The notes below the pieces were generated by a model, which saw only the letters and a program-made list of their open reading frames with translations, was not told the DNA's origin and did no database searches. Of a stretch of DNA of 64,000 bases, positions 1 to 64,000 are shown one piece after another; positions within the stretch are counted from its first letter, which is position 1, and each line of letters starts with the position of its first letter. A program made the position numbers and the translations under genes. Source of the DNA: the human T2T-CHM13v2.0 reference genome, Homo sapiens; assembly GCF_009914755.1 (NCBI RefSeq), contig NC_060928.1. The stretch is one strand, 5' to 3'.

Positions 1-2870
1 AAATTTTGATCCTATATTTTCATTTTCCTTTACTTCAAAACATATTTTTAATTAATCTTATCATTTCTTCTTTGCACATGTTTAAAAGTATGATTTTTAA
101 TCTTCAAATATTTTGGAATTTTACAGTTATCTTTCTGTTACTAATTTCTAGTTTAATTCCATTGTTATCTAAGAATATACTTTGCATGATATCAATTTTT
201 TTGAATTTGTTAATCTGTGGTTTATGTCCCAGAATATGTTCTACCTTGGTGAATGTTTTACGTTATGTTTCATTTCTATCAGTTTTTTTTTTTTTTTTTT
301 TGCCTCACAGATTTTGATGCTTTGTTATTAGGTACACACAAGAGAATACATGCAAGTATTGACCTTTTCGTCACTATGTAGTGTTCCTTATTATCAGTCA
401 TAATTTCCGTTTTTAAATGTCTACTTTGTCTGAACTTAATATAATCATTCCAGATTTATTTTGATAAGGGTTAACTAGCATGGCATTCCTTTCTCTATCT
501 ATTTTCTTTGTCTGTTGATATTCAAATAGGTTCTTGGAGACAACATAAAGTTGGGTTTTATATTTTCATCTATTCTGAAAATCTGTATTTTTACTGGTAT
601 ATCATGACCACTTACATTTAAAATGATTATAGGTTTACTATGTTTGTAACTATTTTCTATTTGTTGCATTTGCTGTTTGTTGTTTCTTCTCACTCTTGTA
701 TTGCCTTCCCCCCTATTTCTATCTTCTCTGGATTTAATTGAATTTTTGGTATTATTCCATTTTATATGAGTTTTAGCTTATCAATATACAACATTTTGAA
801 TTTTTAAATAGCTGTCCTAGAGTTTGCAATGTACATTTACAACTAATAAGTCCACCTTCAATTAACACTATTTATTACTTTATACAGTTATATTTTAGAT
901 CACTTTGGGAATATGATACAATAAAAGGTATTTTATCTTTATTCCTCCTCTGATGATTTCCTTTCTTTAGTAAGTCTAAATTTCTATTATATATTACATT
1001 TTCTTCTCCAAGAATAAGTTCCTTTAAAAGTTATTGCATGGTAGATCTCCTGGAAATGAATTTTTTTAGTTTCCTTTGGTTGGAGAGAGACTTTATTTCT
1101 CCTTTATTTTGAAGAATAATTTCATTAAACATAAAATTCTAGTTTGGTATTTTGTTCTTACTATACTTTAAATATTTAACTCCACTCTCTTGCTGTCATG
1201 TTATCTTATGGGGAGTTTACTCTAATTATTATCTTTTTTCTTCTATAGTTAATGTCATCAGTCATCTACAGAGACTTTCTACAAAATATTCTACAAAGAT
1301 TTTTTTCCTTGCACTTGGTTTTCTACAATTTGAATATAATATGTCTAAATATAGACAGTTTGGTACTTAATCTGCTTGATGTTCTCTGAACATCCCAGAT
1401 TGGTGTTTCGATACCTATCATCAACTTCGTAAAATTTCCAGCCATTATTATTACATCAAGTATGTTTTCTGCTATGGTCTCATATATCTCTCTGGTATTC
1501 CAATTATATTAATGTTACACATTTTGAAATTGTCCTACAGTACTTGGATAGTTTGTTGTTGTTGTTGTTGTTTTCATTTATTTTTCTACTTTCATTTCAT
1601 TTTGGGATGTTTATTTTAATGTATCTTGAAAATCATTAATTCTTTTCTCAGCCATGCCCAATTTACTAATATGTCATTGAGTGGTACTCTTCAAACGTGT
1701 TACATTGTTTATGATTTCTAACATTTTCTTTTGATTTTTTCTTAGAGTTTCCCAGTCTCTGCTTACATTTCACATATGTTTCTGCATATTGTCTAATTTG
1801 TCCTTTAGAGCTCATATATTAATTATAGTTATTTAAAATTCCTTGTCTGATAATTCCAAAATCTGTGTCATATCTGAATCTGATCTGATACATGATTTGT
1901 CTCTTCGGTGTGTGGTTTCTTTCTTTACTTTTAGCATGACTTGTAATTTTTAGTCAAATGCTACATTTGATGTATTGGGTAAAAGCAACTCAGATAACAG
2001 CATTTATTGTAATTTTATGTTAGTCTAATTAAGAGTAGGGCTGTATTTAATGTTTGCTGTAGCCACAGGTTTCAGTAGTTTCCTTTTTGACCTTTATATC
2101 TCTCCTGCTGTCTTTGGGCTTCTCTACAAAATGTTCCCTACATGGAGTCTGCACCTTGCAGCTCTTTCAGTAGTAACCCAATGTTATTATGTTGAAGTCC
2201 TATTGACATGGTGGTAAGGTGTGGAGGAGAGAAGGTGTTTTATATATTTATGATTATGTCTCTGTCTTTTAGTGGTCTGTGTTCTTGTCTTTTGAGTTTC
2301 ACAAGTGTTTCTTAATCTCTCACCTTAGGTTAGCCTGGAAGAGTAAAGGGGTCTCAAGTTGCATAAACACCCTATCCCTAAGAGGGATAAGGCTCTAGTA
2401 AAGTCTTTTATTCTGAGAATTGGCCTTTTATAAGAGGTACATTCTGGACCCAATTCAAAATGGCTTGTCATGAGGATATCTTTCTAAGTTCTTCACTGTG
2501 TAAGTCTGGTCAGTTTGTGAAGGTAAAACACATAAAAGTTTATCTCCTTCCCCCAAGCAGTAGCTCTCAGGGGTTTATCAACTCTCACACTAGTCCATAA
2601 TCAGCATCTATCAATTCATCAATTTACCATTTAAGTTTTCTTACCAGTTTATGACTTCAAGAGATTTTGTTTCAGCTGCAATTTTCTGTATTTGCCTGTT
2701 TCTCCAGATTTCAGAGATGGTCTTCACCCACAATCTCTGTGGATCTTAAAAAGTTCAGATCTTTATGGATACTATAAAACAAGTCATTGACCCTTAATTT
2801 GTTCTGCATTTTTCTTGTTGTAAAGATGGGAATGACAATTCCCAAGTTCTTTATATATTTGTGCTAAAAC
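1..2870 (-). mobile_element. Old degenerate L1M fragment (ORF2 5' end / ORF1 / 5' region), antisense
   Basis: T-rich sequence resembling antisense L1 (e.g. 'tttctagtttaattccattg', 'tttttgaatttgttaa', 'gccattattattacatcaagtatgttttctg'); no intact ORF; boundaries approximate. Confidence 0.65.
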
Positions 2871-5501
2871 AGTAAGTAAATGAAAACAGCTTTACTAAGA
2901 TGTAATTTGTACACCATAAAATCTAACATTGTAAATATACAGTTGTATAATTTTGGTAAATTATTACAGTTGTAAAACAATCACCACAATCTAATACTTC
3001 AACATTTCCATCATTCAGAAAATTTTTCTTGTTCCCTCTGTCAGTCAACATTTCCCACCCCGAGACACAGACAAGCACTGATCTGCTTTCAGAATCTATA
3101 ATTTTGCATTTCCTAGAAATTACATGTAAAATGAATCCCAGAATAAGAATTATCTTGTTTTTCTTTCTTTCAACATAATGTTTTTGTGATTCATTAATGT
3201 TGCATGTGTCAATAGTTCATTGTTTGTTATTACTGAATATTATTTGATTCTAAAATGTGTATGTGGCATATTTTGTTTATTCACTAGTTGATGGGAATAT
3301 GGCCTATTTCTTGTATTTTGCTATTTTGAATAATTCTGCTAAGAATATTTATGTGCAAGTCTTTCTGTGAACATATGTTTTCATGTCTCTTGAGTAATTA
3401 CGTAGGAGTGAAATTCTTGGGTTATATGGTAAATTTAGATAAAGCTTTTAAAGAAACTACCAAAAAGTGTTCCAAAGTGGCTGTAGTTTTATATTCCCAC
3501 CAGCAATGTATGAGGGTTCCAGTTTCTCCATATTCTCAACATGAGTTAGCACAATTTGTCTTTCAGATTATGCCTTTTCTAGTGGTCACATTTCAACTTA
3601 CGTTTCCCTAATGAGATATTATTTTGAACATATTTTCATGTGCTTATCAGCCACTCTTATGCTTTCTTTGGTGAAATCCACATTCAAAACTTGTGCTCAT
3701 TTCAATAATTGAGTTGTCTTTTTGTTACTTCATTGAAGTGTCCTTGATAGACTTTAAATAAAAGTTCTTTTTTGAATATATGATTTGTAAATATTTTCTA
3801 CCAATCTGTACCTTATCTTTCTGTGGACTTAATGATATGTTCTGAAAGCAAAATATTTTTATCGTGATATCAGTTTTTTAAAAGGGTGGATAAAGTTTTG
3901 TGTCACAACTGAGAACACTTTGCCTTATCCAAACCTATGAGGATTTTCTGAAATATTTTGTTAGAAGTTTTGCAATTTTTTTTTTTTTTTTACCGTTAGG
4001 AGTGTTTTTGTAGACAATATGAAGTAAGGTTCTAATTTTACTTTTTTGCATATAAATCTAACAGTTCCAGCATTTTTAAAATGTGTAAAAATTAACTGAC
4101 CATAGGTCAACATTTGGACTTGTTATATTGTCTATTTGATTTATGTATGTCGATTACTGTAGCTTTTTATTAAATTTGAAATCAGGTAGTATAAGTCCTC
4201 CAACTTTATTCATTTTGAAAATTGTTCTACTATTGCAGTTCCTTTGCAGTTTATATTAATTTTAGGTTCAGATTTTTAACTTCTAAAATGATTCTTCTGG
4301 AATTTTAATAACATTTGTATTAAATTTATAGGTTGATTTGGAAAATCCTAGGGAGAAAATATTCAGTGTTTAAACAATAAGTGTCTTATTTACTTTTGCT
4401 TTTTTGTAGATATTTCTTATCAAGTTGAAAAAAATCCTTTCTGCTTCTAGTTTGTTGAAAAACTGAAGGATAATGTGTAATGAGTTATGTAAGATAGTTT
4501 TTCTTCATCTATTTGAGAAATCTGGTAGCTTTTGTTCTTTATTCTGCTGAAGTGGTATACTAGATTATTTTGCTTCCAATCTTAAATCTTCTTTGTATTG
4601 TAGGATACATTAATTCCTGGGATACACCCAGTTGGTTATGCTGTAGAATCCTTTAAATATGTTTTCAGAATCAACATGTTAACATTTTGTAATGATATTG
4701 CATCTTTTGGTGAGAAATATTAGTATGTAGTTTTCTACACTAATAAAGCCTCCATTTTGCTTTGGTATCACCTCAATTCTGGCTTCATAGGTTAGGTTAG
4801 TAATTTTTCCTTCTTCTCTACATTCTGAAAGTTTATGTTGTAGTGGTATTGTTTCTTCTTCAGTGTTTGATAAAATTTACCTGTGATGCAATCTAAGCCT
4901 AGAATTATATTTATACAAAGATTTTTATTATGACCTAATTTTTATTACTTCTTGGGTCTATTCAGGTTTTCGATTTTCTTTTCAGTCAGTTCTGGTAAAT
5001 AATATAGTTCGGGTAATTTTTAAAATTTTATCTATGTTGTCTTATTGGTTGGCAAAAAGCTATTCCTAATATCCTGTTAAGGTAATTTTAACTTCTGAAG
5101 GATCATTGATGATAATTTCTCTTATTCCTGATTTTGGTAATTTGTGTCGCCTATATTTTTCCTGATCATTCGAGAGAGAAGTTTAAAAATTATACGGATT
5201 TTCAAAAAGAACAAATTTTCTATTTTAGTTACGTTTATTCTACTGATTTTCATTATTTATTTCACTGATTTCCACATTGATATTTATTATTTTCTTCTGC
5301 TCACTTCAAGTATCATTTACTGTATTTTTATTGTTCTCAGGTGGGAGCTGAGGTTATTAGTTTGAGATCCCTTTTTTGTTTCCAATATAGGCATTTAGTG
5401 TTATAAATTTCACACTGAAGCTTCTTCACTTGCAATGTACAATTTTTGATATTTTATGTTTTCATTGTCATTCAGGTCACAATACTTTCTTAGCTTCCCT
5501 T

Positions 5502-5547
5502 TGATTTCTTCGTTCACTTATGGGTGATTTCTTCGTTCACTTATGGG
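5502..5547. repeat. Perfect 23-bp tandem duplication (tgatttcttcgttcacttatggg x2)
   Basis: Read directly: 5502-5524 and 5525-5547. Confidence 0.95.
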
Positions 5548-5567
5548 TTATTTAAAAGTCTATTTAC

Positions 5568-5865
5568 GGCCAGGGAGGTGGCTCACGCCTGTAATCCCAA
5601 CACTTGAGGAGGCTGAATTGGGCGGATCACGGGGTCAGGAGTTCGCAATCAGCCTGACCAACATGGTGAAACCCTTTCTCTACTAAAAATACAAAAATTA
5701 GCTAGGCGTGGTGTGCCCACCTGTAGTCCCAGCTACTCAGGAGGCTGAGGCAGGAGAATCGCTTGAATCCGGGATTCAGAGGTTGCAGTGAGTTGAGTCA
5801 AGATAGCACCACTGCACTCCAGCCTGGGTGACACAGCGAGATTCCGTCTCTGAAAAAAAAAAAAA
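5568..5865 (+). mobile_element. Full-length Alu (AluS-type)
   Basis: Dimeric Alu with A-rich linker and poly(A); TSD aaaagtctattta (5554-5566) / aaaagtgtattta (5862-5874). Confidence 0.97.
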
Positions 5866-7184
5866 GTGTATTTAAGCTTTAGTTACTAGAGGATTTCCCA
5901 GTTACTATTCTGTTATTGACTTCCAATTTAATTCTATTTTGGTCAGAGAGCATTCATGCATGAATTAAATCATTTTAAATTTATTGAGATGTATATTATG
6001 GTCCATAAAAATATAGTTCACTTTGATAAATTGTTCATGGAATCTTAAGAAAACTATATTCTGTTATTTCTGGATAAATTAGACCACTTTAGATTATCAT
6101 ACTATTTAAGTATTCTATATAGTTGGTAATTTTTGTAAGAGTTAAAATCTTTGACTATAACTGTGAAGTTGTCTATTATTGGTAGAGACAGAAGATCTAC
6201 CAGATTCTGCTTTATGTCTTTTGATGATCTGCATTAAGGTGTATAAATCTGATTGGTTAATTGGCTCCTTATTTATTATGCAATAGCCCTCCCCTCCCTA
6301 ACATTATTTGTTTGCTCCTAATCTTATTTTTGTCGTTAATAATGATAGTTTATTTTTTATTAATGTAAGCATGGCCTATAATATTCTATATTTTCCTTTT
6401 AACTTACTTTATATTTAAAGTAGTTTCATATAAGAAGCATATCATTGGATTTTGCTTTTCTAAATCCAATATTACCATCTCTTCTATTTAATTTAGCTGT
6501 TCTGACCACATACATTTAATGTACATATTAATAGCAATTAAAAATTTAAAAAAATTTATTCTAACTTATTTGATTCACATTTTCTCTTTTTATGCTACCT
6601 TTGACTAAATTAGGCAATTTTTTTTGTGTGGTTTCATTGTTTGTATTTTCTTTGGAGACTTGTTGCCTTGAAGAGAGCAATTTATATAGTAAAAGATTCA
6701 TCATTTTTGTGGAGAACCGAATAAATGTTTCATTTGAAAATCAATATATCAAGCATATTTTAACAAAATTAGAAAAAATAAAATATTAATTTACCAACAT
6801 AAGTAAATTCACATATAAAACTCTTAACATGTAGCAATTTTTATATTCCATTTTTACCCTTTGTTACATTATTTACTGTAAATCATGTATATATTAGTAG
6901 TTTCACTAAAGTTTATAGTTTATATTTTTAACTCATAACATTCTATATTCAGGTAACATTACAAAATTTAACATGTAGTTTAGGAACCCTTAACAACACA
7001 TTCCATTCCTTCATGTTATGCATTTTTAAGGGAAATGGGCTCTTATCCATAAAATTCAGTGGGCTTACAAAGTAGCTTATGACTCATAAGCAAGTGGCCG
7101 TATGTTATGATAAAATGATTCTTTAATGACATTAGGTCATTACAACACCTTGTAGTTTGTACTGTTATACAAAATGTTGTATTT

Positions 7185-7291
7185 ATAATTATTATTACTA
7201 CTAGTAGTAGTAGTAGTGTTAGCAGTAGAGATCCCCCTGCCTCGGCCTCCCACAGTGCTAGGATTGTAGGTGTGAGCCACCATGCCTGGCC
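7185..7291 (-). mobile_element. Alu left-arm fragment preceded by (ATT)n/(TAG)n simple repeat
   Basis: 'gatccccctgcctcggcctcccacagtgctaggattgtaggtgtgagccaccatgcctggcc' is an antisense Alu 5' end. Confidence 0.85.
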
Positions 7292-7349
7292 AGTTTTTTC
7301 TAATATTAAACAATAGAAATATTCATCTAAATCAATACATATTAATAAC

Positions 7350-7805
7350 AATTAAATGAGCTTCCTAAATATGCTGTAAAATTTATCAAAAATTGGAGGG
7401 CTTAAAACAATAGGTAATTTTTTTTCACAGTTCTGGAGGCTAGACATCCAAAATAGCAGAGCCACAGACAGCCTGCATATTCTGGGGAGACTCTTTCCTA
7501 GCCTCTCCCAGCTTCCAGTGCCTCCTGGAATTTCCAAGCTTCCTTTCCCGAATCACTCTCATCTCTACTTTCTTGGTCACATTGCCTCTTCTCCTTCAGA
7601 TATCTCTCCTCTGGGTATCTTTTAAGGTCATTTTTTATTGGATTTAGGGCCTACCTGGATAATCCAGGATGATCTCATCTTGAGAACCTTACATTAATAA
7701 CATCTGCAAAGACCTTTCTCCAACTGACCCCACATGTATAAGTTCTGTAGCTTAGAATATAGCCATATATCTCAGGGTAGGGGAGTACTATTCAGCCTAT
7801 GATAA
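7350..7805 (-). mobile_element. MaLR solo LTR (MLT1B/C/D-like)
   Basis: 'ggcttaaaacaa...cacagttctggaggctag', 'attggatttagggcc...ataatccaggatgatctcatcttgag', 'acatctgcaaagacc'. Confidence 0.8.
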
Positions 7806-8339
7806 GAATCAAAAAATAAAAGTGACAGTGATAGATAAAATTAAGTCATAAAGATACAATAATCCATGAATATTGTTTCAAAATTCATTAATAAAGTTGT
7901 ATTAACCTGATATAATACAGCTTAAATTTCATTTAAATGTTTATTCATGGAGATATTTTAAAAGAAACAAGACAGTGAGCATTATTTTTATCAAGAATTC
8001 TTTGGAAATAGGCTCCTTATTAAACCTTCATTGGCATCTACTGGCATAGAGATCCCTCAGATTTTGTAGTTTATTTCAGAGACAGCAATAGGTCAGAAAA
8101 TTATTGGTTTAGGGAATAACATAAAATGATGTGATATTTATTCAGAAGTTAACTGAGTGTTCAAAATAAAGGAATTGTCATGAAATTATTTATTATATTC
8201 TATTATTCAGTATATAGTCTATGTGCTTTTAATTTCTATTATGTTTAATTATGAACACTGACATTTATTTTGATTGATGTGCTGCTCTACTTCACATGGC
8301 TCTATTTGGTTTTCCCAGACATTCTTCAACACAACATTT

Positions 8340-9630
8340 GACTTCAAGACTGAATAAAGCTAAAATATTCAACAAAGTGTGGTTTGGCATTATTGAAAAA
8401 TAGATCAATTGGAAAGAATGGGGAGCCCTGAAATAGCCTCCCACAGGTATATATAGTTGTCCTGTCATATCGGTAGATGATTGGTTTCAGGATCCCCCTC
8501 AGACACCAAAATCCACAGATGCCCAAGTCCCTTATATAAAATGGCATAGTACTGCATATAAGCTACATACATCCTCTCATATACTTTAAATCATCTTTAG
8601 ATTAATTATCCTATATAATGCAGTATAAATTCTATATGAATAGTGGTTCTACTATATTGCTTAGGGAATTATGACAAGGAAGAATATCTGCCTAGTACAG
8701 ATGCAACTGACGGATTTTATTTTTTAATTTTTTTTTAATCTGTGGTTATGTTGAATTCACAGATGTGAAATCCACAGATATGGAGTGCTAACTCTAATCT
8801 AACTTTTGACAAAGTTGTCAAAAGGCAACTGAGTGGAAAAAACATAGGCTTACCAAAAATGGTTCTACAATAACTTAATATCCATATGCAGATAGTCTAT
8901 ACCTTGCACTGTATACAAAACTCAATTCAAAGTGGATAGTAGAACTAAATATAAACCTAAAACTGTGAGAATTCTACAAGAAGATATAGGAAAGAAAATT
9001 TATTATCTTATAATAGGCAAATGTTTCTTAGTCACAATAACAAAAGCATGACCCACAAAGAAACAAATTGATACATTTGATTAAAATTCAGAGTCGGTCT
9101 TTCAAGACCCTGCTAAATTAATAAAAGGTAAAACACCTTGAATGTATCATTATATTTCCACTCTTAGGTATTAAGAGAAATGAAAGCATTTGTCTTCAGA
9201 CATTTCAAGCACTTTTTTAATAGCTATTCTATTTTTAATAGCAATAAAATGGAGAAAACACAATAGAATACTATTCAGTTATAAAAAATAAACTATTGGT
9301 AAGCATGACATGGATGAATCAGTATAATTGAGTAAAACAGACACCCCTTCTTCCCTACCAAAAGGAGTGTATAATATATGAATTCATCTCAACAAAATTC
9401 TGGAAAATATAAACCAATCTTAATGGTTCTACAAAGCAGGTCAGTGGTTGCCCGAAGTATGTCAGAGGGAGAGGTTATCAGGGAGTAGACAGAAATTTTG
9501 GAGTTGATGGATAAATTAATTATTTTGATGGCATGTTAGTACCATGGTGTAAACATTTGATAAGTCAAAACTTATCAAATAGTATACTTTAAATACACAC
9601 ATGTTTATAGTTTATTGCATGTAATAAAAA
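8340..9630 (+). mobile_element. Old L1M ORF2 3' end / 3'UTR, interrupted by MER2
   Basis: 'atagatcaattggaaagaatggggagccctgaaata', 'aaacctaaaactgtgagaattctacaagaa', 'catggatgaatc', 'tcaaaacttatcaaat'. Confidence 0.7.
8454..8794 (+). mobile_element. MER2 (TcMar-Tigger non-autonomous DNA transposon)
   Basis: 'caagtcccttatataaaatggcatagta', 'tactttaaatcatct', 'tagggaattatgacaag'; degenerate terminal inverted repeats; ~340 bp. Confidence 0.88.
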
Positions 9631-10289
9631 TGGTTGTATAACTATATATATCGCTTATTGCATGGAAATTTTAACTCAGTAATTAGTTACAGCATTGTGG
9701 ATGGCCTGGAGTTGTAGAGTTTTTTCTGGCGGGGGTGGGTAGACAATTATTCTTGTTTGCTTTCTGTCAAAAAGTGGGGGTCACATGCAACAGACTAGAC
9801 TAACTTAAATAATGTTCAAAAAAGACGTTCAAGATGATGCCCTGGTCAATCCAAGAAATCCTACTCAGGTTTATGTGTGGAGCAGTATAAGACAAATCGA
9901 TCCATGGAACAGGATAAAAGTGTAGATATAGAGTCTCACATACGGGGACAGTTGAGTTTTGACCAAGGTACCCAGTCAATCCATGGAACTAGAACACTGC
10001 CCCTGGTGGAGTTTTCCCACAAAAACTAAGGAGCATGAATATCTATATTAAAAAAAAAAAGTCATAATTTTTACCTGTGTCATTCTCAATACATAAATTC
10101 CTTTCAGAGAAGTTATATACGTAAAAAGCTAAAAATATACTTTGTAACAATAACGTAGGTGTAAATGTTCTGGAAAATATCTAGCATGCAGCATAGGAAA
10201 AGAAAAAAATGAGTTAGACTCTGTATAATTTAAAATACCTGCCCATCAAATAAAATAATTAAAAAAATTATAAGATAATAAACATATTT

Positions 10290-10595
10290 GGCTGGCCGTG
10301 GTGGCTCGCCCCTGTAATCCCAGCACTTTGGGAGGCCGAGGAGGGTGGATCACAAGGTCAGGAGATCGAGACCAGCCTGGCCAAGATGATGAAACCCTGT
10401 CTCTACTAAAAATACAAAACATTAGCTGGGCATGGTGGCAGGTGCCTATAGTCCCAGCTACTCTGGAGGCTGATGCAAGAGAATGGCGTGAATCCAGGAG
10501 GCTGAGCTTGCAGTGAGCCAAGATCACACCACTGCAGTCCAGTCTGGGCAACAGAGTGAGACTCCGTATCAAAAAAAAAAAAAAAAAAAAAAAAA
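10290..10595 (+). mobile_element. Full-length Alu (AluSc/Y-type)
   Basis: Dimeric Alu, 25-A tail, perfect 17-bp TSD agataataaacatattt (10273-10289 / 10597-10613). Confidence 0.98.
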
Positions 10596-10816
10596 TAGAT
10601 AATAAACATATTTGGAGAATACAGTCCCAATACTTTTTTTCTAACAGTAAAACACATATTTGGAATACATAAAGAATTTCTACATATTGAAAATTAAAAA
10701 TGGGCAAAATCTTAATCAAATACATCGGAAAAGATGACACACAGATGACCAATAAGCATATGAAAAGGTTTTCAATATCAATAGTTATTAAGGAATCCAA
10801 ATCAGGACCACTGTTT

Positions 10817-10819
<3 letters not shown>

Positions 10820-10863
<44 letters not shown>

Positions 10864-10874
10864 ACACACACACA
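10820..10874. repeat. (CA)n microsatellite with one TA interruption
   Basis: Read directly. Confidence 0.98.
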
Positions 10875-11795
10875 AATGGTTAAGATTTCAGTAAACAGAA
10901 AATGACTAATCATAAAAATGTAAGCAATAATTTGGAGAAACCAGAAATTCCAAATATTTCAAATATTTCCAGTTACCATGAAAAATATTATGATTGTTTT
11001 GAACAATTAATAATTTCTTTAAAAATTAAGCATACACTTAGGACTTCTATTTATGCAAAATGTAAGAAAAATCATGCCTATAAAATATTTACACAAGAAT
11101 ATTTATAGTAGTCTTATTCATAAGAGCCAAAAAAATTAGAAACACCCAAGCTTCATCAATAGGACAATGGAAAAATATGTTGTGATATATCACAACAATA
11201 GCATACTATCAGATAATAGAAAGGAATAAATTATCGACATATAAAAGAAAATTGATGAATCTCAAAAGCATTAAGTTACTTGAACATAGGTTGCTTCATA
11301 TGAGCAGAGTGCAATAACAGGCAAAACTAAAGGGTGGTGACAGAAATAAGAAAGTAGTAACCTGGGATAGGAGATAGTTTACCAAAAGAAGGCAGGTGGC
11401 AATCTTCACTTTCTGGTCGCTGAAGTAATATAAATCTTGTTTGGGGTTCGTTTATAAGCATCAATTGCCAAAACTCATTGAGACTGGCACTTTTGAACCA
11501 CATCTTATATGTACTTTTTACAATTAAAAATAATATGTGCTTTTATGGCTAAATGTTATCATGTAGTTTATAGTCCTTTATATTTTTATAGGACTAGTGT
11601 CATCTCTCACTGGGCCTCTCAAACAAAATGATTTTAGTATTAGAGTAAAAAAAAATCTTCCTTTCTAATACATTATTTACTGCTTAACATTTTTCTAAAT
11701 TTGAATGTGCTTCATATTTTGACCATGACATTCTTATATATTTCCTCTCCCCTCAAGTATTTATAATAGACTGTTAACATTTTTCCTTTTTTGTC

Positions 11796-12095
11796 TGTTA
11801 TTGACTGAAAGTTTTTGTCCCCTAAATATGTTATGTTGATGCCCTAAACCCATACATGGCTGTCTTAGGAGATGAGAGTTCTGAGGACGTAATTATGGTT
11901 AAATAGGTCCTAAGTGGGAGGGTCTTGATCCAATAAGGTTAGTGTCCATATAAGAAGAGACTCCAGAGCATTGTCTTTCTCTCTCTCTTGCGCTCTCTCT
12001 TTCATCTATCTCTGGGTCTAGGAAGAGTCATGTGAGGATACAGAAAGGCAGTATTCTACAAATCAGAAAGAAAAGCTTCACCAAAACTCAACTTC
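11796..12095 (+). mobile_element. MaLR LTR fragment (MLT1A-like)
   Basis: 'tgttattgactgaaagtttttgtcccctaaa...atgttga', 'ttagtgtccatataagaagaga', 'catgtgaggatacag'. Confidence 0.7.
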
Positions 12096-12876
12096 CAAAA
12101 AGCAGTCTATTGTTTTGGGTCTCTCTTAGCTCTGATGAGGAGTCACCCATATTTCTTTTTGATATTCCCCTCTACATTATGTGTATATCCCCGCTCTCCC
12201 TGCTTTTTAAGCCTTTTCTTTTTTTGGCATCCAACAACTTGACTGAAGTACCTAGACATGTGCACACACATGCACATGGCCACGCTGGAGTTAATTGCAC
12301 TTCTTAGAACTGTGGGTTATATTTTCTTCTCAATTTCATAATAATTTAGGCCAGTATTGCTTTTTCCCTTTAACTTCTAGCCACATACCCTCTCCTTTCT
12401 TCTTCTGTACCTCTCTCTGTTTTCACATGTTTTAGATTGCTTGGTTTTGTCTCATATATTCTGAGTATTATTTCACGTCCCCTGTTTAGATTTTTTCTTT
12501 TGGTATATCTTTTTGTGGATTAGTGCATTCCCCTGCTGTGTCAGATACCAATTAATCCCATCATATTAATTCTTTATTTCTGATGCTTCCTGGGTTTTTC
12601 TAATGTTTAAGTTATATTCCTTTTTATGGTTTCCATCTCTTTTCTAGTATTCCTTATCTTATTTTCTGTAGTTATTCTAGACACTGTCCGATAATTTCAA
12701 TATATGGGCCAGCTGTGGGTTTGCTTCTATTACCTATTATTTCTATTGACCAGAATTCTTATTTCTTTACAGATTTCATTACCATCTGTGTTATTCTTTT
12801 TCTCCTGCTGATTTTTCAGGGACAAAGAAGCTACTGGTCTCACCCTGTGTAATTCTATAACTAGAAGGCATAATTT

Positions 12877-13128
12877 AGGTAGGAGGACTGTTTGAGGCCA
12901 GGAGTTCAAGACAAGACTGGGCAGTATAGTGAGGCTCCCGTCTCTATAAAACAAAACAAAAAAACCCTCAGTGTAGTGGCATGCTACTGCAGTCTTAGCT
13001 ATTGAGGAGGCTGAGGCAGGAAGATCACTTGTACCCAGAAATTCAAGGTTACAGTGCACTATAATCATGCCACTCTACTCCAGCCTGCATGACAGAGTGA
13101 GACCCTATCTCTGTCTCTCAAAAAGAAA
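12877..13128 (+). mobile_element. 5'-truncated AluJ
   Basis: 'tttgaggccaggagttcaagac', 'gatcacttgtacccagaaattcaaggttacagtg'; TSD-like aaggcataattt / aagacataattt. Confidence 0.9.
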
Positions 13129-14461
13129 GACATAATTTGACAAGAAACATGGATAGGTGTTATTACAAGTTAAATACAGGTACAATTAAATGTCATGTTA
13201 AAATTGGTTAAGATCAGAAATAAAAGAGAAACCACAGAATTGTGATCAACATGGATTTAGAATAATTGACTATAGGCAGCATAATCAAGGAGAAACAATA
13301 ACAACTAACAATTATCAATGCCCTCTTTCCTATAGAGACAAGACTAAAAGACATATGTGTGTTTTTATTTTTATTTTTTGGAAATGCACACCATGTTTAT
13401 TATTATGGAAGGTAGTGTTTGTGTGTGTATGACACACACTTTCCCTACTGGAGAGACATGAACACATGTTATGCACATACCCACATATTTATACGCATCA
13501 TTTCAATATCATATTAACATGCTTTAGATAAAATATATTTTTAATTGTATTCATCCAAAAATATAATGGAATGCATTTAAAGCAATTTATCTGTTTCCTT
13601 TTTCCTTCTTTTATGTTCTACTTACATTTCTCCTTTATCTTTTCTTACTCTTTAAAATTAAATAAAATACCAATAGAATGTAGCAATTAAGTGGAATATA
13701 AATGATTCACATGGTGAATAAAAGAGAGATCCTTTGTGTGGTGTACTTGCCTAAGTAAAAGTTGTTTTATATGTGCCTTATATATTTCTATTCTGACAGT
13801 GTTGGAGAAAACCCATTATCCCTTTCATCAAAAAAGCCCAGTTTGAAGGGTAAAAATAGTAACATTTTTTATTTACAATGGTGTATCTAAAAAATTTTAA
13901 GCTTATAGTATTAATTTATTTTAAAATAATTAAAATTAGTAATAATTTATACCTTTAAAAATAATTTCAACTTTTATTTTAGATGCAGGGGGTACACGTG
14001 AAGGTTTATCACATGTATATATTTCATGATGCTGAGGTTTGGGATCTAATTGATCCCATCACCCAGGTACTAAGGATAGTACTTGATAGTTAGATTTTTA
14101 ACACTTACCTTCCTCACTCCCTGCTCTAGCAAGTCCCTAGTTTCTATTGCTGACATCTTTACATCCACGAGTAGCCATTGTGTAGCTCCTACTTATAAGT
14201 GATAACATGTAGGATTTGGGTTTTCTGTTCCCATGTTAAATACCTTAGGACAATGGTCTCCGTCTCCATCCATGTTGCTACAAAGGATATAATTTCATTC
14301 TGTTTATGGTTCCATAATATTCCATGGAGTACATATACCACATTTTCTTTATTCAACCCAACATTGATGGGCACCTATGTTGATTTCATGTCTTTGCTAT
14401 TGTGAATATTTCTGTGACAAATATAAGTGCATTATCTTTTTGGTGAAATGGTTTATTTTCA

Positions 14462-14612
14462 TGTATGTATATAAATGAAATATATATATATATACATGAA
14501 ATATATATATACATGAAATATATATATACATGAAATATATATATATATTAGCATTCAACTCAGCAATCCCATTTTATATATATATACACACACACACGAA
14601 ATATATATATAT
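14462..14612. repeat. AT-rich micro/minisatellite (catgaaatatatatata units; TA/CA runs) inside L1
   Basis: Read directly. Confidence 0.9.
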
Positions 14613-14656
14613 GGGATTGTTGAGTTTAATGGTAATTCTGTTTTAAGTTCACTGAA

Positions 14657-15041
14657 TGCATTAGTCCGTTCTCACACTGCTATAAAGAGCTACCTGAGAC
14701 TGGGTAATTTATGTAGAAAAGAGGTTTAATTGACTTACAGTTCTGTAGGCTGTACAGGAAGCATGGCTGGGAGACCTCAGGAAACTTACAATCATGATGA
14801 AAGGCAAAGAGGAAGCAAGTACATCTTAGCATGGTGGAGCAGGAGAGAGAGAGAGCAAAGGGGGAAGTGTTACACATTTTTAAACAACCATATCTTGTGA
14901 GAACTCACTCACTATCATAAGAACAGCAAGGGGGAAATCTGCCCCCATGATCCAGTCATCTCCCACCAGGTCCCTGTCCCAACACTGGAAATTAAAATTT
15001 GACGTGAGATTTGTTTAAGGACACAGAGCCAAATCATATCA
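14657..15041 (-). mobile_element. MSTA-like MaLR solo LTR inserted in L1
   Basis: tgcattagtcc...ccaaatcatatca termini; 'ggctgtacaggaagcatggctggg'; 5-bp TSD ctgaa/ctgag. Confidence 0.9.
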
Positions 15042-16519
15042 CTGAGAAATCTCCAAACTGCTCTCCATAGTGGCTGAACTAATTTACCTCCCCACCAACA
15101 GTGTATCAGCATCCCCTTTTCTTCACTGCCTTGCCAGCACTTGCTGTTTCTTGACTTTTTAGTAACAGCTATTCTGACTGGTGTGAGATGGTATCTCATT
15201 GTGGTTTGGATTTGCATTTATCTAATGATTAGTGATACTGAGCATATTTTCATATATTTGTTGGCTGCTTGTAGGTCTTCTTTTGAGAAGTGTCTGTTCA
15301 TGTCTTTTGCCCAATTTTTAATGGGAGTATTTGCTTTTTGTCTCTTGATTTTTTTAAGTTTCCTATATATTCTGGATATTTGGCATTTGCCAGATACATA
15401 ATTTGTGAATATTTTCTCCCATTCTGTAGGTTGTTTGTTTACTCTTTTGATGGTTTCTTTTGCTATGCAGAAACTCTAATTTAATTAGATCCCACTTGTC
15501 AATTTTTGTTTTTGTTGCAATGGGTTTTGAGGACTAAGTAAAATTCTTTCATAAGGCTGATGTCCAGAATGGTGTTTCCTGGAATTTTTTTTCTAGAGTT
15601 ATTAAAGTTTGAGGTCTTACATATAAATCTGTTATACATCTCGAATTAAATTTTGTACATGAGGAAATGTAGTGATCCAGCTTCATTCTGCATATGACTA
15701 GCCAATTATCCAAGCACCATTTATTGTATAGGGAGTCCTTTCTCCATTGCTTATTTTGGTCAACTTTGTCAAAGATCATATTACTGTAGGTGTGTGGCTT
15801 TATTTCTGGTTTCTCCATTCTGTTTCATTGGCCTGTGTGTGTTTCTGTACCAGCACCATGCTGTTTGGGTACAGTGGCCTTATAGTAGAGTTTGAAGTCA
15901 GCTAATGTTACACCTCTGGTTTTGCTCTTTTTGATTGCTTTGTCTATATGGGTTCTTCTTTGTTTCCATATGAATTTTAGAATAATTGTTTCTAATTCTA
16001 TGAAGAATTACATTGGTAGTTTAATAGAAATAGTGTTGAATCTGTGGATTGTTTGGGGCTACATGACCCTTTTAATAATAATGAGTCTTTCAATCCATGT
16101 GCATGCAATTTTTTTTCATTTCTTTGTGTAATATATGATATATTTCAGCAGTGTTTTTTAGTTCTTGTAGTAATTTTTCACCTTCTTGGTTAGCTGTATT
16201 TCTAGATATTTAAATTTTACAGCTATTGTAGATTGAATTGCATTCTTAATTTGGCTTGTGGCTAGAACATTATTAGTGTATAGAAATGCTACTAATTTTT
16301 ATACATTGATTTTGTATGCTGAAACTTTATTGAAGTCATTTATCAGTTCCAGGAGCCTTTTGGTGGAGTCTTTAGTGTTTTCTAGGTATAGAATCATATT
16401 GTCAGTGAAAAGAGATAATTTGACTTTTTAAAATCTTATATGGATGCTTTTATTTCTTTCTCTTGTCTGATTGTTCTGGAAAGTACTTCCAACACAAGTA
16501 TTGTATTGAAGAGGTGAAG

Positions 16520-16569
16520 GAAGACTGTTTCTTTGTCTCGTTTCGAAGACTGTTTCGTTGTCTTGTTTC
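16520..16569. repeat. 25-bp tandem duplication (gaagactgtttc[t/g]ttgtct[c/t]gtttc x2) within L1
   Basis: Read directly, 2 mismatches. Confidence 0.9.
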
Positions 16570-18434
16570 AGTTTTCAAGGGGAATATTTCTAGTTTTCTG
16601 CCCGTTTAATATGTTGGTATCTTCATTTAATGCCTATTTTCTTGAGATCTTTTATAATGAAGAGATGTTGAATTTTGTCAACACCTTTTTCTGTGTCTAT
16701 TGAGATGATCATATGGTTTTTATTTTAATCTGTTCATGTGGTGAATCACATTTATTGATTTTGCTATGTTGAACCAAGATTTCATCTCAGGAATAAAGCC
16801 TACTTGATCATGTTGGACTAACCTTTGATATACTGTTTGATTTTGTTGTGTCTTCTTAAAGATTTTTGCATCTATGTTCATCAGATATGTTGGACTTTAT
16901 TACCCACGGTGAGCATTAGACAGTACATCAGGGCAGAAAACTAATAAATAAATTCTGGACTTAAATTCAACACTTGACCAATTGTTCCTAAGAGAAATCT
17001 ACAGGACAGTCTACCCATCAACACATCAACAATAGAATGTATATTCTTCTCCTCTGCACACGACACATACTCCAAGATCAACCACATGGTCAACCATAAA
17101 ACAAGTCTGAATAAATTTAAAAAATAGAAATCATACCAACCATACTCTTGGACCACAGTGGAACAATACCAAGAATCAATACCAAGAAGATATCTGAAAA
17201 TCACACAACTACATGGAAATGAAACAACGTGTCCCTGAATGACTTTTGGGTAAACAATAAACTTAAGGCAGAAATAAAAATCTTCTTTCAAATAAATGAA
17301 ACAGAGGCACAACATACCAATGTCCCTGGGATGCACCATAAACAGTGTTAAGTGGAAAGTTTGCAGTGCTAAACACCTACCTCAAAAAATTAGAAATATC
17401 TCAAATTAACAAGCTAACTTTACATCTAGAAAAACAAGAAAAAAGTAACCCCAAAGCTTGCAGATGAAAATAAATAACTAAAATTTGAGCAGAATTGAAC
17501 AAAAGTGAGAATAAAAAAATCTATACAAAGAACCAAGAAAACCAAAAGTTGTTTTTTTTTGCAAGGTTAAACAAGATCAGTGGACTGCTAGCTGGATTAA
17601 CAAAGAAAAAGAAAACAGAGAGACAACCAAAATAAACACAATCGTAAATGACAAAGGTGACACTGGAACTGATTCCATAGAAATGCAAAAGGTCTCGTAG
17701 ACTACTATGACCACCTCCATGCACATCAACTAGAAAATCTAGGGGAAATGTATGCATTCCTGGAAACAAACAATCTCCCAAGATTGAATCAGGAAGCAGG
17801 AGTAACTATAAAGAGACTAATATTGAGTTCTGAAATGGAATCTGTAATAAAAAATATACCAACCAGAGAGAGTCCTTGAGCAGAAAAATTCACAGCTGAA
17901 TTCTACCAGATAAACAAAGAGCTAGTACCAATACTACTGAAACTATTCCAAAAAATTAGGGAGGAAGGCTTCTTTCCTTAATCATTCTACCAAACCAGCA
18001 TCATCCTGATACCAAAACCTGGCAAAGACACAAGAAAATAAATTAAAAATAATAATTATTTATACTATAAATGAATTTATACACTGTTACAATTTGTTGC
18101 AAAACATACATTTTGCTCATTTTTGTTTTATTCAATTAAACATTTATCTTAATGTCTTCATTTATTTTTAAAATGCAATTTCTAAGTTTTTGATGTGGAA
18201 AATATAGCAATGTAAACAGAAACATTTGTAATAGTGTGCTTTTAAGATCAAAAGAATCATATTCATTTTCTTCTTTCAAGGAAACATCATCTATAAAGCC
18301 ATCCAATACCTTTTTGAATCTGGTTTCAGTATCAAAAATTCATAAGAATTAAATTAGAGATTGTATGTAACTTTCATATGCCATACTAAAAACATCACTG
18401 TATGAAAGCTGCTCTTACTGTAGTTCGATTACTT

Positions 18435-18767
18435 GGGGATTAAAGCCTGTTATCACTCGCCTGCTACAGCATGGGCTTCTAAAACCTATAAACTCTCCTT
18501 ACAATTCTCCCATTTTGTCTGTTCAAAAACCGGACAAGTCTTACAGGTTAGTTCAGGATCTGCGCCTTATCAACCAAATTGTTTTGCCTGTCCACCCTGT
18601 GGTGCCCAACCCATACACTCTTTTGTCCTCAATACCTTCCTCCACAACTCACTATTCTGTTCTTGATCTTAAAGATGCTTTTTTCACTATTCCCCTACAC
18701 CCCTCGTCCCAGCCTCTCTTTGCTTTTACCTGGACTGACCCTGACACCATCAGTCCCAGCAGCTTAA
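18435..18767 (+). pseudogene. pol: HERV-H pol (RT N-terminal) fragment; inverted duplicate of 19878-20210
   Basis: Peptide [21 protein letters not shown]...[27 protein letters not shown] is a gammaretroviral RT motif A region. Confidence 0.95.
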
Positions 18768-18824
18768 TGTCACGTGCGTCCATGAGAAGAGACCACTAAA
18801 CAGGATTTGTGTGAGCAACAAGGC
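18768..18824 (-). mobile_element. HERV-H LTR terminal (R/U5) 57-bp fragment
   Basis: Reverse complement matches 19821-19877 and ends ...gtgaca. Confidence 0.95.
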
Positions 18825-18825
18825 A

Positions 18826-18970
18826 GATATCCAGTGGGGTCCCGTACAGATGGGACATGGTTTAGGAAGAATCCTGGGCTGCGGGCATTCCTTGGCCCAG
18901 TGGCCAGATTTCCACACTTGAAGCAAGATCCTAGGGGAGGAGATCCTAGAGGAATGCCTGACCACTGTGG
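18826..18970 (-). pseudogene. gag: Displaced HERV-H gag nucleocapsid (zinc knuckle) fragment
   Basis: [28 protein letters not shown]; same-orientation homologue of 20854-20999. Confidence 0.92.
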
Positions 18971-19441
18971 CTTTTTACCTAAATCAATCTGGCCTGGTAT
19001 ATGACAACATAAAAAAACTCAAGGATAGAGCCCAAAAATTCGCCAACCAAGCAAATAATTATGCTGAACCCCCTTGGGCACTCCCTAATTGGATGTCCTG
19101 GGTCCTCCCAATTCTTAGTCCTTTAATACCTATTTTTCTTCTCTTATTCGGACTTTCCATTTAGTTTCTCAATTCATGCAAAAACGCATCCAGGCCATCA
19201 CCAAGCATTCTATACAATAAACACTCCTTCTAACAAGCCCACAATATCACCCCTTACACCCAAATCTTTCTTCAATTTTCTCTCTCCCACTCTAGGTTCC
19301 TACCCCACCCCTAATCCTGCTTGAAGCAGCCCTGAGAAACATCACCCATTATCTCTCCATACCACCCCCCAAAATTTTCGCCCCCTCAACACTTCACCAC
19401 TATTTTGTTTTGTTTTTCTTATTAATATAAGAAGACAGGAA
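18971..19441 (+). pseudogene. env: HERV-H env TM C-terminal remnant, 3' untranslated region and polypurine tract
   Basis: FYLNQSGLVYDNIKKLKDRAQKFANQANNYAEPPWALPNWMSWVLPILSPLIPIFLLLFG; purine run 'aagaagacaggaa' abuts the LTR. Confidence 0.92.
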
Positions 19442-19877
19442 TGTCAGGCGTCTGAGCCCAAGCTAAGCCATCATATCCCCTGTGACCTGCATGTATACAT
19501 CCAGATGGCCTGAAACAACTGAATATCCATGAAATAAGTGAAAATAGCCTTAACTGATGACATTCCACCATTGTGATTTGTTTCTGCCCCACCCTAACTG
19601 ATCAATGTACTTTGTAAAAATCTCGCCCACCCTTAGGAAGGTTCTTCGTAATTCTCCCCACCCTTGAGAATATACTTCGTGAGATCCACCCCCTGCCTGC
19701 AAAACATTTCTCCTAACTCCACTGCCTATCCCAAAACCTATAAGAACTAATGATAATCCCACCACCCTTTACTGACTCTCTTTTGGGACTCAGCCTGCCT
19801 GCACCCAGGTGAAATAAACAGCCTTGTTGCTCACACAAAGCCTGTTTGGTGGTCTTTTCACATGGACGTGCATGACA
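19442..19877 (+). mobile_element. HERV-H 3' LTR (LTR7 family, LTR7B/C-like)
   Basis: tgtcaggcgtctgagcccaagctaagcc...catgaca; TG..CA termini; tataa ~19739; aataaa 19813-19818; preceded by PPT. Confidence 0.96.
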
Positions 19878-20620
19878 TTAAGCTGCTGGGACTGATGGGT
19901 GTCAGGGTCAGTCCAGGTAAAAGAAACAGAGGCTGGGACGAGGGGTGTAGGGAAATAGTGAAAAAAGCGTCTTTAAGATCAAGAACAGAATAGTGAGTCG
20001 TAGAGGAAGGTATTGAGGACAAAAGAGTGTACGGGTTGGGCACCACAGGGTGGACAGGCAAAACAATTTGGTTGATAAGGCGCAGATCCTGAACTAACCT
20101 GTAAGACTTGTCCCGTTTTTGAACAGGTAAAATGGGAGAATTGTAAGGAGAGTTTATAGGTTTTAGAAGCCCATGGCGTAGCAGGCAAGTGATAACAGGC
20201 TTTAATCCCCTTAAAGCCTGTTATGGGATGGGATACTGGCATTGGGTGGGGTGATTAGGTTTTAACGAGATAGTAATGGGCATGTGATCGGTTGCCAGGG
20301 AGGGTGTGGAGGTGTCCCATACTTGTGGGTTAAGGTGGGGGGATATGAGAGGAAGATGTGAAGGAGGCTCTGGGTTGGGAAGAAGGGTGGCAATGAGATG
20401 TGGCTGTGGTCCAGGAATAATCAGGGAAGCAGATAATTTGGTTAAAATGTCTCGGCCTAATAAGGGAACTGGGCAGGTGGGGATAACTGAAAAAGAGTAC
20501 ATAAAAGAATGTTGTCCAAGTTGGCACCAGAGTGGGGGAGTTTTAAGGGGTTTTGAAGCTTGGCTGTCAATACTCAGAACAGTTATGGGGCCAAGGGAAA
20601 ACAGGCCCTTCAAAAGAAGG
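19878..20620 (-). pseudogene. pol: HERV-H pro and 5' pol (RT), frameshifted, truncated at the LTR junction
   Basis: ...PTCPVPLLGRDILTKL (protease), ...[23 protein letters not shown] (RT). Confidence 0.93.
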
Positions 20621-20699
20621 TAATGTGGAGTGGGTAGCCCCCGTTATCGATTAAACAAGGGATGGACTTACCCTCCACTGTAAGAGTTACTTGAAGCTC

Positions 20700-21992
20700 G
20701 GCATCCTTGATGGTCCAGGGGGCTTCTGAGGTGATCGGGCAGCATCAGTCTTCAACTGCTAAGCTGAGGAGATCTGGGAAGGAGTCAGTCAGAGAGCCTT
20801 GGGCCAGAGTTACAGGGGCTCTGGGAGTGGCTGCCAGGAGAGTTGGACAGTCCGATTTCCAGTGGGTTCCCTCACAGTTGGGACACAGCTTAGGAGGAAT
20901 CCCAGGTTGTGGGCATTCCTTGGCCCAGTGGCCAGATTTCCAGCACTTGAAACAAAATCCTGGGGGAGGCGGTCCTGGAGGAACACCTGGCCACTGCGGT
21001 TTAGACGTTTTGAAGTTCTTGTGTACTGGAAATGTGGCTGGGATTTCTCTCACAGTGGAGGCAAGTAATTGCAATTCAGAAATATGTTGCTACTTGGCTG
21101 CCTCTATTCTATTATTGTACACCTTGAAGGCGAGGTTAGTTAGGTCCTGTTGTGGGGTTTGAGGGCCAGAATCTAATTTTTGGAGCTTTTTCTAAAGTCG
21201 GGAGCGGATTGGGTAATAAAATGCATATTGAGAATAAGACAGCCTTCTTCTGGGGTCTAGGACAGTAAAGCGTCTAAGGATTGTTGCCAAATGGGCCATG
21301 AACTGGGCTGGGTTTTTATATTTGATGAAAAAGAGCCTAAATGCTAACTGATTTGGGAGAGGTTGGATGAAGAAAAACGAGAATTAACCCTGACTATTCT
21401 CCAGCCACCTCTTTAAGAGGAAATTGTTGGGCAGGTGGGGGAGGGCTAGTCGCAGAACGAAACTGTAAGCCAGACCAGGTGTGAGGAGGGGAGGTGATAG
21501 AAAGATTTTAGGGTGGGGGAGCAGAGGCTGAGGAAGAATTGGGACCTGGCTAGGCCTGGCGAGGAGCAGCCTGGGGGAGAAGGGGAGAGGTCAGATGAGT
21601 CCGTAGAAAAGAAGGATTCAAAGGTCTCAGAGCTTGGAGTGGAGACTGAAGGAACAGACAGGAGAGAAAGAATAAAGATTTGGGATCAGTGGCATTGGGA
21701 GCAGAGAGTAGGGAGGGACCAATGTGTAAAAGAAGGCCTGGATGTCAGGCACCTCAGATCATTTGCCCATTTTTCAATAAAAATTATCTAGATCATGTAG
21801 GATAGACAAATCGAAAGTGCCATTCTCTGGCCACTTGGAACTACTGTCGAGTTTGTACTGGGGCCAAACAGTATTGCAGAAGAAAATAAGACGCTTAGAT
21901 TTTGGGTCAGGAGAGAGTTGGAGAGGTTTTAATTTCTTGAGAACACAGGCTAAGGGAGAAGAAGGAGGAATGGAGGGTGGAAGGTTGCCCAT
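20700..21992 (-). pseudogene. gag: HERV-H gag, disrupted (MA start MGNLPPSIPPSSPLAC...; NC with CX2CX4HX4C and a second knuckle)
   Basis: ORFs 21774-22205 and 20745-21074 ([27 protein letters not shown]); not continuous. Confidence 0.92.
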
Positions 21993-22079
21993 AGTGAAGG
22001 AGGCAAGTTTAAAGAGAAGGTTAGAGACACGGAGAAGTGGGGTGGGGAGTAGCCCTGGACTGCAATGTGGGTGAGCAGC

Positions 22080-22225
22080 CAAAGCAGGCGTCCGCGCAAT
22101 TGACTTACCACCATGGGAATGTGAGTGAATGACCAAGGCAGGCGTCCCCGTGGTGATCAGACACCAATGGAATGTGAGTGAATAATCAGGCAGGCATCCC
22201 CACAATGATTAAACACCAAGGGAAG
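22080..22225 (-). repeat. ~53-bp imperfect tandem repeats (about 3 copies) in the HERV-H leader
   Basis: Repeated 'gcaggcgtcc...cacca...ggaatgtgagtgaat'. Confidence 0.8.
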
Positions 22226-22380
22226 GCTGTCTTTCTGAGTCCGTGACCTGTGCCGGAGTTTTGGGTCCACTGATAAAATGTGTCTCCTTTGTCTCTACTA
22301 GAGAGGAAAAAGAACAGGAATTGGAAGGACAGGGAGATTGAAGGGTAGCGAGAGAGCCTGGAGAAGAGAGTGAAAAGACC

Positions 22381-22389
22381 GCTTACCCG
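22381..22389 (-). promoter_or_regulatory. HERV-H major splice donor (CGG|GTAAGC)
   Basis: Reverse complement of 'gcttacccg', ~140 nt downstream of the 5' LTR, the known position of the HERV-H donor. Confidence 0.75.
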
Positions 22390-22509
22390 ATTTGAAATTG
22401 GTGAGAAGTTCCTTGGGCTGGTTGGTCTGAGGACCCAAAGTCATAGGTGGATCTCTTCACGGAGTGAGGATGAGGACAGGAGACTGGTCTCCCGAAGGAG
22501 TCCCTCTGA

Positions 22510-22527
22510 CCCAGGTCTTCTGCACCA
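22510..22527 (-). promoter_or_regulatory. Primer-binding site TGGTGCAGAAGACCTGGG (tRNA-Phe-like)
   Basis: Starts after a 2-nt spacer from the LTR end; closer to Phe PBS TGGTGCCGAAACCCGGGA than His PBS TGGTGCCGTGACTCGGAT. Confidence 0.8.
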
Positions 22528-22529
22528 AA

Positions 22530-22961
22530 TGTCTCACGCGTCCTTGTGAAGAAAGTCCACCAACAGGATTTGTGTGAACAGCAAGGCTGTTTATTTCACC
22601 TGGGTGCAGGTGGGCTGAGTCCAAAAAAGGAGTCAGCGAAGGGTGGTGGGATTATCATTAGTTCTTACAGGTTTTGGGACAGGCGGTGGAGTTAGGAGCA
22701 ATGTTTTGCCGGCAGGTGGTGGATCTCACAATATACATTCTCAAGGGTGGGGAGAATTACAAAGAACCTTCTTAAGGGAGGGAAATTACAAAGTACATTG
22801 ATCAGTTAGGGTGGGGCAGAAACAAATCACAATGGTGGAATGTCATCAGTTAAGGCTATTTTCACTTATTTTGTGGATGTTTAGTTGTTTCAGGCCATCT
22901 GGATGTATATATGCAGGTCACAGGGGATATGATGGCTTAGCTTGGGCTCAGAGGCCTGACA
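22530..22961 (-). mobile_element. HERV-H 5' LTR (LTR7 family, LTR7B/C-like)
   Basis: Reverse complement tgtcaggcctctgagcccaagctaagcc...gtgagaca, followed by PBS, leader and gag. Confidence 0.96.
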
Positions 22962-25876
22962 ATTAGCAGCCAGATGCTAATGGCACTATCTGAGCAAAGT
23001 AAATCTGATAAACTGGCAAAGTTTAATTGTTGGCTCAATACAGAACTTATATTCTAAAAAACTGCATTGTCTTTCCGGATGAATTTATGACAAGTTGTGG
23101 AATTCCATTTAAACAGAATGTTGAAAAATACTAGCTCCTAAGAAAAAACTAGTTATAATACCTGCTGGAGGGACAAAGGACAATTAGTGATGTCATGTCT
23201 CTGACAGTATTTCATCCTCCATGTTTCTCACCTTCAGGAAAGAATAATCCTCATGATAAAAGGTATATTTTTGTATTTCTTTTCCTCATTCATTTGTCTC
23301 TATTGTCACGTATTTGAAGTCCCTGTGTAGCATGGAAAAAGTCTTACTTATATTTCATTGCATGGATTCAATAAATATTTGCATATTTTTGACAGTTTTA
23401 TTTCAAGTGACTGTACTATTCAAAATGTATTTGTCAAAAAAGACTCAAATATAAACATATTTACATTAATATTATTAATTGAATTTACCCATACACATTA
23501 AAACTAAAAGGTTAAATATGAAATGATCTTCACTCTATTTATTTAGAATTAATTGCTTCCCTATTATTTAAAATATAATGCATGCATGTTTATATTTTTT
23601 AGCCAATGTTTCTATAGAGTTCCCTTAATACTAAAATTATTTTAAAATTTAAACATCAGAACATTTTTCCATTTCTGCAAGACTACTCATTGCTTTTACT
23701 GGACATATTTACATTTCAATTATATTTTTATAATTTATCTGTTCAACAGCTTATGGTTTATAACATTTTAATACAATTCTAACTTGGCAGAATCAAAATT
23801 AAACTAGAGAGTTTTTGAAAACTCATAACCTGTCAACTTTAGAGAACAATTCTAGTGAATAGTCAAATTATATACCAAAACCAAAAATATCCAAGGCTAG
23901 AAGAAGATTTAATTGGACATATTGTTAAATATCTAGAAAGTTTACTCGAATAGCAGTTGAGCTCTAATACAAAAACTGTATTTTATTATGTCATCTATTT
24001 TGCTTTTATATGTATCTGGATTACACATGTTCTTGACCTGTATTCCTGTCACAAATAAACATTTGGTATCGCTAGTTAGTACAGAAAAACATGAGAAATG
24101 GTTGGAAGTTAAATTTATCTTTGTATTTTGAAATACACATGGAAACAAGAATAACTTCTTCAGTATTACTTATTATGCAGATTATAATTTCACAGTTGTT
24201 TTCTCACATCTATTTCATCGAGTCTCCTAATAAAAAATAATAATTCTAACACAACTCTAACAGTGACTGAGCTGCCAAAAATATCACTGCCAATGAATTA
24301 AATCATGTTGTTTACAATAATTTGCTGACTCTTAATCTGAAGAAAGTACTTTGTGGAACTAATGGTGATGCTAATTGTGCATTTCTATGCTCTGAAATGA
24401 CAATGATATCATAACAAGTTAATCTCATTTCAATGTGCATTTCGGATGCAAACCACAAAATATATTACAAAAGACATTTTGATTAAAGTTTGCTAAAGGT
24501 AAAGTTTTTAAGAAAACAAATGTTTCTCATTTATTTATGCTTGTGAATCTCCTATATACATGGTCTTTTATTTGTGGGGGAGAAGGGAGATTATGATAAG
24601 TGATTGATACAAAAAAGGAATAAATATTTATTTTGATAGCTACACGTAAACGTATACTGAGGCCTATGTGCAAATTTTAATTAGAACATTAACAGTAAAA
24701 TGTGATGACTAATTTTGCAAGGCAAATACTATCCTGCAATTTGTAGTATGTATTGGCAATAATATAATTTTTTCTCTTGATTATTTAGTAGCTAGATTTT
24801 AATTTAGTTGATTGTATAACTCACTGACTCTTGTTATCAATTATTTTGGTTACTTTTTAGCGTACATACCACATGAAAAGCAAGAAAAGGTAAAGAGCCA
24901 AAAATTTAACTTATTAAAAATTTTCATTTTTATTATTTTATTATCCTTTCAATTTTTAGCAATTCTATCATTATGCTTAGTGACAAAGCAGAGTAACATG
25001 AAATTTTTTTTAAAATCTGCAAACTAAAAATTAGCATGTTTACAAATACCAAAATAAATCAAAATCAGAATGAAGAAACAGCTTTTTATAAAGAAATGTA
25101 GGAATCAGATTTTAAAAAGAAATCAAAATAGCAACTAAAATTGTTTTCTCAAACTTCTGGTCATACTTCCAACAGGACTGTTAGATATCTCCTAGGTAGG
25201 CTGTCACGGGTTTCTCTGTTGATGATTTCCAATTACTTTTCAGAATTGATAAATCGTTGTGTTGAACTTTAAATTGTGTCCAAAACTTAAAATTTCTTAA
25301 GAATAAAGTTAAACTCAGATTATTTAACTTATAAAGATTCTTCACATGTATGGTTTCATTCAATCTATATGACTTTATTAGATTTGTCCAACAATCCTAA
25401 TTGTAAAAATTAATTACATAACTTGATTTCTCAAATATATGTTCTTAGGCTAGCTTTTTTTTCTGAATTTTCTAAGCCCTACATGTAATAATTACATGAG
25501 CTAATAAATTACAAATATTTTAAAATTTAGAACACACATGTTTCCCTATAGTGTGTTAAGATTTTATTAAATACATGCTCTCAATTTAAAGCTACATCAC
25601 TTAATGAACGTGTTTAGTTTATTCAAAGTGAAACTATGCAATTCCTGTTGACCATAACATTACACAGGTTTTAATAGAAATTTAAACAATAAATCCTTGG
25701 ATCCCATACTATATAATCATACTTTATATAAATAACTACTTTTATTTCATTCTCTCCTATATGTATGGTTTCTATTTATTTTACTAGCCATTTGCAATGT
25801 TTAGGACCTATACATTCTCGCTGTGTTCTGAGCCTTAGGGTGGATTGTATTTCTCTCTCTCTCTGCTAAATATAAT

Positions 25877-26448
25877 TGTATTAGTTTTCTACTTTTGTGC
25901 AACAAATTAGTAAAAAATCATCAGGCTAACTTAATACACTGTTATTACCTCATAGTTTCTGTTGATCAGATAAATCTGGGCATGGGTAAATCAGTGTTCT
26001 GTACAGGGTCAGGCTGAACTCAAGTTGCCAGGCCCACTGTATTCTCATCTGGAGGCACCATTGAGGAAGAATCTACTTCCAAGTTAATTCAAGTAGTTGG
26101 CAGAATTCATTTCCTTGTGAATACGTGAATGAAAGCTTCAAAGTCTTGTTGGCTGTTGGCTGAAGGTCATCTTCATGTCCTAGAGGCAACTGTAGTTTCA
26201 AGCCAAGTAGATTTCTTTATTGTCTGCTTATCACATCAAACATGCAAGGACATTCTTTGACTGCTAAATTATAAGATAGGGTACATGATTTAACCTACTA
26301 AGAGTGACATTACGTCACCTTTGCCATATTTTATTGGTTATAAGAAAGTCTCATGTCCCACTCATACTCTGTGGGAGAGGATTGTACAACAGCATACACA
26401 TCAGCGAGTAAGGAGCAATGGGGATCATTGTAAGGTTTGTCTGCCACA
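25877..26448 (-). mobile_element. MaLR solo LTR (MLT1E/F-like)
   Basis: tgtattagttttc...gtctgccaca; 'ggaagaatctacttccaag', 'gttggcagaattcatttccttgtg'; TSD-like ataat/atatt. Confidence 0.8.
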
Positions 26449-26449
26449 A

Positions 26450-29130
26450 TATTGCTAGCATTAGGTTTTATTGTAAATTCATTTTATCTGTTTGAGAAAG
26501 TTTCTTTCTATACCTAGTTTATAGAAAGTTTTTAATAATGAATGGATATTGAATATATTAACTGTTTTTCTGCATCTTATTAATGAGCATATAAGTTTTA
26601 GCCTTTAATAAGTAAAGGAAGTGGTTTACGTTAATTGATTTTTGGATGTTAAACTCATGTAGTATTTTGGGGATACATTTCATATTATAATTCTATATAG
26701 TACCAGATTTTACTTGCTAATATTTTATTGAAGGTTTTGAGGTGAATGTTTATGATTTGTATGTGTCCTTAATTTTATTTCTTGTAATATCATGATAATC
26801 TTCTCATATAATTACAATGTTGTTCTCATACAACAATTTTAAAGGTATTCTCTCATGTTATCAAAGAGTTGTGGAAACATTAATATTGCTTATTTCTTAA
26901 ATGTTGGATAGGATTTATTGGTAAATGCTCATTTTTTTCACGGTAATGTTTATTTTTGCTAAGTATACTTACGTAATATAAATATAATCTTTCAAATTTT
27001 CTTTTGATGAGAATTTTTAGGGTATGCAATTTTTTATCCGTTCATTTTTAACTACCCTTTTTCCTTTGATTTAAAATGGGATTCTATTGGCAGTGTAGGG
27101 TGTGGCATTGTTTGTTTTTTAATTTTATTATGATAATCTCTTTTTTTAATGGGAGTCATTAGACCACTTACTTTTAATGTAATTTGTTGCTTTGTTTGGA
27201 CTTAAGCCTGTCTTATTTTTGTTATTTTATTATCTTATATATTCTTGAGTCCTTCTCCTTAATGTTTTGCCTGCCTTCTTTTAGAATAGTTGATTTTTTT
27301 ATGATTCCATTTTATCTTCAGCCTTGTCTTGGTAGTTTAACTACATTATATATATTTTTATTAATTGTATTAGAATTTACAATATACAAGTTTAATTATA
27401 ACAATTTGCATTCTAATAATATTATGTCATTTAATTGCAACTCTATGCTCCCATTTTCTCTTCCCAGTTCTGTGTAATGGTAGTTATACAATTTTCATTC
27501 TGCATATGCTATAAACCCCAAAATATATTTTTTTAACTTTACATAGACTCATATTTTAAAATAATAAAAAAACAGGGAAAATGCTTATATATACATCCAA
27601 TATTCTCCATGTCCTTGTGTAAACCCAAATATCTATCTGGCAATATGTTTCATAAACTGGAAAACTGTTATATTAAAGTATTTTTCATAGGGCAGATCTA
27701 CCGACAATGAATTCTCTCATCATTTCTCTTTGTATTTAAAAAATTATTTTACCTAAATTTAAAAAAATTGATTTTCTAGGCTATAAGATTTTGTGTTGAC
27801 AGGTTTTCTGTTTTTTTATACTTTATAATTTTTGCTGTACAATCTTCTGTTATTGTTATTACTACAATTTTACTGTGATTTTTTATGTTTTCTTAATTTC
27901 AATATATTTTTCTCTTTTCTTCTTGGTTTTTAGCTGTAGGAATTTGATGGGCCTAGATATATTTTTTCTCTGTGTTCATTGTTTTCTATGTTTTCTGAGT
28001 TCTACACATCTGTGATTTGGAATCATTCAGTAATTTCGGAAAATAATGAGCCATTCTTTTTTCAAATATTCCTTCTACTCTGTTCTTCCCCCTTTGCCTC
28101 CTAGGATTCTAGTTACATGTAGAGGATTTATTACTTCTCAAAGCCTTTGGGTCCTTTATTATGTATCTTTAACTTATTTTCTCTTCTTCATTTTCATTTT
28201 GACCATTTCTAGTAATTTATAGTGAAGTTTGCTCATTTTTTCATCTTCTGTATCTGGTCTTGTAATAAACCCATTGAAGAAATTCTTCACTTCTGATAAA
28301 AAAATGCGTTATTTTAACATTTGCCTTTCACTGTGTTCTGGTTTCCAGCTCTCTTCTCAGAGTCTTGTGACTATTTGGAATTTAGTTTACCTAGTTGCCT
28401 TGCAACCTCAGCATTATGAAGAGGTCAATAATAGTTTTGATTTCACAGATTAACAATTTATTTTGCCATTAGAGATGGAATGATGTTTTCTTGCAACTTT
28501 CTACATTTTAATGAGAAAAAAACTCTTCAAAGTTTGGCTTTAATCTGTTAAACCAGATCCAGTGTATCACTAAAGGATTGGTGTTCACCTTTCTGAGGTT
28601 TCAGCTGAATATCAGAAAGGTCACTAATGTCACTCCATGCTGGTTCCTGGGAAACCAAACAACTCCCAGCATTTTGCAACTTCTATAATGTCTGTTCACC
28701 TCAGAGCTCCCCGATACCATTTCTCACTCAAAACTTGCAGAGTCTTTTCCTGTGCATGCATAGGCTATTATTGAGATAAACAATGAAAGAATTACTTATT
28801 TCAATTTCTGGACCTCCTCTTCTCTAGTACTCTGCCTTACAAAGTCTAGCAACTTTAGCCTCCTCAACTCTGATCTCTGTTTCTTCATTTCAGTGGGACC
28901 ACCAGGATATTCTTGGACTTTTAACTTCCTGCATTGCAACATTGTAAGTGTGTACAGGCCTAAAGCTGAGAAATTTTTGTGTGTTTCATTTTATGTTTTT
29001 CCTTCCCATAGGATTCATAGTTCTATGCTATCGATTGTCTAACATAAATGAAGTTGTTTTTCATATGCTTTTTATCAGTTTTCTAATTGTTTATGAGTGG
29101 AAGGATAGTCCAAAATGGTTAGTCCATTAG
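26450..29130 (-). mobile_element. Old L1M fragments, antisense
   Basis: 'ttttaataatgaatggatattgaat', 'ttagaccacttacttttaatgtaat', 'gccattcttttttcaaatatt'. Confidence 0.55.
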
Positions 29131-30079
29131 GACTTCAAGCTGACTCTATCATTTATTTATCTTAATAATATTATAAACAACTTTAATAGTGAAACAGAAT
29201 CTGGCACAGATCTATAAAGCCATTGCATATATCTTTTTTCATTTTTTATTTTATATTACTTGCCTCTACAAACACTATTTTAAATAAAGCAAATGCGTTC
29301 AAGTTTGAAAATGAGAACGAAGACTCTGTATCTATCAAATGTTTTCTTCCATTCATTTATTCTGGATAACCTATCAAAACAAAATTAAAAACAAATACAA
29401 ATGCAAAACCATGGAAGCCAACTATCCACTACAGAATTCAATCAGAGCTCAGAACTTAGTGATAATATCACAAAAATCTTATTTTACAGATATTTAAACC
29501 TGACAAAATAGGTTTTTAAAAGAAAATTAATAATGGCTTTTGCTGTTAGATATGGGATTTAACTTAATAGAATTTAGTTGTGGATCCTGTTGAGTTTTTT
29601 CCCATTCTTTTTCTAAAACAAAAATGTCATTAAACATAAGTCAAAAAGAGAAGAAAAAGTAATTAAGAAGCAAATATCATAAAAATTTATTTTGAACTCA
29701 AAATAGCCTTAACTTCGATTTACAGAATAAACTTAAAAATGTTCCATTGAGTAAATACTTCAAAATCATATTTGTATTGTTTTCATAGCCTAATTGAAAG
29801 TAACAAGTTTAGTGTAGATCAAATCATAATTATATCCATAAATATTAATTTACTATATCATATCACAGATTTCTTAAGCTTGTGTTTTTGTATTCATGTC
29901 AAAATTTCAAGCCATAAACTTATAGCTTACAACCTGTTAACTTGCATAAAGTAGGAGGAGAATAGTAAATTTAAAAAGTGACAGAATGTTTGGTTAAAAG
30001 AAGGTAGGACTGAGATCATGCAGGTAATTGTTACAGCCTCTTCAATGAAATTTGCAATTATTGGCTACCTCTTCAACCC

Positions 30080-30400
30080 TATTCATTTTTCCCACAAATA
30101 TTTATTGAATCCTTACTGTATGCACGGCTCTGGATCCACAGAAAGAGAGAAACAGACCCCGTGATGCTTATACTTATTTAGAAAACAGAAAATGTGACAA
30201 TTTCTTACCCCAACTTGTACGGAGTGTTATAAAATACATATTGTTACAAAACTAGCACTGGAGGAATAAAGCTATTCATAGGCCAGGAAATAATTTCTTG
30301 TTAAAATGAGGCTTGAGAACTGAAGAGTATGCATGAATGACTTCCAAAAAGAAATTTTATCCTAGACAGGAAAAAGCATTTTCTACAAACATGAGTAGAA
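30080..30400 (-). mobile_element. L2 3' fragment
   Basis: 'attcattt...acaaatatttattgaatccttactgtatgc'. Confidence 0.5.
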
Positions 30401-32599
30401 TGTGTGAAGACCAAGACTTGGAAAGATAAGCCTGATATTATATTCTTTTTGACAAATGGTTATCACGAAAATGCCAGGCGTTATATCAGGTTGTGGGAGT
30501 TGGTGAAGATATAGAGAATGCAAAAAGGCGCATTTTGGTTAACATTAATGAAGGCTGAAATAATAAAGAGCTCAACCCCCTCATATATTCCTTATGTGTA
30601 GAACAACCATGTGCTTTAAACTTTAACAGGGTGGGGCAGGAAGGAGCTGTAAGTCTCTTCATTCAGATGAGTGATTATGGGAAAATCAGGCCTCCTTTTA
30701 GATCTAATGTGCATCAAAACAGGGAGGCTCTGTTTAATTACATTTCTTTTCCATGAGGTGAATGCAAATCTTTCTCTGGAGATAACTTCATGTGTGTACC
30801 AGGAAATCAGTATTTGGAACCTGTCAGAATGAGTTTGGAGTTCCTAGACTGTGGCATGTTTACCACGTTGATGGTGTCCTAGGAATCCTTTTGAGAGAAC
30901 CATCTGGACTCTCTTGAGAATATCCCAATGTTTTGTCCTTTACATGACATTTGCTGCCACAACCTACATAATGTTTTTATTCATGACAAAGCATCCTGTG
31001 GAAATATCCAATGAAAGATTGTATTTGACAATTGTAGGCTAATCAATTAAAGATAAGCTGTGTTATTATACATACTGAGAAGTCATAATATTGCCTTAGG
31101 AATTTGTCAAAAAAATTCCAAGTGATATTAAATTTTTATCATTATTATTAACATTACACATTTTATTGATAAGTGTGATTTTCATTGAGGGCAATAGGTT
31201 ATTAATTATTTTTACCACCAATAATGTTTTCCCAGCATTGCATACATTCAATTTAACTACAATAAAATCCAATTTTTACAAGTCCGTTTCATATATTATT
31301 TATTCTGTGAATAGCAAAATCATTAATCAAGTGTTCTTACTGCCATAATTTCCTAGTGTTCTCCAAATTATACAGAATTCATGATTATAGGTTTTAAAGG
31401 AACTACTGTGCATAGATATGAAATTATATATACAGAATTAAGAAACTCCCCATTTGACATTGAAATTTTTGATCCTTTATTTGAGAAATGAAAACTTGAG
31501 AAGTAAAGAGCAGAGAAAGATTTATATTTCTGGCTAGGAAAATTCTTTTCTCCATCAGTCTTCAATTTAAAATGACTAGCTTTTAAAATGACCACATTCA
31601 CTAATTGCATATTTTCTCATCAATATGGTGCCTGGTTATAACACTCTATTTCCTACCTCCTACAAAACTTTATACTTCAGTTATTAAAAAAGAGAACTGA
31701 AAAAATATTACATAACTCTCCCCATATTGTTTCTTCCATTTGTAAATTTGTGAATGCACTATCGTTGGTAAACAAAAAGTAATCTAACATCAAATAGAAT
31801 GCTTATATATTTGACTATTTGGATGGCAATGAAATTGACACACTCTATAGATCACATCATTTATTACATGCCATGTAAGGAAGGTCATAAATAATGAGTA
31901 GGACATTTTAAAAGAGTCAAAGTCTCCAGAGATTCAGTTTACATAAAAAGAATCCATAGGGAGTAAGTTCAATTTTTTGAGACTTTGGATTCTATAAAAA
32001 TCATTAGATTCTGAATTCTTTGTACAACACCACCTAAGTCTTCTGGACTAAAAAAGTATAAAGCTTATAAAAGCTCATAAAACTAGTTAAACAGTCTAAA
32101 ATTACCAAGTAAAACTACCTATTCAGCATTAAACAGTTTTAATATAATTTAAAATGAATAAGGAAATTGCATTGATGATCTATTTGGGCAAAAAAAAAAA
32201 ATAGAATGTACAAATATAGTGTGCTCTAATCAAATACTTTTCAAAATCCTTCTTTGGATTTACTGTTCAAAATTATATTTGATTAAGACTCTACCCTCCT
32301 ATGATAATTGATTACTGTTCCATTAAGTATACAAATTTCAACAAATATAAAATTATCAATATAGCATTTTTTTTAATTTTATGAGAAATATGTGTAGATT
32401 TGGCATAACTTCTATGCCAAATTTGATAGAATTCATCAGTGGTAGAAAAAAATCTATGCCTAAAAGTTTAGTTTATTATTAAATTCATTTCTTTAATAGG
32501 TATAATTAAATTTTTATTTTCATTCTTTTAAATACTTTAAACATTTTTTTCTTTTGAATTTATCTGCTTTAGGGGTTATGTAAAAGAATACTGTCCAGT

Positions 32600-35500
32600 G
32601 GGAGTGGTATTAGCAAGACAACAGAACAGGAAGTCTTGAACCCTCCTTTACTCTGACTAACTCATGTTTTCAACAGTAATTCATGGACATTTTCTCTTTG
32701 TGAGAAATTCAGAAACTCATTAAGAAGTTACTGCACTCCTGCAGAAGATGAAATAAGTCACACTGAAGCTAGTAGGACAATGTGAAATACCTTTTCCCAG
32801 CTTCTCTCTGGGCATAAAAAGAGGTACACCATGTATCCTACATCCCAACATTTTCAGAGGCTAACAGAGGACTGAATTTTTCCATCCTATTTTGAAGAGA
32901 ATACAGAATATGGAACATGGTATACTCTAGCCACCTGGAACTGGTGAAAACAGAAGCAATGGTTCAGGCTGAGGGTCAACACCCCCACACCCGCTGGCTC
33001 AGCACAGAAATAGCAGTGGTAAAACCCTAACTCCCAGATTTTTCCTGAGAAGGAAAAGTGGTGGCGCACTAAAGGTCCAATGTCCCAACTTTTCAGAGAG
33101 CTACCCAAAAGATTAGCATCTGTCTACTCTGTCTCAGAGCTCTGATCAAACTGGGACACAGCATTTTCGCCACCTAAGGCCTCCCTGTGAGATCAGAGAT
33201 AGACATTTGGCCTGGTGGTCCCCATAGCCACTCCCTGGCTCAGCAACAAGCAAGTGGATGAAAAGCCTCAACTCCCAGGTTCATTTTGAAGCGAAGAAGG
33301 GAAAAGAGATGCATTGAGTGTTCAATATCCTAACTTTTCCAAGGGTTACCCAGAAGACTGGTTTCAGTCTAGCCTGTCACCATAGTCAGTGACACTAGCT
33401 CAGGATAGCACAGACAGAGGAAAAATCTAAGATCCCAACTTCTATCTAGAAAATGAATGAAGTACATTGTGCACCTTACAACCCAACTTGAAGGAGGGGT
33501 TGCCTGATAAATTGGCTCTGTGAGTACTGACAGGTTTCATCATACTCTAGACACCACAGACTACTAAAAATAAAAAAAAAAGTGGATTGGAACAGCATGA
33601 ATATTTGAGGGGCCTCCAGAATCTCTGGCCCAGGCTGATTTGTGAGGGTCTTGTTCAGTACGGGGCTAGTCTGCAAAGACTAGGAGAAGCGGCTGTTGTC
33701 TCTAATATGCAGATATGAACACAGAGAATCAGGAAAAATAGAGAAGGAGAAAAATACCTTTCAAACAAAGCAACAAGATAAATCTCCATAAACTGACTAA
33801 TAAAATGGAGGTGTGTTATTTACCTGACAGAAAATTCAAATAACTGTCATAAAGATGCTCACCAAGGTCAAAAGAACAATGCGTGAACAAAATGAGAATT
33901 TCAACAAAAAGAAGTTTTGTAAAGTACCAGACAGAATTAATGGAGCTGAAGAATACAATAACTGAGATAAAAAATTTATTAGAGGCATTAAACAGTTGAC
34001 TAGATCCAACAGAGGAAAGGATCAAGAAACTCAAAGACAAGTCATTGAAAATTAATCAGCCAGAGGAACAAAAAGAAAAAAGGAATGTAAAAGAGTAAAG
34101 AAAACCTAAGGAACTAATGGAACGCCATCAAGCTTTTAAATATAAACATTACGGAAGTCCCAGAATAAAAACAGATAAACAAAAGACTAAAAGAGTTATT
34201 TAAATAAATAATAATAACTGAGAATTTCCCAAATGTGGGAAAGAAAATAGACATCCTGATTCAAGAAGCCCAAAGTTCCTCAAAAATATTTCTTATAATG
34301 GAAAGATATAAATTTTCTCAGAGAAATAAAAGCTGAGGGAATACATCTCCACTAGATCACACTGTAAAAATGCTAAAGAGAGTTGTTAAAGGTAAAAAAA
34401 GGAAGCTAAGCAGCACTACAATAGCTTAAGAAAGACTAAAATAACATATAGACATATATAGAACCCTGTATCACTGTCAAAGTGGTTAGTAAATCATTCG
34501 AATTCTTATATAAAATTTAAAAGACAAATGTATTAAAAATCTATAATAACAATGTTAATGAGTACACAATACAAATAGACATAAATTGTGACATCAATAA
34601 CATAATATGTGTATGTGGCTGGGAAGAAGCAAAAGCACACTTTTTTAGTATGTTATTGAACTTATCAGCTTAAAATAGATGGTTATATATTACATAAGGC
34701 CCATGTTAAACATGAATAAAACTACAAATGTCACACACACACACACAAACACAAAGAGAAAGGTATCAAAGCATAACAATATAAAATATCTATGACACAC
34801 AAAGGAAAACAAGAGAAAAAAATGACAAAAGCCGCTAAGACAAAGAGAAAAAAACACAATGGCAATAGTGAATCATTCCCTATTAATATTTACTTCAAAT
34901 GTAAACACATTAAAATTCCTAATCAAAGGACGTGGAGTGGTTAAACAAAAGCAAGATTCAGCTGTTTGCTGTATTAAGATATTCACTTTAGATTTAAAGA
35001 CACATATAACCTGTAAGTGAAGGGATGGAAAAAGTTATTCCATGCAAAAGTGAGCAAGAGTAGGTATATTTATATTAGACAAAATAAACTTTTAGCAACA
35101 ACCTGTTACAAAAGATAAAGAAGGACATTAAAATAATCAATAAATAATCAATGGGAACATATAAAAATTATATGCATCCAACATCAGAAAATTTAAGTAT
35201 ATAAAGCAAATATTGACAGAATTGAAGGGAGAGAAAGCAAAACAACAGTAGGTTATTCAACTCTCCGCTTTAACAAATGGACAGGTCAGTCATACAGAAA
35301 ATCAATAAACAGTGGATTTGAGCAATGCTAAGACTATATGAACCAGAGATATTTAAAGAACATGCAACACAACAGCAGCAGAATATATATTCTTCTCAAG
35401 TAGGCTCAGAACATTCTCTGGGATAGACCAGATGTTAGATCAAAACACAAGTTTTAAAAATTTTATGAAGATTGAAGTCATGCCGAGTACCTTATTCAAC

Positions 35501-38332
35501 CACAGTATAATGAAACCAGAAACAAGAGAAGAAAAACTTCTGAAGGATACACAAAAATGTGAAAATTAAACAAAATAGTTTTGAAAAATTACTAAGTCAA
35601 AGAAGGAATCACAAAGAAAATAAGAAAATATATTTAAACAAATGAAAATAAAAATATAACATAGCAAAACTTATTGGATACATCAAAAGTAGTACTACAA
35701 GAGAAGCTTGTAATAACAGATGCCTATACTAAAAGAAAAAGATCTCAAATAAACAACCTAACATTACACCTCAAGGAACTAGAAAAAGAAGAACAAACCA
35801 AGACCAATGTTTGAGGAAGAAAGGAAATAACAAAGATTAGAAGAGAAGTAAATGAAGCAGAGAATAGAAAAACAATAGAAAACAAAACCAAGAGTTGGTA
35901 ATTTGAGATCAACGAAATTGTCAAACCTTTAGCTAGACTAAGAAAAAATACTAAAATAAATATAATCATAAATGAAAGATGAGACATTACAACTGTTATG
36001 AGAAAAATAAAGGTTCATAAAAGCTTACTGTAAACAATTCTATACCAACAAACTGTATAACCTAGAAAAAGTGAAGTGGCAGTATACAAAATCAACATAC
36101 AATAATTAGTTGCATTTGTATACACAAACAACATACTATCAAAAAAAGAATTTAACAAAATACTTCCATTTACAATACTATCAAAAAGAATAAAGTACTT
36201 AGGAATATCTTAAGTAAGGAAGAAAAAGACTTGTACATGAAAACTACCAAATATTGAAGAAAGAAATTTAAAAAGACACAGAAAAATATATAACTGGTAT
36301 TCATTTATTAGAAGACTTAGCATTGTTGAAATGTTCAAACCATGCAAAGTAATCTACAGATTCAATGTTATTCCTATCAAAATCCAAATTCCCAGTGGCA
36401 TTTTTTCCATAAGTATAAAAAGACAATTCTAAAATTTATATGTAACACAAAAGAGTCCCCAAAGCCAATACAATTATAATAAACAAAAACAAGAATGGAA
36501 GTATTATGGTTCCTAATTTTAAATTATTTTACAAAGCTATAGTAATCAAAATAGTTGAGTATTAGCATAGATACGGACATATGAACCAATGGAACAGAAT
36601 AGAGAGCCCAGAAGTAAATCCATACACACACGGTTCATTGATCTTCAGTAAGGTTCTACAAACACACAATCAGGAAATGGTAGTCTTTTCAACAAATGGT
36701 GTTGAGAACACTAGATATTTACATGCACAATAATGAATTAGGACTCGTATACTATACCATATAAAAAATCAACTCAAAATAGATGAAAAGCTTAAACGTT
36801 AAAACCTCAAACTGTCCAACTTATAGAAGAAAATATGGAAAAACATATTTATGATATTTTTCTTAGCATTGAATTCATGAATATGAAACCAAAGCATAGG
36901 CTACAAAAATAAAAATAGACAAGTGGGAATAAATAGGACTAAACAGCTTCTGCACAGCAAAGGAAACAATCAACAAACCAAAAAGGCAAGCTACAGAATG
37001 GGAGAAAATATTTGCAAACATTATATTAGATAGAGGTTAATTGACAAAGTATTTAAGAAACCCCTATGACTCAATAGCAAGAAAATCCCAAACAAGCAAA
37101 ACACACACACACACACACACAAAACTCCTAAAACCCAAAGTTAAAAATGGGCCAAAAATTTGAATAAACATTTCTCCAAAGATGGACAAATGGTCAATAA
37201 GAATATGAAAATACAGGCCACATAGTTAATCATATCCAAATGCAAACCAAAACTACAATGAGACATCACCTCACAGTGGTTAGTATGAGTATTATAAAAA
37301 CAAAACAAAACAAAAACAAAGAATACAAAACACAACAAAAACAAGAAGAAACAACATAGTAAAGATGTAAAAAAATTGAAACTCTTGTATGTGGGTGATA
37401 GGAATGTAAAAGTGTTCAGCCACTTAAAAAACAGTATGGAGGTTCTTCAAAAAATTAAAAATAGAATGACCATATGATCCAGCAAATACACTTCTCAATA
37501 TTTATCCTAAAGTATTGAAATAAGTATCTCAAAGAAATATTAGCAACCCAAAATTCATTACAGCAAAGCTCACAATTGCCAAAACGGAGAACAGACCATG
37601 TGTCCATTAACTGATGAACAGACAAGAGAAATGGTGTATTCATACAATGGCATATTATTCCACCTTTTAAAAAAGGAAATTTTGTCATTTACTATGACAT
37701 TGATGAACCTTGAAGATTATTCTAAGCCAAACAAGCCAGTCACTCAGAAGAGCAAATACTGCATGATTCCACTTAGATGAAGTATCTATAATAGTCAAAG
37801 TCATAGAATCAGAGATTAAAATTGTTATCAGGAGCTGTGGGAGAAGAGCATGGCAATGGAAAATTACTAATCAAAGGCATAAAGTTTTAATTAGGGAAGA
37901 TTAGTAAGTTCTAGAGATCTGCTGTGCAATACTTTTCTAAGGTAAACAGTATTTTATTGTACACTTAAAAATTTGCTAATAGGGCTGGGCGCAGGGGTTC
38001 ACTCCTGTAATCCTAACACTTTGGGAGGCTGAAGTGGGCGGATCACCTGAGGTCACGAGTTTGAGACCAGCCTGGTGAAACCCTGTCTCTACTAAAAATA
38101 CAAAAATTAGCTGGGTGTGGTGGCACACACCTGTAGTCCCAGCTAGTTAAGAGGCTGAGGCAGGAGAATCACTTGAACCTGGGAGGCAAAGGTTGTAATG
38201 AGCTGAGATGGTGCCACTGGCTCCAGCCTGGGCAACAGAGCGAGACTCCATCTCAAAAAAAAAAAAGAAAAAAAATGTGCTAATAGGTTAGATTTCATGT
38301 TAAGTCTTCTTAGCACAACAAATAAAATAAGG
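32600..38332 (+). mobile_element. Near full-length old L1 (L1MA9/L1MB-like 3' end): 5'UTR, ORF1, ORF2 remnants with internal deletions
   Basis: ORF1-like 'acctgacagaaaattcaaataactgtcataaagatgctc'; ORF2 start 'atggcaatagtgaatcattccctattaatattt'; 3' end 'aagttctagagatctgctgtgcaa...aaaatttgctaa'. Confidence 0.85.
37983..38271 (+). mobile_element. AluS (Sx/Sz-like) in L1 3'UTR, 9-bp internal deletion
   Basis: TSD aaaatttgctaatag (37968-37982) / aaaatgtgctaatag (38272-38286). Confidence 0.96.
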
Positions 38333-38709
38333 TATACTTTCCAAAGGTCTAAGGAATTTTGTAGAAAACGTATTGTTATTTACAGTTAATTTAATCAATT
38401 TTGAGCAGATAACAAACTGTAAGTTGACAATTTCTAAAGTTGGTTGAAACATTTTCAGGAATTCATGAAAAGGATGTGTATTAGCTATTTTTCTCTAAAT
38501 GTCAACTAGGTCAAGTTGACATCTAATTTGACATCTAATTCTTCTATATTCTGAAAGTATTTTTGTCTATTTCTATAATTTGCTGAGGGAGTTTTTTTTT
38601 TATTTCTACCATTAATCTGTCAGATTTTGATGCTCTGATTTTAAGTGCATACATATTTGTGATTCTTATGTCTTCTTGATTAATAAGTACTATTATTGAC
38701 ATGTGATAT

Positions 38710-40165
38710 TGGTGGCAGCAGAGGGCTACCTGGTGCGGCTGCTGTCAACACACCAGCTGCTGAAGGGCGCCAGGAGGAGGCAGACAGCCCATCCCCCGCA
38801 TCCCGCCACCCTGACGCCAGGGCGATGGTCCGTGGCAGAATCTCCCACCGCTGGGGGAGCGGCTCAGAGGGGCAGCAGCCAGGTTGGTGGGGCAGGGAGT
38901 GTCTTCAGTACAGAGCTTAGGCCGCACTGTTGGGGCCTGGGGTAGGAAGTGGGAGTGGTGCCGGCTTCAGGGACCCGGCCGCTGCCCCGCTGCCCCGACC
39001 AAGGGTGCCAGATTCCTGGGCTTCAGGAGGAGTCTCTGTGCAGGGCCGCCTGGGGCCGTGTCCCCAGGGTCTGTCTGGCGTCAGGGTGACTGCTGAGCCT
39101 TCTACTCCCGATGGCTCGGCCCGGGGAGTGATCCACTCTGCCCCGGGTCACCGCTGAGTGCCAGGGAAACGGGCTGCTCATGGCAATATTGCCCCTGCCC
39201 TGGACGCCAGCCGGGGCCCAGCAAGGATCAGGAGCCCCTGCCCCAGGCTGCGAGGGGGCGCAGCTGAGGCTGCATGCTCCAGGGAGCAAACAGGCAGGAG
39301 TGCTGCCCTTCTGGGTGCCACTGCAGCCACCGAAACCACGGCTGCAAAACTGTGCCTCCTTCTCTACAGAGCAGTCAGGAACTCCCCCACCCCACCATAC
39401 AGCTGCAGCTGCCCAAACCTGCAGCTGCAGCCTCAGGCATTCCTGCAGTCTTGGGGGCCCGGGAAGGCCCTCCCTGCCCTTGCAGACTAGGAATTGCCTG
39501 CTCCCACTGCCTGGCTTCTCCCTGCTGTTCGCTCCTGCTCTGATATAGGAGCAAAGTTGGGGCCAAGCCTAGGTGCCATGAATGGCAGCAGGAGGCAAAG
39601 TTTCCTGGGTGGAAGAGAGCAGGTCCCCAGTAAGGCCCCCGCTTCAGGCCAGGAAGGACCTGAAGGCTTGGGGCCAGGCTGCCAGGCCCGTGGACCAGAG
39701 GAGGGACTTGTGGTGCCGTTTTCAGGCCTGCCCATTGCTGCCCATAGACCAACTGGCACGCACTTCCTGCCCTCTGATGTCCATAAAAATCCCCAGGCTC
39801 AGCCAGAGCAGGGCAGAGGACAGAGAGACGATGGAATGACCAGCTGCCAAAAGGAGCTACCTTTTCTGCTGAGACTTGGGAAGACAACCGGACGACCAGC
39901 TGCAGAAAGGGTCCACCAACCACAGGGCCTCTCTGTTGACAGCTGAACACTCCAGAAGACAACCTGCCTACGGAGGAGGAGCTACCAACTGCAGGTCTCC
40001 TCTGAGCTATTGCAAAGCTTAATAAAGCTCCCCTTCGTCTTGCTCACCCTCCACATCTCTGTATACCTCATTCCTGCTGGACGCAGGACAAGAACTTGGG
40101 CAAAGGCGCCACCAGCCACAGAGGTTTCCCACCAGAAAAAGCAACACCCCCCAAATCCAGTAACA
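38710..40165 (+). mobile_element. MER52-family (ERV1) GC-rich solo LTR
   Basis: tggtggcagcag...ccagtaaca; aataaa at 40021 then 'gctccccttcgtcttgctcaccctccac'; abrupt GC shift; TSD-like gatat/tatat. Confidence 0.85.
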
Positions 40166-40299
40166 TATATACCTCTTGTAAAACTATAAATCTTTAAGTC
40201 TAATTGTCTATTAAGATTATAGCTCTTCTAGCTTTCTTATGCTTATTTTCTGCATGGGTTTGATATATTTTATTACTTCACTTTCTATGCTTACTTTTA

Positions 40300-42560
40300 T
40301 CAAATTCATGGAGGCATAATTTACTGAATCAATTTATAGTACAAAATTCCAACAGTTTTGACATATATACTCAGCCACAAGACCACTACTACAATCAAGA
40401 TATAAAACATTTCCATCATTCCAAAAAGGTTTTACTGGCCACTTTGCAATCCATCCATCTCTCCTGTATTCCCAGCTCCAGGCAACCTCTGATTTGCTGA
40501 GGGTCACTGTAAGTTTGTTTGTAGTTTCTAGACTTGTATGTAAATAGAAACATATGACATTTGTTTCCGGCTTCCTTTACTTAGCGTATGGTTTCAAAAT
40601 GTACCCATGTGTCAATAATGATTTATTTCCATTAATGAGCAAGCTCGGTGAATACATTTTGTCTGTTCACCTAGTGATGGACACTTATATTGCAGCCAGT
40701 TTTTGATGGTTGAGAATAAAGCTTCTGTTGAGATTTGTGTATAAATCATAATATTAAATATGTTCATGTCCCTTGAGTAAATACAAATAAATCAAATGTC
40801 TGGTTTATAGGAACAATGTTGTTTAAATATGTTTGAAACTACTAAACAGTTTTCCAAAGTAGTTTTATGATTCTACATCCTCAGCAGTAGGATATGTAAA
40901 TTTATTTTCCTCTACACCTTCATAAATTTTAGAACTAAGTTTTTCTGTAATTTTATGTTACTGTTATTTTATTTCCTATTTGCAGAATGACTAATAATAT
41001 TGAAATTTTTGTGTATTTATATGCAAAGTGTTGCCTTTTTTGAAGTGTTTTATAAAATTTTGGCAAATGTTTTGGTAATTTTTTTGAGTTGTAATTATTT
41101 TGTACACATGTTGGATTTAAACCCTTTGTCAAATATATAAACTGTATTTCACAGCATTCTATATTTTGCCTTTTAATTACCTTTTTGAAGTTTTTTGAAA
41201 GCAAAAATATGTTTTTAAAAAAATTTGACCAAAGGTAATTCATCAATATTGCTCTTCATAGTATTTTCTTGTGTCCTAACTAGAGAAATCTTTATTTTTT
41301 TCCCCCAAGGCCATTACGTTTTTTTCTCTATTTTTTCTCTAGAAATTTATAGTGATAGCTCTCTTGTTTGTCTGTAATATACCATGTGTTAGTTTTTTTT
41401 GTATGATGTGAGATAAAAATTAATGCTGATTTTTTTTCTGTGTAAACATATAGTTTTTCTAGAACCATTAGAAGAAAGGCATATCTTTCCCTATTGTGGT
41501 TTTTCTGATTTTCATAAAAAACTGACCACATGCATGTTGGTCTCTTTCTGTACTCCAATCTATACCATTAATCTGTATATTTATGTTTTGCCCAATCCAC
41601 CCTATCTTAATTATTGAAGCTTTATACTACTATTTGTTAAAATGTAATGCAAGTTCTTCAACTTTCTGTCCTCTTTGTTAAAAGGGTTTCCTATTCTAGG
41701 ATGTTTGCATTGCCATATAAATTTTAGAATCAAATTGTCAATTTCTAAGTGAGAACACTGAAAGTATAAGTCAAATTGTGGAAAACATCTCAATATTAAG
41801 CTTTCCGTCATATAAGTGATATTTTTTACTTAGATCTTTAATTGTTCTCAGTAATGTTGTGTATTTTCATTATAAAGATTTTACACATATTTGCTAAATT
41901 TATTTCTAAGTAGTTTAATTTTTATAAAATTATAAATGCTATTTTAAAAATTTTATTTTCTAATTGTTACTCATATGGAAAAATATTATGATTTTTAAAT
42001 GGCATTTTTTGCTGTCGTACTGCATTATTTATGATTTTGGCCTTTATTTTAGGTTCGGGAGTACATGTGAAAGCTTGTTACATAGGTAAATCTCGTGGGA
42101 GTTTGTTGTACATATTATTTCATCCCCTGGGTATTATTCCTAGTACCCCATAGTTATCTTTTCTGCTCATACTGCCAAGTTTAAGTTGTCATTACTTTGT
42201 AGGTTTTATAGAATCTTCCACATAGTCATGTCTACTGTGATATGAGAGTTTCATTTTTTAGTTCTATTTTTAATACTTTTATTACCTTTCTCCTCTTCTT
42301 AACGCAAAAGCTGCAATCTCCATTACAATGTTGAATCGAAGTGGTAAAATCAAGCTTTCTCAATATGGTCCTGATACTAAGTATAATATTAGCTATAGAT
42401 GCCCTTGAATATATTGTGGAATTTCTCCTATACTTCTAATTTGCTAAGAGCTTTTATTATGAATGATTGTGAACTATTTATAATGCTTTTTCTGTATCAC
42501 TTGAACATAACATTGTTTTTCTCCCTTTATTCTGTCATAGTAATGTAATGGTAAATTACA
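40300..42560 (-). mobile_element. L1ME/MD-like 3' end and ORF2 remnant
   Basis: 'accactactacaatcaagatataaaacatttccatca', 'ccatataaattttagaatcaaattgtcaatttc'. Confidence 0.7.
42030..42168 (-). mobile_element. Short 5'-truncated old L1PA 3' end nested in L1M
   Basis: 'tttattttaggttcgggagtacatgtg...ttgttacataggtaaa...tagttatcttttctgctc'; TSD-like cgtactgc/catactgc. Confidence 0.75.
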
Positions 42561-42590
42561 TTAGGAGAGCTGTTTTAAAATTTCACAATT

Positions 42591-42876
42591 TTTGGGAGGC
42601 CAAAGCGGGCAGATCACAAGGTCAGGAGATCGAGAACATCCTGGCTAACACAGTGAAAACCCGTCTCTACTAAAAATACAAAAAATTAGCCACGGGTGGT
42701 GGCATGCACCTGTAGTCCCAGCTACTTGGGAGGCTGAGGCAGGAGAATTGCTTCAACTCGGGAGGCAGAGGTTGCAGTGAGCCAAGATCGCGCTACTGCA
42801 CCTGGCTTGGGCAACAGAGTGAGACTCTGTCTCAAAAAAAAAAAAAAAAAAAAAAAAAAGAAAAAAGGAAAAAAAA
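42591..42876 (+). mobile_element. 5'-truncated Alu (AluSc/Y-type) with long A tail
   Basis: 'gatcacaaggtcaggagatcgagaacatcctggctaacac'; TSD core tcacaatttt on both sides. Confidence 0.95.
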
Positions 42877-44944
42877 GATATCACAATTTTTACTGAATCT
42901 TAGCTTATTTTAACAATGCCTAAATTGGATAAACATCATCTTATGGAAAATATGTTTAATAAGTGAAAGAAAACCAGAAAATTAAATCAATATTTTCTGG
43001 AAGCTAAACAATAACAATTTAACAGAACTTTATAAGTAGTGATATACAGTTACTCAGTCTTCGTACAAGTTGTTTCTCGTGAAAGTTTATCTCTTTATAT
43101 TTAATATAGTTGAACTAGTGATTATAGTTAGCATATACTATTTTATTACAAGTGGCTTGCTGAGAATAACATGTTGACAATTTCACTGAGGTTTCCAATG
43201 TAACATAATATAGTCACAGAAAAAGTGAAAAGTGAACATGAAAAGACAAAATATTAAAAGAAAATGAAAAGGAAACAGTGAAAGGATATTCAAATATCAT
43301 GTGTGTAAAGACTTGAATTCCTCAGAGAAAGCTTTCTTGATTATGATACTCTTTGCTATATTGGATTGTTATATATATTGATCTCTTAATATTTTAAGGA
43401 TATTACGTTTGTGTTCAGGAAAAATATTAATGTATAATTTTCTTTCTTTTTATGAAGTATCATTTTCAAGTTTTAGAATTAGGGCAATCTTAGTCTCTCA
43501 AAATGAGATGGGGAGAGATTCTTTCTCTATTTTCTGAGAGAATTGCTGTTTTATTTATTTTTTTCTTCCTTGACTATTAGGCCTATTCTTTTTCTTATTC
43601 TTTTGTTGGTATTGTGTTACAAAGAGTTTAATTCGTAAACAATCTATAATTAAACAAAGAGCTTAATTTATAAACTATCTTAGATTTTTTGCTTCATCTT
43701 GTGTCATTTTTAACAATTGTATCTTAAAATAAATTTGTTCAGTATGTCCAATTTATTTGCATGAAGCTTTTCATAATATTTTCAACTGCCCTTTGAATAA
43801 TTGTAGCCTCTCTGGTGTAAGCCTCTTTTTTATTCCTATTATTTGTGATTAATTTACTCTCTGTCTAGATTATGCTTTTTAAAAATGAATCTATCGATAT
43901 GCTTAAAATGTTTTTTATGAAGAACCTCCTTTAGACTATGTTGATTTTCTCTATTGTTTGACTATCTTCTGTTTTTCTAAAAAATTTTCTGCTTTTATCT
44001 GTATTTGTTCTTTTATTCTACACACTTTGAACTCACTCTCTTTTTTTTCTAGTTTCTTACATTTTATATTTTATCTTTAATCACTGATTTTAGCCCTATT
44101 TTCTTTTCCATATAAGCGCTAACACTTAAAAATGTTTCTCAAATCACCGGTTTAGACACATTTTCCATATTGAAGGTAGTTTTCTCAATGGTCTCTCTTT
44201 GAGCACTTGAAAACAGAAGATGATAAGGTTCTCAGGGTGCAGGGCTATAAGACAGAAAAAGCCTATTTTCTTGAATCACTGTATGGAAGAGAGACACCCA
44301 TCAACAAAGAGCATATCAGCCTTAGACTGTTGAGTGAACAAGAAGAAAATATCTATTGTCTTTTAGCTTTATTTATTTTTGGCTTGTTTTTGATAGCAGT
44401 TTAGTATATCTTAATTAATGTAAAGTGCAATCAGGCCTTAAAACTAAAAATGTTATAATGTAGCTACATGTTGCAAGACTAGCTAAACATGGGTTGAGAG
44501 TGAACCAGATGACTGAAGAGCCTCAAATAGCTCTGGGACAAGATGTTTCAATGAAGCCCTTGAGATTACAAAATAATGATCCAAAAATATTTATGACGCA
44601 TCTCTTATATAAGTCACCTATGTAAGTACTAGAGATGCAATTAGGATAGATACATACAGAATATAGGTTGTGCACTACTATACAACTCACCGAAGTCTCA
44701 TTTAGACTATGTGGGACACAGCATAGTTCTCATAGACTACGATGACAATTGTGCACTTAGAATTATAAGCACTTGATGAGCTACCTACAATAGTGAATCA
44801 AGCAAACAATCTTATTGCTTTTATAACATTTAAAATCTAAAGAAAAATAGGCAATAATTTAATTTACAAATGCATATAAAGTATAAATATTTGATTGTAG
44901 TAAGTTTTAGGAATAAAAATTTAGCATAGGAATGGCATAATCAT

Positions 44945-45225
44945 GGTTGGGCACCGTGGCTCACACCTGTAATCCCAGCACTTTGGGAGGCGGCGGGAAA
45001 TTTGCTTGAGGCAAGGAGATTAAGACCAGCCTGGGAAACATAGCAAAATATCCCTCCAACAATGCAAACTTACCCTGGCGTGTTGGTGCATGCCTGTAGT
45101 TCCAGCTAGTCAGGTGGCTGAGGCAGGTGGATCACTTGAGCCCAGAATATCAAGGCTGCAGTGAGCCAAGATGGAGCCATTATACTTCAGCCTTGGTGAC
45201 AGAGTGAGACCCTATCTCACAGAAA
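44945..45225 (+). mobile_element. AluJ
   Basis: 'ttgcttgaggcaaggagattaagaccagcctgggaaacatagc', 'gatcacttgagcccagaatatcaaggctgcagtgagc'. Confidence 0.92.
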
Positions 45226-47699
45226 TAGAGTAATCATGATAATGATAAAATATGGTAATTTCTATAGGGTTTCCAGAGAAACCCTCATAATGGGAGTAGT
45301 ATGTGAGTAAAACTTGAACTGATATGAGATACTATATGACTATTTGAGGGAAATTCATTTTAGGTACGGGAAACACAAGTATAATAGCCTGAATAATGGC
45401 ATGTGCTTGGTTCATATTCCATAAAGAACAAGAAAAGCAGTGTGGACAGGAGGTGGTGAGGGAGGTTGGCAATATTAGAAAATGAGTTTGAAGTGCTACA
45501 TATACTAAATAATGGAGGACTCTGTAGGTGTCCAAGGCCTTCAGAATTTAATTTTAATGGAAAATTAACAGTGTGAGAAGGCATTCCATAATCAAATTAA
45601 CAAAATATTTGTAGAAATAGGAAATACTCAATATTTTCTGATGTTGCTGAAAAGTAATGAAAGATAAACACTGTAAGTTGTGATTTGGCTTAGGATTCTA
45701 AAAATTTTAATTAACTCACTAATGTTTCCTTATGAAATAAAATTAGTCTGAGAATTGAAAGGAGTCCATCATTAAGTATCAGCTATTCTGACGCCATCTA
45801 AACCAGATTATCTTTAAATTATGTCTATGGCATTTTATGTAACAAACTTTGAATTCTAAAGAAAAAGAATCAAGTTTGTTTTACTGAGAGTAATATTTTC
45901 TTGACTGAGAAAGATTATGTTTGGAGGTCTTGAACCATTCCTCCAGCTAAGAAAATGGCCTTCAAAGAAAGGAAGTCTAATCAGTCTAATGAGCTGATTT
46001 CTATGTAGTATGCTTGGAAATACAAACTCAGGCATGAAAATATTCAATAATATTCTGAGCATTTAATCTGACTCTAGCAATCTCTTCTAGCAGGCCAGAA
46101 AGATATGCTAAAAATCATCCTAGTTAGGGGTAAAAATTTTGAAAACTCCCATAGGCTTTTTAATAGTGAATATAGGTTATTTATATCATTGTATATGGAG
46201 GTGCATAATGCTCTAATAAAAAGAAAATTTGCCATTAACTTTAGAAATGGCAAATTGGTCTGTAGCAAATTGTGTTCATGAAGTGAGTCATGTAGTCAAT
46301 AGGTCTGGGACAATATTTTTATAGGTACCCCTGAGGCTCTTTATGTTTTTCAGAATTGTCTATCTTGTCAATAGCACACAGGAGGCTTTCTTTGTTTGGC
46401 AGATGTAAGTTTGACTAGGATACTTAATCAGTGTCAGCTCTTTTCCAAGGGCCATGAGCTTTCTTACCAAAAAGCACAATTGCTGAAACTCAATACAAGC
46501 CTGTGAACTGAATTTTACGTGTAGGCATCAGTCAGAGTGAGGACATGCTAAGGGCCCGGATATAGTGGATTACAGCTGGCAGCCACTTGTCAGATATGAA
46601 TGATCATTTTTGTACTCAAGTGACAGAGACTAGACTCATGTTTCTGTCATGCAAAAAAGTAAAAGGACCAATGTAGAAATTCCTTTCCCTCTCACAATTC
46701 ATGGGTGTACAGTTTAGGAATCCCAATATCCCTAAAAGTGAAGGCACTATAGTAGATAAAGAAGAATACCAACTTACCTAGCGAAACTCCAAACGTCAGT
46801 GAAATTAAAAATAAGCAAAATAAAAAGACATCCAGAATGAGTGATTCCAAGTGAAAAAATTGTCGAGAAAACCTATAACCAATTCATGAATCAGTCTATC
46901 AATCAGTTAAGAGAGCACATAAGGAAACAATTATATTGTTTCCTTCACATTCACTTATTTTTTTCAACACTCACTTATTAGTTCAACAAATAGTTCAACA
47001 GATATTTGTTAATACTCTACCACAAGTGAAGTTTTTAGGGATTCAAAACAAACCACTTTTTCTAAATAGAAGAATCTAGTGTTGCTAGATTTCACATGGC
47101 TGTCACCTCTAGTAAACATAAAAATGGAGAAAACACATCCAATCAAATTAAAATTTTTAAAATTATAATGCATGTGTGTTTGTGTGTGTGTATTTAATCC
47201 AGATATACAGATGATACTATAGATGAATTCTTATTTGGCATAGAGAGAAATGAGCTCAGCAGCAACTTACCCTTTCTGAAATTCAATGTTGGATGTGTTG
47301 GGAAATGGAACTAAATGTAAGGTAGGTTGCATCTTCATGGCATTTATAATATATTTGGTATAGTGTGGTTACAAATGCATACAATTAGGAAATATAAGAT
47401 AATTACTAAAATTAGGTGAAGGACAATTAATGCTAAGATCAGATCTCATAAATAATACAGTGCATCCTAGAACAGGCACAAATAAGTCAGGAAAATAAAA
47501 GCTAACCTATGATGTAGAGAGAGAAATAAACAGCAAATGTTTTTCCCTGAAAGTGTGTTCAACCATTCTCTAATTTTTGTATTGAGAAAATTTAGCACTA
47601 ATAAAAATGCTTAAGTATCACCAAAGGTTAATTTTAAGAGAATGTCAAATTTATGAAAATAGTTATAGACTCAGAGAATACTTAAGTATATAGCTTTGT

Positions 47700-48185
47700 C
47701 ACCTGACAGGGCCTAAGGGCAGTGACTGCAGTAGTAACAAGCACAGTTAATCTTAGTTTTAATACTAATTTCCAATAAAAAAAATGAGAACTCTTTGGAG
47801 AAGCAGCTTATTCTGTGACTGAGTCAGGAAACACAGTAGATGAACTTGGATCATCTTGTAGTGTGAGAAAGTAAAGAAATATTTTTCAAAACTAAAAGAA
47901 TGATGGGGATATGTCAAAGGGACACAGGAAAGAAGCCAAATTGAAAGAATCCCTAATGGTTAAAGTTGGAATAATGTGAACCATAATAAATAAAATAATA
48001 GTATTGGATTATACCCCAAAATATAAAATAAATATCCATGTTCTCATACTGATATAATACAAGATTGAATAAATAAATAATGGGAGAGAATAGATAAATC
48101 TCAAGCACAGAAGAATTCCAAATGAATTATGTAACTACTCCATCCTTAGGAAGGATGAAGCATACCTCCCCTCCTCTTACATGTA
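47700..48185 (+). mobile_element. L1MC-type 3'UTR fragment
   Basis: 'atgtcaaagggacacagg', 'gtattggattataccccaaaatataaaataaatatccatg'. Confidence 0.6.
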
Positions 48186-48751
48186 GAACACATTGATATT
48201 TTGTAGATGATTTTTGTTTTCTGTCAGATTATGAAGATTTTCTTCTACTTTTAGTTTGCTCACAGTTTCTATCATTTATGCATTTTAATTTTGTCAAATT
48301 TGTTTTCCAAATCTATTTTAATTTCATGATATTTATCTTTTATTGTATCAAAATGTTCAATTACATAGACTGATTTACAGGTGTTAAAGTAACCTTACAT
48401 TCCAGGGATAAATCTTACTCAGTAAATGTGCTTTTTAAAAATATTTTTATATTGCCTAATTTAATTAGTTATTATTCTGATATGTTTTTAAGTATTTTAT
48501 ATAGATATTTATGATGGATATTGGTGTGTAATTTTCTGTCATTCTTCTTTCTCTCTCCTTTTAATTTTTTTAGTAGAATGTCTTTTTCAGTTGGAAAGGG
48601 TTCTCTCATTTTTTCCGACAAAGATTGTATATGACATTCGTTATTTATGCCTTAATATTAATAGGATCACAAGTGAAACCATATGTACTTAGAGTTTTCA
48701 TTATCAGAATGTCTTAAGCAACAAATTTCATGCCTGTATTGAGATCATGCT

Positions 48752-49225
48752 ATTGAAGAATTTAGGGTTATAACACCCCAAATTGCCTCAATCTGGCACA
48801 TCGATTATTTGGACCTCAAAGCACTTGAGAAGATAATTCTTATTATCAGTGACTGACAATTGATGCTGCAATGGACCTGTACAATAAATTTCCTAAAATA
48901 ACTTTTATATTCTGTCAACTTCACATGCTTTTGTATATCTCCTAATGACTCCCCTGGATTTACTGCCCCTAGCTCAGACCGCTATGTCTTGCCATTTTTT
49001 TTTCCCACAGAATTTATTATTCTTTGTCTATAAAGTATAAAAGCTTTTTGCTTTGGTCATTTCTCTGGGTCTTCTCTGTCTTGTGAAGATGTATATGTAA
49101 AATTAATAAAACTTACTTGGTTTTCTCTTGTTATCCCGTTTTGTATCAATTTGGTTCCCAGACCCAGTCAAAGATCCCATTTAAAAACTCATATAGGTAC
49201 AGGGGGTATTTAGGCTCCTCTCCAC
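48752..49225 (+). mobile_element. ERV1 solo LTR (MER34-like)
   Basis: 'caccccaaattgcc...ggcacatcgattatttggacctcaaagcacttgagaa', tataaaa ~49036, aataaa ~49105. Confidence 0.55.
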
Positions 49226-49830
49226 TGTAAATATATTTCATATTTTATTCTGTGCCAGGTTTGGCTAAATTGTAGTTTTTTTTACAATGTGTTTATCACC
49301 TATGTTGGTGAATTTGTTGTCATAAAGTAGCTATCAAAGACCTCTACTATTTTAATACCTGTCAAATCCATGAAGTTATATCTCTACATTCTCGTATCTT
49401 TCCTTCCTGACATTGGTAAACTTCATACTGTTTTTTTTTTCTTGGTTCATCTACTTACATATTTTTTTTTTAATTATCTTTATTGATCTTTTCAAAGAGT
49501 TAACTTTTGGCTTAATTAATTGTCTCTATTATTTGTCTCTTTCCTCTTTCTTCCAAGTTTTGGCTCACCTCCAGAATCTGCCGGCTTTTGTTTACTCTCA
49601 AATGCCATAAGTAAATTTGATTTTTGAATTTAGTCAAGAATTTATAATTGTTAAATATGGGAGAGTTGGGTCCAGTAGGATCTTAGCCATATCGGAGTTG
49701 GAAGCCAAACAGTGGCATTTTGAAATTTTTTAAAAAATACATCTCATATTGAAAAGTATGAATTAAATCTACATATCATGACAGATTGTTTCTAATATCA
49801 GCCATGAAAGAGTATTCAAGAAAACGTATT

Positions 49831-49928
49831 CATGACAGATAAACTTTATATTAAGCATCCAGATATGCTTAGCAATTGCTCTTTGCAGTTCAAATTTTCT
49901 GTGACACACAAAAACAAATGTTTAAAAT
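49831..49928 (+). repeat. 98-bp dispersed direct repeat, copy 1
   Basis: Ungapped match to 51947-52044, 14 mismatches by hand count. Confidence 0.92.
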
Positions 49929-51428
49929 ATTGTATTATTCAAGCATAATTCTATTCAAGCACTTGTATTAATGCACAATTGATAAACTAAGGACAATAAA
50001 TAAGTTTTAACATATGATTATTAAATAAAAATATTCTGAAATGCATTAAATATTTAGAAAAAGAGAGTAATGTATTACTCTTCTCTGTGTAGCTCATATA
50101 TATGAATTAATGACATTGATAGAATGAGTAAAAGTTAATCATTAGTTTATTCATTATTTTGGCATATGTGGACGCAAAAGAAATAAGCCATGTTCATATA
50201 ATTAAGTAGATTAGAATTAAAAGCATCAGATTATAATGTTTTCATTTACTTCTTTTAAATTTTTTGTGTTATATGCCAAAAATCATGTAAAAATAATATA
50301 AAATATTTTAATGGTCATATTCTAATTTTGGTAAACTCTAAAACTTTGAATTCTCCAAGTTTCAAAAGATTTATTACCAATTCATTGTTACAAAGTCATT
50401 GGCTGTTATCAGGAAAGTTACTCTTTAAATTAAAGGCATCTTTTTTAACCTGAAAAAATTCTCTAAAATATTGTTATTTTAAGTACTTCATGGTAAATAA
50501 TTTTGATAACATAGCTTTTAAAAATGCTTTCAATATAATTTCATAGAATTATTGTGGTTATAACTTAGCTCATTCAATTCATTGAAAATTATAGCACAAA
50601 ATTCAGTTGTGAAAGGCATATTTTCTTGCCAAACAAAAATCTGCCTTACTTTTCATTAGAAAACATATAATTTTATTATTAGCTTCAACAACTTTTAATA
50701 CTCATTTTTATGACAGCCATTTTACTTGTCAATTCTAAGAATATATGATCATGAATTTGATATGCAGATAAATATTTATCATGGGCCAATATACTTTAAT
50801 TTTAATATGAGGTTTAGTCTTTAGAAATTGAAAGATAAAAAGCTCTCCAGATTATTTAATATGTTCCTTGATTAAAGAAGTCTTTGCTCACATAAATATT
50901 GACTTTTAACTTGCTCCTTGGTTTCAGACCTTGGGACCACAGTGAAACACATGATAATAAAACTCATTTAATTGAGAGCTACAGATCTTTCTTCTACACA
51001 GTGGGGTAGCATAGTTGTGAAAGGTGAGGCGAGGAGAAAGACTGTGCCTAGTCTCTCAACTGAATACACATTCTCAGGCCTGTGCATTTTAGGTAGAATA
51101 TAGCTTGGAATCAATCATCTAGAAACTCATTGCTTTAACAATCTATGCTTATAGACTTCTTGAAAAGTTTTGTATTCACAGCCACGTACCCTACCTAACA
51201 AACATTGCTGGTCTTGATGAAAATAGCATAGCTGAAGCACATGAACTTATATAAATTTGAAGGTACTAGAAAGACAAAAAATAATGAGATAAGGACATGA
51301 CTAGATAAAAATTAAGACTTTTTGATACAAATCAGAAAAGTGTGTGTGTGTGTGTGTTATTCTACATATGTATATATAGTTATTAAATATAGTTATACAT
51401 ATAGTAATTATATATATAATAACTAGCA

Positions 51429-51525
51429 ATGCTTTAACACTTATGTTTATCAGCCTATCAGATATTTAAAATGAGTGATGTTTAACATTTTTATATGTTT
51501 ATCAGCCTATCAGCCATTTAAAAAT
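51429..51525. repeat. ~50-bp imperfect tandem duplication (core tatgtttatcagcctatcag)
   Basis: Read directly; lies at the edge of a degenerate L1 fragment. Confidence 0.8.
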
Positions 51526-51946
51526 CTTCCTTTACAAAGCTACTGTATGTTTTTATTCATTTTTGAACAGTTGCCTGTATCTTATTGATTTATAGGAACA
51601 TTTTATATATTCCCATCCACATTAAACCAGGGCAATAGTCTACTTTTTTTTTTATTCCTATTAAGTTAAGCTTTTGGCAAAAAGGACACAAATAAGAAAA
51701 GTGCCTTTTTAATGTATTGTTTTTATATCATAACCTTTAACTCTGGTATTTAATCTCCATTCCTCTTAGGCAGAATTTTACTTTTTCTACAGCTAAAATT
51801 TGCAAGACACTTGTCAACCACTTTAGTACTCAGGAGAGGGCCATGAGGTATATTCTAAGAGCTTGCCTCTATATTAATGAAGATATTACTAAATATAAGA
51901 CAAACTTACAATTCATTTTGTTCTTACTGAAGTAGTGTTCTTTTTC

Positions 51947-52044
51947 CATGACAGATAAACTTCATATTAAGGGCACAGATATGGTTTGTTATAGCTCTTT
52001 GCAGTTCAAATTTTCTGTGACACACTAAAAGAAACGCTTAAAAT
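51947..52044 (+). repeat. 98-bp dispersed direct repeat, copy 2
   Basis: Ungapped match to 49831-49928. Confidence 0.92.
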
Positions 52045-53159
52045 TGAGTTGAATTTATTTGAAAGAGGTCAATGAGTCACAGCAAATGTATACATTTTTC
52101 ACTTAAATACTGTCTGCATGGCTGCTTAAACAATTCTCTTTTTCTCCAAGTAGATTCATAATAATGACTGAAATTTAATTCCAATAAATGAAATTGGTTT
52201 GTTGTTGTCAAGTAAATGTACACTATAACTGTGGAACCAAACATATATTTAGTTAATCACAGGACTCACCAGTGTCAATGAGATTAAAATATTACATTAT
52301 TGTTTTCATAAGTTGGAGAATTATCTTTAAGAAAATGAATATCCCCAAAATAAATGAGGGAAATTACATATCTGGCGTTAGCCTAAATTGAATGGAATCT
52401 TGATGTGACAATGGAAATATTCTTTTCCATCTAAAATTTCAATTTAAATTTTCTTCAATTAATATCTGTCTTCCTAAAAATGTTACATTGTTATCACTCT
52501 CTAGCAAGAAGTATACTATAATTCTTTTTTCATATGAACTAACATGATTGGTAGAACTCTCTAGAAGTAGTATGCTAAAACATTTTCTTGATATAATACA
52601 GTACCAAAGAAGAAATGTACTCTTGGGAATATATTAATTTTATGGTATAGAATTTATGAAGAAATTTCTCTGCAGGTAAGAACTTATAGTCAAAGAGTTA
52701 AAACATTTGCCTTTATTCAAAATAACTAAAAATTTTAAAAGTGTGTGCGTGCGCACATGCTACTAAAAGAATTAAGACAAATAAACTTTAATTAAATAAA
52801 ATCTGTATCTGTAGTCAACAGCTAAAATCAATCCTAATTAAAAAGAATTTTAAATGCCTTTGCATTATTTGTTCTTCTAAATGCACAGTGAAGTCACAAG
52901 GATGATGTTTGACATATTGTTATTGTGAGCACCTGTTAAAATGCAAGGCTGATATATATGTTAAACATAGGACTAAATGAGGAAAGTTCCACTTGTTATC
53001 CAGCTACTTCTGGAGGGATCCTGATATTCAGTTCAGTTGTATTAAATGGTTTGGGGACTGACAGCATGTATCCTTGTAGATTTCAATTCACAACTAGGTT
53101 TACTATCCACCCCTTAGGCCAAAAGTTCCATTTTATGCAGTACATCTAGCTTTCCTTAA

Positions 53160-53357
<198 letters not shown>

Positions 53358-53372
53358 TGATGTAAAACATGG

Positions 53373-53737
53373 TGTATTAGCCTGTTTTCACACTGCTATA
53401 AAGAATACCTGATGCTGGTTAATTTGTTACATAAAGCAAAGAGGTTTAAATGACTCACAGTTCCACATGGCTGGGAAGGCCTTGGGAAACTTACAATCAT
53501 GGCAGAAGGTGAAGGGGAAAGCAAGAACCTTCTTCACATGATGGCAGGAGAGAGCGTGCAGGGGAATCTGCCACTTTTAAAGCCATCAGATCTCAGGAGA
53601 ACTCACTCATTATCATGAGAACAGTATGGGGGAAAGCGCCGCCATGATCCAATCGCCTTCCACCACGACCCTCCCTTGACATGTGGGGATTACAATTGGA
53701 GATGAGATTTGGGTGGGGACAGAGCCAAACCATATCA
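53373..53737 (-). mobile_element. THE1D/MSTA-like MaLR solo LTR
   Basis: tgtattagcc...ccaaaccatatca; 5-bp TSD catgg/aatgg. Confidence 0.9.
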
Positions 53738-54927
53738 AATGGAAATAACCAACATTAATATTTCAGCTAAATAAATATTGAAAATAACAAAATAAAAATT
53801 TAAGAAGCCATCTTCATTCAAATGTAGGATTATAGACTATTAGAATAAGAGGAACTTTGAAGTCAAATTCAGTCTTTTACTTTTAACTCTTCATTTGCAA
53901 GTAATAAAAAGTAAACAATGAATGCTACAAGTATGTAATTCTTTTCACTTTTATTATTTCTCTCTTTGTTGACAGAATTATTTTTTAGACTGTCTTGACT
54001 CCAATACATTATTTCAAAGCATAATAACATATTTGGATTTTGATAAATGGCACACTAGGTATGAATTTTAACACAAATATATTTTTAATTACTTAATACT
54101 GTAGTGTTATTTCTTTCAAAACAAAGTAGCAGTTTATTACATGGGATTTTCCACTTTGAGCATATACTAGTCATAATTAATGAGTTTGTTTTCACTACTT
54201 TTAGAAACAAACCTATATTTGTCAGTTGACTTGTTAAAGAGAGGAACTGAGCTATTACCCCAACTGTCACAAATTAAATGGATTTATTTTGTGCTAACAT
54301 CAGTCCTGTACTCCACCTGAGATTCTAGCAAAGTTTGAACATCTCATACTGGTGCAGCAGTCACAAGTCTTCAAGAATTGTATTGGATTAATGATGCCAA
54401 TACACCTTCAAAATTTACTTCCTAAACAAATGAAAAACATTTTCTAACTGGACACCATAGCTCTCAAATTCAGATTCTTTCCACACTATAACAATCCATA
54501 CTCATAGGTAAAATCTGTACCAGGATATCATTATCAGAAGAAAAGTGCTTGCCACTGGGACCCGGTCCTTATTTCAGAGATGTTTTCCAGAAAGGGGTCC
54601 TTTTATTTTTTTCTGTCCCAGTTCTTGACATTTTGTGGTATGCTTTGAAAAAACACTGCTTTCTTAGAGCATATAACTATCTGTCCAACAACAGACTGAG
54701 GATGAATCTAATATATCAGCAGAGAAGAAAGTTCCAATATTTAAGATTTTTGCTATCCAATGATTGCAGGTTTTCGCAGCCAAAGTAGGGGCAAGAGCAC
54801 TCCTCAATTCCAATTTCAGCCACCTTAGCAAGTGTAGATGCATCATATCATGAACTAAATAATTCCAAACCACCTCCCCCTTTAGTGCCCCTTTAGTGCC
54901 CGTCTGTCTTTCAATATACTTCTTATA

Positions 54928-56661
<1,734 letters not shown>

Positions 56662-57009
56662 TCATATTAAGAGTCCTCATTGTCTAGACCTTGTTATACA
56701 ACCATAAAATTGATGGCTGATACTAATCTTTTTCCTTTAAGGCTCAGGGTTTTCAGCTTTATAGACAAAGGTAGTCCTGATCATAAAACCAACTGCATTT
56801 GAAGTATTATGATTTAATATTGCATCTTTACATTTGTTAACATTTTTCTTAATTTTGAATGGCAGCATGTATAGTCTGTAAGTGTTCGTGGGCATAAGTT
56901 TTAATAAATTTTTACTTTATAGTAGATTCACGTATATTTTATAGTAGCAAATGATACAACATATTATTAGCATCCACATCTACCGTATGCTTTCATGACA
57001 TATCTAACT

Positions 57010-57377
57010 TTTACTGCCTCTGCATGCAGCATTCCTTCCAGTTATGGGGCAGGACCCATTCTGGAATGGAGATCTTATGGCCTACAATCAAACAAGGTAG
57101 TTCAGATAATTTCTTTATGGCCAGCTCTTACACAGAAAGGTGGAGTTGGGGGGTGAATTCTTGTAATTTTTTAGGTTTGTATAGCTGGCTTTGAGGTAAA
57201 GGGGTTCTGGTTACTATAACCTGCCTAGGAGAAGAGGAATTCTAGTTTCTACAGCTAGCCTCAGGGGACAACAATGGAAGGAAGGCAGGGGGACAGTAGG
57301 AAGTCAGAGAGAAACTTTGCTTTTGAGACTACTTCTGAGGTTTTCACTTAGGGATATCATATTCTGAGCATCAATAC
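57010..57377 (-). mobile_element. ERV1 LTR fragment (MER39-like, MER4 group)
   Basis: 'tatggggcaggaccc...tctggaatgg', 'cagataatttctttatggccag', 'ttctagtttctacagctagcctc', 'ttctgagc'. Confidence 0.65.
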
Positions 57378-57674
57378 AACCATGCTGACTAGTTTGGGAG
57401 GTTATCATTACCAAAAAAAAAATCAACTTACTTTAATTTCTTGATTTCTAAAATATAAAATAAAATAAAATAAAATCTGTAAGCATGATGTAACAAAAAA
57501 ATCATGTAAGTCCCCTACAATTATACAAACCCACCCACATGAGTATCTTAGGAAGCCCATGTTATGGAAAATATATTTTTCTCTGTAATGATATTAAGTA
57601 TCTCTTAAAAAATATTATAAAAATAAAACTGAGTGGTAATAAATAATTTGAGAAGAGCTTCCTATGTGTAACAT

Positions 57675-58218
57675 TGTGATGGTTAATATTGACTGTCAAC
57701 CTGATTGGATTAAAGGATGCAAAGTATTGTTCCTGTGTGTCTATGAGGGTGTTGCCAAAGCAGATTAACATTTGAGTCAGTGGACTAGGAGAAGCAGACC
57801 CATCCTCAGTCTGGGTGGGCACCAGCTAATCAGCTGCCAGCACAGCTAGAATAAAGCAGGCGGAGGAACGTGGAAGGAGGAGACTGGCTAAGTCTTCTCG
57901 CTTTCCTATTTCTTCCATGCTGGATGCTTCCTGCCCTCTAACATTGAACTCTTAAGTTTTTCAGCTTTTGAGCTCTTTGACCTACACCAGTGATTTGCCA
58001 GAGGCTCTCAGGCCTTTGGCCACAGACTGAAGGCGGCACTGTCGGCTTCCCTACTTTTGAGGTTTGGGGACTCAGACCGGCTTCCTTGCTCTTCAGCTTA
58101 CAGACAGCTTTTTGTGGGACTTCACCTGTGATCGTGAGTCAATGCTCCTTATTAAACTCCCTTTTATAAGTACGTCTATCCTATTAGTCCTGTCCCGCTA
58201 GAGACCCTAACTAATACA
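57675..58218 (+). mobile_element. MLT2A (MLT2A2-sized, 544 bp) HERV-L solo LTR
   Basis: tgtgatggttaatattgactgtcaac...ccctaactaataca; 5-bp TSD aacat/agcat. Confidence 0.92.
57702..57712 (-). promoter_or_regulatory. DUX4-type double-homeodomain motif TAATCCAATCA
   Basis: + strand tgattggatta; fits TAAYYYAATCA. Confidence 0.65.
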
Positions 58219-58359
58219 AGCATAAACTTAATGGGTTTTGGAAATTGGAGTCCTCATGTTTTTAATTCACATTTTTTTTTTTTAGATAGGCTGGGAAGAC
58301 ATGGTTCACTCATCCATTTTTTTTTTTTATTTTATAAGATGCATCTGTAAAAATTAGAT

Positions 58360-58829
58360 TTTTTATGACTACATAGTATTCAGTGGTATATATGTACCAC
58401 ATTTAGTTTATCCAGTCTATCATTGATGTGGATTTAGGCTGATTCCATATCTTTGCTATTGTGAATAGTGCTGCAATGAACATACATGTACATGTGTCTT
58501 TTTAATAGAACAATTTATGTTCCAGCATGGACCTGGAGGCCATTATCCTTAGCAAAGTAACACAGAAACAAAAAACAAAATACTGCATATTCTCACTTAT
58601 AAGTGGAAGCTACATGATGAGAACACATGGATGCATAGAGGGAACAAAACACACTAGGGCCTGTTGGAGGTGGAGGGTGGGAGGAGGGAGAGGATCGGGA
58701 AAAATAACTAATGGGCACTAGGCTTAATGTCTTGGCGATGAAATAATCTGTACAACAAACGCCTATGACACATGTTTACCTATGTAACAAACCTACACAT
58801 GTACCCTTGAAGTTAAAAGTATAAAAAAA
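58360..58829 (+). mobile_element. Short old L1PA 3' end with 5' inversion (inverted 58360-58523, direct 58524-58829)
   Basis: Strand switch at 'tatgttcc|agcatggacctggaggcc'; TSD aaaaattagat (58349-58359 / 58834-58844). Confidence 0.92.
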
Positions 58830-59834
58830 GGTGAAAAATTAGATCAAATTGTCTTCTCCTAGAAATCTCAGCCTTGCTGACAGTTTTCTAGCACATTTCA
58901 TGTTTCTAGGAAGAAGGCCATACATATTGATTGCACACAGTTATTATTTCTTTCTTTTCTTATGTCTCTGTACATCTCCTACAAACTCACACAACCAGGA
59001 ATTTTAGGATTGGCAATTATTGTTTCTGTTTTAACTATGTCCTCATTCCTTGGGTTTAGCTTCATCATAGGATTTACTAAGTATATAAGAGTGGAATGTA
59101 ATCTATAAGGTGCTACAGAAATCTGTATTGGTAGAGAAATATGTTGTTGTAGATTTGCCACTGAATTCAAAAGTGTCTATTGTGAACGTAGACATACTAC
59201 CATGTTTTTAAATTGCGTTCTCTGTAATATTTTAAGAGGGTGAGACAATATATGCTGTATATTAAAAATATCCCTGGTTATATAATATCAATCAATTTGG
59301 AACATTGAGTTTAATATAGCTAAACAGATTTTTCAAATTGGAGAACTTCTCAGAAAAGCCATACAATAAAGCATACTGCTAAGCTTTGTACATTGGTGCA
59401 GGTTTTATTTCTCTGAAGAAAATCTCTGTAAGCTGGTATTTAACGTGGGAACACAACTTACAAAGTACACAGTTATGCTACACACAAAATGTCTACAGGC
59501 TACTTGACTTGGCTTTCTCACCGCTACATAAAACTCAGACAATAATTCAATAGTGCAACACAAAGATTTACAAATCCTATTCAACTATTTATCAATTATA
59601 TTTTAGAGATTCCTTACAATATTTCTGAGTATTTTTCTATCTCATTACTATTTAAACTATAGAAATTACAAAGAAACATAAAATAAATACAGTTTGAAAT
59701 CCCTTTTTGAATAAAATGTAAGCAAAATTATAAACTTTTTTGAAATGTGTATCCATTTTGTATTTTATGACATTTTATAGTTTACCAACACTGATACAGA
59801 TATTTTATTTACACCTCAAATGACTTCTGTATCA

Positions 59835-59915
59835 TTATATTTATTTTAGAGATGAAAAAGCTAAGGCTCAGAAAATAAAATCATTTACTTCAAAATTATA
59901 CAGCCATTGGTTAGC
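59835..59915. mobile_element. MIR core fragment
   Basis: 'tttagagatgaaaaagctaaggctcagaaa...tacttcaaaattatacagc'. Confidence 0.5.
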
Positions 59916-60159
59916 ATCCATCAGTTAAGTATTTTTCTTTTTTTATTCACTCTATTTCTTTCAAAATATAGCAAATGTGTTGAGATTCCTTCACCTGTAT
60001 GTCAGAGAATATCAAGCTAAATTATTTTTAACAAAAAGGAGATGAATGGCCTCAAGTAACTGAAAAGATCAGAAGTAGATATAGCTCCAGGCAAGGATGA
60101 GTTCAAAAACAATGAAAATAATAGGATGATAAATTAGGTTCTCCAGAGAAATATAACAC

Positions 60160-60252
60160 ATATATATATATATGATTCATATATATATGGATTCTATATA
60201 TATGGATTCTATTTATATATATGGATTCTATATATATGGATTCTATTTATAT
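60160..60252. repeat. AT-rich minisatellite (tatatatggattcta units)
   Basis: Read directly. Confidence 0.9.
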
Positions 60253-60603
60253 GTATGTGAATTCTATTTCTAGAATAGAAATATATAGATCACATTTATA
60301 TGACCTATATCTATATCTAGATATACAGATGATATATAAAGATACAGAAATATAGACACATATAAAAATATATATATAATGTTGTGTCTGAATGTAGATA
60401 TGTAAAACCTCCGTAATTATAAGATCACATGAGCTCATTATTTTAAGGAATTATCTCATGTAATCATGTGATTATGGGGCTGCAAACACCTAATACGCAG
60501 GGTAGGCCAGCAGACTGAAGAAGACCTAAAGAATAGTTGCGGTTTGAATCTAAGTGCATTCTCCTGGCAGAATTACTTTTTTTCTTGAAGATCAGTCTTT
60601 GTT

Positions 60604-60881
60604 TTTTGTTGTTGTTTTTGTTGTTGTTGTTGTTTGAGATGGCACTGCAAGCTCCTCCTCCCGGGTTCACGCCATTCTCCTGCCTCAGCCTCCTGAGTAG
60701 CTGGGACTACAGGCGCCCACCACCACGCCTGGCTAATGTTTTTTTTTTTTTTTGTATTTTTTTAATAGAGACAGGGTTTCACCATGTTAGCCAGGATGGT
60801 CTCGATCTCCTGACCTCTTGATCCTCCTGCCTCAGCCTCCCAAAGTGCTGGAATTACAGGCGTGAGCCACCAAGCCCAGCC
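60604..60881 (-). mobile_element. AluY-like element with ~45-bp right-arm deletion
   Basis: 'gagatgg|cactgcaagctcc' junction; TSD cagtctttgtt on both sides. Confidence 0.94.
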
Positions 60882-61482
60882 CAGTCTTTGTTGTTTTAAG
60901 ACCGTCAACTGATGGGATGAAATGAGGTCCACCCACTATGGAGGATATCTGCTTTACTCAAACTTTATCAATTTAATGTTTATCTCATCCCAAAAAAACA
61001 TGTTCGCAGAGACATCCAGAGTAATTTTTGACCAAATATCAGGGCACCGTGGCCCACTGAAGTTGACACCAAGTTAAACAAAGCAAGTAATCTTTTCTTG
61101 ACCTTTCTGCTTTACTCGCTCATGCATATGCTCTTTTTCTCTCCCCCTCTGTCTCTCCATGGATACAGAAATTACAGTCACTCTTCATAATTTATAAAAA
61201 TTAAAAGAAAATGTCTGTTTTTCTGGTTGCTCTAGCAAATGTCTTCAGAGTCTTCAGACTGAATTATTTCAACCTCTGTAATGAATAACTGGCTATAAAA
61301 ATCTAAAGCCCGATGATCCTGGGTCTGGAGCAGATCTCTAAATATAAACATTGGAAACTTAGGCTGGAACAAGGGAAGACACACAACAAAAAGCCTAAGG
61401 TATGTTTCATCTATTTTATCAATCATGTAACCTTTAATTTAAAATAAGCCCTTTTATGTAAAGTGTTAAGAATAGGTACCTC

Positions 61483-62526
61483 TCTGTTTTAAGTTCTTAA
61501 AGAAATTTCCAAACTGCTTTCTATAGTAGCTAAACTAATTTATATTCCCACCAACAATGTATAAGTGTTCTCTTTTCTGTGCAGACTTGTCCACATCTGA
61601 GACTCTTTGACTTCTTAACAACAACTATTCTTACTAGTGTGAGATGGTATCTCATTGTGGTTTTTATTTACATTGTTCTGCTGATGAGTTATGTGAAACT
61701 TTTTTTATGTATTTGTTGGTCTCTTGCATGTCTACTTTTGAGAAGTATCTGTTCATGTCCTTTGGTCATTTTTAATGAAGTTATTTGTTTTTTGCCTGTT
61801 GCTTTATTTCAGTTCCTTATAGTTTCTGGATATTAGACCTTTGTCAGATATGCACTTTGCAAATATTTTCTCCCATTCTGTAGGTTGTTTGTTTATTCCG
61901 TTGATAGTTTATTTTTCTATGTGGAAGCTCTGTAGTTTAATTAGGTCCCACTTATCACAGAGCTACCGTTCAACCCAGCAATCCTGTTACTGGGCATATA
62001 CCCAAAGGAAAATAAATTATTCTACCAAAAAGACATATGCACTTGTATGTTCATCACAATGCTATTCACAATAGCAAAGACTGGGAATCAAGCTGGAAGC
62101 CCACCAATGGTGGGTTAGATAAAGAAAATGCAGTACATACAGATCGTAGAATACTATGCAGCCATAAAAAGTAATAAAATCACATTCTTTGCAGCAACAT
62201 GAATGCAGCTGGGGGCCATTAATCCTAAGTAAACTAATGCAGGAACAGAAAATGAAATACAACATGTTGTCACTTATAAGTGGAAGCTAAATATTGAGCA
62301 CACATGGACATAAACCTGGAAATAATAGACACTGGAAACTACTAGAGGGGGGAGAGAGGGAGGGGGGAATAGTTTAAAAAAACTGCTTATTGGGTACTGT
62401 GCTCACTATTTGGATGATGGGATCCATATCCTAAACCTAAGCATCATGCAATGTCTCCATGCAGCCAGCGTGTACAGCCACACTGTACTCCCTGAATCAA
62501 AAGTGAAAGTTGAAATTTTTTAAAAA
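61483..62526 (+). mobile_element. L1PB-like 3' end with 5' inversion (inverted ~61483-61957, direct ~61957-62526)
   Basis: Strand switch at 'ggtcccacttatca|cagagctaccgttcaacccagc'; 3' end 'aaagttgaaatt'. Confidence 0.9.
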
Positions 62527-64000
62527 GATGCCCATCTTTTTAGTTAAACCAAAGTTATAAGCTTTAAATCATGAGAAGATTAATGATCTTACTGAGATAA
62601 TCACGTTCATATGTAGTAGATTCAAAAGTGAGTTAAAATAATAGGTTGGAGGCTAAGCTTCCCCAGCTATCCCTTTTTGCCACAATGATAGATACCTTCT
62701 TTCAAAATAGGAGTATAAATATAAAAGTCTTACAATTAATAGAGGAGAAAATATTGTCTGCATAAAGACAAAATGTAAATGGAGAGCATGTATGTTAACT
62801 TCTAAAGGATAGTTCACATAAAGCTTGTGAACCCTTCGATATTAATAGATTTTGTTGATTGTCTAGTCTGCTTTAAGCTTTTCTTTTTTTGTTTAAAATA
62901 CTCAATATGATATTATTTTTGACATGCTATGCATGTCCATAAGTTAATCGGGAATAAAGATACATGGATTTGGAAAAAGAGAAAACTGATTTCTAATTTG
63001 TGCTGCTAAGAGTAAATGTTTTCTTTAGAAAATGATCCAATCTCCTTACGTTGAACATAGCATTTATTTCCTGATGCATGCAGACCTAAACATTCAAAGA
63101 TATGTGTAGCTCCTAAACTTCTTAGACATTCTTTGAAGTGTTTAACGTTAGTTATTAATTCTGCTTGGCACCCTCTCCCCTACATCTTTTAGTCACAAGG
63201 TTTCAAAATAGCTTTTAAAAATTGAATGCCAAACTCTTTTATTTGTCCTTTTTCTTCTTTTCTAATGCCTTTAGTCTAATGCAGAGCATGATCTGAAGGC
63301 TTATGTACTATTTTGATGCTTAACTATTCTATAAAACAATGTATGTTGCCAAGTAGACAGGCTCATACTTCCTATATCAAACACAAGTCTTACTTCAGTA
63401 GTAGAATTATACGTGATAGTGAATTATCTCTATGCAGGTAAAATTTATATATTCCTCTTATTAGATCTTAATATTTCTAACCAAATTTATAACATTCTTC
63501 ACATTTCAGAGTTAATATGGCGAGACCAGCATCACTAAATCTAAGAAGAGAGAGAAACTGTTGGAGTGCCACATCATAATTCCTGGATAAAGATTTGAAA
63601 GACCATTAATATAAATAACACACATTTATCTCTGCATTAGCTTGAGCTGTTCATTTATGCAGCAGTATGTATGGAGTATCATGTAATTTGACCGTGTTGT
63701 ATGATAAACCTTTAGGATGAATTATAGATTTAAAACGACTATCCATTCTATAATGGGTGAACCAAGTAATGTAAGAATGAATCCATAGTGACAATTTAAA
63801 TTGGAATTCAAGAAAAAGAACACTTTATTTGCTTCATAAAAACCTGTGAGGCATTGCTATTGAATAACGTAAGCAGAATGCAGTCATATAAATCTTCTTA
63901 ATTTACATCTAGGGCTTTATTATGCATATTTGATAGCACTCTGAAGAACTTCAATTTACAGACTTTTGGAACTTTACCAATCCCAAAAGAAGTGCTAAAC

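What the first reader, a model, noticed from the sequence alone, without database searches (positions are those of the whole stretch)
18435..20210. ~390-bp inverted duplication that copies the abnormal LTR/pol junction itself
Seen: 18435-18824 is the reverse complement of 19821-20210. Each arm has ~333 bp of RT plus the terminal 57 bp of LTR, with the same junction (cagcagcttaa|tgtca). The arms are ~1 kb apart and differ by roughly 5-6% by eye, largely CpG-type transitions. Inference: the copy was made after the LTR-pol fusion, by template switching during gap repair or replication. The divergence says it is old rather than a recent assembly duplication.
Basis: partly seen in the sequence, partly recalled or inferred. 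Interest (0 to 1): 0.7.

Follow-up and report, generated by a model that had tools for sequence, protein, structure and literature searches.

The report
Fossil of a botched retrovirus insertion
An old endogenous retrovirus on human chromosome 4 is folded back on itself: one viral end that still carries the two bases normally trimmed before insertion is joined backwards into the viral polymerase gene, and that joint occurs twice, likely because two viral DNAs fused and host repair patched the loose end at about the time of insertion; no function is shown.

Summary
The inverted duplication is real: 18435-18824 and 19821-20210 differ at 19 of 389 sites (4.9%; 8 CpG-type). The LTR|pol junction was found only in these two arms. 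The locus is a broken HERV-H-type provirus: left flank, pol copy, U5 end, reversed gag piece, env end plus LTR, then reversed pol-gag-LTR, right flank. Four new points. (1) The junction keeps the TT that follows U5 before the primer-binding site, the mark of an untrimmed viral DNA end, which argues against an integrase-made joint. (2) The two LTRs share U3 markers but differ in R/U5 type, and the gag piece is 16% from the local gag, so two viral genomes likely contributed. (3) The left arm ends in the loop of the longest perfect hairpin in the window. (4) The arms split about as deep as independent related proviruses, so the copy is about as old as the insertion. Best reading (0.5): a one-ended integration with an end-to-internal fusion, finished by template-switch repair, as known from HIV and ASLV vectors. 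Main rival (0.3): capture into an older provirus, rearranged later. No function shown.

The parts
18435..18765 (+). Left arm, pol part: copy of the start of reverse transcriptase; begins at the position that is the hairpin loop in the right-hand original
   Evidence: Pfam RVT_1 E 1e-9; MLV-type RT best in PDB, E 6e-36; 12 of 332 differences to the right arm; loop position
18766..18767 (-). Copy of the two bases (TT on the LTR strand) that follow the U5 end; the first overlaps pol by one base
18768..18824 (-). Left arm, terminal 57 bp of an LTR (U5 end)
   Evidence: 7 of 57 differences to 19821-19877
18826..18973 (-). Inserted 148-bp gag piece (zinc-knuckle region), 16% different from the local gag; likely templated during repair
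   Evidence: zf-CCHC E 0.004, under the Pfam cut-off; 24 of 148 differences to 20854-21002; 2-bp microhomology to env
18974..19441 (+). 3' end of env (transmembrane part), 3' untranslated region and polypurine tract
   Evidence: Pfam TLV_coat E 5e-7; same purine tract before other 3' LTRs; 87-91% to other copies
19442..19877 (+). Complete 3'-type LTR, inverted relative to the rest of the provirus
   Evidence: 91-93% to the 39 best other LTRs; TG...CA ends
19878..19879 (+). Retained end dinucleotide TT at the LTR|pol fusion
   Evidence: LTR-LTR BLAST match runs two bases past the LTR end; TT follows 14 of 15 primer-site-flanked LTR ends and 3 of 34 host-flanked ends
19821..20210 (-). Right arm: the original fusion, source of the left arm
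20192..20224 (.). Perfect 14-bp hairpin with 5-nt loop (20206-20210); the copy ends at the loop
   Evidence: only perfect stem of 8 or more in 18300-23100 and the longest in the window; DNA fold z -2.7
19880..22529 (-). 5' half of the provirus: primer-binding site, leader, broken gag, protease and pol cut off in RT
   Evidence: Pfam zf-CCHC, RVP, RVT_1; frames broken
22530..22961 (-). 5' LTR; its outer (U3) end meets host DNA cleanly, as an integrase-made end would; R/U5 of another type than the inverted LTR
   Evidence: overlaps the RefSeq enhancer 21995-23194 (annotation given with the finding)
22962..22966 (+). Five host bases at the clean end; no exact copy at the left junction, a 4-of-5 match at 18428-18432 (about 0.13 by chance, my estimate)
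   Evidence: 5-bp duplications at sibling LTRs

Best explanation
This is likely the fossil of a faulty insertion: an LTR end that keeps its terminal TT is joined backwards into pol, probably of a second HERV-H DNA, integrase likely inserted only the clean end at 22961, and host repair would then have bridged the loose side to the chromosome by copying nearby viral pieces. Steps: (1) shown: the 3'-type LTR plus TT is fused to reversed pol; inferred: the joint was made by reverse transcriptase jumping to a second template or by host end-joining or priming, not by normal integrase strand transfer. (2) shown: the U3 end at 22961 is clean; inferred: integrase made it. (3) shown: the left side has no LTR end and holds two copied pieces (390-bp junction copy, 148-bp gag); inferred: a 3' end switched templates three times, losing most of the second genome, with one switch at the hairpin loop and one at a 2-bp microhomology. 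(4) inferred from branch lengths: this happened at about the time of insertion.
For: TT: pol explains only the first base, the second differs in 28 of 28 other copies; TT follows 14 of 15 primer-site-flanked LTR ends but 3 of 34 host-flanked ends; retained end dinucleotides mark integrase-independent joining in HIV (PMC3605128, passages). Two genomes: the LTRs differ at 9 non-CpG columns, about 4 events, all from position 299 on, where both states occur in other LTRs, against 4, 0 and 1 in three true LTR pairs (a tenth column was my cut one base short); the gag piece differs from local gag at 24 of 148, with three such sites and no shared rare state. Linked origin: two U3 substitutions shared by both LTRs, exact pattern in 3 LTRs genome-wide. 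Timing: arm end branches 0.010 and 0.030, shared stem 0.006, nearest independent copies 0.007-0.038; true LTR pairs differ by 17-33 of 432. Hairpin: 6 of 2649 positions lie in or at that loop. One clean end plus appended viral pieces in either orientation is the pattern described for HIV and ASLV vectors (PMC5041404, Discussion read whole).
Against: The TT argument rests on one informative base; a single early point change would mimic it. The AU test does not reject the gag piece and local gag as sisters (p 0.16), and 20 of the 39 comparison copies were chosen for closeness to the piece. Both shared U3 markers lie in the first 175 bp, which has fewer private changes than expected (6 of 18, p 0.035), so later gene conversion could have made them; each marker also occurs alone in 4 and 2 of 51 other LTRs. 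One heritable marker at LTR position 299, probably in U3, differs between the LTRs, which a simple jump in R does not predict. The left-arm U5 shares one rare base with the 5' LTR, not with its supposed source, unexplained. Tree support for the arms is under the starred level. No outgroup genome could be read, so timing is indirect.
Confidence: 0.5

Rival explanations
1. Nested event in two stages: a second HERV-H DNA entered pol of an already integrated provirus in the opposite orientation (captured at a break, or inserted by integrase with a later point change), and a later germline rearrangement removed the inner halves and copied the junction.
For: Explains the two R/U5 types and the divergent gag piece directly. 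Capture at breaks keeps the end dinucleotide (PMC3605128). Shared U3 markers could be later conversion (p 0.035); conversion between LTRs is described as frequent (PMC6298018, passages).
Against: Needs a hit inside another HERV-H pol, a small target, plus conversion or a chance of about 0.003 for the U3 markers. The stem shared by the arms is short (0.006 against 0.010-0.030), leaving little time between stages.
Confidence: 0.3
2. One ordinary provirus was rearranged later by replication template switching, and the haplotype differences come from ectopic gene conversion by other HERV-H copies.
For: Template switching and microhomology are general host processes; U3 markers are shared; AU p 0.16 for gag.
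Against: An integrated 3' LTR would be followed by the host 5-mer seen at the clean end, which starts with another base than the junction does. A random break exactly at the LTR end with TT is unlikely. Conversion would have to cover R/U5 and gag separately or over about 1.7 kb.
Confidence: 0.12
3. True autointegration: integrase inserted the trimmed U5 end into the element's own pol in the opposite strand while the other end went into the chromosome.
For: The joint is at the LTR's CA end and gives the inversion geometry expected of autointegration (geometry recalled; the process is described in PMC3381236, passages).
Against: The extra base after CA is not pol sequence in 28 of 28 copies, and the two LTRs should then be of one R/U5 type.
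Confidence: 0.06
4. Assembly artefact or recent duplication.
For: Repeat-rich HERV-H sequence can be misassembled.
Against: Arms differ by 4.9% with private changes on both sides; both flanks are single-copy; the window has no N.
Confidence: 0.02

Closest known systems
Aberrant one-ended integrations of HIV-1 and ASLV vectors (PMC5041404; passages and the whole Discussion read)
   Same: One normal end; the other joined to appended viral pieces in either orientation, several pieces in a row, short or no homology, no normal target-site duplication.
   Different: Here it is a natural germline insertion of an MLV-like element, present in the reference genome; two viral haplotypes seem involved; the aberrant junction is itself copied; no host duplication was found.
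Integrase-independent capture of retroviral DNA at double-strand breaks (PMC3605128; passages read)
   Same: Terminal dinucleotide retained at the LTR end.
   Different: The partner is viral pol, only one end shows the mark, and most of that viral DNA is lost.
Retroviral autointegration (PMC3381236; passages read)
   Same: LTR end joined inside viral DNA in inverted orientation.
   Different: Autointegration uses trimmed ends and one molecule and is normally a dead end; here the end looks untrimmed and the product is chromosomal.
HERV-H / LTR7 inter-element recombination (PMC8912925; passages read)
   Same: Block exchange between LTR types, ascribed to template switching between co-packaged RNAs.
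   Different: Those recombinants are colinear and spread as subfamilies; this one is inverted, single-copy and a dead end.
Replication template-switch rearrangements (FoSTeS/MMBIR; recalled, no paper read)
   Same: Several short templated pieces, inverted copy, 0-2 bp microhomology, break at a hairpin.
   Different: One breakpoint coincides with a viral DNA end, which these processes do not predict.

Membership tests
HERV-H (LTR7 type) | MLV-like gag, pro, pol, env pieces | tested here: met
   Pfam zf-CCHC, RVP, RVT_1, TLV_coat; MLV RT best in PDB
HERV-H (LTR7 type) | Member of a family of several hundred to thousands of close genomic copies | tested here: met
   1124-2841 first-look candidates, best 91-97%
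HERV-H (LTR7 type) | Match to the Dfam LTR7/HERVH models and subfamily | not testable with these tools
Normal provirus | Two LTRs in direct orientation with a 5-bp target-site duplication | tested here: not met
   LTRs are inverted; no exact duplication
One-ended (aberrant) integration | One clean LTR-host junction | tested here: met
   22961/22962, LTR complete to its terminal base, purine tract absent, single-copy flank
One-ended (aberrant) integration | Other side joined through appended viral or host pieces | tested here: met
   junction copy and gag piece between env and the left flank
One-ended (aberrant) integration | Rearrangement coincident with insertion | tested here: inconclusive
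   branch lengths fit; no outgroup genome available
One-ended (aberrant) integration | Deletion or large duplication of flanking host DNA | tested here: inconclusive
   no duplication seen; a deletion needs the empty site
Autointegrant | Trimmed end (CA) joined directly to viral target sequence | tested here: not met
   an extra base matching the untrimmed end; 28 of 28 other pol copies lack it
Autointegrant | Both LTRs from one molecule, same R/U5 | tested here: not met
   R/U5 types differ; later conversion not excluded

The most novel reading that the evidence does not exclude
A germline fossil of a two-genome accident: the untrimmed end of one HERV-H DNA ran onto a second, co-packaged genome in reverse, giving a fold-back molecule that entered the chromosome by one proper end and was finished by host template switching at a pol hairpin. 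It would be natural evidence for the one-ended integration pathway known from drug-treated HIV and mutant ASLV vectors, and retained end dinucleotides would offer a way to find more such fossils.
Probability: 0.3. Interest if true: 0.6.

Novelty: new variant of a known kind. Interest (0 to 1): 0.4.

Why it matters
If right, it shows that one-ended integration with host repair also happened in the primate germline and left a readable record: an untrimmed end, templated pieces and a hairpin breakpoint. It also warns that LTR-LTR dating fails at such loci, since the two LTRs are mosaics (8-10% apart against 3.6% for the pol arms). A transcript from the 5' LTR would hold both arms and is predicted to form a long duplex (377 pairs), and the LTR overlaps an annotated enhancer, but no expression was tested. 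It is one locus without a gene, so the wider weight is modest. Nine full-text searches listed no description of this locus or of such a structure in an endogenous retrovirus; the library lacks most subscription papers and I read no supplements.

Tried and rejected
Junction inherited from a family member: not found in 38 other best hits or as an exact 16-mer; search is a lower bound. Junction as a recurring class: a strict pattern for LTR ends followed by TT and a non-T found 11 places (the pattern drops about a quarter of cases by design and missed this locus too); of 10 fetched, none joined reversed internal sequence, one was a mutated primer site, two had unrelated weak hits; the eleventh was already held as a solo-type LTR. 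The chr2 LTR sharing both U3 markers is a solo-type LTR with a different middle block, not a parent. Raw identity as a test of sisterhood: misleading because of unequal private changes. The two LTRs as plain sisters: first suggested, weakened when more LTRs were added. Of five intended control LTR pairs three were usable; one proved a solo LTR beside a 3' LTR and one failed the coverage filter. Linking the gag piece to a pol or U5 type through its nearest relatives was inconclusive: they are 80-95% to the arms and mostly of other LTR types. A repeat or paralog spanning the empty site: both flanks single-copy. Similarity of pol at the break to the primer site: looked at by eye, not convincing. 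Earlier findings were not available. Structure tools were not relevant.

Full report
Observation. The two arms are as stated: 18435-18824 is the reverse complement of 19821-20210 with 19 mismatches in 389 columns (4.9%), 14 transitions, 8 CpG-type, and two 1-bp gaps. The pol part differs at 12 of 332, the LTR part at 7 of 57. A genome search with the junction scored the best 40 of 1774 candidates; the 38 outside the locus all stop at the pol side. The exact 16-base junction occurs only in the two arms; 85 one-mismatch matches are about what chance gives, and 8 of them that were fetched had no hit to the arms. Both flanks are single-copy.

Anatomy, on the plus strand. Host flank; pol copy 18435-18765; two bases; reversed U5 end 18768-18824; one unassigned base; reversed gag zinc-knuckle piece 18826-18973; env 3' end and purine tract to 19441; a full LTR 19442-19877; TT; reversed pol, protease, gag, leader and primer site 19880-22529; reversed LTR 22530-22961; host flank. 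Pfam confirms RT, protease, zinc knuckle and env pieces and the RT is MLV-like. All frames are broken.

The junction keeps the viral end. The match between the two LTRs runs two bases past the CA end: TT, the same two bases that lie between U5 and the primer site of the 5' LTR. Among held LTRs, TT follows 14 of 15 ends that face a primer site and 3 of 34 ends that face host DNA (2 of 51 ends could not be placed). Pol accounts for the first base only; the second differs in 28 of 28 other copies. Integrase removes such a dinucleotide before joining, and its retention marks integrase-independent joining in HIV (PMC3605128, passages). The argument rests on one informative base, so a single early mutation could mimic it.

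Two viral genomes. The two LTRs differ at 35 of 427 (pairwise) or 42 of 430 (multiple alignment). At 9 non-CpG columns, about four events, all from position 299 on, both states occur at least three times among 51 other LTRs; three true LTR pairs, identified by their 5-bp duplications, show 4, 0 and 1 such columns, and 1272 unrelated pairs have a median near 5. So R/U5 looks unrelated. In the first 175 bp the LTRs share two substitutions; the exact pattern occurs in 3 LTRs genome-wide, the third a chr2 solo-type LTR of another block type. Each marker alone occurs in 4 and 2 of 51 others, and this block has fewer private changes than the next (6 of 18, p 0.035), so conversion after insertion is possible. 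The gag piece differs from the local gag at 24 of 148, at three non-CpG sites where both states are common, and shares no rare state; it groups with local gag in 0 of 200 bootstrap trees, but the AU test does not reject the grouping (p 0.16), and half the comparison set was chosen for closeness to the piece. One base of the left-arm U5 agrees with the 5' LTR and not with the inverted LTR; I cannot explain it.

The copy and its ends. The arms are sisters in a tree of 29 pol rows (91/79; 90% of 200 bootstrap trees), although one chrX copy is closer to the left arm by raw distance (2.7% against 3.6%) because the right arm has 9 private changes and the left 3. End branches are 0.010 and 0.030 and the shared stem 0.006; the three nearest independent copies have 0.007-0.038. 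True LTR pairs of related proviruses differ by 17-33 of 432. The duplication is therefore about as old as insertions of this lineage. PMC8912925 (passages) dates LTR7 waves to 25-40, 9-20 and 4-10 million years; without a subfamily I give no date. The outer end of the left arm falls at the 5-base loop of a perfect 14-bp hairpin (20192-20224), the only perfect stem of 8 or more in 18300-23100 and the longest in the window. Six of 2649 positions in the right half lie in or at that loop; allowing for four junctions examined after the fact, about 1%. The gag/env join has a 2-bp microhomology inside a looser match, judged from one env copy; the U5/gag join has one base or none.

Mechanism. PMC5041404 (Discussion read whole) describes proviruses with one normal end and one end to which host polymerase appends viral pieces from either strand, several in a row. 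This locus works like that. I commit to: an untrimmed U5 end of one viral DNA was joined backwards into pol of a second, closely present HERV-H genome; integrase inserted the U3 end at 22961; the loose side lost most of its viral DNA and reached the left flank through three template switches that copied the gag piece and the junction. The layout, the TT, the differing R/U5 types and the hairpin position are shown; the enzymes, the order and the timing are inferred. Whether reverse transcriptase or host repair made the fusion cannot be told from this sequence. Confidence 0.5. Capture into an older provirus with later rearrangement gets 0.3, a single provirus with later rearrangement and conversion 0.12, true autointegration 0.06, artefact 0.02.

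Is it a class? A strict pattern found 11 other LTR ends followed by TT and a non-T (a lower bound that also missed this locus); none of 10 fetched joins reversed internal sequence. Nine paper searches listed nothing on this locus or on such a structure in an endogenous retrovirus. Papers seen: PMC5041404 (passages, Discussion), PMC8912925, PMC3605128, PMC12657518, PMC6298018, PMC3381236 (passages only); PMC12657518 covers aberrant strand transfers in HIV but has no word on inversions. No supplements were read; locus lists in those of PMC8912925 or PMC6298018 might include this element.

Verdict. A real, old, single-copy rearrangement, a new variant of a known kind of faulty integration, with no function shown. 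A transcript from the 5' LTR is predicted to pair the arms over 377 bases, untested. Interest 0.4.

Noticed in passing
window 13960-18035: An old L1 that looks 5'-inverted (minus part to about 16890, plus part about 16900-18035, seemingly contiguous in ORF2), interrupted by an LTR-type insert near 14658-15040 and an AT-rich tract, with a possible decayed target-site duplication near 13925-13955 and 18040-18066. Read by eye; family names recalled.
   Followed up: partly
window 21995-23194: The RefSeq enhancer covers the 5' LTR and leader of this provirus; the two LTRs face each other, so convergent transcription is possible.
   Followed up: no
window 18428-18432 and 22962-22966: A 4-of-5 match to the host 5-mer of the clean end lies two bases before the left junction; it may be a decayed target-site duplication or chance (about 0.13).
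   Followed up: partly
window 20192-20224; loci L003-L030: The pol hairpin is perfect in only 2 of 14 other copies where the motif was found; most have a weaker stem.
   Followed up: partly
L091 (G000:C2:89212100-89212600): A solo-type LTR that shares both U3 markers and the 5' LTR's U5 variant but has a different middle block: a mosaic LTR.
   Followed up: partly
L095 and L096 (G000:C14:28846305-28851250): A solo LTR with its own 5-bp duplication lies 4.5 kb upstream of a 3' LTR of another U5 type, possibly another nested HERV-H locus.
   Followed up: no
L068 and L070 (G000:C9:136341130-136342110): Two LTRs about 550 bp apart in the same orientation, each with its own flanking duplication.
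   Followed up: no
L061 (G000:C17:81301623) and L113 (G000:C5:119465150-119465550): Short tandem duplications at the U5/primer-site boundary in two other copies, hinting that this boundary is prone to slips.
   Followed up: no

What the first reader, a model, noticed from the sequence alone, without database searches (positions are those of the whole stretch)
18435..22961. HERV-H provirus with inward-facing LTRs and a precise LTR-end/pol fusion: candidate germline-fixed autointegration product
Seen: on the minus strand the element runs 5'LTR (22961-22530), PBS, gag, pro, pol. It stops at pol 'cagcagcttaa' (19878), which abuts the exact terminal CA of a complete opposite-strand 3' LTR (19442-19877) carrying its own PPT and env tail. 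There is no PBS, filler or host DNA at the join (catgaca|ttaagctg). Established: retroviral integrase joins the processed CA-3' end to its target, and attack on the virus's own DNA gives inversion products that are normally dead ends. Inference: one LTR end attacked its own pol while the other end joined the chromosome. Both LTRs share 'gaaacaact' and 'aaataagtg', which differ from the LTR7B consensus as I recall it and so favour a single provirus. The alternative is a second HERV-H inserted antisense into pol followed by a deletion.
Basis: partly seen in the sequence, partly recalled or inferred. Interest (0 to 1): 0.85.

Follow-up and report, generated by a model that had tools for sequence, protein, structure and literature searches.

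The report
Rearranged HERV-H insertion, aberrant integration fossil
This is a scrambled ancient HERV-H retrovirus copy in which only one end looks inserted by the viral integrase, while the rest looks patched together by DNA repair, so it is an unusual fossil of a known kind of failed integration rather than a self-integration product.

Summary
An antisense LTR-PBS-gag-pro-pol runs from 22961 to 19879. It stops in reverse transcriptase and abuts the U5 end of a sense env-tail/PPT/LTR (18972-19877).

1. The join reads CA-T-T. The first T is not pol: 69 of 69 genomic HERV-H pol copies carrying the adjoining 15-mer read C there. TT is what follows U5 in 17 of 20 U5-PBS junctions. So at least one terminal nucleotide that integrase removes was kept.
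2. The same U5|pol junction occurs twice, as a 391-bp inverted duplicate (18435-18824 vs 19821-20210, 94.6%). It is found nowhere else in the genome.
3. A 146-bp antisense gag-NC scrap (18826-18973) sits between the pieces. It is not more similar to this element's own NC than to unrelated copies. The left end (18435) is not an LTR end; it lies at the loop of a 14-bp hairpin in pol.

The best reading is aberrant one-ended integration. Integrase joined only the U3 end (22961). The other side was built by end joining and fold-back or template-switch synthesis, as described for ASLV and HIV vectors.

Integrase autointegration is not supported. A single-virus origin is plausible but mixed: the LTRs share two near-unique variants, yet are not sisters in a star-like tree.

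The parts
18428..18434 (.). Left host flank next to the insert. ATTAC (18428-18432) matches 4 of 5 bases of the right-flank ATTAG, then 2 nt (TT) before the viral DNA. This is a possible remnant of a 5-bp target duplication, and it is weak.
   Evidence: sequence; the flank is unique in the genome; the family makes 5-bp duplications (at least 10 solo LTRs with perfect 5-bp repeats, read by eye). I estimate the chance of a 4/5 match within a few offsets at roughly 5-10%.
18435..18766 (+). Segment a: sense copy of the N-terminal part of pol reverse transcriptase (arm 1, pol part). It starts at the loop of the native pol hairpin and ends at pol ...CTTA.
   Evidence: RVT_1, E 6.8e-10, profile positions 1-98; inverted repeat with 19879-20210; alignment with 5 other pol copies; 13 substitutions in 326 columns versus arm 2.
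18767..18767 (.). Extra A, the complement of one T of the terminal U5-TT. It lies between pol and the antisense U5 and mirrors base 19878.
18768..18824 (-). Segment b: the last 57 nt of an LTR (U5 end), antisense. It is the inner part of arm 1.
   Evidence: It differs from the U5 of LTR e at 6-7 of 57 positions.
18826..18973 (-). Segment c: antisense gag nucleocapsid (zinc-knuckle) scrap. It comes from a HERV-H source that shows no closer relation to this element's own NC than to unrelated copies.
   Evidence: 83% identity to 20854-21002; 24 differences in 141 sites versus this element's NC; the mean among other copies is 89% identity; zf-CCHC, weak, below the cut-off; neither of its junctions is seen in the other scored loci; 2-nt overlap (TT, 18972-18973) with segment d.
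18972..19441 (+). Segment d: env TM C-terminal part (starting just after the CX6CC motif), 3' untranslated part, polypurine tract (about 19429-19439) and AA.
   Evidence: TLV_coat 483-543 of 560; in 6 of 6 other copies env continues upstream, so 18972 is a true breakpoint..
19442..19877 (+). LTR e: a complete LTR (TG...CA) in 3'-LTR context.
   Evidence: best other copies are 93% identical.
19878..19879 (+). TT after the terminal CA. Base 19878 is not pol. Base 19879 is shared by U5-TT and pol (1-nt overlap).
   Evidence: LTR hits run to 19879 and pol hits start at 19879; 5 of 5 pol copies read CTTA then C; 69 versus 0. TT in 17 of 20 U5-PBS junctions.
19879..22508 (-). Segment f: the antisense body, made of leader, gag (MA weak, NC zinc knuckles), protease, and RT up to ...CTTA. 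Its first 332 nt form the pol part of arm 2.
   Evidence: RVT_1, RVP, zf-CCHC, zf-CCHC_5, Gag_MA weak..
20192..20224 (-). Native pol hairpin with a 14-bp perfect stem and a 5-nt loop (20206-20210). The outer boundary of both arms (18435 and 20210) falls at the loop/stem edge.
   Evidence: -12.9 kcal/mol, z -3.8, 0 of 200 shuffles as good; the palindrome is present in other pol copies (L021, L024).
22509..22528 (-). Primer-binding site (22509-22526) and the TT spacer (22527-22528) next to the 5' LTR.
22529..22961 (-). LTR g: the 5' LTR of the antisense body. Its outer end is exactly TG/CA against unique host DNA, with no retained AA.
   Evidence: best other copies are 92% identical..
22962..22966 (.). 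Right host flank ATTAG, the expected position of a 5-bp target duplication.

Best explanation
This is a fossil of an aberrant, one-ended retroviral integration of HERV-H DNA.

Shown:
- The insert has one normal LTR-host junction (U3 end of LTR g, 22961).
- The other boundary (18435) is not an LTR end.
- Inside the insert, the U5 terminus of a 3' LTR is fused to antisense pol and keeps at least one of the two terminal nucleotides (CA-TT) that integrase cuts off.
- That junction exists in two inverted copies.
- A scrap of gag with no closer relation to this element's own gag than to unrelated copies is spliced in.
- The other internal junctions show only a few nucleotides of overlap (2 nt at c|d, 1 nt at U5|pol, at most 1-3 nt by eye at b|c).

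Inferred mechanism:
1. Integrase inserted only the U3 end into the chromosome.
2. The other side was finished by host-type repair. An unprocessed U5-CATT 3' end and a pol end were joined, or one primed on the other, with 1 nt of homology.
3. The growing 3' end then copied further templates in turn: env tail/LTR, then a piece of another HERV-H DNA.
4. It then folded back and copied its own U5|pol junction for 391 nt.
5. The single-stranded tail folded at the native pol hairpin, was trimmed at the loop, and was end-joined to the chromosome.

The order of steps may differ. Fold-back priming from the U5 end could have come first, followed by repair between the resulting inverted pol repeats.

The event is old. 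The arms (about 5% diverged) and the LTRs (about 10% diverged) are as diverged as unrelated family members are from each other.
For: - **Terminal-nucleotide retention.** Pol copies read ...CTTA then C in 5 of 5 aligned copies. The exact 16-mer ending in C has 69 genome hits. The one ending in A has only the two arms plus one site that is not HERV-H. U5 is followed by TT then the PBS in 17 of 20 junctions. Integrase-independent insertion of HIV DNA at breaks keeps the terminal dinucleotide (PMC3605128, passages read).
- **The junction is duplicated and unique.** 18435-18824 matches 20210-19821 at 94.6% over 391 columns, with 19 substitutions and 2 gap columns. No other scored locus spans it (39 other hits, none across the join). 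The best non-self hit of arm 2's pol part is arm 1 (96%, 529 bits, against 524 bits for the next hit).
- **One clean end, one non-LTR end, unique flanks**.
- **Short overlaps at junctions.** 2 nt at c|d and 1 nt at U5|pol.
- **The hairpin boundary**.
- **Segment c shows no closer relation to this element's own NC than to unrelated copies.** 83% identity, against a mean of 89% among other copies.
- **A published model matches point by point.** In aberrant ASLV/HIV integrations one end is normal. The other is truncated or joined to extra viral DNA in either orientation. The viral 3' end primes host-polymerase synthesis on either strand of viral DNA, several segments can be appended, and short homologies occur at the joins (PMC5041404, abstract, results and discussion passages read).
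- **An in-situ inversion of a normal provirus is unlikely.** It would put the host target base (C, from the flank ATTAG read on the other strand) after CA. TT is observed instead.
Against: - The terminal-nucleotide argument rests on one base (19878).
- A possible 4-of-5 target duplication (ATTAC...ATTAG) sits 2 nt from the left boundary. If real, it would suggest a more orderly, two-ended cut of the target than a one-ended event predicts.
- The arms differ less in pol (13/326, 4.0%) than the LTR pair does relative to family background. LTR e-g is 9.7%, against about 6.5% for family pairs. So the duplication may be later than the insertion, or the arms may have been homogenised.
- Whether host polymerases or reverse transcriptase made the switches cannot be told from sequence.
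- No orthologue or empty site could be examined.
- Arm 2 has about twice the private changes of arm 1 (10 vs 5, binomial p = 0.30). This is not significant.
Confidence: 0.5

Rival explanations
1. Integrase-mediated half-site autointegration. The processed U5 CA-3'OH attacked the element's own pol, while the U3 end was inserted into the chromosome.
For: - The join is at the LTR terminus to within 1-2 nt, and in inverted orientation, as an opposite-strand attack would give.
- LTR e and LTR g share two variants found in only one other LTR genome-wide.
- Autointegration producing inverted products is established (PMC7197481, passages read).
Against: - Base 19878 is an extra T after CA, and 0 of 69 pol copies carry the matching base.
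- Known autointegrants are circles made by both ends.
- The model does not explain the second inverted copy of the junction, the gag-NC scrap or the non-LTR left end.
Confidence: 0.1
2. A cDNA rearranged by reverse transcriptase. Non-homologous template switches and snap-back self-copying happened during plus-strand synthesis, with two different co-packaged HERV-H RNAs as templates. The scrambled DNA was then inserted through its one good end.
For: - The junction lies exactly at a template end (U5-TT, which is the end of the minus-strand template).
- Overlaps are only 1-2 nt.
- A foreign gag-NC piece fits a second co-packaged genome.
- Aberrant strand transfers are a major source of defective HIV proviruses (PMC12657518, passages read).
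- Proviruses with inversions occur: 2 of 78 in one HIV data set (PMC9278108, passages read).
Against: - A plus-strand strong-stop DNA normally carries the PBS copy, which is absent here.
- Copying a plus-sense template is not a normal step.
- The left end still needs host end joining.
- Sequence alone cannot separate this from synthesis by host polymerases.
Confidence: 0.17
3. Two independent HERV-H insertions. A second provirus integrated antisense into pol of the first, and later deletions and rearrangements removed most of both.
For: - The LTRs are only 89.8% identical. In the 3' 260 bp they differ by 14%, more than average family pairs at 7.7%.
- In the sampled tree LTR g groups with a chr3 LTR (SH-aLRT 82) and not with LTR e.
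- Ordinary nested LTR insertions into antisense HERV-H gag exist; locus L048 is one.
Against: - Pol is not continued on the other side of the inserted part.
- The extra T after CA argues against an integrase join.
- Both LTRs carry two variants otherwise seen once in the genome.
- A further event is still needed to duplicate the junction in inverted form.
Confidence: 0.13
4. A later chromosomal rearrangement (inversion with inverted duplication, by replication template switching) of a normally integrated provirus. Alternatively, an assembly artefact.
For: - Inverted duplications at inversion breakpoints are typical of replication-based rearrangement (recalled, not from a call).
- The arms are less diverged than the LTR pair.
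Against: - A breakpoint within 1-2 nt of the LTR end, reading TT rather than the host target base, is unlikely by chance.
- The arms differ at 21 of 391 columns. A chimeric-assembly duplicate would be identical.
Confidence: 0.07

Closest known systems
Aberrant (one-ended) retroviral integrations in ASLV and HIV-1 vector experiments (Varadarajan et al. 2016, PMC5041404, and the earlier work cited there)
   Same: One normal LTR-host junction. The other end is truncated or joined to additional viral DNA in either orientation. Several segments are appended. Short homologies occur at the joins. The process is attributed to host polymerases priming from the unintegrated viral 3' end.
   Different: Those are somatic events in cultured cells, provoked by a mutated end, integrase inhibitors or weak integrase mutants. 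Here the product is fixed in the human germline and tens of millions of years old. It also contains an inverted second copy of its own internal junction.
Autointegration products (deletion and inversion circles) of retroviruses and LTR retrotransposons (as summarised in PMC7197481)
   Same: An LTR end is joined to the element's own interior in inverted orientation.
   Different: Autointegrants are made by integrase from processed CA ends, usually with both ends, and are dead-end circles. Here a terminal T is retained, only the U5 end is involved, and the product sits in a chromosome.
Integrase-independent capture of retroviral DNA at double-strand breaks (Koyama et al. 2013, PMC3605128)
   Same: Terminal nucleotides that integrase would remove are retained. 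Joining is done by host end joining.
   Different: There both LTR ends are ligated into a chromosomal break. Here the retained end is joined to viral pol, and the U3 end looks integrase-processed.
Ordinary nested LTR insertion into another HERV-H (example: locus L048, chr12)
   Same: An LTR CA end abuts antisense internal HERV-H sequence.
   Different: In L048 the interrupted gag continues on both sides of the LTR and no TT follows CA. Here pol is not continued on the other side and TT is present.

Membership tests
HERV-H / LTR7-type endogenous retrovirus | LTRs of the LTR7 group with TG...CA ends and thousands of genomic relatives | tested here: met
2604 and 2841 first-look candidates, with the best other copies 93% and 92% identical.
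HERV-H / LTR7-type endogenous retrovirus | Gammaretrovirus-like gag-pro-pol-env domains | tested here: met
   RVT_1, RVP, zf-CCHC, zf-CCHC_5 and TLV_coat. Gag_MA scores below its cut-off.
HERV-H / LTR7-type endogenous retrovirus | tRNA-His primer-binding site (as I recall the family definition) | tested here: inconclusive
   the PBS here begins TGGTGCAGAAGACC, like about 10 sampled relatives with TGGTGCC(G/A)AAGACCC. Other LTR7 copies have TGGTGCCGTGACTC. Which tRNA each matches is recalled, not tested.
Integrase-mediated autointegration product | LTR end joined at the processed CA, with the terminal dinucleotide lost | tested here: not met
   Base 19878 (and its mirror 18767) is an extra T. 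Zero of 69 pol copies have the matching base.
Integrase-mediated autointegration product | Both LTR ends inserted into the element's own DNA with a short staggered target duplication | tested here: not met
   The U3 end of LTR g abuts unique host DNA. There is no U3|internal junction anywhere in 18435-22961.
Integrase-mediated autointegration product | LTR and target come from the same viral DNA molecule | tested here: inconclusive
   For: two near-unique shared LTR variants. Against: e and g are not sisters in a star-like tree, and the 3' part is 14% diverged.
Aberrant one-ended integration (integrase at one end, host repair at the other) | One normal LTR-host junction | tested here: met
   At 22961 the LTR ends exactly at TG/CA, with no retained AA, and the flank is unique.
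Aberrant one-ended integration (integrase at one end, host repair at the other) | The other end is truncated and/or carries appended viral DNA in either orientation, sometimes in several segments | tested here: met
   Segments a, b and c lie to the left of the env tail, and the left boundary is inside pol.
Aberrant one-ended integration (integrase at one end, host repair at the other) | Short homology at the aberrant joins | tested here: met
   1 nt at U5|pol, 2 nt at c|d, and at most 1-3 nt at b|c. The join to host cannot be judged without the empty site.
Aberrant one-ended integration (integrase at one end, host repair at the other) | No regular 5-bp target duplication; host deletion or duplication instead | tested here: inconclusive
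   A 4-of-5 match (ATTAC/ATTAG) lies offset by 2 nt. The family norm is 5 bp. An outgroup empty site is needed.
Nested second provirus | The interrupted element continues on both sides of the insert | tested here: not met
   Upstream of the env tail lies antisense NC, antisense U5 and sense pol, not the antisense continuation of pol. Contrast L048.

The most novel reading that the evidence does not exclude
The locus is a germline-fixed record of a retroviral DNA end attacking its own genome before or during integration. That would be either true integrase autointegration with an incompletely processed end, or a snap-back made by reverse transcriptase. It was then rescued into the chromosome through the single remaining good end. 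It would be the first natural, inherited example of a normally suicidal side reaction of retroviral replication, and its junctions would preserve the mechanism at single-base resolution.
Probability: 0.25. Interest if true: 0.6.

Novelty: new member of a known kind. Interest (0 to 1): 0.42.

Why it matters
Aberrant integrations, in which integrase inserts one end and host repair does the rest, are known from vector experiments. They are of concern because they rearrange DNA.

A clean, base-resolved example fixed in the human germline would show two things. Such events happened during natural endogenisation of HERV-H, and they can be recognised by simple signatures: a retained terminal TT, an inverted copy of the junction, and a non-LTR boundary. 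That makes a genome-wide search for more such fossils possible.

In practice, the locus is a rearranged, non-coding HERV-H remnant. Its 5' LTR overlaps an annotated enhancer. Nothing suggests a function for the rearrangement itself.

Tried and rejected
- **Junction as a subfamily feature or segmental duplicate.** Rejected. Searches across each junction found no other locus spanning them. In each only the 40 best candidates were scored, out of 2433, 1291 and 2020. The exact junction 16-mer occurs only in the two arms plus one unrelated chr8 site.
- **Arms as a recent duplication.** Rejected. The pol parts differ by 4.0%, the same as unrelated copies at 3.1-6.8%.
- **Segment c copied from this element's own NC.** Not supported: 83% identity, against a mean of 89% among other copies.
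- **LTR tree.** It is star-like: 31 of 42 inner branches are unsupported, and 45 rows were sampled from the neighbours of LTR e, not from all copies. It neither proves nor excludes sisterhood. I first read the intermediate-frequency differences between e and g as subfamily markers. Many are CpG decay sites, so I dropped that argument.
- **The chr2 LTR with the two shared variants as a sibling.** It is only 78-79% identical overall and shares just the 5' block.
- **Models that do not fit.** I worked through a fold-back centred on the pol hairpin, a giant palindrome with deletions, and a simple inversion between the inverted pol repeats. Each fails to place antisense U5 next to sense pol at the left, or needs a deletion ending exactly at the host boundary.
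- **Earlier findings of this scan.** These were closed to the session.
- **Literature.** Searches for a described germline example found none among the papers listed. One search returned 4 papers. One search listed 15 of 52. One search listed 12 of 633. This is not proof of absence, because subscription journals are not searched.
- **Primate orthologues and long reads.** No tool holds them, so they could not be examined.

Full report
**What is in the sequence**

HERV-H-derived DNA occupies exactly 18435-22961. The 300 bases on either side have no other match in the 3.1-Gb genome. Reading the + strand, the pieces are:

| Piece | Coordinates | Content |
|---|---|---|
| a | 18435-18766 | sense pol, N-terminal part of reverse transcriptase (RVT_1 profile 1-98) |
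| extra base | 18767 | one extra A |
| b | 18768-18824 | last 57 nt of an LTR, antisense |
| c | 18826-18973 | antisense gag nucleocapsid scrap |
| d | 18972-19441 | sense env TM tail (TLV_coat 483-543), 3' untranslated part, polypurine tract |
| e | 19442-19877 | complete sense LTR |
| TT | 19878-19879 | two bases after the terminal CA |
| f | 19879-22508 | antisense pol, protease, gag and leader |
| PBS and TT | 22509-22528 | primer-binding site and spacer |
| g | 22529-22961 | antisense LTR |

Self-comparison shows that 18435-18824 is an inverted copy of 19821-20210. There are 391 columns with 19 substitutions and 2 gap columns, 94.6% identity. This repeat contains the U5|pol junction itself, so the junction exists twice in mirror image.

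Piece c is a direct repeat of the element's own NC region at only 83%.

None of the four internal junctions is seen in any other scored locus. each scored the best 40 candidates, out of 2433, 1291 and 2020. The exact 16-mer across the pol|extra-base join occurs only in the two arms, plus one chr8 site that is not HERV-H.

The arms differ at 21 columns, so this is not an assembly chimera.

**The key base**

In 5 of 5 aligned pol copies the sequence reads ...CTTA followed by C. Genome-wide, the 16-mer ending in C has 69 hits, and the one ending in A has none in HERV-H outside this locus.

Other LTR copies match the junction query up to 19879, that is through CA+TT. Pol copies match from 19879.

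In 5' LTRs the U5 end is followed by TT and then the PBS in 17 of 20 junctions found by pattern (2 have TTT, 1 has CT). The unintegrated linear DNA therefore ends ...CATT. This follows from the established scheme of reverse transcription.

The junction is thus U5-CA-T-[T/A overlap]-pol. At least one nucleotide that integrase removes before strand transfer is still there. Retention of these nucleotides is the recognised mark of integrase-independent joining (PMC3605128, passages read).

An in-situ inversion of a normally integrated provirus would put the host target base (C) after CA, not T.

**The two ends**

The outer end of LTR g is exactly TG/CA, with no retained AA, against unique DNA. That is what integrase gives.

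The left end lies inside pol, at the loop edge of a native 14-bp-stem, 5-nt-loop hairpin (-12.9 kcal/mol, z -3.8). The hairpin is also present in other pol copies.

The family makes 5-bp target duplications. At least 10 sampled solo LTRs have perfect ones (read by eye, with the L072 flank taken). Here the right flank reads ATTAG. The left flank has ATTAC two bases from the boundary. This 4-of-5 match is not significant.

**Relatedness of the pieces**

LTR e and LTR g are 89.8% identical.
- In the first 176 bp they differ at 6 of 174 sites.
- In the rest they differ at 36 of 257 sites.
- The family background for these two parts is 4.8% and 7.7%.

They share A at 19515 and T at 19535. Both variants are absent in 42 of 42 sampled LTRs. 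Genome-wide they are found together only in e, g and a chr2 solo LTR, which is otherwise only 78-79% identical.

A maximum-likelihood tree of 45 sampled LTRs is star-like, with 31 of 42 inner branches unsupported. LTR g pairs with a chr3 LTR (L004, SH-aLRT 82), and e is unresolved. So a single-virus origin is plausible but not shown. Homogenisation of the 5' block by gene conversion between the inverted LTRs is an alternative.

The pol parts of the arms differ at 13 of 326 sites. That is the same as unrelated copies (3.1-6.8%), and there are one or two shared derived sites. Arm 1 is nevertheless the best genomic match of arm 2. The duplication is therefore old.

Piece c is no closer to this element's NC (24/141) than to unrelated copies. 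I read this as a second HERV-H template being involved; an ancient copy of this element's own NC is not excluded by the count alone.

**Mechanism**

The overlaps are 1 nt at U5|pol, 2 nt at c|d and at most 1-3 nt at b|c. Three further features go with them:
- a template or DNA end lies exactly at the LTR terminus;
- several pieces are appended in both orientations;
- there is a fold-back copy of the junction.

Together these match the published description of aberrant integrations. In those, one end is inserted by integrase, and the unintegrated viral 3' end primes host-polymerase synthesis on either strand of viral DNA. Several segments can be appended and short homologies occur at the joins (PMC5041404).

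I infer that integrase inserted the U3 end, and that the rest was built by end joining and template switching. This ended with a fold-back copy of the U5|pol junction and trimming at the hairpin before ligation to the chromosome. The hairpin-trimming step rests on recalled properties of end-joining nucleases.

An equally possible order is different. Fold-back priming from the unprocessed U5 end on the element's own pol came first. Repair between the resulting inverted pol repeats then followed.

Whether reverse transcriptase or host polymerases made the switches cannot be decided from sequence.

The idea of a single rearranged viral DNA with one integrase-made chromosomal junction survives as plausible. 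Integrase catalysis at the internal junction (autointegration) fails the one feature that could be tested. It also leaves three of the structural features unexplained.

**Limits**

No primate orthologue, empty site or long read could be examined. The genome searches score only the best 40 candidates. The LTR sample is biased toward neighbours of LTR e. The LTR7 subfamily could not be assigned. The supplements of the cited papers were not read.

**Verdict**

This is a real, unusual, old rearranged HERV-H locus. It is best read as a germline fossil of aberrant one-ended integration: a new member of a known kind, of moderate interest.

Noticed in passing
window 21995-23194 (hub annotation) vs LTR g 22529-22961: The RefSeq 'enhancer' feature covers the 5' LTR, the PBS/leader and about 230 bp of unique flank. 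The only annotated function in the region therefore sits on the integrase-joined LTR of this element.
   Followed up: no
L048 (G000 chr12:110384796-110387896), about 1540-2075: An LTR7-like LTR lies in the opposite orientation inside gag NC of another HERV-H. The interrupted gag continues on both sides and no TT follows CA. This is an ordinary nested insertion and a useful contrast to the window's junction. Its target duplication was not resolved.
   Followed up: partly
L004 (G000 chr3:27601008-27604097): This HERV-H has an LTR that shares two uncommon U5/R variants with LTR g and has a similar PBS. Its leader is fused directly to the middle of reverse transcriptase, a large internal deletion. 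It may be a relative of the window's element.
   Followed up: partly
loci L003-L078, U5-PBS junctions: At least three PBS types follow LTR7-group LTRs. They begin TGGTGCCGTGACTC, TGGTGC(C/T)GAAACCCGGGA and TGGTGCC(G/A)AAGACCC. The window's element has the third type. Which tRNAs they match was not tested.
   Followed up: no
L079 (G000 chr2:89212050-89212700): This is a solo LTR with a large internal deletion relative to e and g, sitting next to what looks like an immunoglobulin V-gene end. It is the only other LTR in the genome with both 5'-block variants shared by e and g.
   Followed up: partly
L034-L042 (chr16) and L076/L078 (chr9:136.34 Mb): The chr16 loci hold many near-identical copies of an env-tail plus two LTRs about 180 bp apart, which is a segmental duplication family. 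The chr9 locus holds two LTRs in tandem about 130 bp apart.
   Followed up: no
window 17019-17551 vs 35365-35897: Two stretches of the window are 67-69% identical in direct orientation. They are probably copies of an old interspersed repeat.
   Followed up: no
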